Notes under the pieces: generated by a model | Databases searched by the model: none | Seen by the model: the letters and a program-made list of their open reading frames with translations, nothing else | What the model was told of the DNA's origin: nothing | Shown: piece by piece, positions 1 through 16,422 of the stretch | How the letters are laid out: each line of letters begins with the position of its first letter | How positions within the stretch are numbered: position 1 is the first letter of the stretch | Program-made: the position numbers and the translations under genes | Origin: a virus | Lineage: Duplodnaviria; Heunggongvirae; Uroviricota; Caudoviricetes | Reading direction: 5' to 3' (one strand) | Length of the DNA: 16,422 bases | Virus record (IMG/VR): IMGVR_UViG_2541047794_000004

Positions 1-171
1 TCAATAAATCCCATCATTGCGATCAACCTCATCCTTAACCATTGATGCGAGCAGTTCTTCCAGTTTCTGCGCTGACAGCTTTACCTGGTGATCTTCAGCA
101 TCTTCCCGGGCTATTGTGGTTCGCGCAGTGGCTGATTTTGCTGACATCACCACAGGGGGCAGACGGACCAT
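1..171 (-). CDS. Hypothetical small protein (about 47-56 aa); start ambiguous
   Basis: Open frame ends with TGA (revcomp of tca at 1-3). Minus-strand ATG at 169-171 is preceded by GGAGG about 10 nt upstream; an alternative ATG lies at 145-147. The first ~45 codons of the 93-aa track ORF cross the tfa-like terminator hairpin and are probably non-coding. No family recognised. Confidence 0.3.
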   Translation of the reverse strand: MVRLPPVVMSAKSATARTTIAREDAEDHQVKLSAQKLEELLASMVKDEVDRNDGIY

Positions 172-235
172 TGAACCATGGCCTCCGGAACAAATAAGGG
201 CAAAAATAACAACCACTATCGAAAGCTCACAAACT

Positions 236-451
236 AACCGCAGCACGTTCCTGCATACGACGTGTCTGCGGCATAATCCCAATGATTACTCCCTGACAGG
301 GTTTGCAGGCCACTCAATATCAGGTGCAGTTGATGTATCAACACGATTCAACAATACCCGATATTTATTCCATGCCTCCAGCAACGATCTTTCTTCCTCC
401 GTTGCGATTTCCAGATCTACAGCATCCTGCAGTGGCGCAATATACTCACTG
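236..451. repeat. Direct repeat copy A: tfa 3' coding end plus 3' UTR hairpin, roughly 90% identical to 1286..1500
   Basis: By-eye alignment of 236-451 with 1286-1500 shows long identical runs (e.g. ggcataatcccaatgattactccctgacaggg, ctcaatatcaggtgcagttgatgtatcaacac). Includes an imperfect hairpin at 238-271. Confidence 0.85.
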
Positions 452-555
452 AATTCCTGGATGTAGAACTGTGTGGTGACGGTCTTCCAGCCATTCGGCT
501 CCTGCTGTATCGAAGCATACCAGGCTATTTCAATATCGCTATGCTGCGGCAGCAT
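286..555 (-). CDS. Short Tfa-like protein (89 aa): C-terminal ~50 aa match the tail fiber assembly protein C-terminus, with a novel 35-aa N-terminus; possible remnant or short paralog
   Basis: C-terminus [52 protein letters not shown] is near-identical to the C-terminus of the 194-aa Tfa at 1335..1919. ATG at 553-555 with AGGGG 4 nt upstream on the minus strand. Confidence 0.55.
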
Positions 556-582
556 TTAACCCCTTGTAATTCATCGCCATAA

Positions 583-611
583 TTGATTTAATTCACAAAT
601 AAAACTATAAC
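583..611 (+). promoter_or_regulatory. Candidate sigma70 promoter for the methyltransferase gene
   Basis: TTGATT at 583-588, 17-nt spacer, TATAAC at 606-611, in AT-rich DNA directly upstream of the ORF. Sequence-only prediction. Confidence 0.35.
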
Positions 612-623
612 ATGGTGAAATCA

Positions 624-1280
624 ATGAAAAAAAACACAGATGATGGGGCTAAAATTTACACACCACTTACCCTAAAGCTTTATGACTGGTGGGTTTTGGG
701 AGTATCAAATCGGCTTGCATGGGGATGTCCTACAAAGGAACACCTTCTTCCACACTTTCTGGAACATGTAGGTAACAACCATCTGGATATTGGTGTTGGA
801 ACTGGGTTTTACCTTACTCACGTACCTGAGAGTAGTCTGATATCTTTAATGGATTTGAACGAAGCTAGCCTGAACGCGGCATCTACAAGGGCTGGGGAAT
901 CAAAAATTAAACATAAAATTAGCCATGATGTTTTTGAACCTTATCCCGCGGCGTTACATGGTCAATTTGATTCCATTTCCATGTTTTACCTTCTTCACTG
1001 CCTGCCTGGAAATATATCTACAAAAAGCTGTGTAATACGCAATGCGGCGCAGGCCTTAACTGACGATGGAACTCTATACGGAGCCACAATTCTTGGCGAT
1101 GGAGTTGTGCACAATAGCTTCGGTCAAAAACTGATGCGCATTTACAATCAGAAAGGCATCTTTTCAAACACAAAAGATTCCGAAGAAGGCTTAACACATA
1201 TACTCTCAGAGCATTTCGAGAATGTTAAAACCAAGGTTCAAGGTACTGTAGTAATGTTTTCCGCTTCAGGGAAAAAATAG
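624..1280 (+). CDS. Class I SAM-dependent methyltransferase (orphan, about 218 aa; alternative start ATG 612)
   Basis: Glycine-rich motif I LDIGVGTG, acidic motif II-like LMDLNEA, and DSISMFYLLHCLP / LTDDGTLYGATI segments typical of a Rossmann-fold MTase. GGTGA 5 nt upstream of ATG 624. Low GC relative to the tail genes. No DPPY/NPPY or PCQ DNA-MTase motifs seen. TAG stop at 1278-1280. Confidence 0.7.
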   Translation: MKKNTDDGAKIYTPLTLKLYDWWVLGVSNRLAWGCPTKEHLLPHFLEHVGNNHLDIGVGTGFYLTHVPESSLISLMDLNEASLNAASTRAGESKIKHKISHDVFEPYPAALHGQFDSISMFYLLHCLPGNISTKSCVIRNAAQALTDDGTLYGATILGDGVVHNSFGQKLMRIYNQKGIFSNTKDSEEGLTHILSEHFENVKTKVQGTVVMFSASGKK

Positions 1281-1285
1281 CATCC

Positions 1286-1500
1286 AACCGCAGCACGTTC
1301 TTGCTTAAGACGTGCTGCGGCATAATCCCAATGATTACTCCCTGACAGGGTTCGTAGGCCACTCAATATCAGGTGCAGTTGATGTATCAACACGGTTCAG
1401 CAACACCCGATACTTTTTCCAGGCTTCCAGCAATGAGGTTTCTTCCTCCGTTGCAATTTCCAGATCTGCAGCATCCTGAAGCGGCGCAATATGCTCACTG
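1286..1500. repeat. Direct repeat copy B: 3' end of tfa plus its 3' UTR hairpin
   Basis: See copy A; same orientation, roughly 90% identity over about 215 bp. Confidence 0.85.
1288..1320 (-). terminator. Hairpin downstream of tfa (perfect 11-bp stem ccgcagcacgt / acgtgctgcgg); possible bidirectional terminator between convergent tfa and the methyltransferase
   Basis: Perfect inverted repeat at 1288-1298 and 1310-1320. On the minus strand a T-run follows about 10 nt downstream (revcomp of gaaaaaatag), further than in a canonical intrinsic terminator, so function is uncertain. Confidence 0.45.
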
Positions 1501-1919
1501 GCTACCTGCATCAGGTTGTTTTTTGTTTCTTCCGCCTCCCGGATCCGGAACAGTTTTTCTGCTTCCGTATCCTTCACCCAGGCTGTGCCGTTCCACTTCT
1601 GAAACTCCCCTTCCGGCGATAACCAGGTAACATTTTCCGGTAACGGACCGAGTTCAGAAATAAATAACTCGTCCCCTGACGCTACGTCATAAACCGTTTT
1701 CCCCCGATGGTCTTCAACGAGATGCCACGATGCCTCATCACTGTTGAAAACAGCCACAAAGCCAGCAGGAATATCTGGTGGTGCAATATCGGTACTGTTT
1801 GCTGGCAGACCTGTATGAGGCGGAATATATGCGTCACCTTCACCAATAAATTCATTAGTTCCGGCCAGCAGATTATAAATTTTTATGGTCCGTGCTTGTT
1901 CACTCATTCTGAATGCCAT
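1335..1919 (-). CDS. tfa: Tail fiber assembly protein Tfa (194 aa)
   Basis: Translation [39 protein letters not shown]... matches my recollection of lambda Tfa (orf-194) along its length and has the same 194-aa size. ATG overlaps the stf stop (TAATG). Confidence 0.93.
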
Positions 1920-4900
1920 TATGCAAGCCTCACAATATAGTTAAATGCGATGTTTTTGACGGTGTTTTCCGCGTTACCCGCAGCGTTAACGGTGATGGTG
2001 TGTCCATGTGAACCAATCGCAACGGAGTGCGTATGCGCACCAATACCTACAGTATGTGCATGTGCGCCAGAACTTGCTGCAGTACCAGACAGCGAGTGGG
2101 TATGAGCACCTGCTGACTGTGTCTGAATACGTTGATAATACGATCTATAGGAAGAAGTCTCCGGGCTTACTTGATACTGTGAATTCTGGACATAAGTGAA
2201 CCCACCGCCATCATAAAATGCTAACGCAGAACCGCCGCCTCCTGGCCAACGAATACCATTACCATGAGTATGAACACCGGCAGACCCCGTAGAGCCACTC
2301 AGACTGTGCGTATGCGCCCCGGTGTTATTCGTGGATTTAGTGCCGTAATCAAACGACGATGTGGTTTTCGTCCCCAAATCCGTACTGGATGCGCTGGCGC
2401 TGTGGGTGTGCGATTTTATGCCGTCCTGTTCCTGAGACAATACGGCCCGGCCACTGGCGGGTTTGCCCTTAATCGTCCAGCCACGCATATCAGGGATCAC
2501 GCCTGACGGATAAGCCGCTGCAAGTTTCGGGTAGGCAGATTTGTTAAAAGTCTGCCCCTGCATCAGGGCATAACCAGACGGAACGGTATCTGATGGCCAC
2601 GGGATTGGTGCGCCAACTGGGTAGCTTTCTGGTGGAAGATTTTTCGAGGTATAAACTTCTGCCCAGTCTTCCTCAAAACCATAACCGTCTCTTGAAGAAC
2701 GGTAGAACAGACCACGATTTCTGTAATGCGCCTTCATCTGCAGGGTCCGGCAACTTCCGACTCCGGTATAGAAGTTAACCAGAATATAGCTGTCGCCAGA
2801 GCGGGCGACATTGTAAGCGCCTGATTCGGCATTCCAGGGAACGGCTCCATTCGAATCCGCATAAGCCCCCGTCGAACGTCGGGCAAATGCACCAATATTT
2901 TCCGGCGTGAGGTTAATATCCGCCGAGCCATCAAACTTAACACCGTTAATTTTTGGGGCTGCCGCAAGTTTCGTCGCGGTATCGGCGTTCCCCTTCAGTG
3001 CCCCGGTGATCCCATCAGTAACAGACAACGGACCTGAAATAGTCCCTCCAGTCGTTGGCAGCGCTCCAATATCTGATGGTGTAGGTTTCTGATGTGAGCT
3101 ATACATCGTATAAACAACACCACCGGTAACGCTGGAAGGCTTACTCGCTGAATATGTTGGCGAGGTATAAATAGAAACTGACGCATTTGCAGTACAATCC
3201 CAATGGATATTTACACTCGTCGCATAATTGCCAATCTCAACGTAAATATCATATGTATCGCCGGATGTGTTGATCCAGGCGAAATTCGTTAATCCGACGG
3301 CTGTACGCTTCCACAAAGCCCCGGTAATTCCTTTGGGGTTTCCATTGCCTGCTCGTAGAACCAGTTCTGAAATGCCTGCCTGATGTGGGGAACCGACGTT
3401 GTAACCAGCGCCACCAATCAATGCGATGTAAACGATGGAACTCGCTTGTGGCATGGTAACCGTTGCCAGTTTGAACCACCCAGCCCCGCCAGAGAAAGAG
3501 ATCGTTACTGAATTTAAAGTGCCAATATCTTTCGGTGTTAATGTTATATCCGCAGTCAGTGCTTTCCCGTTAACTTTTCGGTTAGATGGTACCCTGCCAT
3601 TCGCATTGTCATTCGCTGCTTTAACTGCCTTCGGTGTCGCGGCAAGCGTTTCAGATGTGATGTTGGTCGCACTGCTGAGCTGTACTATCCCCTTTTTCGT
3701 CGTACTTGCATCCTCAAGCGCCACGGCGGATGCAATATCCTCTGCCCGTTTTGCCGCTGTCTCGGCGCGCGTTGCCGCGGATTCCGCCGTACTTTTGCTC
3801 TGTGCTGCCGCCGTCGCACTGCCAGCTGCCTCTGTCGCCTTCGCGGATGCTGTCGTGGCGCTGCCCTTCGCTGCTGACGCCTGTCTGGTCGCCTCATCTT
3901 TTGAAGCAGACGCCGATGATGCCGATGACGCCGCCGAACTGGCGGACGATGCGGCAGCCGTTTTTGAGGATTCTGCGCTGGTCTCCGACGCTTTCGCGTT
4001 CGTCTCCGATGTCTTCGCTGCGGAAGCAGACCTCGCTGCTGCACTGGCCTGTTCAGTGGCTTCGCCAGCCTTCGTTGTGGCTGTTGAAGCGGACGATGCG
4101 GCGCTTTCTGCCGATTTTCCGGCGGCGCTAGCACTGGCTGAGGCCTGCCCGGCACTTGTTGACGCTGCACTGGCAGACGACGCAGCCGCTGTTTTTGAGC
4201 CTGCTGCTGCGGAGGCACTCTGTGCTGCTGCCGTTTCAGAGGACTTAGCGTTTGTCTCAGACGTCTTTGCCGCCTTCGCGGAATTTCCTGCCGCCGTTGC
4301 CGAGGAAGCGGCATTACTGGCGCTCGAGGCTGCGCTCGTTTCTGATAATTTTGCCGCCTCTTTTGAAGCCGACGCATCTCTGGCTGAGGTGGCTGCTTCT
4401 GACGCTTTCGTGGTCGCGGTGGATGCAGAAGTGGCAGCTGATTGTTGTGACGCTGCCGCATTCGTTTCTGACGTTTTCGCCGCACCGGCACTGGTGGCCG
4501 CCGCGCTTTTTGAGGACTCTGCAGCGGCAGCACTTTTTGATGCTTCAGTGGCCTTTGCTGATGCCGTTCCTGCGCTGGAAGACGCAGACTGAGCCGACGA
4601 AGCGGCCTGTCCGGCTGACGTGCTGGCTGCTCGTGCTGAGCCTGCAGCATCAGTCGCACGGGTTGCCGCCTCACGGGCTGATGTGCTGGCATCGCTGGCT
4701 GATTTCTTCGCGGCTGCCGTGTTCTGTGCCACCGCGGACGCGTTACGCGCCACCTCTTCCACCATCAGTTCAAAGCGGCGCAGTGCCTCAGGACGGGCAT
4801 CATCCTCCGTCATGGCACCGAGAAAATCATTCAGCGTACCGGGTCGGGAATCTTCATACACGGTGATGGTCCCGGCATGTGACGGCGGGAATCCTTCCAC

Positions 4901-5089
4901 CAACAGAATAACGCTGTACTGACCGTACTCAACGTCCATGCTGTAACGCCCGGCTTCATCCGGATTTTCTGAGGCCAGCGTGTTCACCACCACCGTGGTG
5001 CTGTTACGTTTTGCTTTCAGCTGGATTGTGCAGTTCTGTACCGGTTTTCCTGTGCCGTCTTTCAGTACACCTGAAATCTTTACTGCCAT
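1919..5089 (-). CDS. stf: Side tail fiber protein Stf, full length (about 1056 aa from ATG 5087-5089; track ORF starts at upstream GTG 5095)
   Basis: N-terminus [26 protein letters not shown]... and C-terminus ...[49 protein letters not shown] match lambda Stf as I recall it. Long Ala/Ser/Thr-rich repeat tract. [10 protein letters not shown] and [11 protein letters not shown] tail-fiber repeat motifs in the central part. Confidence 0.9.
3731..4744. repeat. Low-complexity Ala/Ser/Thr-rich imperfect tandem repeat tract inside stf
   Basis: Stf residues about 118-455 consist of recurring AKTSETNA(K/A)..., SASTATTKA(S/G)EA..., SAASSAS units. The same composition bias produces long spurious ORFs in the other frames (3435..4592 +, 3685..4692 -). 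Confidence 0.8.
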
Positions 5090-5100
5090 ATTCACCCCAC

Positions 5101-5127
5101 AAAAAAGCCCGCCTGAACCGGCGGGCT
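5101..5127 (-). terminator. Rho-independent terminator downstream of lom, just upstream of the stf start
   Basis: Stem gcccgcc (5108-5114) / ggcgggc (5121-5127) with a 6-nt loop; on the minus strand it is followed by a U6 tract (plus-strand A6 at 5102-5107). Confidence 0.7.
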
Positions 5128-5153
5128 GTCATAACACTGTGTTACCTGGCTAA

Positions 5154-5753
5154 TCAGAATTTATAACCGACACCAACGATGAAACTGTTGGTACGCCAGT
5201 CACCGCTGCCGGAGCCTTCATAAGCGACATCAACGGCCACGGATTCTGTCGGGTTAAACTGCACGCCAGCCCCCCACGCCAGAGACGTGTTGCTGTGGCG
5301 ACCGTCATCACTTCCGGTCAGCACATCGTGCGTTTTCCCCGTATTGTCGGTCACCTGCAGATAATCCCCGGAGAAAGTCGACACACGGCTGTAAGCCACA
5401 CCCGCCATCGCATACGCGCTGAACCATTCATTCACGCGCACAGACGGCCCCGCCATCACGCTGAACCAGCGGTTACGCACGGAATCTTCATGCCAGCGGG
5501 TATCGCTGTAATGCGTTTTTTGCTCATCTTCAGCGTTGGCATAACTGAATGACGTAATCAGCCCCAGCGTGTCCGTAAACTCATAACGGTATTTCACGTT
5601 AATCCCGTTCAGATTATCGCTGCCGGGAGCGTTCGTACGGGCATGAAGATACCCTGCGCTCAGTGTGGCCTGCTGCTCAGACGCCCATGCAGGCGCACCG
5701 GATACGGCCAGACAGATGGCTGCGGACAAAATGGCTGCACAAACTTTACGCAT
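5154..5753 (-). CDS. lom: Lom/Ail-family outer membrane beta-barrel protein (199 aa)
   Basis: N-terminal signal peptide [24 protein letters not shown]. Motifs [17 protein letters not shown] and the C-terminus [23 protein letters not shown] match lambda Lom as I recall it. Sits between J and stf as in lambda. GAGAGG RBS. Confidence 0.9.
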
Positions 5754-5777
5754 AATTACCTCTCGCTTTTCTGCAAT

Positions 5778-5801
5778 AAAAAAGGCACCATTTCTGGTGC
5801 C
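5778..5801 (-). terminator. Rho-independent terminator between J and lom
   Basis: Stem ggcacca (5784-5790) / tggtgcc (5795-5801) with a 4-nt loop; followed on the minus strand by a U6 tract (plus-strand A6 at 5778-5783). Confidence 0.65.
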
Positions 5802-5820
5802 CGTATCTGGGTTATAAAAT

Positions 5821-8800
5821 TCAGCTAATCGTGATGCCTGCAGTGGCTTTCTTCATCACCACAACCAGCAAATCGCTGATACTTGCTGTGGGATACCAGT
5901 TATTTACCAGCCATGCTGACACCGAAAACTCCAGTGTCATGTGACCGTGACCGGCAGGCATATCAATAACGCCACTGTAAATCAGCGTATTATCCAGCGC
6001 GGTACGGTTATAAATTTCAGCACCGTTTTTCCGCACTATCAGACGGCATGAGGAGTAAATATCAGTATGCTCTTTCTCATGTTTAGCGCCGCTGAATGCC
6101 ACCGCCGGAATAACAATCTGCCGGTCAAACGGCTGATCGTCATAAACCCTGACGGTAATGGTTCCTGATGGCCACCGCTCCGGTGCACGGGAGTCCCGGG
6201 GGAAAGCTTTGCCCACTGTTTTAACGAGATCGCCTTCAATCTGGTTCGCGGACAATTTTCCCAGAACCCGACAGTTCTCGTTAATCGTGACGTTGTTGAG
6301 CGTCCCGGAGTTCGCATTCACGTTACCGCTGATATCGGCATTTTTCGCCGTCAGCCGCCCGTCCGGTGTCAGGGAAAATGCCGGAGGATTACCGCCGCTG
6401 GTAATGGTGGGGGCCGTCAGGCGTTTCAGGAACACTTCATTCATGAATATCTGATCGCCCTGACCAACAAACATCGGCTTTGTGTTGCCATTCGCAGGAT
6501 TAATCATCGCAATCCTGTCTGCTGCCAGCAGCACCTGACTCTGCATGCCGTCAGGGGTGTTCTCAATACCGGCACCGATACCCGCAATATAAAGGCGTCC
6601 GTCCTGCATCTGCTGCAGCTTCACTGCCCACATGCTGTTCAGGTTATTATTTGTATCAACCTGAACCTTCTGTATCTGCTGGATCGCTGCACTCTGGTCT
6701 TCCAGTTTCTTATTGACGGTCTGTGTTATTTCATTGCTGACATCCGTTATGGACGTCCTGATTTCAGTCAGGTCAGGCGCAAGCTGACCGTTATCAATCT
6801 GCGTCCACAGCTCCTGAGCCAGATGGGTTTTCCCTATCTCGCCTTTGAAAAAATCCAGATAGCCTGATGCATCATCACTCGGCTGACCGACAGCCTCCAC
6901 GAATGCCGATTTGCCAACGGTGTTCACACTGCGAACGTAAAAATAATAATCATGGCCCGGTTTGATATTGATACTGGCGGCTATCCAGTACAGTGCCGTA
7001 CCAAGATAACGCGCGCTGGTTTCAACCTGCCTGATATCCGCAATCCGTTTTTCCGAGAACCAGAACTCAAACTGTACCGTCGGATCATAAACCGCAAGAT
7101 GCGGCGTGGCGGTTATCTGAAAATAGCCCGGCGTCAGCTCAATCCGCGACGGTGCTGCCGGTGCGGCAATCCGGAATGATACCGACGCCGGATCACCCTG
7201 CTGCCCCCAGGCATTTACCGCCCTGACTGTCAGCCTGTAGTTCCCCAGCGCCAGCTGCCTGAAGCGGTATGTGGTTTCCGTCGTCCGGGCCGTGCTGACC
7301 AGCCGCTCACTGCCGTCATCCGCTGTTACGGTCAGACGGAGCAGGAAGCTCACGCCCTTCACCACCTTCGGCGTGTCCCAGCGGGCCAGCACCTGATATT
7401 CCCCGCTGTCTGCGGTGACTTCGGCAGTCAGGTGCTGCACCGCTGGCGGCGTGACACCATTCACCGTGCCGCTCTGGTCGCCGTCAAAGTGCGCCCCGTT
7501 ATCCACGATGGCTTCTTTTTCCGGTACATGCTGCACGGCGGTGATGGCATACGTGCCGTCGTCGTTCTCACGGATACTCACGCAGCGGAACAGGCGCTGG
7601 CGCAGCGTCGGCAGCTTCAGCCCCCACACGCTGTATTCAGCAACGCCGTCAGGAACACGGCTCACTTTCACCTTCACGCCGTCGGTGACGGACTGGACCT
7701 CCACGCTGACCGGATTCCCCTGTCCGTCAACCAGGCTTATCAGCGTGGTGCCGGAGGATGGCAGCGTGATTTCACGGTCGAGCGTCAGTGTCCGCGTCTG
7801 GCTGTTCACCGCCAGCACGCGCCCGCCGATGCTGATACCCGCATAGTCATCATCACAGATTTCAATGACATCGCCCGGTACATGGCGAAGCCCTTCTGCA
7901 CCCACGCTGAAGTCCACGGTCTGCGTTTCCAGCAGCTCCGTTTTAATCAGCCACAGCCCGGCGCGGTGTGCCTGCCCCCGGCTGGTACAGCCAAAGGCAT
8001 CCATCTTCGTGACGTTACGACCGTAACGGAGAATGGCCTGCGTATCTTCAACAAGCTCTGTCGCCGTCTCCCAGCCGTTATTCGGGTCAATCCAGTTCAC
8101 CTCAACGGCATTATGGCGGTCCTTCAGGGCGCTGAAGCTGTAGCGGAACGGCGCGCCATCATCCGGCATCACCACATTACTGCGGTTATAGGTCCACACC
8201 TTATCCGACGGTCGGTCCTGCACGAACGTCAGCGTCTGCCCGTTCCATACCGGCATACAGCGCATCGCCGAGCAGAAATCACTGAGAACATCCCACGCCT
8301 TACGCTGTGTGGTCAGGTAGGCATTACAGGTGATGCGCGGCTCCGTGCCACCAAAGCCATCCGGCACTGACTGATCGCAATACTGGCCGATGACATACAG
8401 CGCCCATTTGTCCACATCCGCCGCACCAAGACGTTTCCCCATGCCGTAGCGCGGGTGGGTCAGCATATCCCACAGACACCAGGCCATGTTGTTGCTGTAT
8501 GCCGGTTTAAACGTCCCGTCCCAGATACCGTTGTATTGCCGCGTCTGCGGGTTATAGTTCGACGGCACCTGCAGAATGCGCCCGCGAAGATGATAATTAC
8601 GGCTCACCTGCTGGCTGCCGAACTGCTCCGAATCCACCTGCACGCCGACCAGTGCCGTGTTCGGGTAGCCCTGTTTCACATCGATGATTTCGGTGTATGA
8701 CGACCAGAGCGTTTTGTTCTGCAGCTGGTCTGTGGTGCTGTCCGGCGTCATCCTGCGCATCCGTATATTGAACGGGCGCGGCGGCAGGTTACCCACCACC

Positions 8801-9300
8801 ACCGAGGCCAGATACTGCGAGGTGGTTTTGCCCTTAATGGTGATGTCTTTTTCCGTCACCCAGCCACCATTACGTTGTATCTGAACCAGCAGGCGAACTT
8901 CCGACGGATTCCTGTCCCCCTTTGAGGTGGTTTCCACCAGTGCCTGCACACCGAAGGTAAAACGCAGTCGGTCAATGTTTGCCGACGTGATGGTCCGGGT
9001 GATCGGCGTGTCGTATTTCACTTCCGTACCCAGTACCGTCTCGGAACCTGATGATTCAAATCCCTCCGGCGGTGTCTGTTCCTGCTCACCTGCCCGGAAC
9101 ACCACCGTGACACCAGAGATGTTAGTATTCCCCTCACTGTCCAGCACCGGTGTACTGTTCAGCAGCACGCTTTTTAATCCATCCACCGGACCTTCAACCG
9201 GCCCTTCGCTGATGGCATCGATCACACTCAGCAGCTGCGTGGACTTCAGGTTGTCCCTCGCTTCGCGCGGGGTATGCCCCTTACTGCTTCCTTTACCCAT
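5821..9300 (-). CDS. J: Tail tip / host specificity protein J (1159 aa), central fibre and receptor-binding protein
   Basis: N-terminus [34 protein letters not shown]... and most of the length match lambda gpJ as I recall it; the last ~150 aa look divergent. GGAG 8 nt upstream of the ATG. Confidence 0.95.
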
Positions 9301-9311
9301 TCCTCACACTC

Positions 9312-9342
9312 CATAAACAACAAAGCCGCCCAAAAGGCGGCT
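9312..9342 (-). terminator. Rho-independent terminator after the lipoprotein moron, immediately upstream of the J start
   Basis: Stem agccgcc (9324-9330) / ggcggct (9336-9342) with loop caaaa; followed on the minus strand by a U-rich run (uuguuguuuau). Confidence 0.65.
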
Positions 9343-9366
9343 CATGAGTTACGGCAGGATTAACTA

Positions 9367-9705
9367 TTATTTACATGCATTAACACTATCAGCAAAAATT
9401 TTTGGCGTTAATGCTGGTACACGTTCATAAAGAGTAAAACTACTGCCATTTCCTGCTTTTTTGATATCAAGCACAACATCATATCCCCCCATAGCCTGTG
9501 GAACTAAAAGGCTTACCCCATTCTCAATAGGAAGGGATGTTATAGGTGTTCCATTACCAGCCCATTGTCTGGATATGCAGCCTGACAATTCATCAATATT
9601 TTTTAATGAATTACCTTCCATTACAGGTTTTCCGGATTTTACGTAATCCAAAGACTTACATCCTGTTAAGGCAATAATCGTGCAGAATAAAATCGTTTTG
9701 TTCAT
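9367..9705 (-). CDS. Predicted lipoprotein (about 112 aa) of unknown function; moron inserted between I and J
   Basis: Signal peptide with lipobox MNKTILFCTIIALTGC (L-T-G-C). Low GC. Promoter-like AT-rich upstream region and its own terminator. Track ORF begins at an upstream TTG (9717); ATG at 9703-9705 preferred. Confidence 0.6.
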   Translation of the reverse strand: MNKTILFCTIIALTGCKSLDYVKSGKPVMEGNSLKNIDELSGCISRQWAGNGTPITSLPIENGVSLLVPQAMGGYDVVLDIKKAGNGSSFTLYERVPALTPKIFADSVNACK

Positions 9706-9717
9706 ATAGCTAACCAA

Positions 9718-9777
9718 TAGAATAATTATCAGTGTTCGATATAAATATTAAATCAGTTAGAACATGAGTAAATAATA
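9718..9777 (-). promoter_or_regulatory. AT-rich intergenic region upstream of the lipoprotein gene; possible promoter (TGATAAT element around 9724-9731)
   Basis: About 60 bp of very AT-rich sequence between the I stop and the lipoprotein start, containing extended -10-like TGATAAT on the minus strand. No clear -35; weak prediction. Confidence 0.25.
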
Positions 9778-10419
9778 TTACCGCCCAATTACCACAACCT
9801 GACCACCATCCCCTTCATCTGCCGTGCTGATCTCCTGAGATGCCACACGTGACCCCACGCGCATTTCACCGTACAGAACAGGCAGGACATTGCCCTGGGC
9901 AACCATGTTATCCAGTGAGGAGAAATAGGTGTTCTGTTTGCCGTTATCCGTTGTCTGTGTACGGGGAGTTCTGGCTTTCGGTGCCAGCATCTGCGCCACA
10001 CCACCAAGCGTCATCGCCGCACCCATTGAAAAGAGAATGTCACTGAAAGCGATACTGATCCCCGGCATCCAGATTGCCGTAGCAATCAACGCCGCACCCA
10101 GCACCGCCTGAAACACACCGCCACTTTTTGCTCCCGCAAGACGCGGCACGATGTGGATCACGGCACCATTTGCCAGCGGCTCATTAAGACGGGATGATAA
10201 TTCGGTTTCTCCTGCATCCCGCCCGGCAATCCGTACCTGATACCAGCCATCGCTCAGTTTCTGACGAAACGCCGGGAGCTGTGTGGCCAGTGCCCGGATG
10301 GCTTCAGCCCCCGTTTTCACACGAAGGTCGATGCGGCGGCCAAATCGTTGCAAATCCCCGTAAAGGCAGATGCGTGCCATTCCCGGTGACGCCAGAGGGA
10401 GTGTGTGCGTCGCTGCCAT
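9778..10419 (-). CDS. I: Tail assembly protein I (213 aa)
   Basis: MAATHTLPLASPGMARICLYGDLQRFGRRIDLRVKTGAEAIRALATQLPAFRQKLSDGWYQVRIAGRD... and C-terminus ...EISTADEGDGGQVVVIGR match lambda gpI as I recall it. Overlaps the 3' end of K by about 100 nt. Confidence 0.9.
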   Translation of the reverse strand: MAATHTLPLASPGMARICLYGDLQRFGRRIDLRVKTGAEAIRALATQLPAFRQKLSDGWYQVRIAGRDAGETELSSRLNEPLANGAVIHIVPRLAGAKSGGVFQAVLGAALIATAIWMPGISIAFSDILFSMGAAMTLGGVAQMLAPKARTPRTQTTDNGKQNTYFSSLDNMVAQGNVLPVLYGEMRVGSRVASQEISTADEGDGGQVVVIGR

Positions 10420-11060
10420 TTGTCGGTATACCTCTCTCGTTTACTCAGTTGTTCAGGAATATGGTGCAGCAGCTCACCGTCGCCGCAGTAAATGGCGGCG
10501 TGATTCGGCACCGATGAACCAAAACAGCACAGCAGCACATCGCCCGGCTGCGCCTCTGTCAGTGCGACACGGTAAAAACCAGTAGCCTCCATATTGTCAA
10601 GATAGAGATTCTGACCGTGACGCCACCAGTCATCCCCGCGATGAAAATCCGGCATCTCAATCCCCGCCAGATGGTAAGCATCCCGGAACAGTGTGTAACA
10701 GTCCGTCACCCCGTACTCAAAGCGCCGCCCGGTGAGATGCGGCACACAGCGGAACTTGTGAATCGCCCCCCGGCAGACCAGCCACCACGGCAAATCGCTC
10801 TGCACCTGCAGCCGCCGGTCGGCCTCACTCAGCCAGGGCAGACCACCGGGGTGGCTGTGGACCAGCGCCACAATCTCACCCTGCATTTCTGCCTGCAGCC
10901 AGTCTTCCGGCGACATACGGAAATACGCCTCCGGCTCACCGGAGATATTCACGCAGGGAAAATATCTTTCCCCCTCCGGCGTTCTCACCACGAAGCCGCA
11001 CGACTCCGCTGGCGCGCATCGCCGGGCGTGCGCCAGAATCGCTGATTCTGTCTCTGTCAT
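10317..11060 (-). CDS. K: Tail assembly protein K (JAMM/MPN+ plus NlpC/P60-like domains), about 247 aa from ATG 11058-11060
   Basis: MTETESAILAHARRCAPAESCGFVV... matches the lambda gpK N-terminus. JAMM motif HSHPGGLPWLSEAD (HxHx7SxxD) and a Cys-containing DCYTLF segment are present. The ATG at 11060 lies 5 nt downstream of the L stop; the track ORF extends 14 codons further upstream and overlaps L. Confidence 0.88.
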   Translation of the reverse strand: MTETESAILAHARRCAPAESCGFVVRTPEGERYFPCVNISGEPEAYFRMSPEDWLQAEMQGEIVALVHSHPGGLPWLSEADRRLQVQSDLPWWLVCRGAIHKFRCVPHLTGRRFEYGVTDCYTLFRDAYHLAGIEMPDFHRGDDWWRHGQNLYLDNMEATGFYRVALTEAQPGDVLLCCFGSSVPNHAAIYCGDGELLHHIPEQLSKRERYTDKWQRRTHSLWRHREWHASAFTGICNDLAAASTFV

Positions 11061-11064
11061 GGGA

Positions 11065-11763
11065 TTACTGCGAAAGTTTGTTAATGGAAAGGAAGCCGCC
11101 AAAGTTGCCGACGTTATTGCGAAACTTACAGCCGCTCAGGCATTTGCTGCATTTATCCTTCGTGATATCGGACGTCGGCTGATCATATTCATCCGCGACC
11201 GCCGGACCGCTATAACCGCACTCATCGCCGCGATAGGTCCAGGTGCAGGTGTTGGCCAGCATGATACGTCCCGGAAAAACAGCGCCATCCGTTTCCGTCG
11301 GCGTGGACAGTACAAAAGAGGCACTGACTGCGCTCAGTTCGCTGCACTGCTCGATGCGCCAGCGGCTGATCACCTCCTGCTCCGGATCGGCGTCACGGTT
11401 TCCGTTGACGAAGTTCACCGCATCCAGAAAACGGGCGTAGACCTTACGCCGGACCACCGTTCCGCCGACCAGACTCTGCAGATCTTCCGCCATCCCGGTG
11501 ACCATACCGTACAGGTTAGAAACCGTCAGCGTGGGGCGCGTACTGGTGCCTTTGCCATTCAGTTCAAAACCACTCCCCTGAATGGGATACGGCTGATACT
11601 GTCGCCCCTGCCAGGTGACCGGCTCACCTTTTTCGTTCTGCTCATTACAGAAAAAATAACGTTCTCCACCGACCTCTGTCAGATCGATTTCCCAGAGCAC
11701 CACGCTGGCCGACTGCTCCGCACGGGTGCATTCATTCAGTGTTTCCTGTTGGATATCCTGCAT
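11065..11763 (-). CDS. L: Minor tail protein L (232 aa)
   Basis: MQDIQQETLNECTRAEQSASVVLWEIDLTEVGGERYFFCNEQNEKGEPVTWQGRQYQPYPIQGSGFELNGKG... matches lambda gpL. Start ATG overlaps the M stop (ATGA). Confidence 0.93.
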   Translation of the reverse strand: MQDIQQETLNECTRAEQSASVVLWEIDLTEVGGERYFFCNEQNEKGEPVTWQGRQYQPYPIQGSGFELNGKGTSTRPTLTVSNLYGMVTGMAEDLQSLVGGTVVRRKVYARFLDAVNFVNGNRDADPEQEVISRWRIEQCSELSAVSASFVLSTPTETDGAVFPGRIMLANTCTWTYRGDECGYSGPAVADEYDQPTSDITKDKCSKCLSGCKFRNNVGNFGGFLSINKLSQ

Positions 11764-12092
11764 CAGTTCACCACCTGTTCAAACTCTGCGCTGAACTCAA
11801 CACGCAGCATACTGACCCGCGACGACCATTTTGCGCAGGTCACCTTTATCTGCCGCCACTCATAAGGCGGCGTCCACAGAAAGGATTTCCAGCCCCCGTG
11901 CTCAGCCAGAAACGACTCAAGTGCCGTGGCCTCCTCGCGGGAGACAGAAAGCGTCACGCTGTACGTTTTCAGGTCAGCGTTCAGCCCGGCAGGCGCACGC
12001 TGGGAATAGCCATCACCAAAGCGCACCTTTCTTACGGAAGGGGCCGAAGCCACATCCATACCGGGTTTCACTTTCCAGCGGAAGGTCTTCAT
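11763..12092 (-). CDS. M: Minor tail protein M (109 aa)
   Basis: MKTFRWKVKPGMDVASAPSVRKVRFGDGYSQRAPAGLNADLKTYSVTLSVSREEATALESFLAEHGGWKSFLWTPP... matches lambda gpM. Start overlaps the H stop (ATGA). Confidence 0.93.
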   Translation of the reverse strand: MKTFRWKVKPGMDVASAPSVRKVRFGDGYSQRAPAGLNADLKTYSVTLSVSREEATALESFLAEHGGWKSFLWTPPYEWRQIKVTCAKWSSRVSMLRVEFSAEFEQVVN

Positions 12093-14662
12093 CGTCCACC
12101 TCCGGAGAACAGACCACCATCGCGCATCTGCCCGGTCACAACATCCATTGCCGCCTTACGGGCTACGTCATAAACAGCCTTCAGTGCCTGTGGCCCTATC
12201 TGACCGTTCGTGCCGTCGTTGTTAATCACCACATGGTTATTCTGCTCAAACGTCCCGGACGCCTGCGACCGGCTGTCCGCCATGCTGCCCTGTGTACCGA
12301 CATAACCGCCGGTGGCATAGCCGCGCATCAGCCGGTAGAGATTTCCCACGCCAATCCGGCTGGTTGCCTCCTTCGTGAAGACAAATTCACCACGGTGAAC
12401 AATCCCCGCTGGCTCATATTTGCCGCCGGTTCCCGTAAATCCTCCGGTTGCAAAATGGAATTTCGCCGCAGCGGCCTGAATGGCTGTACCGCCTGACGCG
12501 GATGCGCCGCCACCAACAGCCCCGCCAATGGCGCTGCCGATACTCCCGACAATCCCCACCATTGCCTGCTTAAGCAGAATTTCTGTCATCATGGACAGCA
12601 CGGAACGGGTGAAGCTGCGCCAGTTCTGTTCGCTGCCGGTCAGCATCGCCGCCATATTCTGTGCAATACCATCAAAGGTCTGCGTGGCCACACTTTTAAC
12701 CTGCGAAAAACTGTCCGTCGCACTTTCCGCCCACTCTCCCCAGCCGGACTTCATCCCGGCCATCCAGCTTCCACGAAGCTGCTCCTCCGCAGACCAGGTG
12801 TTCTTCAGTGCAGATGTGGCCTTCGCCAGCGCAGCCGGATTATCACCGTACACCTCACGAAGGCGCTGCTCTTCCGACTCCCGCTGCGCCTGACGGTCGG
12901 TGAGGCCGCGGGCTTTTGCGCTGATTGCCGCCTGCTTCGCGCTTTGCTGCTGTTCAAACCACGCCGCCTGCTGTGCCAGCTCATTCAGCCGCTTCTGGTG
13001 TTCAATCTTGTCTCCCAGCTCAGCCAGCTGGCGTTTGTACTCCAGCGTCTCTTTCTCATGAGCCAGCAGGGATTTTTCCTGCTCAGATAACTGCCGTTTC
13101 GTGGCGGCCTCTTTCAGGACCACATACTGATTTTCCGCTTTCCATAAATCACGGCGCTGCTGGCTGATTTTTTCATTCGCACCGCTGTGCTTCTCCAGCG
13201 TCCTGAGCTCAGTTTCAAGCGCCAGCAGGGCTGCATGCGCCTGGTCTTCCTGGCGCTCACCGGCAGACACCTTCACACCGGACGGCTTTTTCTGCGTCGA
13301 CTCATAATCCTTTTTTGCCGACGCCATCAGCGTGTTGTAATCCGCCTGCAGGATTTTCCCGTCTTTCAGGGCCTTATTCAGCTCTTCCTGCCGGGCGGTA
13401 TATTTCTCCAGTGGCGTCAGCAGGCGCTCATACGCCTTCTGCGCCTCTCCGGTATACTTCAGCTGTGACGACTCACGCTCAGCCCTGTCCCTTGCCGCCA
13501 GTTCACCGGCTTTTTCCATATCCGACTGCAGCGTTGCCGCTGCCAGACCCAGACGGGCATTTTCCCGGTCATCCCATGCGCCCTGAAGGTTGGCCCGGAA
13601 AGAGGAGGTTTTACCGCGGCGCTGGCTCCGACTCTGGTACCACTGCCATTTTTTGTCCGCCTCATCAAATGCCTTCTGTGCACTGGCGAGCATATCCGCT
13701 GAGGATTCCGGACGACCGATATCCAGAATGGCATCCCACATCGATTTGAATGCCTTCCCTGTTTTATCCGCCCAGGTCTCCAGTGTTCCCATGTTTTCTT
13801 TCAGGCGACGGGTCTGCTCATCAAAGCCTTTCGTGGCGATATCGTTCGCCGCCTGTAAGGCCCCGGCCTCGTCTCCGGAACGCTGCAGTTGTGCAACATA
13901 CGCAATCTGCTCTGCCGTCACGTTACGGAACTGGCGCGCCATCGCCATCAGTCCCGACGTCGGGTCAGTGGTCAGCTTCCCGAAGGCTTCAGCGACTTTA
14001 TCCACCTCCACACCGGATGCAGACGCAAAACGCGCGACACTCTGGTTAATGGCATCAAACTGTTCACCACCACGCACACCGGCATTCACCAGGGCTGCCA
14101 GTGACTCTCTCGCCTGGTTAAACGTCAGCCCTGCTGCCTGCCCGGCTCTTGAGAGCGTCAGCATACGATCGGCAGTCAGTCCGGCCTGATTGCCGGAAAG
14201 GACCAGCGTTTTATTAAATTCTGAAAGCGTGGCGTCGCCCTGGTACCAGGCGTACGCCAGCGCACCTGTCGCCACCACCAGCGAGGTGACCCCGACCATC
14301 GGCAGGGTGATCGCACCGGCAAGCCCCCTGAACATGGGGATCATCCCGCCGAAGGAGTCCTTCACCTGACCGCCCTGTTGCAGCAGGATCAACCAGGGAT
14401 TCTGACCACCGGCAAGCTGCGTGGCGATATCCGTAAACTGTGCGGGCAGGGTTCGCATGGCCGCTTTATACTGCCCGACGGAAATCCCGGCTTTTTGTGC
14501 AGCCAGCGCCTGGCGGCTCAGGCCCTGTTCAACAGCACTGGCGGTTTTTCTGGCGTCGGTATCCAGACCTGAAAAATGACGCCTTACCCGGCTCATCTGC
14601 TCATCGAAACGGACAGCATCCAGACTAAGGTCAATAACAAGATCACCAACCGGCTGGGACAT
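12089..14662 (-). CDS. H: Tail tape measure protein H (857 aa)
   Basis: MSQPVGDLVIDLSLDAVRFDEQMSRVRRHFSG... through ...TQMRDGGLFSGGGR matches lambda gpH (about 853 aa) along its length as I recall it. Position between G-T and M is as in lambda. Confidence 0.95.
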   Translation of the reverse strand: MSQPVGDLVIDLSLDAVRFDEQMSRVRRHFSGLDTDARKTASAVEQGLSRQALAAQKAGISVGQYKAAMRTLPAQFTDIATQLAGGQNPWLILLQQGGQVKDSFGGMIPMFRGLAGAITLPMVGVTSLVVATGALAYAWYQGDATLSEFNKTLVLSGNQAGLTADRMLTLSRAGQAAGLTFNQARESLAALVNAGVRGGEQFDAINQSVARFASASGVEVDKVAEAFGKLTTDPTSGLMAMARQFRNVTAEQIAYVAQLQRSGDEAGALQAANDIATKGFDEQTRRLKENMGTLETWADKTGKAFKSMWDAILDIGRPESSADMLASAQKAFDEADKKWQWYQSRSQRRGKTSSFRANLQGAWDDRENARLGLAAATLQSDMEKAGELAARDRAERESSQLKYTGEAQKAYERLLTPLEKYTARQEELNKALKDGKILQADYNTLMASAKKDYESTQKKPSGVKVSAGERQEDQAHAALLALETELRTLEKHSGANEKISQQRRDLWKAENQYVVLKEAATKRQLSEQEKSLLAHEKETLEYKRQLAELGDKIEHQKRLNELAQQAAWFEQQQSAKQAAISAKARGLTDRQAQRESEEQRLREVYGDNPAALAKATSALKNTWSAEEQLRGSWMAGMKSGWGEWAESATDSFSQVKSVATQTFDGIAQNMAAMLTGSEQNWRSFTRSVLSMMTEILLKQAMVGIVGSIGSAIGGAVGGGASASGGTAIQAAAAKFHFATGGFTGTGGKYEPAGIVHRGEFVFTKEATSRIGVGNLYRLMRGYATGGYVGTQGSMADSRSQASGTFEQNNHVVINNDGTNGQIGPQALKAVYDVARKAAMDVVTGQMRDGGLFSGGGR

Positions 14663-15514
14663 ATCTCACACCTCCCGGAATCCCCGCTGAAGCCATCATT
14701 AATGCGGCATCATCCACCATGACATCCGCCACATCCGCAGACGATAAAATATCGCGCCCTCCGTCCCCACCGAACCGGACGCCTCCGGCAAGTCCTGCCG
14801 CTTTCTGCATCAGCATTTTGTCCTCATCCGGCCTCTCCACCTGCTCTTCCTCATGCCGGGGGACAAGCAGACTGAAATCAGAGGGATGCATATCCGGATC
14901 GCAAAAAAACAGGCTGAGTACAGCGTACGTCAGCCCGGAAAAATGCATATCCAGCTGGGTATCCTGAAAATAATGCGTGCGGTAAAAACGGTGCCAGTCG
15001 GCATATTCGGTGGATGTCATCCCGGCAAGCATGGCGCGCCAGTCGGGTCTCCCCATCTCACGCGCCAGTCTGAGGGCAAAGTTCAGCTCGCCGTCGAAGA
15101 CTTTCCCGCAGAAAAATCATCATCAGTCAGCGTGTTATTTTTCGCCACTTCAGTAATATCAGTATCCGGACGAACAGCTTCGATCATCCCGGACAGGCAC
15201 AACACCACGTCTTCCGCCCGGGCAATGGCATCGGCAGGCCAGGTGGTGAGCACTTCCTGCTCTATCTTCATCACGGCCTCATTCATTGACGGTGACTGCG
15301 TTTTCTGTGGATGGTTATGCCACAGGGACATCGCCACCAGAAACGCGCCGGTTCTGACGAGATCTTCCACGCTTACCTGCAGGTTGCCGCAGGATTCTGC
15401 CTGTTCTGCACGCCGTTTCAGGAGGGCAAGATGCTCGATACGCTGCAGCGCAGACAATTCGGAAAGCGTGACAGACACACCGTTATATTCAAATTGTTCT
15501 GTTTTCAGAAACAT
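14643..15514 (-). CDS. T: Tail assembly chaperone G-T fusion made by programmed -1 ribosomal frameshift (G frame 15514..about 15101, then T frame to 14643)
   Basis: The T frame (MGRPDWRAMLAGMTSTEYADWHRFYRTHYFQD...) is at -1 relative to G (coordinate modulo-3 check). Slippery heptamer GGGAAAG sits at the G codons A-G-K near the end of G. Matches the lambda G/G-T arrangement. Confidence 0.85.
15083..15514 (-). CDS. G: Tail assembly chaperone G (143 aa)
   Basis: MFLKTEQFEYNGVSVTLSELSALQRIEHLALLKRRAEQAES...LVAMSLWHNHPQKTQ... matches lambda gpG as I recall it. Confidence 0.92.
   Translation of the reverse strand: MFLKTEQFEYNGVSVTLSELSALQRIEHLALLKRRAEQAESCGNLQVSVEDLVRTGAFLVAMSLWHNHPQKTQSPSMNEAVMKIEQEVLTTWPADAIARAEDVVLCLSGMIEAVRPDTDITEVAKNNTLTDDDFSAGKSSTAS
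15101..15107 (-). other. Programmed -1 frameshift slippery site G GGA AAG (G to G-T)
   Basis: Plus-strand ctttccc at 15101-15107 is GGGAAAG on the minus strand, in the G frame as gcg-GGA-AAG, 6 codons before the G stop. Confidence 0.8.
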
Positions 15515-15527
15515 GTATTACCTCCGT

Positions 15528-16422
<895 letters not shown>

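Follow-up and report, generated by a model that had tools for sequence, protein, structure and literature searches.

Direct repeats of the tfa 3' end around ybcY in a lambdoid prophage: a probable illegitimate joint followed by homologous shuffling

The window analysed here, a whole stretch of 16,422 nucleotides, belongs to a lambdoid prophage inserted at ompW, of which it forms the right arm, and near the left end of the window a methyltransferase gene lies between two copies of the 3' end of tfa, which raises the question of how this repeat arose and whether the gene between its copies is stably held. The locus is the intact counterpart of tfaD–ybcY–tfaX in the DLP12 prophage of E. coli K-12, which is already known and annotated; positions 309-1773 align with the MG1655 locus (581.66-583.12 kb) as a single BLAST segment with 96.9% identity over 1465 nt. 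An earlier sequence-only reading of this DNA had left the K-12 locus unrecognised, and it was BLAST together with the annotation that identified it. A literature search returned no description of the repeat, nor of a tfa/methyltransferase moron, and ybcY and tfaX appeared only in lists and tables. The features of the locus are as follows.

1-282, minus strand: DUF4376 pseudogene with an internal stop, a tail-fibre-related remnant in the left flank (PGAP annotation of the 100%-identical AR_0017 locus)
236-451, minus strand: left repeat copy, the final ~52 codons of a tfa allele followed by the hairpin (236-271), with weak similarity to 462
286-555, minus strand: chimeric ORF of 89 aa, of which K-12 TfaX is a shortened form, with residues 1-37 of the phrog_3893 family and residues ~38-89 from the Tfa C-terminal domain
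452-455, no strand: putative illegitimate (non-homologous) junction between tfa-derived and phrog_3893-derived DNA, with microhomology CTCA..CCTG, from a three-way DNA alignment (window tfaX, Citrobacter module, window tfa)
556-611, no strand: AT-rich divergent intergenic region (GC 0.33), conserved in Citrobacter, with a sigma-70 promoter TTGATT (583-588)-17-TATAAC (606-611)
612-1280, plus strand: YbcY-family class I SAM-dependent methyltransferase (Pfam Methyltransf_12/23/25/11; phrog_2132)
1286-1500, minus strand: right repeat copy, the final ~52 codons of the intact tfa followed by the hairpin (1286-1320), with weak similarity to 1511
1335-1919, minus strand: intact lambda-type tfa, 194 aa (Caudo_TAP, phrog_105)
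1919-5095, minus strand: stf side tail fibre gene, 1058 aa (phage_tail_N, Collar and Phage_fiber domains; PGAP annotation)

Gene order and orientation are those of K-12 tfaD (b0561), ybcY (b0562, a pseudogene) and tfaX (b0563), the ybcY promoter hexamers are common to both, and the K-12 locus also has a direct tfa-3' repeat (143 bp at 87.5%). K-12 TfaX (61 aa), listed by RefSeq as a protein, corresponds to the first 61 residues of the 89-aa ORF, whereas in the window TfaX runs to its full length, keeps the whole Tfa C-terminus and has a hairpin of its own. The window further differs from K-12 in that ybcY is intact, in that tfa is intact and joined to a complete stf, and in the downstream neighbour, which is the DUF4376 remnant at ompW instead of appY–ompT. 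Residues 34-93 of this remnant match phrog_7703 and phrog_1141 (tail fiber protein), and it adjoins the prophage/ompW junction, which lies just beyond the window. The 194-aa Tfa is a full member of the Caudo_TAP chaperones (PF02413), to which lambda Tfa and Mu TfaMu belong, matching positions 1-130 of the 131-position profile with 151.5 bits (cut-off 22.1); it matches phrog_105 (E 9e-101), and its DNA is ~92% identical to lambda orf-194. The repeated part encodes the conserved C-terminal helical domain of these chaperones.

Direct repeats of about 215 bp and about 90% identity had been reported by the sequence-only reading, and both their extent and their coordinates were reproduced by local alignment and BLAST. 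The segments 236-451 and 1286-1500 lie in the same orientation and are identical at 195 of 215 positions (90.7%) by local alignment, with a single 1-nt indel separating a block of 26/29 identities (236-264/1286-1314) from one of 169/186 (266-451/1315-1500); BLAST inside the window gives 90.3% over 216 columns, and the similarity is significant (E 1e-78). A fainter similarity extends past this core to 462/1511, identity is unbroken over 39 bp (307-345) and 38 bp (266-303) at the longest, and BLAST detected no further copy elsewhere in the 16.4-kb window, the best other match being a 13-nt chance seed. That each copy consists of the last ~52 codons of a lambda-type tfa and its terminator hairpin, as had also been proposed, is borne out by the Caudo_TAP matches and by both UTRs, which fold as stem-loops on the minus strand (right copy, -28.5 kcal/mol, z -4.9; left copy, -24.1 kcal/mol, z -2.4). 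On the plus strand the shared hairpin has -24.2 kcal/mol (z -4.4) and is not followed by a U-tract.

The repeated unit could also be viewed as a small-RNA gene in two copies and not as coding sequence, given that cmscan matches the Rfam model IS009 (RF02111) at 1378-1576 with 225.2 bits (gathering score 117) and at 329-532 with 112.5 bits. However, both matches lie on the coding strand within tfa and tfaX, the one in the left copy falls just under the gathering score, the model consists mostly of unpaired sequence, and the substitutions between the copies are biased to synonymous changes. We regard the small-RNA explanation as scarcely credible.

Over the 52 codons the two copies show dS 0.40 and dN/dS 0.12, values that support reading the left copy as what is left, after truncation, of another tfa allele that differs from the right one. 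If part of the resident tfa, its 3' end, had been tandemly duplicated in situ and the methyltransferase inserted afterwards between the copies, this would explain why the copies are direct, close, in register and provided with similar hairpins, and a partial tfa duplication was one of the origins offered by the sequence-only reading. In its simple in-situ form this does not fit a 10% divergence that is biased to synonymous changes, since the copies are 9.3% apart with the dS and dN/dS of two functional alleles. Moreover, the left copy is itself a mosaic, in which 236-306 matches resident single-copy alleles and 346-462 has tfaX-specific variants, and the phrog_3893 fragment upstream of it is contiguous with the methyltransferase module, as in Citrobacter, so that one joint accounts for both the “insertion” and the truncation. 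An in-situ duplication is thus very improbable.

The position of such a joint is suggested by the 89-aa ORF, whose C-terminus is formed by the left repeat copy. The ORF fails full-length Caudo_TAP membership, as only residues 31-86 match, and only positions 75-130 of the profile; it is a fragment fused to foreign sequence, and unlike the Caudo_TAP chaperones it is without the variable N-terminal fibre-binding domain. It matches phrog_2341 over its whole length and phrog_3893 over residues 3-37. The different N-terminus and the plausible ribosome-binding site that had been attributed to this ORF were both recovered, the former as the phrog_3893 family and the latter as AAGGGG, read from the sequence 4 nt upstream of the ATG. 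The N-terminus is foreign to Tfa: among the best 120 of 800 homologues no longer Tfa protein contains it, and the longer homologues in this set differ only by alternative C-terminal read-through. Residues 1-37 are, on the other hand, 76% identical to a full-length 80-aa Citrobacter protein, and in Citrobacter freundii this 80-aa phrog_3893 gene is divergent from a 90%-identical methyltransferase across the same intergenic region, an arrangement that would be the pre-fusion state. Full-length phrog_3893 genes also occur in Klebsiella phage Kp4882-3 and HK225. By these alignments TfaX is a chimera, in which the start of a phrog_3893 gene is fused to the tail of tfa.

The account we favour, with a probability of about 0.8, is that an illegitimate joint made the duplication and that homologous recombination in the tfa ends then shuffled the module. 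An accessory module of 0.83 kb (~455-1292), consisting of the ybcY-family methyltransferase, its sigma-70 promoter and the first ~35 codons of the divergent phrog_3893 gene, would have come to lie downstream of stf–tfa. Its right end would abut the terminator hairpin of the intact tfa, and comparison with Citrobacter places the module/UTR junction at ~1286-1292. Illegitimate recombination would have fused its left end, across a few microhomologous bases, to a second tfa allele at codon ~141, leaving the last ~52 codons and the hairpin of that allele as a remnant and creating TfaX as an in-frame fusion. The direct repeat would thus be a consequence of the illegitimate joint, the founding event being reconstructed from the anatomy of the locus. 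No phage was found in which two complete tfa genes stand in tandem, and no exact donor for the left allele. The sequence-only reading had placed homologous recombination between the tfa genes of two phages at the origin; this fails because an exchange of that kind cannot produce a duplication; the duplication appears instead to have arisen at the non-homologous joint at ~452-455.

Because it encodes the conserved Tfa C-terminal domain, the repeated segment has a conserved DNA sequence in many phages, so that both copies may act as homology patches. Recombination of the Red/RecA type in these patches would bring the module together with new tail-fibre or downstream arms, and would occasionally remove it, as suggested by mosaic breakpoints and by presence/absence alleles. 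Identity over the core (~351-1320) is 98-100% in PhiR26_1, Turner, 2G7b, ev243 and DLP12, while the flanks differ. In a P2-like prophage that also has the three genes, identity is 99% for the methyltransferase, 90.6% for tfa and ~83% for the C-terminal part of tfaX. Lambda has been found to gain markers via stf/tfa homology of 88-96% identity at ~2e-6 per phage in a Red-beta dependent manner (De Paepe et al. 2014, PMC3945230). That system resembles the present one in that it also involves tfa at similar divergence, with a longest perfect block of 49 bp compared with 39 bp here. It differs in that exchange between phage and prophage was measured, whereas here the patches are read from sequence and both lie in one genome; with two direct patches in one genome, intramolecular deletion is also allowed.

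The gene carried by the module has been characterised as follows. The methyltransferase probably starts at ATG 624 (218 aa); the phrog_2132 alignment begins at residue 5, and most homologues have 218 aa. It matches Methyltransf_12 with 37.5 bits (cut-off 30), and its AF2 model (pLDDT 90) has a Foldseek probability of 1.0 to many class I methyltransferases. The nearest solved structures in PDB sequence and fold searches (13-21% identity) are PE N-methyltransferase, JHAMT, phosphoethanolamine methyltransferase and natural-product methyltransferases, and these fold matches to small-molecule and lipid enzymes suggest that YbcY may be a methyltransferase of the small-molecule type. NCBIfam gave sub-threshold matches only (CpaM, RquA, PmtA) and PADLOC nothing meaningful. 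A DNA methyltransferase, whether of a restriction-modification system or orphan, was rejected, as no such family was found in Pfam, NCBIfam or PADLOC and the folds are not of the DNA type. The methyltransferase segment is present in 3836 of 5426 complete E. coli genomes (~70%), and Enterobacter has a chromosomal, non-prophage homologue. Remoter homologues were seen in Klebsiella and Salmonella, in contexts that are non-phage or fragmentary and throw no light on where the gene came from.

The promoter hexamers are those of the constitutive RpoD promoter of K-12 ybcY determined by Genomic SELEX, which also reported a promoter on the tfaX side and an H-NS site (PMC3946193). Our promoter/terminator consensus scan gave counts no higher than in shuffles and missed the SELEX-reported promoter site. 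GC is 0.33-0.46 across 526-1275, compared with 0.47-0.53 in the repeat and tfa. The low GC, the own promoter and the presence or absence of the gene among related prophages all agree with the suggestion of the sequence-only reading that the methyltransferase is cargo. Morons of lambdoid phages are extra, independently transcribed genes between conserved genes, as seen in comparisons of HK97 and HK022. The methyltransferase is moron-like in having its own promoter, lower GC, presence/absence in collinear prophages and a place in the late-operon/b-region arm. It is unlike morons in standing between the copies of a 215-bp direct repeat that comes from the adjacent structural gene, in bringing along a fragment of a former neighbour (phrog_3893), and, on the plus strand, in showing no intrinsic terminator that could clearly be called its own. 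A transposon or insertion sequence was also considered and rejected: there is no transposase or integrase between the repeats, the ends are without inverted repeats, and the repeats are 215 bp long and 9% diverged.

A possible deletion between the direct copies, and with it a potentially unstable locus, had been suggested. Natural alleles from which exactly the 1050-bp interval is missing do occur at this chromosomal site: 19 genomes share the ompW site and the flanks but not the interval, and their junctions fall inside the repeats. The instability, however, was overstated, as the cassette is retained next to this flank in about 361 complete genomes and most of the 19 alleles are diverse single-copy alleles, not fresh deletions. 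All 11 typed alleles without the methyltransferase are left-type at 236-265 (10 of them through 306) and right-type at the tfaX-specific sites from 346 on. Flanks were compared with those of AR_0017 and LP-26-E1-261. Between L027, which has the methyltransferase, and L005, which lacks it, one flank shows 1 mismatch over 3.2 kb and the other 6 over 3.5 kb, and the single copy of L005 is a patchwork of the two copies of L027. In EFF60 the hairpin is exactly left-type and the coding sequence exactly right-type, and the two alleles of EFF60 and NMBU-W13E19 fit predicted deletion products; a two-crossover insertion explains both as well. Lambda itself also combines a left-type hairpin with right-type coding sequence, and single-copy alleles of this pattern may for this reason be ancestral. 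The backbone of EFF60 is common to other, methyltransferase-bearing prophages. EFF60 was rejected as a recent derivative of the prophage in the window, as its stf is only 87-97% identical. Overall, the locus is largely stable.

Whether TfaX is a by-product or a gene in its own right bears on how the repeat is viewed. TfaX could be a selected functional gene, in which the Tfa C-terminal (trimerisation) domain on a new N-terminus modulates tail-fibre assembly or hinders other phages, and the repeat would then be a selected paralogue and not a scar. The Tfa C-terminal domain has been reported to mediate trimerisation (PMC9608196). TfaX is intact at 89 aa in many genomes, shows 83% amino-acid identity in the P2-like prophage and dN/dS of 0.19-0.23 between variants, and has a Shine-Dalgarno sequence, its own PHROG family (phrog_2341), the SELEX promoter on the tfaX side in K-12 (PMC3946193) and, in K-12, a RefSeq listing as a protein. 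However, natural variants are truncated at many different sites (82 aa, 61 aa in K-12, and 101-aa forms without the last 15 Tfa residues, from a breakpoint at 331), the phrog_3893-derived part is under relaxed constraint (dN/dS 0.54, 7 changes), PGAP labels TfaX a partial pseudogene, and the low dN/dS of the C-terminal part may be inherited via recombination with functional tfa alleles. We find a selected function unlikely, and TfaX is most likely a non-functional by-product. It could further be speculated that the tfa-3' patches are portable homology arms, that the ybcY module is a recombination-mobilised cassette hopping among unrelated tailed phages (lambdoid, P2-like) wherever the Tfa C-terminal domain is encoded, and that TfaX, as a trimerisation domain without the fibre-binding domain, is kept for hindering or tuning the tail-fibre assembly of resident or competing phages, which we consider quite unlikely.

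The locus is an ordinary scar of phage mosaic evolution, with a cargo gene between a complete tfa and the leftover 3' end of a second. The joint followed by shuffling, which we prefer, would explain K-12 TfaX as a phrog_3893–tfa fusion and the presence of tfa sequence on both sides of ybcY, and in this respect mainly tidies the record; the pre-fusion pair, a full-length phrog_3893 gene beside the methyltransferase, would survive in Citrobacter. As Rfam IS009 coincides with conserved tfa coding sequence, its matches need care. The locus may serve as a clean natural case of two-step phage mosaicism, in which an illegitimate joint makes a novelty and homologous recombination in conserved patches spreads it. 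The main biological question is the role and the substrate of YbcY, a prophage-borne enzyme, probably of the small-molecule type, in ~70% of complete E. coli genomes, with a constitutive promoter and an H-NS site.

The stretch comes from a lambdoid prophage and makes up its right, or tail-fibre, arm, with the genes arranged as follows.

5821-9300, minus strand: J
5154-5753, minus strand: lom
1919-5095, minus strand: stf
1335-1919, minus strand: tfa, 194 aa
612-1280, plus strand: class I SAM methyltransferase, between tfa and the prophage end
286-555, minus strand: 89-aa ORF, between tfa and the prophage end
1-282, minus strand: DUF4376 / tail-fibre-like pseudogene, between tfa and the prophage end

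Positions 1-2000 are 100% identical to E. coli AR_0017, in which the prophage ends at a truncated ompW adjoining trp–yciEFG. The DUF4376 pseudogene has an internal stop and matches phrog_1141 'tail fiber protein', so the prophage end is a pile of remains left behind as one tail-fibre module after another was replaced. Between this remnant and ompW, some strains (comparison loci L005, L017 and L027) have ash/Rha genes inserted. PGAP calls a 45-aa 'hypothetical protein', WP_001309429.1, at 1225-1362 (minus); it runs across the 3' end of the methyltransferase, the terminator hairpin and the stop of tfa and is most likely spurious.

Of 5426 complete E. coli genomes, 3836 carry the methyltransferase segment (556-1285) at 98-100% identity, among them K-12, with up to four copies per genome. 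The MG1655 counterpart is ybcY (b0562, a pseudogene) in the cryptic prophage DLP12, between tfaD (b0561) and tfaX (b0563); window 309-1773 aligns with this stretch in a single piece (96.9%), the 61-aa TfaX of K-12 equals residues 1-61 of the 89-aa ORF, and the direct repeat is also found there (143 bp, 87.5%). The same pair is annotated 'YbcY' and 'Tfa' in the inducible lambdoid phages PhiR26_1, PhiR68_2, Turner, 2G7b and ev243. Behind the tfaX–ybcY module these active phages (L002, L008-L011) have an alpha/beta-hydrolase gene or appY and then ompT, which is the order of the K-12 DLP12 remnant (tfaX–appY–ompT), and this shared order suggests that K-12 ompT and appY belong to the cargo of this phage family.

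Local alignment recovered exactly the repeat intervals of the sequence-only reading, as 236-264/1286-1314 and, past a 1-nt indel, 266-451/1315-1500, with 195/215 identities and a BLAST E of 1e-78. The similarity extends weakly to 462/1511, and BLAST gave no further copies of the segment elsewhere in the window. Both copies comprise the tfa 3' UTR hairpin, with a minus-strand fold of -28.5 kcal/mol (z -4.9) in the right copy and -24.1 (z -2.4) in the left, and the last ~52 codons. Synonymous differences over the shared codons number 11.5 and non-synonymous ones 5.5 (dS 0.40, dN/dS 0.12). Both copies therefore diverged as working tfa alleles and neither is a recent duplicate, in agreement with the earlier proposal that two tfa alleles were involved. 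The repeat codes for Tfa's conserved C-terminal helical domain, and its DNA is for that reason common to many phages; the variable N-terminal domain is the one that binds the fibre, according to a passage citing TfaMu work (PMC9608196). The Rfam model RF02111 'IS009', with a gathering score of 117, matches both repeat copies on the coding strand, inside tfa (1378-1576, minus) above that score with 225 bits and inside tfaX (329-532, minus) just below it with 112.5 bits; what it describes seems to be conserved coding sequence for the tfa C-terminus.

The 89-aa ORF matches the tail fibre assembly protein profile Caudo_TAP (PF02413, 131 positions) with residues 31-86, which cover only the last 56 profile positions, and residues 3-37 match another family, phrog_3893 (79 aa). 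Its N-terminal sequence lies inside a longer Tfa in none of the 120 best homologues, among which length variants differ C-terminally only. Full-length phrog_3893 genes are present in Klebsiella phage Kp4882-3 and in HK225 (gp28). In Citrobacter freundii (L034) and a related contig (L036) an 80-aa phrog_3893 gene lies divergent beside a 90%-identical methyltransferase, the spacer being the same ~59-nt promoter region, and ORF residues 1-37 are 76% identical to the 80-aa protein. This arrangement is the pre-fusion state and the decisive case for the origin of TfaX. The ORF following the full-length phrog_3893 gene in Citrobacter (L034 2307-2606) and Kp4882-3 (L025 2679-3071) bears a by-eye resemblance to the UmuD/LexA type (S24 peptidase), which, if true, could hint at the role of phrog_3893.

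In a three-way DNA alignment of the window tfaX, the Citrobacter module and the window tfa, the left copy tracks tfa to ~451 and the Citrobacter module from ~455, with the switch falling within a few shared bases (CTCA..CCTG). At the right end, similarity to Citrobacter stops at ~1286-1292, the start of the tfa 3' UTR. By these boundaries ~455-1292 is a single contiguous foreign module comprising the phrog_3893 5' part, the promoter region and ybcY. On the right it is joined to the UTR of the intact tfa and on the left to the middle of a second tfa; the left joint is most probably illegitimate and generated the direct repeat and, because it is in frame, also TfaX. The methyltransferase had rightly been regarded as cargo. 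The founding event had been ascribed to homologous recombination; instead, an illegitimate joint with a phrog_3893 gene most probably made the duplication.

Genomic SELEX in K-12 reported a constitutive RpoD promoter for ybcY (TTGATT-17-TATAAC), a second promoter on the tfaX side and H-NS binding in the spacer (PMC3946193). The ybcY hexamers correspond to window 583-588 and 606-611. ATG 612, the annotated start, is not conserved in Citrobacter. Since the -10 hexamer immediately abuts this codon, the PHROG 2132 alignment to YbcY begins at residue 5 and homologues are mostly 218 aa long, the true start is probably ATG 624, with a very short leader. The YbcY model has a class I methyltransferase fold (AF2 pLDDT 90), and its nearest solved structures, at 13-21% identity, are bacterial phosphatidylethanolamine N-methyltransferase and juvenile-hormone acid methyltransferase, besides phosphoethanolamine and natural-product methyltransferases; family searches gave no match among DNA methyltransferase and defence families. 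Enterobacterales widely carry homologues at 56-68% identity, and in Enterobacter hormaechei (L028-L031, gene 3001-3657) a 218-aa homologue (65%) has a conserved non-prophage chromosomal setting (ABC transporter, DUF4156, alpha/beta hydrolase, MerR regulator), which suggests an enterobacterial chromosome as the source of the captured phage gene.

Three lines of evidence show homologous recombination within the repeats. PhiR26_1, Turner, 2G7b, ev243 and DLP12 share the core (~351-1320) at 98-100% identity, far above its flanks; on the left the similarity breaks at 309/331, and on the right either at 1320, at ~1420-1455 or nowhere. An unrelated P2-like prophage near smpB carries the same triad tfa–methyltransferase–tfaX, with 99% identity in the methyltransferase, only 90.6% in tfa and ~83% in the tfa-derived part of tfaX, the identity steps falling within both repeats. 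Thirdly, a probe of left flank plus tfa-specific sequence detected methyltransferase-less alleles at the same ompW site in 19 genomes, all spanning exactly 751 bp, with the probe parts 227 bp apart (1277 bp with the cassette); the cassette with the same flank occurs in ~361 more genomes (380 minus 19). Typed at informative sites, 11 such alleles all have a left-type hairpin (236-265), are left-type through 306 in 10 cases (EFF60 is right-type already at 304 and 306) and are all right-type at 346, 351, 364, 376, 430, 444 and 452+. The window's left copy is thus itself mosaic, changing somewhere between 306 and 346 from a resident 3' end to tfaX-specific sequence.

Deletion between the repeats had been predicted, and two alleles look like its products. 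In EFF60 the hairpin is exactly left-type and the coding sequence exactly right-type, the switch lying at 266-303, and the encoded Tfa is identical to that of the window. Between L005 (NMBU-W13E19) and the methyltransferase-bearing L027 (LP-26-E1-261) the left flank shows 1 mismatch over 3.2 kb and the right flank 6 over 3.5 kb, and the single copy of L005 is a patchwork of the L027 copies (left 236-345, right 346-366, left 367-373, right from 376) with one private change, the pattern that would be expected of heteroduplex repair between diverged repeats. A two-crossover insertion of the module also explains EFF60 and L005, and single-copy lambda also combines a left-type hairpin with right-type coding sequence. 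The other methyltransferase-less alleles look like old single-copy lineages, because they are diverse and carry private changes. As deletion and insertion fit the same data, recombination within the repeats is shown but may have run in either direction. Its rate is probably low, to judge from the longest perfect identity blocks (38-39 bp), from ~2e-6 recombinants per phage in the comparable lambda × Rac/Qin tfa homology (PMC3945230) and from the ~19 to 1 ratio of cassette-bearing to empty forms at the ompW site, so that calling the locus potentially unstable was an overstatement. Escherichia phage Ayreon (L024 2286-2600) shows a further stage of decay: behind a 32-aa Tfa C-terminal remnant with its hairpin come the final ~40 nt of the methyltransferase, which run straight into the tfaX/phrog_3893 start (32-aa ORF). 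Here the methyltransferase was therefore lost through an internal deletion (window ~581-1246) and not through tfa-repeat recombination.

Overall, the mechanism first proposed is retained in its two tfa alleles, its cargo gene and the possible deletion between repeats, but not in its founding event or in the degree of instability. To it are added the chimeric TfaX, the Citrobacter pre-fusion state, the mosaic left copy and natural presence/absence alleles with repeat-internal junctions. The locus, for which a K-12 annotation already exists, is very common in E. coli, and its repeat is no more than an ordinary product of mosaic evolution in phages.

Follow-up and report, generated by a model that had tools for sequence, protein, structure and literature searches.

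The question raised by this locus is why a lone methyltransferase gene lies just past the tail genes of a lambda-like prophage, what its product might methylate and what its carriage might bring to the lysogen. In the window (the whole stretch of viral DNA analysed here, 16,422 nucleotides) the methyltransferase ORF occupies 612..1280 on the + strand, opposite the tail genes as originally predicted (the adjoining tfa lies on the - strand), and encodes 222 aa from ATG-612, the start used in RefSeq (WP_000240999.1, 222 aa, ‘class I SAM-dependent methyltransferase’), or 218 aa from the in-frame ATG-624. Read from the sequence, ATG-624 appears to be the better start, because a Shine-Dalgarno-like GGTGA (614..618, + strand) lies 5 nt upstream of it, the PHROG 2132 profile begins at residue 5 of the 222-aa form, the majority of homologues begin there in our alignment, and the lesion of the E. 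coli K-12 pseudogene deletes exactly that ATG. The resulting coding sequence (624..1280, + strand) specifies a YbcY-family class I SAM-dependent methyltransferase, a single domain of 218 aa (~24 kDa, neutral pI) that matches PHROG 2132 over positions 1-218 of 218 (E 4.2e-157). Motif I, HLDIGVGTG, spans residues 53-61 of this form (LDIGVGTG 54-61), with D55, G57, G59 and G61 invariant in 25/25 aligned homologues, and structure comparison recognises an alternating alpha/beta fold with a seven-stranded sheet, preceded by an N-terminal helix rich in Trp, Tyr and Leu. Four Pfam models score above their gathering scores, namely Methyltransf_12 (37.5 bits vs 30), Methyltransf_23 (29 vs 27), Methyltransf_25 (27.7 vs 27) and Methyltransf_11 (24.6 vs 21.2). 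The original prediction of a Rossmann-fold SAM methyltransferase of about 218 aa is thus borne out by motif I and these models, and profile searches recover the SAM-binding fold whose absence it had named as the finding that would count against it.

The gene is already known. Sequence comparison identifies it as ybcY (b0562 in E. coli K-12) in its intact form; in K-12 this named locus belongs to the DLP12 cryptic prophage, where the annotation makes it a pseudogene of a putative SAM-dependent methyltransferase. The intact gene is annotated in both RefSeq (WP_000240999.1) and PHROGs (2132). The two loci are identical at 783/792 nt (99%) across window positions 540-1331, share the upstream spacer and the downstream hairpin, and have the same gene order, with K-12 tfaD / ybcY / tfaX corresponding to tfa / methyltransferase / tfa' in the window. 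They differ in that K-12 has a 2-bp deletion by which ATG-624 is lost and the reading from ATG-612 goes out of frame, in three amino-acid changes (3 non-synonymous vs 1 synonymous difference), and in location, since the prophage in genomes matching the window sits at the ompW/yciE-trp site and K-12 ybcY instead at the DLP12 site. Because the K-12 copy is a pseudogene, ybcY is dispensable in the laboratory, and the dead copy may also explain why the gene was overlooked. A K-12 ybcY mutant left Hha toxicity unchanged (PMC2408971); the few papers found to name ybcY give no phenotype, the mentions examined being incidental, and a text search of the literature for WP_000240999.1 found nothing. The description ‘orphan’ therefore holds in the sense of a stand-alone gene, but not in the sense of an unusual one, given that this is a named K-12 locus found in 3838/5426 E. 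coli genomes.

Is it cargo? Its surroundings suggest so. On its right the tail operon ends in a complete tail fibre assembly gene tfa (1335..1919, - strand, 194 aa; Pfam Caudo_TAP E 1.9e-44, phrog_105 E 9e-101, and so annotated in RefSeq), and on its left lies a tfa' remnant ORF (286..555, - strand, 89 aa) that is the counterpart of K-12 tfaX by synteny and an incomplete pseudogene in the RefSeq annotation. The initial ~30 residues of this remnant are unrelated to tfa and the final ~59 are a diverged copy of its C-terminus, such that Caudo_TAP covers residues 31-86 only, with phrog_2341 matching at full length (E 4e-61). As originally predicted, the gene is bracketed by duplicated tfa 3' ends, which we find as a direct repeat of 227 bp with its left copy at 236..462 (a hairpin copy at 238-272 plus a tfa 3' end) and its right copy at 1286..1511 (the hairpin plus the 3' end of intact tfa). 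The copies are ~89% identical and cover the hairpin and the last ~59 tfa codons. A fresh local or target duplication was rejected as their origin because 30% of synonymous sites differ (pS 0.30, pN 0.087), the two ends being diverged alleles, which may have been left behind by recombination of the tail-fibre module. The interval was also scanned for structured RNA with Rfam; the sole findings were IS009, which corresponds to the repeated 3' coding end of tfa, and CssrB, whose match fell on the hairpin and stayed below threshold. The marked AT-richness claimed for the gene is confirmed by calculation, its coding sequence having a GC content of 0.412 (GC3 0.356) against 0.563 for positions 5821-9300 and 0.48-0.55 for tfa and stf; for the interval 556-1334 as a whole the value is 0.408, compared with 0.542 for the entire window. 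Morons in the sense of Hendrix and colleagues are recognised in part by lying in a slot left empty, or between genes that are adjacent, in related phages and by a base composition unlike that of the phage genes around them. The gene has both features, and together with the tfa ends on either side they agree with the earlier view of laterally acquired prophage cargo.

The distribution of the gene bears on whether such cargo is kept for a use. At ≥95% identity it is present in about 70% of complete E. coli genomes (3838/5426), 3797 of these 3838 carriers keeping at least 80% of the 779-bp segment. E. coli copies number ~4900 in all, and ATCC 11775 (= DSM 30083) is a natural lysogen with exactly the allele of the window. 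Whether it always sits beside tfa had been asked, and in most carriers it does, 3437 genomes retaining the left tfa junction and 3064 the right one (80-90% of carriers). The original prediction would have been contradicted by the gene being a conserved core component at this position; the position is indeed kept in most carriers, which comes near to that case, yet the gene is accessory, as any homologue was found in only 15 of 50,697 phage records. Lambda is absent from those 15, in line with the original statement that it carries no such gene at this position, and 14 are lambdoid phages (plaque-forming or induced) that match over full coverage at 98.6-100% protein identity. Against orthologues of Citrobacter, Enterobacter and Klebsiella dN/dS is ~0.10, a ratio by which the methyltransferase family is under strong purifying selection. 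Diverged alleles (64-67% identity) entered the cargo regions of other prophages or islands in separate events. The gene was also seen to recur in prophage or island cargo slots that adjoin virulence genes.

These same data must be weighed for a more sceptical account, in which ybcY is a silent hitch-hiker, useless in E. coli, common only through its physical linkage to a tfa recombination module passed between lambdoid prophages, silenced by H-NS and slowly decaying. Both tfa-debris junctions do go along with it in 80-90% of carriers, the copies in E. coli are almost without exception at least 95% identical, a level that speaks more for a recent spread than for maintenance over a long time, and the K-12 allele is dead, with its excess of non-synonymous changes added to the 2-bp deletion; no phenotype is attached to ybcY in the literature, as would be expected of a passenger. 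However, a decaying gene sits poorly with the retention of the segment in 3797 of the 3838 carriers, with a 90% cluster of 6589 member sequences for the full-length protein, and with family-wide purifying selection, and the independent pick-up of diverged alleles suggests repeated selection for carriage. We therefore consider it unlikely, though still to be taken seriously, that the gene is merely carried along.

How the gene might be expressed is suggested by the spacer upstream of it (556..611, + strand), which contains two overlapping sigma-70-like candidates, each scoring 9/12. The first, TTAACC-16-CATAAT at 556-583, was returned by the promoter scan, and the second, TTGATT (583-588)-17-TATAAC (606-611), was read in the sequence, its -10 element abutting ATG-612; the first suits translation from ATG-624 better. 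The second is the pair of hexamers that the original prediction proposed as the gene's own promoter; the hexamers are there, but a promoter is not established by them, and promoter-like matches in our scan were no commoner than chance (3 seen vs 3.7 expected). For the K-12 ybcY/tfaX spacer, genomic SELEX reported a binding site of the RpoD holoenzyme (sigma-70 RNA polymerase), gave TTGATT-17-TATAAC as the predicted hexamers and also marked H-NS (PMC3946193), the last of which is equally what a silenced hitch-hiker would show. At the other end, a perfect 11-bp inverted repeat, CCGCAGCACGT...ACGTGCTGCGG, forms a hairpin at 1288..1320 between the converging stops of the methyltransferase (1280) and tfa (1335). 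It folds strongly on both strands (-23.9 kcal/mol, z -5.9 on the + strand; -28.5 kcal/mol, z -4.7 on the - strand), which upholds the predicted convergent hairpin common to the two genes, and it is probably a transcript-end hairpin for both. On the - strand a T-run follows ~8 nt past the stem. On the + strand no U-tract follows and the terminator scan gave no flag at the hairpin, which does not have the canonical form of a terminator for methyltransferase transcripts.

We then come to what the enzyme might act on. The original prediction held a small-molecule, protein or RNA methyltransferase likelier than a DNA methyltransferase, and both the fold comparison and the motif search point the same way. 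In Foldseek the nearest folds are all small-molecule methyltransferases, including juvenile hormone acid methyltransferase (JHAMT; 7ebs/7ec0), UbiG, PmtA (8ys9), DhpI and Coq5, which like the window protein have a seven-strand Rossmann-type fold with an N-terminal helical lid, the GxGxG motif I and an acidic residue after strand 2; JHAMT and the window protein further have in common an ‘FYxLH’ segment after strand 4. These solved enzymes nevertheless show only 12-21% identity to the window protein with TM-scores of 0.55-0.68 and no specific match, and they do not have the signature of its family (YDWWVL..SN..AW.C.T, HCLPG, GATILG, YN.KGIFSN), so that no substrate is transferable from them to YbcY. 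A regular-expression search of the protein for (D/N/S)PP(Y/F/W) or PCQ found none, as had been claimed for the DNA-methylase catalytic motifs, and no restriction partner adjoins the gene, its neighbours being tfa and the tfa remnant. A methyltransferase acting on a macromolecule (DNA, RNA or protein), whether serving to counter restriction, to set epigenetic marks or to modify the tail fibre or its neighbouring chaperone, accordingly seems improbable to us: in addition to the absence of DPPY, NPPY and PCQ motifs, the protein has no target-recognition or RNA-binding domain and a neutral pI, its transcription runs against the tail operon, and its homologues are stand-alone chromosomal genes in bacteria without phage context, and in fungi. 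A defence-system component was likewise rejected, the only PADLOC match being faint (E 0.0096, 12.8 bits) and counted as negative for defence membership.

One small-molecule enzyme among the fold neighbours deserves separate mention, as a phospholipid N-methyltransferase of PmtA type would methylate inner-membrane phosphatidylethanolamine (PE) and alter the lysogen envelope. The PE N-methyltransferase of R. thermophilum is found at Foldseek ranks 2 and 5 with the best two-way TM-scores (0.62-0.66), it is equal in size (~208 aa), the N-terminal helix of the window protein has the Trp/Tyr/Leu-rich character noted above, and there is a faint NCBIfam PmtA match (E 0.0098). That match (NF045882), however, reaches 15.7 bits against an equivalog cut-off of 390, sequence identity amounts to 15-17%, and scores just as high are reached by dozens of unrelated methyltransferases. 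To our knowledge neither methylated PE nor phosphatidylcholine has been reported in wild E. coli, and we regard this assignment as very improbable, less credible even than a macromolecular target.

The wider family offers a further, more speculative possibility. In an alignment of 25 sequences at 55-90% identity we found 65 invariant columns, from which the signature given above is drawn and which include two invariant cysteines. The family comprises 409 representatives at 50% clustering (E <= 1e-30), the relatives of ybcY being stand-alone chromosomal genes in Gammaproteobacteria, Actinobacteria and fungi, the bacterial ones without phage context, and an Aspergillus protein has 44% identity to the window methyltransferase. 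Neither Pfam nor NCBIfam has a model dedicated to the family, no solved structure comes close to it, and homologue searches and cluster look-ups returned only generic names for the relatives. The pyrone/enol O-methyltransferases AurI, EncK and JerF are a tentative lead to a characterised relative. Among 65 genome loci in which ORFs were called and clustered, no neighbour is conserved between genera; synteny exists at the level of lineages only, for example DUF6388-methyltransferase-enoyl-CoA hydratase in Pseudomonas, and the fungal and actinobacterial loci contain no biosynthetic cluster. Domain fusions in distant relatives were limited to N-terminal extensions without Pfam domains and one RCC1 fusion in a lichen fungus, and gave no clue to function. 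Genes for alpha/beta-hydrolases, esterases or glyoxalases were seen near relatives in several unrelated contexts, and were rejected as a functional clue because those families are too common. It is conceivable, if rather doubtful, that YbcY belongs to a large uncharacterised family acting on one widespread small molecule (a toxic metabolite, electrophile or metalloid) and that lambdoid prophages spread the gene because lysogens gain a detoxifying or niche advantage; if true, such detoxification would be a metabolic trait of lysogenic conversion not yet described.

Taken together these observations suggest, with a probability of roughly 60%, that ybcY is a prophage moron that encodes a cytoplasmic small-molecule methyltransferase, expressed apart from the tail operon and damped by H-NS. 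An E. coli lambda-like prophage lineage carries it just past the tail-fibre assembly gene, and its product would be a soluble single-domain enzyme that uses SAM to methylate a low-molecular-weight nucleophile and not DNA; the accepting group, perhaps a carboxyl, hydroxyl, amine or thiol, would sit on some metabolite or xenobiotic. Expression would occur in the prophage and would not depend on lytic growth, because the gene runs against the late tail operon and is preceded by a spacer of its own that RNA polymerase binds in vitro, and H-NS on the AT-rich DNA would probably damp it. As a sequence feature ybcY changes little, as it is named, annotated and in an expected slot for prophage cargo; for a gene strongly conserved between organisms as far apart as enterobacteria and fungi, and carried by ~70% of the complete E. 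coli genomes, the point of interest is its function. With an activity assigned to YbcY, lysogenic conversion would gain a metabolic example, and thousands of entries named ‘class I SAM-dependent methyltransferase’ would be annotated.

The small-molecule moron proposed here can be compared with two kinds of known system. In the lambdoid coliphages 2G7b, ev243 and the PhiR series the same gene (PHROG 2132 / WP_000240999.1) is positioned past the tail-fibre genes as in the window, flanked in 2G7b by the tail fibres on one side and the ompT/int end on the other, although there, unlike in the window, the intact right tfa is replaced by another fibre module and ~120 bp of a tfa 3' end is left. Morons and cargo genes at the tail-fibre/b-region end of lambda-type phages include lom and bor of lambda and the effector loci downstream of the tail-fibre genes of O157 prophages. 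Similar to these, ybcY is an extra gene with its own orientation and a differing base composition in a slot that is empty in relatives, flanked by promoter-like and hairpin elements; however, where the lambda-type morons encode an envelope protein or a secreted effector, its predicted product is a cytoplasmic enzyme.

The methyltransferase gene of the 556-1334 segment is already known: it is ybcY, which has long been annotated and is very common in E. coli prophages. The 779-bp segment matches ybcY of E. coli K-12 (b0562) at 99% (783 of 792 aligned bases identical), a pseudogene found between tfaD and tfaX in the DLP12 cryptic prophage of that strain. K-12 ybcY carries a 2-bp deletion at ATG-624 and three amino-acid changes, whereas the allele in the window is intact and corresponds to RefSeq WP_000240999.1, ‘class I SAM-dependent methyltransferase’. 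We found the segment at 95% identity or more in 3838 of 5426 complete E. coli genomes, in 1 to 4 places per genome, and what had been presented as an ‘orphan’ is therefore a named and widespread gene. As to whether it always sits beside tfa, the left junction with the tfa remnant is retained in 3437 genomes and the right junction with the tfa 3' end in 3064, but not in all carriers. Any homologue at all was present in 15 of 50,697 phage records, all of them E. coli lambdoid phages with protein identity of at least 98.6%, and phage lambda is not among them, as originally predicted. Phage 2G7b differs in having the gene between another fibre module and an alpha/beta hydrolase-ompT-int end, still flanked by ~120 bp and ~225 bp of tfa 3' debris. 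From the kept junctions, the phage record counts, the lack of the gene in lambda and the 2G7b context we therefore conclude that it is accessory cargo fixed to a tfa recombination joint; it is no core gene, but it is not rare either.

The sole long open reading frame of the segment runs from 612 to 1280 on the plus strand, opposite to all of the tail genes, and gives 222 aa when read from ATG-612. The in-frame ATG-624, which gives a 218-aa product, is the more likely start codon judging from the sequence, because GGTGA (614-618) sits 5 nt upstream, the PHROG 2132 profile starts at residue 5 of the 222-aa form, most homologues start at that position, and the inactivating lesion of K-12 ybcY deletes precisely that ATG. 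Four Pfam methyltransferase models exceed their gathering scores (Methyltransf_12, with 37.5 bits vs 30, and Methyltransf_23, _25 and _11) and motif I reads HLDIGVGTG, in agreement with the class I enzyme of about 218 aa originally predicted, the description and interpretation of which are essentially correct. A 45-aa RefSeq ‘hypothetical protein’ (WP_001309429.1; 1225-1362, minus strand), which takes in the tfa stop codon, the hairpin and the 3' end of the methyltransferase gene, was probably called in error.

The tail genes, on the minus strand, comprise tfa (1335-1919), the side tail fibre gene stf of 1058 aa (1919-5095), lom (5154-5753), J (5821-9300) and, beyond J, the I-K-L-M-H-T-G-V series. 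Compared with these the methyltransferase coding sequence is AT-rich, as had been noticed, with a GC of 0.412 (GC3 0.356) against 0.48 for tfa, 0.545 for stf, 0.563 for J and 0.542 for the window. On its other side lies a tfa' remnant of 89 aa (286-555, minus strand; PHROG family 2341), an incomplete pseudogene in RefSeq that is ended by the left copy of a direct repeat and whose first ~30 residues bear no relation to Tfa. This 227-bp repeat (236-462 and 1286-1511, ~89% identity) accounts for the duplicated tfa 3' ends originally seen around the gene and holds the hairpin and the final ~59 tfa codons. Its copies diverge at 30% of synonymous and 8.7% of non-synonymous sites and are two old tfa alleles brought together by recombination; a recent local duplication is rejected on the synonymous-site divergence. 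Downstream of the remnant, a fragment of a further tail-fibre-type gene (1-282, minus strand) matches PHROG 1141 and 7703 and is labelled in RefSeq as a pseudogene (DUF4376) interrupted by an internal stop. Where a genome matches exactly, an ompW remnant adjoining yciE and trp marks the prophage end a few hundred bases to the left, and this end is a pile of tail-fibre module debris. Rfam RF02111 ‘IS009’, an old small-RNA candidate from E. coli, hits the 3' portion of tfa (1378-1576, minus strand; 225 bits vs a gathering score of 117) and, slightly under that score, the tfa' remnant (329-532, minus strand; 112.5 bits). Because these matches coincide with the repeated tfa coding segment, this ‘RNA family’ may describe a conserved protein-coding remnant rather than an RNA gene. 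A second moron-like insert was observed at 9367-9717 (minus strand) between I (9778-10419) and J, where GC drops to 0.36-0.40 over ~9300-9780. Its 112-aa ORF starts MNKTILF, shows a lipoprotein signal whose lipobox reads LTGC, and hits PHROG 914 (E 7e-33; unknown function) but nothing in Pfam; strain 120899, with an otherwise similar prophage, has no annotated gene at this position.

The convergent hairpin predicted to be common to tfa and the methyltransferase (1288-1320) has a perfect 11-bp stem and folds strongly on the two strands (-23.9 and -28.5 kcal/mol; z -5.9 and -4.7 vs shuffled sequence), but a T-run follows it on the tfa strand only, displaced by ~8 nt, and, strong as it is, the hairpin is no canonical terminator for the methyltransferase mRNA. 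The shared hairpin and the tfa stop also give a sub-threshold Rfam match (1289-1351, minus strand; 32.6 bits vs 76, E 2.5e-4) to CssrB, an sRNA encoded on the Shigella chromosome, and the 3'-terminal part of a tfa transcript might be the source of this reported sRNA. The proposed promoter, TTGATT-17-TATAAC, is present at 583-611; its -10 element, without the conserved final T, directly abuts ATG-612, and an RNA started from this promoter, at ~618, would have almost no leader. A second candidate, TTAACC-16-CATAAT (556-583), would give a normal leader including GGTGA. Promoter-like matches do not exceed chance in the scanned interval (3 found vs 3.7 expected). The K-12 ybcY/tfaX spacer, which differs from 556-611 by one base, is however among the sites bound by RpoD holoenzyme in genomic SELEX, a study that predicts these same TTGATT and TATAAC hexamers as the ybcY promoter and flags H-NS at the spacer (PMC3946193). 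Since the gene runs against the late operon and has a spacer of its own that binds RNA polymerase in vitro, on AT-rich DNA marked by H-NS, its expression, if any, would be a property of the lysogen and not of lytic growth.

Relatives of the protein extend well beyond this joint. Sequences at least 90% identical to the E. coli protein form a cluster of 6589, and copies at 64-90% occupy other mobile cargo regions: in Citrobacter one with DinI and SRAP genes, adjoining purB; in Salmonella the order int-DUF3950-methyltransferase-ricin-B lectin-tail fibre, adjoining mutS; and in E. albertii beside OspG-type kinase effector genes and cdtA. Mobile elements seem to have picked up the gene on more than one occasion. 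At 50-68% identity it stands alone in the chromosome of Enterobacter, Klebsiella, Yersinia (including Y. pestis), Erwinia, Pantoea, Proteus, Providencia, Pasteurellaceae, Pseudomonas, Xanthomonadales and Oxalobacteraceae. An exhaustive profile search gave 1722 representatives at 50% clustering, 409 of these below 1e-30, with wider relatives in Acidobacteria, Actinobacteria and many fungi, including an intronless Aspergillus wentii gene (44% identity over 212 residues). The dN/dS is ~0.10 against the Citrobacter, Enterobacter and Klebsiella orthologues, to which it is limited as synonymous sites are saturated further out. Among 25 aligned sequences (55-90% identity) 65 columns are invariant, with family-specific blocks YDWWVL..SN..AW.C.T (N-terminus), HCLPG (after strand 4), GATILG and YN.KGIFSN, and neither Pfam nor NCBIfam has a family-specific model. 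That the gene is a silent hitch-hiker, riding the tfa module switched off, would fit its tight linkage to tfa debris, how little the E. coli copies differ, the inactive allele of K-12 and the fact that no ybcY phenotype is reported (PMC2408971), but is unlikely given purifying selection across the whole family, an intact gene in most carriers and the separate acquisition of diverged alleles at other cargo sites.

Among 65 loci we found no neighbouring gene conserved from one genus to another, and the fungal and actinobacterial copies lie outside biosynthetic clusters in the loci examined. Homologues in Klebsiella pneumoniae ATCC 13883 and at six Proteus loci are very AT-rich (GC 0.35 and 0.30) and adjoin a divergent pair of genes whose translations, on inspection, look like a PAPS-reductase-like and a ParB-like protein, as in the IbrA/IbrB type. 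At six Pseudomonas loci (syringae, viridiflava and related species sampled) DUF6388, the methyltransferase and an enoyl-CoA hydratase/isomerase family gene form a conserved same-strand run, with DUF6388 ending 8 nt upstream of the methyltransferase and a CorA-like gene next in 5 of the 6; this is the only operon-like association seen, in that lineage only.

A confident AlphaFold model built on the alignment (pLDDT 91.7, pTM 0.88) shows a class I alpha/beta core joined by two helices at the N-terminus and by a helical insert that would close over a pocket. YbcY forms one neutral domain (pI 6.9) with no target-recognition or RNA-binding module, no defence-system match and, as originally noted, no DPPY, NPPY or PCQ motif. 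Whereas its identity, fold and distribution are shown directly, its substrate class, like the expression of ybcY and any benefit from it, is inferred: YbcY would be a self-sufficient cytoplasmic enzyme methylating a small nucleophile, and analogy with the enzymes that it resembles suggests a carboxyl, hydroxyl, amine or thiol group as the methyl acceptor. A link to the AurI/EncK/JerF pyrone O-methyltransferases is conceivable. The original preference for a small-molecule, protein or RNA enzyme over a DNA methylase holds, with a small nucleophile the best supported. Although the position adjoining tfa might point to a fibre-modifying role, a DNA, RNA or protein methyltransferase of any kind is very unlikely, as the relevant motifs and domains are missing, the orientation is opposite to the tail genes and the relatives are non-phage and fungal. 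Extremely unlikely is a PmtA-like phospholipid methyltransferase, for which one equal-sized Foldseek neighbour and a faint NCBIfam match speak, the latter scoring 15.7 bits against a cut-off of 390, while many unrelated enzymes match equally well. We favour, with a probability of roughly 0.6, a cargo-encoded small-molecule methyltransferase that is expressed, if at all, in the lysogen. About 70% of E. coli genomes carry this gene and its product is 44% identical to a fungal protein; that the K-12 copy is dead may explain why it has been neglected. Compared with known systems, YbcY falls outside the DNA methylases and PmtA and within both the YbcY/PHROG 2132 group and the class I SAM methyltransferase superfamily, and its gene probably works like a lambda-type moron.

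Follow-up and report, generated by a model that had tools for sequence, protein, structure and literature searches.

An intact, mosaic side tail fibre gene with a 50-heptad rod in a lambda-type Escherichia coli prophage

That lambdoid Stf proteins are mosaic, are homologous to fibre proteins of T4 (gp37), Mu and P2, and change host range by module swapping has been known since 1989–1994, and fibre module swapping now serves the engineering of lambda particles (PMC11338833, PMC9659904, PMC3945230). The DNA stretch of 16,422 nucleotides analysed here, in the following called the window, raises the question whether its side tail fibre gene stf is out of the ordinary: a first-pass annotation had described it as unusually long, with a tandem-repeat tract whose copy number could modulate the length of the fibre. 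In this study, we analysed the sequence, architecture and homologies of this fibre and its frequency in populations. The window Stf is a known kind of gene, i.e. an ordinary intact prophage side tail fibre. With a probability of about 0.88, we regard it as a functional-looking side tail fibre of a lambda-type E. coli prophage, an allele of a widespread StfR-like group that is mosaic with respect to lambda, its function being assigned by homology. It seems long and odd only beside laboratory lambda, because about two thirds of the complete E. coli genomes carry its long rod.

The stf gene and its surroundings

The stf coding sequence occupies positions 1919..5089 of the minus strand (1056 aa; stop codon 1919–1921), as given by the ORF list with its translation, by RefSeq and by Pfam (matches to PF08400, PF07484 and PF03335). 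It begins with an ATG at 5089; a GTG in the same frame precedes this codon by two codons, at 5095. The uninterrupted frame of 1056 aa reported by the first-pass annotation is confirmed by the ORF list and by an identical 3171-nt CDS in RefSeq (WP_021537919.1, 100% identical to the window protein), and the minus strand has to be added to that description; a plus-strand reading of 1919–5089 was rejected, as its translation consists only of stops. The exact protein is already present in NCBI on 144 contigs, and about 495 complete genomes contain a full-length match, with 95.5–100% identity among the matches listed.

The TAA stop codon of stf and the ATG of tfa overlap by one base. The tfa gene (1335..1919, minus strand) encodes a tail fibre assembly chaperone of 194 aa (PF02413, E 1.9e-44) with 94% identity to lambda Tfa; stf is thus directly followed by a dedicated chaperone gene of the Tfa/gp38 class, as in the gp37/Stf tip family. 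Upstream of stf lie lom (5154..5753, minus strand; Ail/Lom outer-membrane protein, PF06316, E 3.4e-125), which is its neighbour in lambda as well, and J (5821..9300, minus strand; 1159 aa, Pfam J-protein domains, named gpJ in RefSeq), coding for the central tail fibre or tip attachment protein. The gene order V-G-T-H-M-L-K-I-J-lom-stf-tfa is that of lambda, with stf after J and lom, tfa immediately next and all genes on the minus strand. In E. coli, the prophage adjoins an ompW remnant and the trp operon. Between lom and stf, a consensus scan predicted a terminator-like hairpin with a T-run (5106..5127, minus strand), the T-run stopping about 13 nt upstream of the stf start codon. Expression of stf is therefore presumably dependent on Q-type antitermination.

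The gene might instead be an intact but idle relic of a defective prophage or serve a role on the host side, e.g. by interfering with the adsorption of other phages. The closely related StfR of E. coli K-12 (b1372, 1120 aa) is located in the cryptic prophage Rac, a second fibre module has left a tfa fragment and a DUF4376 pseudogene next to the window fibre gene, and a PinQ-driven inversion of cryptic prophage DNA is reported to inhibit T2 adsorption (PMC12529663). However, none of the neighbouring head and tail genes is disrupted in the identical RefSeq locus, all tail ORFs of the window match their Pfam families over the full length, and the stop/start overlap between stf and tfa has been kept. 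Moreover, Rac has the invertase gene pinR downstream, whereas neither the window nor the annotated identical RefSeq locus contains an invertase gene, and the search for crossover sites gave a single near-match to the core, inside a methyltransferase gene, which is no more than expected by chance. An invertible fibre system of the Mu G, P1 C, e14 P or Rac/Qin Pin type was rejected on the same two results. Taken together, a relic or host-side role is unlikely, and a functional-looking side tail fibre is the preferred reading.

Architecture, periodicity and length of the rod

For comparison with lambda, Ur-lambda Stf (774 aa), which corresponds to orf-401 plus orf-314 of lambda PaPa, was rebuilt from J02459 by putting back one C, and aligned with the window protein, which is 282 aa longer. 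Identity is 92% over aa 1–108. This part includes the N-terminal tail-attachment domain (aa 1–94; 4808..5089, minus strand), called the StfN 'collar' domain in the lambda structure, which was recognised by PF08400 (E 1.4e-71, profile positions 1–134 of 134 covered) and by the lambda tail fibre N-domain in PDB 9e7m/9mgh (E 1.9e-51). In the rod, aa 109–303 are 83% identical, followed by a segment missing from lambda (aa 304–408; 3866..4180, minus strand) that comprises 105 aa or exactly 15 heptads, and then again by 83% identity over aa 409–490. The subsequent 333 aa (aa 491–823) stand in place of about 156 aa of lambda, namely its hinge and distal shaft (aa about 386–541), to which they are unrelated: a forced alignment gave only 31 identities, and BLAST gave no match. 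Residues 824–1056 are lambda-like except for a divergent segment (aa 943–993) and two short deletions. On the DNA level, similarity to lambda is interrupted at aa 303/405, 490 and 826. Lambda thus shares the J-lom-stf-tfa locus, the N-domain, a homologous rod and the collar/needle tip family, and the description of the fibre as having lambda-like termini, a longer repeat tract and a different centre holds.

The proximal rod (aa 109–465; 3695..4765, minus strand) consists of about 50 uninterrupted heptads of the form S-A-x-x-A-x-x; the A/S/T-rich tract proper covers aa 112–464, in agreement with positions 3731–4744 as first annotated. The heptad register is unbroken across aa 109–465, with Ala at one core position in 47 and at the other in 35 of the 49 heptads. 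In the autocorrelation of the rod, residues spaced by a multiple of 7 had an identity of 0.41 compared to 0.20 for all other spacings, and the difference never exceeded 0.034 in 500 shuffles. Lambdoid Stf proteins have an alpha-helical coiled-coil rod behind a short linker, and in the domain map of lambda Stf the region homologous to the window rod is modelled as a trimeric coiled coil (PMC12617516). Judged by its residue pattern, the window rod is an Ala/Ser-core heptad coiled coil, which by analogy with the lambda model would be a helical trimer.

The DNA of the rod does not form a tandem array. Most direct repeats are spaced by a multiple of 21 nt, with a weak 21-nt autocorrelation, and TRF returned no array from the window rod but merely a 25-nt, period-9 match; as a positive control, the same program found an array in the rod of an E. 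ruysiae relative (period 189 × 2.3 copies). Repeat copies and families are 60–78% identical, and the longest exact direct repeat has 14 nt. Protein self-BLAST of the rod gave no off-diagonal matches, the autocorrelation being the informative test here. The tract is therefore repetitive as a 7-aa (21-nt) periodicity and not as a DNA array, and on the TRF and repeat-identity results the DNA tandem-repeat reading was dropped for heptad periodicity.

With regard to its frequency, the 50-heptad rod was present in 86 of the 98 IMG/VR fibres in which rod length was measurable between two anchor motifs. At a threshold of at least 80% coverage, 3657 out of the 5426 complete E. coli genomes contained the extra 315 nt (aa 304–408), compared to 97 with a contiguous lambda-type short junction, which belonged mostly to laboratory strains among the eight matches listed. 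StfR of K-12, 92% identical to the window protein over aa 1–493, has the same rod length, and the same 1056-aa architecture occurs in E. albertii. Among 95 complete IMG/VR relatives, the median Stf length is 1008 aa, and 40% have at least 1056 aa. The attribute 'unusually long' is therefore correct only relative to lambda. This corrects the frame of reference: it is lambda Stf that represents an atypical short form in the rod (35 versus 50 heptads) and is atypical in the needle as well, and the window has the architecture that prevails in E. coli.

Other rod lengths of about 31, 34, 35 and 36 heptads were also seen, as were an in-phase deletion of 16 heptads between SETNA repeats (relative L135) and one +4 stutter (relative L027). 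Rod length falls into few discrete, mostly in-phase classes and is not hypervariable. The idea that variation in repeat number tunes fibre length is only weakly supported: other lengths do exist, but the in-phase classes are few, and high-identity DNA repeats, which would favour slippage, are missing from the window rod. In its strong form, this idea would make the rod a hypermutable contingency locus, at which slippage or unequal exchange often changes the copy number of tandem repeats and so adjusts the fibre between strains. The 21-nt periodicity, the several length classes in the family, the L135 deletion between two SETNA repeats and the true DNA tandem repeats of the E. ruysiae rods would fit such a locus. 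Against it, high-identity head-to-tail DNA repeats were not detected by TRF in the window rod, whose copies share no exact repeat beyond the 14 nt given above; the 86 IMG/VR fibres, K-12 StfR and E. albertii retain one rod length at 5–10% sequence divergence; copy-number polymorphism among close relatives of the window rod was not found in these three sources; and the full-length matches in E. coli genomes are in single pieces among the matches listed. For the window allele, a contingency locus is thus largely refuted and highly improbable. A recent lineage-specific expansion from a lambda-like ancestor, unusually long in one strain, would explain the 282 additional residues including the rod insertion, but it is refuted by the population counts and by the lengths of the relatives, and lambda is the outlier in needle length as well (8 HxH motifs versus 7 in 96 of 106 distinct tips).

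Distal modules and tip

The rod is followed by a conserved junction (aa 466–513; 3551..3694, minus strand) with a motif of 22 residues and then one of 18 residues, which is common to Mu fibre protein S (PDB 5yvq/8ju3; GxVQLxSAT..ETLAATxKAVK, domain E about 1e-5). The departure from lambda starts inside this junction at aa 491, the DNA similarity stopping at aa 490. Module A (aa 514–695; 3005..3550, minus strand) is a putative all-beta knob inserted in the shaft and occurs as an independent unit in many tail-fibre proteins, sometimes in tandem. Its AF2 model of moderate confidence (pLDDT 68.7, pTM 0.63) has 10 beta strands, and the best Foldseek matches of this model were tailspike-like proteins with weak scores (TM about 0.5); a beta-sandwich is suggested, and the model was used for no more than the designation 'all-beta knob'. 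Module B (aa 696–823; 2621..3004, minus strand) combines an 18-residue motif with a Mu S'-like domain, aa 731–819 being homologous to tail fiber protein S/S' (PDB 8ju3, domain E about 1e-20), and is an independent unit in other fibres, too. In contrast to the window fibre, Mu fibres have neither a PF08400 N-domain nor a long coiled coil or a gp37-type tip, and Mu switches S/S' by G inversion. StfR differs in its middle part (about aa 494–765), where the window has Module A; from Module B through collar and needle, the overall identity is 77%, with almost no differences except in the head, where its segment is shorter and unrelated. As in the window, a tfa gene comes next.

In the comparison with T4 gp37, proposed as a check at first reading, PDB 2xgf matched over aa 821–1056 (E 1.9e-81), and PF07484 (Collar) was detected with E 6.4e-12. 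Collar and outbound needle strand (aa 824–942; 2264..2620, minus strand; three HxH motifs) share 81% identity with T4 and 90% with lambda; for the return needle strand with the C-terminus (aa 994–1056; 1922..2110, minus strand; four HxH motifs), the values are 75% with T4 gp37 and 89% with lambda. The seven HxH motifs are located at aa 894, 926 and 940, then at 996, 1010, 1019 and 1028, and the His-rich motifs GAHTHS and GAHAHT, already noted before, as well as SHGHT are all present. The T4 gp37 tip has seven HxH motifs, too, with Fe coordination in the needle (PMC12609058). It shares the collar, the six-stranded needle and the head with the window tip, and the two needles are equal in length, with indels in the head only. 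Outside of the final approximately 236 aa of the window Stf, the two proteins are unrelated, and the window fibre is connected to a siphovirus tail via its coiled-coil rod, unlike that of T4, which is connected via gp34–36. The lambda needle is longer by a 10-aa FDYG unit and a 9-aa HxH unit. Such a paired gain, one unit on the outbound and one on the return strand, would suggest that needles grow or shrink by whole layers.

Between the two needle strands, the head segment (aa 943–993; 2111..2263, minus strand) is divergent, matching T4 at 12 of 32 aligned residues and lambda, which has a different head segment, at 10 of 43; with 51 aa, it is longer than the T4 head of about 33 aa. It aligns to T4 residues about 932–964, and T4 host-range mutations at residues 938–955 lie within this stretch (PMC5221442). 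Because it is divergent and coincides with the T4 host-range residues, these 51 aa are the probable main determinant of receptor specificity. The same head segment was also found on fibres with another central segment (L009, L038), and this head variant is present in 720 of 5426 E. coli genomes versus 2 of 50,697 phage records. In 62 IMG/VR relatives with a 99–100% identical N-domain, the modules for knob, middle, collar, head and end are combined in many ways. The distal half of Stf has clearly been put together by recombination from known tail-fibre modules, as the earlier suggestion of a mosaic tip had implied.

A model of the assembled fibre

Lambdoid Stf proteins form trimers, with four fibres per virion, and accelerate adsorption. 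For the window fibre, we infer trimeric state, dimensions, assembly, metal (Fe) binding and receptor function by homology. On the pattern of Ur-lambda Stf and T4 gp37, the Tfa chaperone would help three chains to assemble into one fibre, whose N-domains (aa 1–94) would dock it on the tail tip. The coiled coil of about 357 residues and 50 heptads would then form a rigid proximal rod of about 53 nm, about 15.5 nm longer than that of lambda (105 aa with a rise of roughly 0.148 nm each). Via the conserved junction, this rod would pass into a distal shaft of two portable modules, the beta-sandwich knob and the Mu S'-like domain, and the chains would end in a gp37-type collar, a six-stranded needle with seven HxH layers and a small head. 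The head at the far end would be the first part to bind, reversibly, to an outer-membrane receptor, with specificity residing mainly in the divergent 51-aa segment. In relatives, the receptors are OmpC, OmpF or the LPS core, and tips of the gp37/Stf family bind OmpC, OmpF or LPS through the head. We attribute the differences from lambda to exchange, either homologous or illegitimate, at the conserved motifs of the junctions (aa 490/491 and 823/824), and the difference in rod length to in-phase gain or loss of heptads.

As a tentative and rather doubtful extension, the fibre could have two specificities, the head binding a receptor other than OmpC of K-12 and the knob making a second, glycan contact along the shaft, with the in-phase rod classes setting the reach through O-antigen or capsule. 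For lambda itself, the receptor of the side fibre is OmpC (PMC12617516). The domain map with rod, junction, two shaft modules and head could guide the design of chimeric fibres and the prediction of the receptor of this common, uncharacterised head variant. Regarding its distribution, a scan of GTDB species representatives yielded few true relatives, all of them from Escherichia/Shigella, and many of the matches were due to lambda DNA contamination in unrelated assemblies.

Side tail fibre gene and its comparison with Ur-lambda Stf

The stf reading frame is uninterrupted and encodes 1056 aa, as the first-pass annotation had proposed; it lies on the minus strand and extends from the ATG at 5089 to the TAA at 1919-1921. 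The plus strand at 1919-5089 contains numerous stops. The tail genes V, G, T, H, M, L, K, I, J, lom, stf and tfa, all on the minus strand, have the canonical lambda arrangement. J (5821-9300) is followed by lom (5154-5753), located between J and stf, and tfa (1335-1919) lies directly 3' of stf, the stf stop codon and the tfa ATG overlapping by one base. An identical locus was found in E. coli AR_0017, where the fibre is named WP_021537919.1 in RefSeq ('prophage tail fiber N-terminal domain-containing protein') and the prophage, whose genes for head and tail are intact, adjoins an ompW remnant, yciE/F and the trp operon.

For comparison, the 774-aa Ur-lambda Stf was rebuilt from J02459 by restoring one C, thereby joining orf-401 to orf-314, and both proteins were mapped onto each other using protein alignment, identity counts and DNA HSPs. 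Identity to lambda is 92% for aa 1-108, 83% for aa 109-303, 83% for aa 409-490, 90% for aa 824-942 and 89% for aa 994-1056. The 105 residues at aa 304-408 have no lambda equivalent, at aa 491-823 a segment of 333 aa stands in place of ~156 unrelated lambda residues, and aa 943-993 are divergent. Lambda-like termini (aa 1-108, 824-942 and 994-1056), the motifs GAHTHS and GAHAHT in the tip, an Ala/Ser/Thr tract longer than that of lambda and a differing central segment, all previously noted, were thus recovered, and neither the repeat length nor the central domain proved to be the same as in Ur-lambda. The earlier statements on the sequence were all correct.

We assign a probability of about 0.88 to an intact fibre resembling StfR, the homologue in the K-12 cryptic prophage Rac, and working as that of Ur-lambda. 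The first contact with a receptor in the outer membrane, rapid and reversible, would be made by a gp37-type head, the head would be carried on a coiled-coil rod of 50 heptads, and the fibre would be folded with Tfa, which is 94% identical to lambda Tfa. That stf is instead an idle relic or has a host-side role appears improbable.

Nature and length of the Ala/Ser/Thr rod

The tract had also been described as a tandem-repeat tract, and at the DNA level this did not hold. Tandem Repeats Finder (TRF) reported nothing in the window rod beyond one 25-nt match of period 9, direct-repeat families are only 60-78% identical, with spacings that are multiples of 21 nt for most, and the longest exact direct repeat comprises 14 nt; a DNA tandem repeat is thereby ruled out. 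Rods of E. ruysiae and Escherichia sp. (contigs L085, 5498-5969, and L091) served as positive control, as TRF detected real tandem repeats in them (periods 21, 42 and 189; 83% matches). These rods contain many KTSETNA heptad pairs and lead to a different, non-gp37 distal end.

At the protein level, the tract follows a heptad strictly: the strongest autocorrelation lags are without exception multiples of 7, with a mean identity of 0.41 at such lags versus 0.20 at others (largest difference in 500 shuffles 0.034), and the pattern S-A-x-x-A-x-x continues in register from M109 unbroken to about residue 465, i.e. for ~50 heptads. Ala occupies the two core positions in 47 and 35 of 49 heptads, and Ser the position preceding them in 37. 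A study of Ur-lambda by cryo-EM, cryo-ET and AlphaFold3 assigns the homologous region (residues 102-393) to a trimeric proximal coiled coil. On its N-terminal side are a linker and a docking domain (1-91); on its C-terminal side, a hinge (394-422) is followed by a distal coiled-coil domain (423-525) and then by the receptor-binding domain, which binds OmpC (PMC12617516). The difference of 105 aa corresponds to exactly 15 heptads, and the register is therefore kept. With a textbook coiled-coil rise of ~0.148 nm per residue, the extra residues would add roughly 15.5 nm.

The exact 1056-aa protein is already present in NCBI, UniRef and ENA (144 contigs), at least 8000 homologues were scored, and ~495 complete E. 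coli genomes contain a full-length match (95.5-100% identical among the full-length matches listed). Two N-domain scans of IMG/VR yielded 95 complete fibres with a median length of 1008 aa (interquartile range 942-1120, maximum 1258), 40% of them having at least 1056 aa. Rod length, taken as the distance between the flanking anchors MVEEV and GIVQLS, was measurable in 98 fibres: 86 have 358 aa, 10 have the 253 aa of the lambda type, and one each has 246 and 362 aa; another 13 fibres with other distal ends lie outside this set. Of 5426 complete E. coli genomes, 3657 contain the 315-nt 'extra' segment (coverage ≥80%) and just 97 a contiguous lambda-type junction, the eight examples listed of the latter being mostly laboratory strains, e.g. 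J53, BLR(DE3) and C43(DE3). The rod of the window recurs in Rac StfR (1120 aa; 92% identical over aa 1-493, no gap), and the E. albertii species representative shares the 1056-aa architecture. Because of these length, rod-distance and genome counts, StfR and E. albertii, it is lambda that is the short outlier in rod length, and the fibre cannot be called unusually long. A hypermutable repeat locus is highly unlikely, as both the DNA data (TRF, repeat identity) and the population data contradict it, and a lineage-specific expansion is refuted by the genome frequencies. The stf gene is an ordinary, already catalogued one, described correctly before, which appeared odd because laboratory lambda was used as yardstick.

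In the wider family, rod length varies in a few classes: ~31 heptads (L059 and L142, fibres with a different distal end), ~35 (L154, L161, L131), 36 and ~21 (two E. ruysiae fibres) and ~15 (a distant Shigella fibre). In the IMG/VR fibre L135, 16 heptads were lost cleanly in phase between two 'SETNA' repeats, the ORF ending at 388 aa, and L027, otherwise window-like with 1055 aa, has a 4-aa 'STSA' insertion forming a coiled-coil stutter. A change of fibre length through unequal exchange is thus supported in principle by the length classes, L135 and the E. ruysiae repeats, but the window allele is stable and not polymorphic.

Two further long ORFs cover the rod DNA, one on the opposite strand (3435-4592, plus strand, 385 aa) and one in a different frame (3685-4692, minus strand, 335 aa), and resemble 'orf206b' annotated in lambda. 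Most likely, they are not genes and arise because the periodic sequence is rich in GCN/AGC and poor in stops.

Modules of the distal half

Known modules make up the distal half in mosaic fashion, and PHROG matches along the whole protein are to tail-fibre families. Among 62 IMG/VR fibres with the same rod and a 99-100% identical N-domain, many segment combinations follow after residue ~490, and fibres of 1137 aa whose centre differs (L009, L038) carry the head segment of the window as well. The breakpoints relative to lambda, aa 490/491 and 823/826, are located at the edges of conserved motifs in protein alignment and DNA HSPs, which fits recombinational exchange at shared motifs. Such exchange in stf-type genes has long been described (Montag 1989; Haggard-Ljungquist 1992; Sandmeier 1992, 1994; all cited in PMC3945230), and engineered lambda-P2/K1F/K5 Stf chimeras make use of it (PMC11338833). 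A search for an inversion system of the Mu G/Pin type revealed no invertase in the window or the identical annotated locus and no crossover site above chance.

The central 333-aa segment (1607 cluster representatives at E ≤ 1e-3, 138 at E ≤ 1e-30) consists of two units found independently, at times in tandem, in other fibres. Module A (aa 514-695), for which no solved structure with a sequence relationship was found, was modelled with AF2 from a 12-sequence alignment as a ten-strand all-beta domain at moderate confidence (pLDDT 68.7, pTM 0.63). Its best Foldseek matches were tailspike-like proteins, namely WceF (6tgf) and Acinetobacter phage tailspikes (TM about 0.5), and we read from model and matches only a putative 'beta-sandwich knob'. 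In module B (aa ~680-823), an 18-residue motif is accompanied by a domain with homology to the S' fibre of phage Mu (8ju3, domain E about 1e-20), and the 21-residue junction motif matches Mu S (5yvq).

The tip (aa 821-1056) matches the crystal-structure sequence of the T4 gp37 tip (2xgf) with E 1.9e-81. Collar and outbound needle are 81% identical to T4 and the return strand 75%, but in the head segment 943-993 no more than 12 of 32 aligned residues agree. This segment aligns with T4 residues ~932-964, the head domain, for which the host-range mutations G938V, T939I, V941E, G943S, Y953 and A955E are known (PMC5221442). The T4/lambda tip family with its variable 30-70-aa specificity region has been described already (PMC9659904); 720 of the 5426 E. 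coli genomes contain the head variant of the window, but only 2 of 50,697 phage records do.

Seven HxH motifs are present in the window tip, three outbound and four in the return strand. The T4 needle also has seven, with Fe coordination along the needle (PMC12609058), whereas lambda has eight. According to TRF, lambda contains an added copy of a 30-nt (10-aa) FDYG unit, outbound, and an added 27-nt (9-aa) HxH unit in the return strand (3342-3410 and 3653-3722 in L001, i.e. lambda, versus 2264-2620 and 1922-2110 in the window), both missing in the window, StfR and T4. The seven-motif arrangement was found in 96 of 106 distinct tips collected, that of lambda only in lambda-type fibres. This paired gain suggests that the lambda needle may be longer by one layer and that length changes in whole layers, the events being few and non-independent.

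Flanking genes and lambda DNA in other assemblies

Two terminator-like hairpins with T-runs flank lom on the minus strand (5783-5802 and 5106-5127), the T-run of the latter ending ~13 nt short of the stf ATG. The pair would fit lom as a self-contained 'moron' and a dependence of stf expression on antiterminated late transcription. A small ORF (9367-9717, minus strand) between I and J, an 84-aa hypothetical protein in RefSeq, is not known to have a counterpart at that position in lambda.

Downstream of tfa, a class I SAM-dependent methyltransferase is encoded on the opposite strand (612-1280, plus strand), followed by a C-terminal tfa fragment (286-555, minus strand; PF02413) and, beside it, a DUF4376 pseudogene annotated in RefSeq (~1-189); the ompW remnant lies beyond the pseudogene, outside the window. 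The content of 1-1280, including tfa fragment and pseudogene, looks like the remains of another fibre module at the prophage end.

The lambda stf allele was also observed on low-coverage GTDB contigs (L087-L102, L105-L107), several of them about 48.4-48.5 kb long, from assemblies of Pseudomonas, Shewanella, Leeuwenhoekiella, Oceanobacillus, Neobacillus, Desulfosporosinus, Kitasatospora and other unrelated organisms. This looks like contamination of sequencing libraries with lambda DNA; the allele on L087 is orf-401 of lambda PaPa, frameshifted and 401 aa long.

Follow-up and report, generated by a model that had tools for sequence, protein, structure and literature searches.

The J gene and its neighbourhood

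The window, i.e. the whole analysed stretch of 16,422 nucleotides of tailed-phage DNA, contains the following features in and around the gene for tail tip attachment protein J:

5821-9300, minus strand: tail tip attachment protein J, intact, 1159 aa plus stop (open reading frame list and translation)
5783-5802, minus strand: terminator-like hairpin immediately 3' of the J stop codon
5154-5753, minus strand: lom homologue (Ail/Lom outer-membrane beta-barrel), 3' of J as in lambda (Pfam PF06316, E 3e-125; RefSeq annotation)
1919-5095, minus strand: side tail fibre gene, 1058 aa (Pfam phage_tail_N, Collar and Phage_fiber; RefSeq annotation)
1335-1919, minus strand: tail fibre assembly protein gene (Pfam Caudo_TAP, E 2e-44)

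The slot of J in the tail cluster is lambda-like, 3' of H-M-L-K-I and 5' of lom and the side fibre genes, as judged from open reading frames, Pfam matches, RefSeq annotation and the lambda map. In phages 434 and 21, terminators are annotated downstream of J at the site matching the hairpin. The RefSeq copy of the prophage is 99.8% identical, and tail genes V to tfa are intact both there and in the window. The side tail fibre is a second host-range determinant on the same tail as J. An AT-rich predicted lipoprotein gene (9367-9705) is inserted between tail genes I and J, just upstream of J. This frame had no match in Pfam, NCBIfam, PADLOC or a DNA search of the phage collection; its sole match is phrog_914, to which no function is assigned.

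The peptides quoted in the initial annotation of this locus are present in the 5821-9300 frame. Its product belongs to NCBIfam family NF049904 lambda_TipJ (2387.9 bits against a cutoff of 1950), residues 1-1159 aligning with profile positions 1-1163. Its Pfam domains are, in order, FNIII-A_GpJ (86-207), Phage-tail_3 (330-496), Ig_J (610-714), Ig_J_second (716-818), Phage_Tail_Tip (872-1000) and Ig_GpJ_C (1029-1159). The lambda-type domain order is present: hub, two FNIII/Ig domains, helical shaft, beta-prism fibre and C-terminal Ig-like receptor-binding domain (RBD), with architecture and domain names as in PMC11101478. By homology to the solved lambda and A8 trimers, J would assemble as a trimer at the tail tip.

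Mosaic structure of J

To locate the differences from lambda, J was globally aligned with the reference lambda J (NC_001416, 15505-18903). Identity is 97.9% over aa 1-805, falls to 32.6% over aa 806-900 (with 27-28 gap columns) and 60% over aa 901-950, returns to 94% over aa 951-1000, and is 40.7% over the last 149 residues (aa 1011-1159). The initial annotation had proposed that the C-terminal 150 residues or so, encoded at 5821-6300, are strongly diverged from lambda. Its boundaries are accurate, as divergence begins at about aa 1003 (window position about 6294), and identity in this part, 40.7% or 43% in an alignment of the RBD, lies far below the 90% above which, as set beforehand, the proposal was to be dropped. 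Its further statement that the first 1000 or so residues are close to lambda holds for aa 1-805 and 951-1000; it overlooked a second divergent block, aa 806-950 (6451-6885), which includes a 27-codon insertion. The gene can be divided as follows:

6886-9300, minus strand: J aa 1-805, lambda-type hub domains and two FNIII/Ig domains; DNA 92-99% identical to lambda and 56-90% to VT1-Sakai
6451-6885, minus strand: J aa 806-950, covering the alpha-helical shaft and the top of the central straight fibre, both of the type seen in phage 21, mEp460 and VT1-Sakai; 33-60% of residues as in lambda
6295-6450, minus strand: J aa 951-1002, lower part of the fibre; conserved, with 94% of residues as in lambda, and kept in all six aligned J genes
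5824-6294, minus strand: J aa 1003-1159, diverged C-terminus; 40.7% identity to lambda over aa 1011-1159, the RBD proper being aa 1029-1159 (5824-6216)

Nucleotide comparison displays a reciprocal pattern. Nucleotides 1-2087 of the gene are 92-99% identical to lambda against 56-84% to VT1-Sakai J, whereas nucleotides 2988-3480 are 99-100% identical to VT1-Sakai against 50-68% to lambda. The shaft block has 27 codons more than that of lambda and is 90-100% identical at the nucleotide level to phage 21 and mEp460_4F5. J is thus a three-part mosaic of a lambda-type N-terminus, a phage-21/VT1-Sakai-type shaft and a C-terminus of VT1-Sakai (Sp15)/PPompW type. Since this reciprocal mosaic with lambda and VT1-Sakai is seen directly, module exchange within J, including the domain swapping at its C-terminus that had been suggested, is well founded. 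The conserved lower fibre segment (aa 951-1002) is likely to be a recombination junction.

Lambda J (PDB 8xcj, 8xck and 8iyk) is the LamB-binding archetype. The window J agrees with it in domain order, in the Pfam family of the RBD and in gene neighbours (I on the upstream side; lom, stf and tfa downstream). It departs from lambda in the RBD, which is only 41-43% identical, and in the shaft block, where identity is 33% and lambda has 27 aa fewer; the receptor of lambda is LamB. J of phage 21 and mEp460_4F5 shares shaft and fibre with the window J up to about aa 1020, but its RBD is 69% identical and its loops differ.

Fold and variable loops of the receptor-binding domain

Residues 1029-1159 match Pfam PF12421 Ig_GpJ_C over the complete profile (1-135 of 135; E 4.8e-37, 127.5 bits against a gathering threshold of 26.2). 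An AF2 model of the RBD (pLDDT 80.4) contains nine strands, and its top four Foldseek matches are 9wca, 9wcb, 8xck and 8xcj (E 1e-16 to 1e-18, TMq 0.76-0.78), with TMq 0.76 and E 1e-17 for 9wcb. The model thus predicts an Ig-like beta-sandwich, as in solved J RBDs.

Variable positions were identified as entropy peaks and indels in a 35-sequence family alignment and placed on the AF2 model. Four hypervariable segments were found:

6166-6198, minus strand: segment 1, aa 1035-1045; entropy peak and indels, inter-strand loop of the model
6058-6087, minus strand: segment 2, aa 1072-1081; beta-hairpin tip, with insertions of up to 7 aa in relatives
5977-6009, minus strand: segment 3, aa 1098-1108; beta-hairpin tip
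5887-5913, minus strand: segment 4, aa 1130-1138, WLVNNWYPT; loop after strand 1120-1131

On the model, each of them sits in a loop or at the tip of a hairpin. Lambda J has four receptor-contacting loops, L1-L4 (PMC11101478). The hypervariable segments appear to match these on the model and are candidate receptor-contacting loops.

Relatives of the J C-terminus

The C-terminus of the window J corresponds to that of gpJ 1A2, one of the chimeras of Brödel et al. (Nature 2024, PMC11338833) that were screened on a lamB deletion strain. Of the 183 codons that are readable in the published "GpJ 1A2" tail, 177 agree with window residues 969-1159, and both sequences end at the same stop. The source of the 1A2 sequence is machine-read text of a PDF supplement with 11 frameshifting read errors, and a frameshift-tolerant alignment was therefore used. 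Of the six differing codons, one is an impossible in-frame stop, and differences and frameshifts alike sit in visibly corrupted text. Judging from these sequences, the two C-termini are probably identical. Plain tblastn of the machine-read DNA gives 68% identity, a misleading value caused by read-induced frameshifts. The 1A2 construct consists of lambda J up to aa 964, so it carries the shorter shaft of lambda, while the shaft of the window J is 27 aa longer and of phage-21 type.

The same domain also occurs in natural phages. The last 480 nucleotides of J are 99.8% identical to J of VT1-Sakai and PPompW, and the RBD has 100% aa identity to those of PPompW and vB_EcoS-783R2. VT1-Sakai/Sp15 J has the same RBD but differs in the N-terminal 700 residues (56-84% nucleotide identity), and this copy is annotated as split by mutation. 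Natural counterparts of the 1A2-type RBD are the VT1-Sakai/Sp15 and PPompW prophages and many long-tailed Stx1a/Stx2a phages. The J gene of PhiR55_1, a plaque-forming phage grown on E. coli C, is 96.1% identical over its full length and 97.5% in the RBD. For the ECOR-derived PhiR phages with near-identical J, no receptor data were found, and PMC13190303 gives none.

The closest solved structure is A8 gpJ (E 3e-109, TMq 0.76-0.77), available in a closed state (9wca) and as an open-state complex with OmpC G17 of E. coli EDL933 (9wcb). It has the same fold and family, and its 17-residue C-terminal strand is conserved. Its RBD is, however, only 64% identical to that of the window, with hairpin 2 longer by 7 residues and loop 1 shorter by 4, and its OmpC spectrum differs from that of 1A2: A8 works on K-12 OmpC and on G1/G2, 1A2 does not. 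J of phage 434 and of Stx2a_WGPS6 belongs to the same family, but its RBD is just 44-45% identical and its loops 1 and 2 are longer. Phage 434 is reported to target OmpC (PMC12502783); its J is an OmpC-binding lineage separate from the window type. The long-tailed Stx2a phage phi330 needs OmpC (PMC12502783), but its closest relative, WGPS6, has a 434-like RBD with 44% identity to that of the window, and phi330 was set aside as not informative here. So was a receptor-screen preprint (10.64898/2026.04.02.716166), which covers J domains of Drexlerviridae, a different family.

OmpC as the probable receptor

The 1A2 particles were assayed on MG1655 without lamB and ompC, supplied with plasmid-borne ompC alleles (PMC11338833). 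According to the source data of that study, at least 76% of cells were GFP-positive at the top MOI with 20 of 23 ompC alleles, and at most 2% with alleles G1, G2 and G40. Delivery is efficient through the EDL933 variant of OmpC and not through that of MG1655; K-12 OmpC works poorly (PMC11338833). Because these particles carried an LPS-binding P2 chimera in place of the side fibre (PMC11338833), their OmpC dependence comes from J. 1A2 was also used against O157 strains (10.1101/2025.02.28.640725).

Since the C-terminus of the window J is near-identical to 1A2, whose delivery needs a suitable ompC allele, its receptor is most likely OmpC, in an allele-dependent manner. Published experiments on essentially the same domain (1A2; PMC11338833) thereby lend support to the earlier suggestion that this prophage may target a different receptor; lambda particles with the 1A2 chimera use OmpC rather than LamB. 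By analogy, the native prophage particle is expected to behave like the lambda-1A2 chimera, which had a lambda shaft and a P2-type side fibre.

Family resemblance was rejected as a guide to the receptor: RBDs of phage 21 (LamB) and A8 (OmpC) are 82% identical to each other, and that of the window is 64-69% identical to both. As LamB and OmpC binders are this similar in the RBD, only the near-identity to 1A2 is informative. Phage 21, with LamB as its native receptor, gains OmpC use by one mutation (PMC11336670), and receptor choice in the J family can shift with very few substitutions.

Such flexibility also bears on whether, in natural hosts, the RBD uses another outer-membrane protein (e.g. 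OmpF or another porin), OmpC being just one option of several in the engineered system, or the side tail fibre sets the host range. Lambda and phage 21 J evolve use of OmpF and OmpC by few mutations, with evolved variants using up to three receptors (PMC11336670). The tail in question bears a large side fibre of 1058 aa, and 1A2 delivery into O157 strains required a matching side fibre (10.1101/2025.02.28.640725). We nevertheless regard both versions as improbable. Cells without lamB and ompC keep ompF, yet 1A2 delivery was at most 2% with the non-cognate G1, G2 and G40, so OmpF and other K-12 proteins do not substitute; and the side fibre of lambda aids adsorption but is not the trigger of ejection (PMC11101478).

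It is still harder to maintain that the RBD binds LamB, as in lambda and phage 21, and that its divergence reflects neutral drift or adaptation to LamB variants. The fold and family of the domain are those of lambda, and phage 21, a native LamB user (PMC11336670), has the closest RBD (69%) among named phages outside the 1A2 group. However, both selection and assay of the 1A2 chimera used cells deleted for lamB, the ompC allele supplied turned its delivery on or off, and the four loop segments are unlike those of phage 21 in both sequence and length. Finally, we give very little credence to J being a relic in a defective prophage, with no present role in host recognition: the window shows just the tail half of the prophage, the VT1-Sakai J with identical RBD is annotated as split by mutation and many E. 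coli genomes carry several RBD copies (in up to 9 places per genome), but J is here an uninterrupted frame of 1159 codons, the tail genes around it (V to tfa) are undamaged both here and in the RefSeq copy (99.8% identity), and a plaque-forming phage has a J gene that is 96% identical.

Proposed mechanism and origin

In our opinion, the window J very probably carries a non-lambda, OmpC-binding RBD allele, the same as in 1A2, on an intact protein made by recombination. This reading combines divergence, mosaic structure, 1A2 identity, fold and prevalence from the present analysis with what the papers report on 1A2 (its need for OmpC) and on lambda (its conformational trigger). Three J chains would form the central fibre with Ig-like RBDs at its tip, and the four variable loops or hairpin tips of each RBD would dock in the extracellular opening of OmpC, a trimeric porin. 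The OmpC allele would decide on recognition, natural alleles being for the most part recognised, that of O157 EDL933 among them, and the K-12 allele only poorly. Upon binding, as in lambda, the RBDs would spread, the beta-prism fibre twist and the alpha-helical shaft flip, so that the tail tip opens and DNA is ejected. The gene itself probably originated by recombination in conserved J stretches, which would have united a hub of lambda type with the longer shaft of phage-21 type and the 1A2-type RBD.

A more speculative possibility, which we consider doubtful, is that the four hypervariable loops of this very widespread RBD family track surface-loop alleles of OmpC in a strain-level arms race between the porin and the commonest prophage tail tip in E. 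coli, and that the lipoprotein encoded at 9367-9705 is a putative receptor-masking exclusion factor in the same conflict. If this is true, the arms race sets which strains exchange lambdoid prophages, including those encoding Stx.

Prevalence and significance

The window RBD type was detected in 3378 of 5426 complete E. coli genomes, the lambda RBD in 98 of the 5426, mostly laboratory and DE3 strains. Among the J C-termini of natural E. coli the window type predominates, and the LamB-binding tip of lambda is a rare form in nature. The allele is already known: it carries a J annotation, and engineered lambda particles have employed it as a module to target OmpC. The finding is in this sense correct yet ordinary. 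A 64% identical relative (A8) has already been solved with OmpC. Its value lies in annotation, since lambdoid prophages with this J ending are predicted to adsorb via OmpC, in an allele-dependent manner and poorly to K-12. Dependence on the OmpC allele helps to explain the poor propagation of such phages on K-12 and the range of strains able to receive them.

The J gene and its surroundings

As seen from the ORF list and translation, positions 5821-6300 form the 3'-terminal part of a minus-strand ORF of 3480 nt that codes for a protein of 1159 aa. The NCBIfam model lambda_TipJ covers this protein from end to end (2387.9 bits against a cutoff of 1950). All Pfam domains of lambda J are present in series, the last being PF12421 (aa 1029-1159), the receptor-binding domain (RBD). 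ORFs, Pfam domains and RefSeq annotation all identify the neighbourhood as a lambda tail cluster:

5821-9300 (-), J, tail tip attachment protein
upstream of J, tape measure gene and homologues of M, L, K and I
5154-5753, downstream of J, lom
1919-5095, downstream of J, side tail fibre (1058 aa)
1335-1919, downstream of J, assembly protein of the side tail fibre

Since the tail cluster is intact, it is unlikely that J is a functionless relic. That J of this kind may well be functional is supported by the sequence of PhiR55_1, a plaque-forming, ECOR-derived phage with E. coli C as host, whose J gene is 96.1% identical over its full length.

The RefSeq copy of the prophage in E. coli AR_0017 is 99.8% identical to the window. 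Because its end adjoins truncated ompW, beside trpA-yciF-yciE, the prophage is of the "PPompW" type. Truncated ompW lies approximately 300-430 bp past the window start and marks the prophage/chromosome junction. The annotation of this copy (L002 2573-3462, compared with window 1-466) includes pseudogene remnants of two genes, one for a tail fibre assembly protein and one for a DUF4376 protein. Just past the tail fibre assembly gene, on the opposite strand, there is an ORF (612-1280 (+), 222 aa, 41% GC, phrog_2132) similar to class I SAM-dependent methyltransferases, apparently a cargo gene located close to the end of the prophage.

Mosaic structure of J

The initial annotation held that the first ~1000 residues of J are close to lambda and the final ~150 are not. 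To specify this relationship, the window protein was aligned with lambda J (NC_001416 15505-18903).

Identity of window J to lambda J
aa 1-805, 97.9%
aa 806-900, 32.6%, 27-28 gap columns
aa 901-950, 60%
aa 951-1000, 94%
aa 1011-1159, 40.7%

The C-terminus is thus strongly unlike that of lambda, its identity being far under 90%, and the interval 5821-6300 is accurate, as divergence sets in near aa 1003 (window ~6294). Similarity of the preceding part holds for aa 1-805 and 951-1000, but not for aa 806-950 (window 6451-6885 (-)), a second diverged block 27 residues longer than its lambda counterpart. As Ge et al. (PMC11101478) divide lambda J into domains, this block corresponds to the alpha-helical shaft and upper beta-prism fibre, the region of lambda J that refolds in receptor-triggered opening.

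J genes of the window, lambda, phage 21, mEp460_4F5, 434 and VT1-Sakai (Sp15) were then aligned.

Closest relatives along the J gene (nucleotide identity)
nt 1 to ~2400 (aa 1-800), lambda: 92-99% to lambda, 56-90% to VT1-Sakai
nt ~2460-2880 (aa 821-960), phage 21, mEp460 and VT1-Sakai: 90-100% to these, 12-85% to lambda
nt 2988-3480 (aa 996-1159), VT1-Sakai: 99-100% to VT1-Sakai, 50-68% to lambda

Nucleotide identity to phage 21 falls from ~90% to 37-75% beyond aa ~1020. Transitions between J types are located in or beside aa 951-1002, a segment conserved across all of them. The reciprocal pattern of identity to lambda and VT1-Sakai directly shows exchange of the C-terminal module among different J backbones and supports the proposed domain swap at the J C-terminus. 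As read, J is intact and combines a lambda-type hub, a longer shaft of phage 21 type and an RBD of 1A2 type (see below). VT1-Sakai J (AP000400, 1008-4480) has an identical RBD. Its annotation shows the gene split by a mutation into two truncated ORFs that overlap; this copy is probably defective.

Identity of the C-terminal allele

Compared with the phage collection, the final 480 nt of J share 99.8% identity with the J genes of VT1-Sakai, several PPompW prophages and vB_EcoS-783R2; for many Stx2a and Stx1a phages with long tails the value is ~97%. Another record, MW057783.1 ('Campylobacter phage CJLB-4', 48,361 bp), gives a J C-terminal match like that of the lambda records, with 43.8% identity to the window domain and with lambda-like coordinates. 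It resembles lambda itself and may be a contaminant.

The best match among solved structures is "A8 gpJ 713" (9wca/9wcb), ranking above lambda J. In Brödel et al. (Nature 2024, PMC11338833), the end of lambda J was exchanged for those of natural J variants, A8 and 1A2, so that the particles would use OmpC in place of LamB. The available "GpJ 1A2" DNA is a machine reading of the supplement PDF in which bases are dropped, so that plain tblastn was misleading and its result was set aside. Frameshift-tolerant protein-to-DNA alignment of window aa 969-1159 gave 177 identical codons out of 183 intact ones, a common stop codon and 11 read-induced frameshifts. All 6 mismatches fall into corrupted stretches, and one is an impossible in-frame stop. 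We conclude from this alignment that window J ends in the 1A2 allele, exact identity being probable given the corrupted 1A2 text.

OmpC as the likely receptor

A strain deleted for lamB served to select chimeras with 1A2 and A8 ends, which were assayed in MG1655 lacking lamB and ompC and carrying one of 23 natural ompC alleles on a plasmid (PMC11338833). Since the lambda side fibre, itself OmpC-binding, had been exchanged for an LPS-binding P2 chimera in these particles (PMC11338833), the OmpC dependence is due to J. At top MOI, 1A2 particles yielded 76-99% GFP-positive cells with 20 of the 23 alleles and at most 2% with G1, G2 and G40 (PMC11338833 source data). Delivery was efficient with the OmpC variant of EDL933, not with that of MG1655 itself (PMC11338833); for G17, named in PDB entry 9wcb as "OmpC G17 from E. 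coli EDL933", it reached 98.3% (PMC11338833 source data). In a follow-up preprint, 1A2 particles were applied to O157 strains (10.1101/2025.02.28.640725).

These allele-swap data argue for OmpC, used in an allele-specific manner, as the most likely receptor of the window domain. The suggestion that the receptor differs from that of lambda is supported by the match to 1A2, a published OmpC user. Continued use of LamB is contradicted by the same data, as the cells lacked lamB; so is use of another porin, since these hosts retained ompF. The assignment relies on near-identity to 1A2.

Identity of the window RBD to other RBDs (reported receptor in brackets)
lambda (LamB), 43%
434 (OmpC), 45%
Stx2a_WGPS6, 44%
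phage 21 (LamB), 69%
mEp460_4F5, 69%
A8 (OmpC), 64%

Phage 21 natively uses LamB and acquires OmpC use by one mutation (PMC11336670). Its RBD is 82% identical to that of OmpC-binding A8; RBD similarity of 60-80% is therefore no guide to the receptor.

Fold and variable loops of the RBD

A search of a large protein collection yielded 184 relatives. Nearly all are E. coli proteins that go by the name of J, host specificity protein or phage tail tip protein. An AlphaFold2 model based on an alignment of 35 relatives comprises nine beta strands (mean pLDDT 80.4). Its four best PDB matches are A8 gpJ, closed and OmpC-bound, and lambda J, closed and LamB-bound (E 1e-16 to 1e-18, TMq 0.76-0.78). Variation within the family is concentrated in aa 1035-1045, 1072-1081, 1098-1108 and 1130-1138, some with indels, all of which form loops or hairpin tips in the model. 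In lambda, four bottom loops (L1-L4) of the RBD enter LamB (PMC11101478); the variable segments agree with these in number, at predicted positions.

Upon receptor binding of lambda J, the three RBDs spread, the beta-prism compacts and twists, the helical shaft flips and the tip opens (PMC11101478). In the native particle of the prophage, the side fibre would first attach the particle to a glycan or protein of the cell surface, the four variable loops would recognise cognate OmpC alleles, and OmpC binding would trigger ejection as in lambda.

AT-rich insert between I and J

The genes I and J are separated by an insert of 477 nt (9301-9777) with 36% GC, compared with 56-57% in flanking genes. 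An ORF in it (9367-9705 (-), 112 aa) bears a lipoprotein signal (MNKTILFCTIIALTG/C) and has a separate terminator (9323-9343); the RefSeq version starts at a later ATG, has only 84 aa and is devoid of the signal peptide. The sole match of the 112-aa ORF is phrog_914, of unassigned function. Searches of Pfam, NCBIfam and PADLOC gave no match, nor was any DNA match found among 50,697 phage records; the ORF is found in 337 of 5426 E. coli genomes. In T5 and phi80/N15, lipoproteins encoded next to receptor-binding protein genes act as exclusion factors. By analogy, and speculatively, the predicted lipoprotein could be a receptor-masking exclusion factor.

Distribution of the C-terminal allele

Phages with this RBD in the collection that includes PhiR55_1 have E. 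coli C or ECOR13 as recorded hosts, not K-12, which fits circumstantially with poor recognition of K-12 OmpC. Allele, receptor and distribution were all already known, and the initial observation proves largely correct. The last 450 nt of window J are matched in 3378 of 5426 complete E. coli genomes, at a median of 2 and a maximum of 9 places per genome, the best match being at least 99% identical in 994 records. The equivalent part of lambda J is found in 98 genomes, always with at least 99% identity, and its top matches are K-12, B and DE3 laboratory strains. The "divergent" J ending is therefore the usual one in nature, and that of lambda the exception.

Follow-up and report, generated by a model that had tools for sequence, protein, structure and literature searches.

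The window (the whole stretch of 16,422 nt that was analysed) carries tail genes that all lie on the minus strand and follow the lambda order. The chromosome of Escherichia coli AR_0017 carries an identical stretch, with trpA, yciF, yciE and an ompW remnant as neighbours. Between gene I, which codes for the tail-tip plug protein, and gene J, which codes for the central tail fibre and receptor-binding protein, there is a small gene predicted to encode a lipoprotein. It ends 66 nt upstream of J, and the receptor-binding end of J is 3.3 kb away. The features of the region are the following:

12089-14662, minus strand: tail gene H
11763-12092, minus strand: tail gene M
11065-11763, minus strand: tail gene L
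10317-11102, minus strand: tail gene K
9778-10419, minus strand: tail gene I, tail-tip plug protein, upstream neighbour of the lipoprotein gene (Pfam Lambda_tail_I, E 4e-24; RefSeq start at about 10353)
9346-9777, no strand: whole insert, 432 bp (alignment with lambda DE3 and an empty-site prophage, junction census, GC)
9706-9777, minus strand: AT-rich leader of 72 nt, from the stop codon of I to the lipoprotein start (sequence)
9705-9367, minus strand: lipoprotein gene, 112 codons plus stop (ORF, translation, PHROG 914 match)
9658-9705, minus strand: putative signal peptide and lipobox, MNKTILFCTIIALTG followed by C (read from the sequence)
9323-9343, minus strand: terminator-like hairpin, then a T-rich tail (scan and folding energy)
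9300-5821, minus strand: J (1159 aa), central tail fibre and receptor-binding protein, downstream neighbour
5154-5753, minus strand: lom
1919-5095, minus strand: stf
1335-1919, minus strand: tfa

A horizontally acquired gene at the I-J junction

In lambda (DE3 of BL21) gene I is directly followed by J, with a spacer of 60 nt. The alignment of the window with lambda and with an empty-site prophage delimits an insert of 432 bp (9346-9777) that stands in place of some 16 nt of the spacer originally separating I and J; a preliminary description of this DNA had put its size at approximately 480 bp. The frequency of the insert was estimated by a census of 5,426 complete E. coli genomes, for which we have used a query of 1,077 nt that ran from the end of I through the ORF into the start of J. 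I-J junctions appeared at 8,739 places in 4,318 genomes, and the middle of the query (the insert) was covered in only 334 genomes. About 96% of the E. coli junctions are devoid of the insert and have I and J some 60 nt apart, as in lambda. The ORF region itself was found in 337 of the 5,426 genomes (6%), at 349 places, always with 95-100% nucleotide identity.

The base composition of the region is also different. Measured in 200-nt windows, GC is 0.30-0.41 across 9300-9800 versus 0.55-0.60 outside, and the lipoprotein gene itself has 0.37 versus 0.57 in its flanks. The prophage homologs are AT-richer than their surroundings as well (GC 0.38-0.45 versus 0.44-0.56). An AT-rich insert between I and J, absent from lambda, had already been proposed in the preliminary description, and composition, census and alignment all bear it out. 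Juhala et al. in 2000 reportedly defined morons as extra genes located between genes that are adjacent in relatives, with a deviant composition and with a promoter and a terminator of their own. The lipoprotein gene is an extra gene at the I-J junction and has a base composition unlike that of its neighbours. Taken together, these data show that an accessory gene was acquired horizontally at the I-J junction, and that it is a moron in the sense used for HK97.

The expression signals around the gene are less clear-cut. A hairpin (9343-9323; -16.7 kcal/mol, z -4.0) is located just upstream of the J ribosome-binding site, where the preliminary description had placed an intrinsic terminator belonging to the insert. 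The hairpin is there, but it is not the insert's own, since a homologous one already occupies the matching place in lambda and in empty-site prophages (AACCGCCTGCGGGCGGTT, AACCGCC-TGCG-GGCGGTT) and it must therefore be ancestral to the I-J spacer. The window version (AGCCGCC...GGCGGCT) differs from that of lambda by one compensatory change of an A-T to a G-C pair, and it is well placed to end a transcript starting upstream of the lipoprotein gene. Most prophage contexts of the homologs likewise show, 3' of the gene, a hairpin with a T run that abuts the ribosome-binding site of the next gene. The "promoter-like" leader had a similarly mixed outcome: the 72 nt are AT-rich indeed, but the scan for sigma-70-like promoters returned no coding-strand site at its threshold. 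The best candidate by eye is TTTACT-16-TAATAT (8/12), and a promoter in the leader is possible. No clear Shine-Dalgarno sequence was seen before the start of the window lipoprotein. In homologs located between K and I, the upstream spacer measures just about 40 nt and has a strong Shine-Dalgarno sequence; their co-transcription with the late tail genes is probable. We considered, and rejected, a leader conserved between the window and these homologs, because the conserved stretch in the latter is the 3' end of gene K; outside it, the residual similarity is short. A search of Rfam gave no match to a known RNA, either for the I-J region of the window or for that of the EHEC phages.

The lipoprotein and its family

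The ORF translates into 112 aa (MNKTILFCTIIALTGCKSLDYVKSGKPVMEGNSLKNIDELSGCISRQWAGNGTPITSLPIENGVSLLVPQAMGGYDVVLDIKKAGNGSSFTLYERVPALTPKIFADSVNACK). Its N terminus (MNKTILFCTIIALTGC, then KS) starts with a charged n-region containing Lys3, followed by a hydrophobic core of 10 residues (h-region) and the lipobox LTG-C16 (MNK-TILFCTIIA-LTG-C16). This is the arrangement by which lipoprotein signals are recognised, with a lipobox of the form [LVI][ASTVI][GAS]C and the cysteine at about position 15-35. The +2 residue is Lys and is thus not the Asp that serves as inner-membrane retention signal, as expected for a protein sorted to the outer membrane. The same holds for the family at large: a lipobox was identified in 128 of 132 representatives (95-200 aa), and the +2 position is occupied by A, S, K, T, V and other residues, with Asp in none. 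Judging from these conserved signals, the prediction of an outer-membrane lipoprotein, with a mature part of 97 aa (about 10.3 kDa, pI 7.9), appears sound. In an alignment of 53 sequences, some with as little as 16% identity to the window protein, invariance is limited to Cys16, Cys43 and Cys111, while Pro27, Lys35, Trp48 and Gly63 are nearly invariant. Cys43 and Cys111 are probably joined by a disulfide in the periplasm-facing domain. The reading of the ORF as a 112-aa protein with an LTGC lipobox is thus well supported by its relatives, with the correction that it contains four cysteines and not three (C8 in the signal peptide, and the invariant C16, C43 and C111 in the mature part).

RefSeq annotates only 84 aa of this protein (WP_001300316.1), starting from the internal Met29 and without the signal peptide. 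Homologs from Kluyvera, Klebsiella, Enterobacter and Jejubacter, which are 48-62% identical, keep the N-terminal signal, the lipobox and the segment CKSLDYV(R/K)S. This conservation of the N terminus indicates that the true start is the ATG at 9705 and not Met29. A few copies are frameshifted (loci L060-L062 and family members P0002 and P0018), hence the gene can be lost.

The AlphaFold (AF2) model (pLDDT 83.6, pTM 0.75) predicts that the mature domain is a small alpha+beta fold. After the tether come a short helix, a strand, a long helix (37-50) that includes Cys43, an antiparallel sheet of four strands and, at the C terminus, a helix that runs to Cys111. Fold searches retrieved only generic alpha+beta domains with sequence identities of 4-13%. 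The closest solved fold is that of Flpp3 of Francisella (DUF3568; the PDB titles read DUF3568 family protein and 'F. tularensis virulence determinant'), and DUF302 proteins and the N-terminal domain of BamC were also matched, all three at 6-13% identity. None of the 53 members examined matches the Pfam families of Flpp3 (DUF3568), DUF302 or BamC. This kind of fold is common among many unrelated proteins and implies no function. The sole significant viral match was an unannotated protein of the Pseudomonas phage phiAH14a, which turned out to be a true family member.

The window protein matches PHROG 914 over its whole length (E 7.3e-33; residues 1-112 on positions 1-118 of the 118 in the profile), a family annotated as 'unknown function'. 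We have searched a profile of the family against 1.84 billion cluster representatives and recovered, at E up to 1e-3, 125 relatives, of which almost all are 105-125 aa long. Of 50,697 phage records searched with megablast and tblastn, none matched the lipoprotein below E 1e-5; the only weak matches were to the phages Fraca (31% identity) and LMessi (29%), both later confirmed as family members by the profile. The members found in Fraca, phiAH14a and Klebsiella phage ST846-OXA48phi9.1 score 67-76 bits against it. A scan of species-representative genomes produced a single locus, in Kluyvera.

Other resources were mostly silent. Neither Pfam (Lambda_Bor included) nor the anti-phage profiles of PADLOC-DB gave a family at E up to 1, NCBIfam gave nothing meaningful (VirB7, at E 0.08, covers the signal peptide only), and the matches of the family profile to PDB sequences were restricted to the signal peptide. 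DUF6491 matched weakly in 7 of 53 members (best E 0.007), which was judged insufficient. A spanin, a lysozyme inhibitor of the MliC or Ivy type and an immunity protein for the NlpC/P60 peptidase of gpK were also considered and dropped, as no match supported them. The annotation sources searched hold no functional name for any member, and our literature search retrieved no paper mentioning PHROG 914, WP_001300316 or a lipoprotein between K, I and J. The lipoprotein belongs therefore to a widespread, unnamed and mostly phage-borne family.

Genomic context of the relatives and variation of J

We have recovered 70 IMG/VR loci containing the gene. At every E. coli locus with both neighbours the order is I-lipoprotein-J, and the lipoproteins are 98-100% identical. 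Outside of this group the picture is different. Directly upstream of I (K-lipoprotein-I) the gene is found in enterobacterial prophages of Kluyvera and others (L003, L064, L072, L073), in coliphage Fraca, in Klebsiella phage ST846-OXA48phi9.1 and in the metagenomic prophage with member P0027, where the ORF in the position of I has no Pfam match. For P0021 the order lipoprotein-I was seen, and its context, as well as that of P0030, is probably K-lipoprotein-I. In the four prophages with P0022, 4-5 kb of variable cargo (including Arc-like repressors, antirepressors and SocA_Panacea) follow K, and the lipoprotein gene is still 60 nt upstream of I. The adjacency to I recurs in members that are only 21-54% identical. 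These contexts show that the usual position of the family is immediately upstream of I (K-lipoprotein-I-J) and that the window represents a variant in which the gene is located on the other side of I. The K-I and I-J junctions carry unrelated cargo in other prophages.

Some members are found in other places. Six loci (L065-L070) have the gene directly upstream of the tape-measure gene (lipoprotein-H). In the early region of phiAH14a a family member, whose real start lies upstream of the annotated one and restores the signal MRIAALGLAVALLSGC, precedes a paralog of I with 79% identity to the I of the tail module, in which a different lipoprotein sits between K and I; the pair of lipoprotein and I paralog is a duplication into the early region. 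In a Burkholderia gladioli prophage the member is beside, and co-oriented with, a cI-like repressor gene, a position that is typical for genes expressed in the lysogen. One member is in a phage replication module and another in a genomic island. There is also a chromosomal copy (GCA_000262305.1, CP001560.1) between a yidB-like gene and ecotin, with copper-resistance genes nearby. Since there are members outside phage tail modules, the activity of the family need not concern phages.

The preliminary description had put forward the masking of the phage's own receptor as a hypothesis, and co-variation of the lipoprotein with the C-terminal domain of J as a check. To examine this we have compared 36 J proteins longer than 1,050 aa, all encoded downstream of the lipoprotein gene, with that of the window. 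Residues 1-800 are 92-100% identical in all of them. Lipoproteins that are 98-100% identical are found upstream of at least four J C-terminal types, defined by their identity to the window J over residues 1000-1159:

90-100% identity: J proteins of 1159 and 1131 aa; a cut-off ORF of 1120 aa (L011) matches as far as it reaches
62-65% identity: J proteins of 1132 and 1160 aa
41-50% identity: J proteins of 1137 aa
0-11% identity: J proteins of 1084 aa

The converse comparison gave the same outcome. At a nucleotide identity of 95% or more, the C terminus of the window J occurs in no fewer than 2,157 E. coli genomes, versus the 337 that have the lipoprotein. It is 99% identical in VT1-Sakai, in PPompW prophages and in vB_EcoS-783R2, and phages such as VT1-Sakai have it without the lipoprotein gene. 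There is thus no co-variation in either direction: the lipoprotein neither requires nor predicts the receptor-binding type of J, and its gene is independent of the J receptor-binding domain. Along these lines, Fraca has a family member between K and I and, in addition, a cor gene downstream of J, which argues against a shared job for the two. The association with J types that had been anticipated does not hold, and the masking of a receptor matched to the phage's own J loses its support. The opposite outcome that had been envisaged, a structural tail component uniformly present whatever the J type, is found only in part, as the gene does occur irrespective of J type but is not uniformly present and does not code for a structural tail protein.

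Possible roles at the cell envelope and comparison with known phage lipoproteins

The constant neighbour of the family, I, is a gene for a virion protein. According to published cryo-EM work, three copies of gpI plug the tail tip, bound to the C terminus of the tape-measure protein (PMC11101478, PMC12617516). Upon LamB binding the plug drops towards the outer membrane, into which two hydrophobic gpI helices have been proposed to insert (PMC11101478), and gpH* then forms a channel through the periplasm (PMC12617516). Given that the lipoprotein tracks I and not the C terminus of J, its likeliest target would be a step common to lambda-like tail tips rather than the phage-binding surface of a receptor. 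A protein at the periplasmic face of the outer membrane, whose gene is kept beside I or the tape-measure gene, would be well placed to interfere with such a receptor-independent step. We therefore favour, tentatively and with a probability of roughly 0.4, a factor of exclusion or protection that acts at the envelope whatever the J type, interference with gpI or the tape-measure protein being included among its possible modes of action.

A possible sequence of events would be as follows. The lipoprotein would be made during late transcription, with the Q-modified polymerase reading through hairpins, and a weak promoter within the AT-rich leader might allow its expression in the lysogen too. It would act at the envelope of the lysogen or of the late-infected cell as an exclusion or protection factor, and the candidate targets would be the step at which the plug helices of gpI enter the outer membrane, or that at which the tape-measure protein emerges into the periplasm.

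In assessing a J-independent envelope factor we have counted as support the recurrent adjacency to I, the I paralog of phiAH14a, the members next to H and the one next to a repressor, besides the conserved lipoprotein signals, the foreign composition of the insert, the independence from J type, the hairpin 3' of the gene in most contexts, the published work on gpI, and the exclusion of phages by tail-module lipoproteins of other families (PMC11893012, PMC9586334). We have counted against it that a hotspot permissive for insertion, together with tight linkage, may be all that the adjacency to I reflects, given the unrelated cargo at the K-I and I-J junctions, that the scan gave no promoter from which the lysogen could express the gene, and that some members lie outside tail modules.

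A narrower and more speculative proposal, to which we give rather low odds, is that the PHROG 914 lipoproteins constitute a new receptor-independent class of superinfection-exclusion proteins that, instead of masking a receptor, would act from the periplasmic side of the outer membrane to block either the insertion of the gpI plug or the exit of the tape-measure channel. If true, it would provide cross-exclusion of lambda-type siphophages regardless of the receptor used, and would explain both the long-kept adjacency to I and the I paralog that travels along in phiAH14a.

The lipoprotein could instead bind the outer-membrane receptor of J from the periplasmic side, in the way in which Llp and Cor act on FhuA, which would block superinfection and protect the progeny from debris. 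An outer-membrane lipoprotein encoded in the host-range region, so close upstream of J, invites this explanation, and the precedents are good: Llp (PMC9586334) and Lpp010 and Lpp021 (PMC11893012). However, the independence from the C terminus of J in both directions, the distance to the receptor-binding end of J compared with the constancy of I as neighbour, the coexistence with cor in Fraca, the members that occur outside tail modules and the absence of relatedness, in sequence or in fold, to Llp, Cor and the Lpp proteins make it doubtful.

Nor does the gene necessarily have anything to do with phage entry. It might code for a fitness lipoprotein of lysogenic conversion, conferring serum or stress resistance like Bor, that found a permissive junction among the tail genes. 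Flpp3 as the closest solved fold, the chromosomal non-prophage homolog beside ecotin and copper-resistance genes, the member in a genomic island and the unrelated cargo held elsewhere by the I-J and K-I junctions would all fit. Such a generic role appears unlikely to us, as it would not be expected to keep very diverged members adjacent to I for so long, and Pfam gives no Bor match. Finally, an ORF carried along by recombination as a decaying remnant, with no present role, would be in agreement with the short RefSeq ORF (84 aa), the weak Shine-Dalgarno sequence, the lack of a promoter at the scan threshold and the frameshifted copies mentioned above. This is very improbable: nucleotide identity is 95-100% across 337 genomes, the length, the lipobox and the three cysteines are kept in homologs that are 21-54% identical, and the predicted fold is a confident one. 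Of these explanations we retain as the preferred one the J-independent factor acting at the envelope.

Among the means by which siphophages close the cell behind them, phage-encoded outer-membrane lipoproteins are the best understood, and only a few families (Cor, Llp and the mEp Lpp proteins) have been studied. The gene described here is common, being present in 6% of the complete E. coli genomes and having relatives in Klebsiella, Kluyvera, Enterobacter, Pseudomonas and Burkholderia. Its steady linkage is to I and not to the receptor-binding end of J, which points to a step after adsorption, one that cryo-EM is only beginning to describe. Should the gene turn out to exclude phages, the host ranges of lambda-like phages, both therapeutic and temperate, would be affected whatever their receptor, and genetics could be brought to bear on the passage of gpI and the tape-measure protein through the outer membrane. 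Should phages be unaffected, it would be one more uncharacterised lipoprotein of lysogenic conversion.

The obvious systems for comparison are Cor (of phi80, N15, HK022 and T1) and Llp of T5, exclusion lipoproteins that block FhuA; for Llp, exclusion has been shown by experiment (PMC9586334). The window protein resembles them in being a small phage lipoprotein with outer-membrane sorting signals, encoded in the tail and host-range region, and differs in size (112 aa, versus 60-80 aa for Cor and Llp) and in position, as Cor is encoded downstream of J and Llp beside the receptor-binding protein gene, whereas PHROG 914 members adjoin I. There is no homology to Cor: that of Fraca reaches 9.0 bits against the family profile, restricted to the signal peptide. 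Llp (PDB 8a60 chain B) matches residues 1-19 only (E 0.95), and neither protein is among the fold matches of the window protein. Lpp010 and Lpp021 of the mEpimmI coliphages, which upon expression exclude phages using LamB or OmpA (PMC11893012), are likewise lipoproteins encoded within the structural gene cluster of coliphages with a lambda-type tail. They are shorter (82 and 72 aa), their function has been experimentally tested, and in the mEp010 and mEp021 genomes they are encoded on the opposite strand, downstream of J; their scores against the family profile are 6-10 bits. With Cor, Lpp010 and Lpp021 at 10 bits or less and true members at 67-76, the PHROG 914 lipoproteins form a separate family.

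Lambda Bor, the classic lambda moron, is also a prophage outer-membrane lipoprotein of about 100 aa. It is encoded in the lysis region and not among the tail genes, and the window protein gives no Lambda_Bor match. The Pfam, profile and PDB comparisons thus agree with the preliminary description in that the protein is not Cor, Llp or Bor. HK97 gp15 provides a different kind of parallel. Its accessory gene lies among the tail genes beside the tape-measure gene, as in the lipoprotein-H loci, and Cumby et al. in 2012 reportedly found that DNA entry by phages of its own kind, and not their adsorption, is what it blocks; gp15 is located in the inner membrane and is not a lipoprotein. Within this landscape, the gene found between I and J is an uncharacterised addition to the known class of phage-encoded outer-membrane lipoprotein morons.

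Annotation and family members outside the usual setting

Within the lipoprotein gene, the RefSeq (PGAP) annotation places the start at the internal Met29, giving an 84-aa hypothetical protein (WP_001300316.1; window 9367-9621, or 12067-12321 in L001, the E. coli AR_0017 chromosome copy), so that the signal peptide and the lipobox are absent from the annotated product. The cluster of the 85-aa form (P0003) holds 134 sequences and that of the 112-aa form (P0001) 155.

Lipoprotein genes were also recovered in two other settings:

L083 6001-6339 (CP001560.1, assembly GCA_000262305.1): family member, 38% identical
L076 6940-7948 and L099 23548-25310: two lipoprotein-plus-I pairs of Pseudomonas phage phiAH14a

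The L083 member is flanked by a YidB-family gene and ecotin, with copC, copD and yebY nearby, and its GC content (0.62) is in line with that of its flanks (0.58); the locus is apparently chromosomal and not part of a prophage. In phiAH14a, the early, repressor-side region carries p33, a PHROG 914 member with a truncated annotated start, followed by an I paralog (p32), and the tail module carries a 140-aa lipoprotein (p83), unrelated to PHROG 914, followed by I (p84). Between p32 and p84 the identity is 79%, and their C-terminal halves are nearly the same. The likeness of p83 to the family is limited to the signal and the CASxxxVRDAKPV tether.

Cargo and repeated modules

In and around tfa, the window has two further features:

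612-1280, + strand: class I SAM-dependent methyltransferase gene (annotation of L001)
1378-1576, - strand: full-length Rfam match to IS009 (RF02111; 225 bits, E 2e-55)

The methyltransferase gene, a further cargo gene, lies downstream of the tail fibre assembly gene tfa (1335-1919) on the opposite strand, and adjoins tfa and DUF4376 pseudogene fragments at the end of the prophage. The IS009 match falls within tfa.

The K-I junction of the prophages with lipoprotein P0022 (L078-L081, about 3400-8000) holds 4-5 kb of variable cargo, comprising Arc-like repressors, antirepressors (Bro-N, KilA-N, ANT), SocA_Panacea and an FtsK_gamma-domain protein. This part of the tail operon has the appearance of a defence hotspot and immI-like region.

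Some IMG/VR contigs, such as L037 (IMGVR_UViG_2695420744_000007) and L007, contain two or three partial tail modules in succession (H-M-L-K-I-J repeated), of which only one has the lipoprotein. Such contigs represent remnants of tandem prophages, or else chimeras created during assembly.

Junctions and hairpins next to the tail genes

Window 9300-9345; L078 8361-8403; L065 10360-10398; L002 7355-7392: lipoprotein 3' junction
L097 1716-2057 (PPompW_EH2246); L098 4702-4941 (VT1-Sakai): different I-J insert, unannotated
Window 9323-9343; L075 (lambda DE3) about 601-625: I-J hairpin

The 3' junctions are alike across gene contexts, with a GC hairpin, a T run, (T)GGAG and, after about 8 nt, the start codon (ATG) of whichever tail gene follows (J, I or H). 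The likeness could mark a shared recombination joint of tail-module cassettes, or it could simply be a common terminator-plus-RBS layout.

In EHEC prophages sharing the J C-terminus of the window, another insert of 240-340 nt occupies this I-J position. Two strong hairpins, one of them terminator-like, lie in it, but no convincing ORF, and an Rfam search gave no match; the insert may encode an sRNA or be what is left of a different moron.

The I-J hairpin is common to lambda, the empty-site prophages and the window prophage, its stem differing by one compensatory change from A-T to G-C, and looks like a selected structure within lambda's own late operon.
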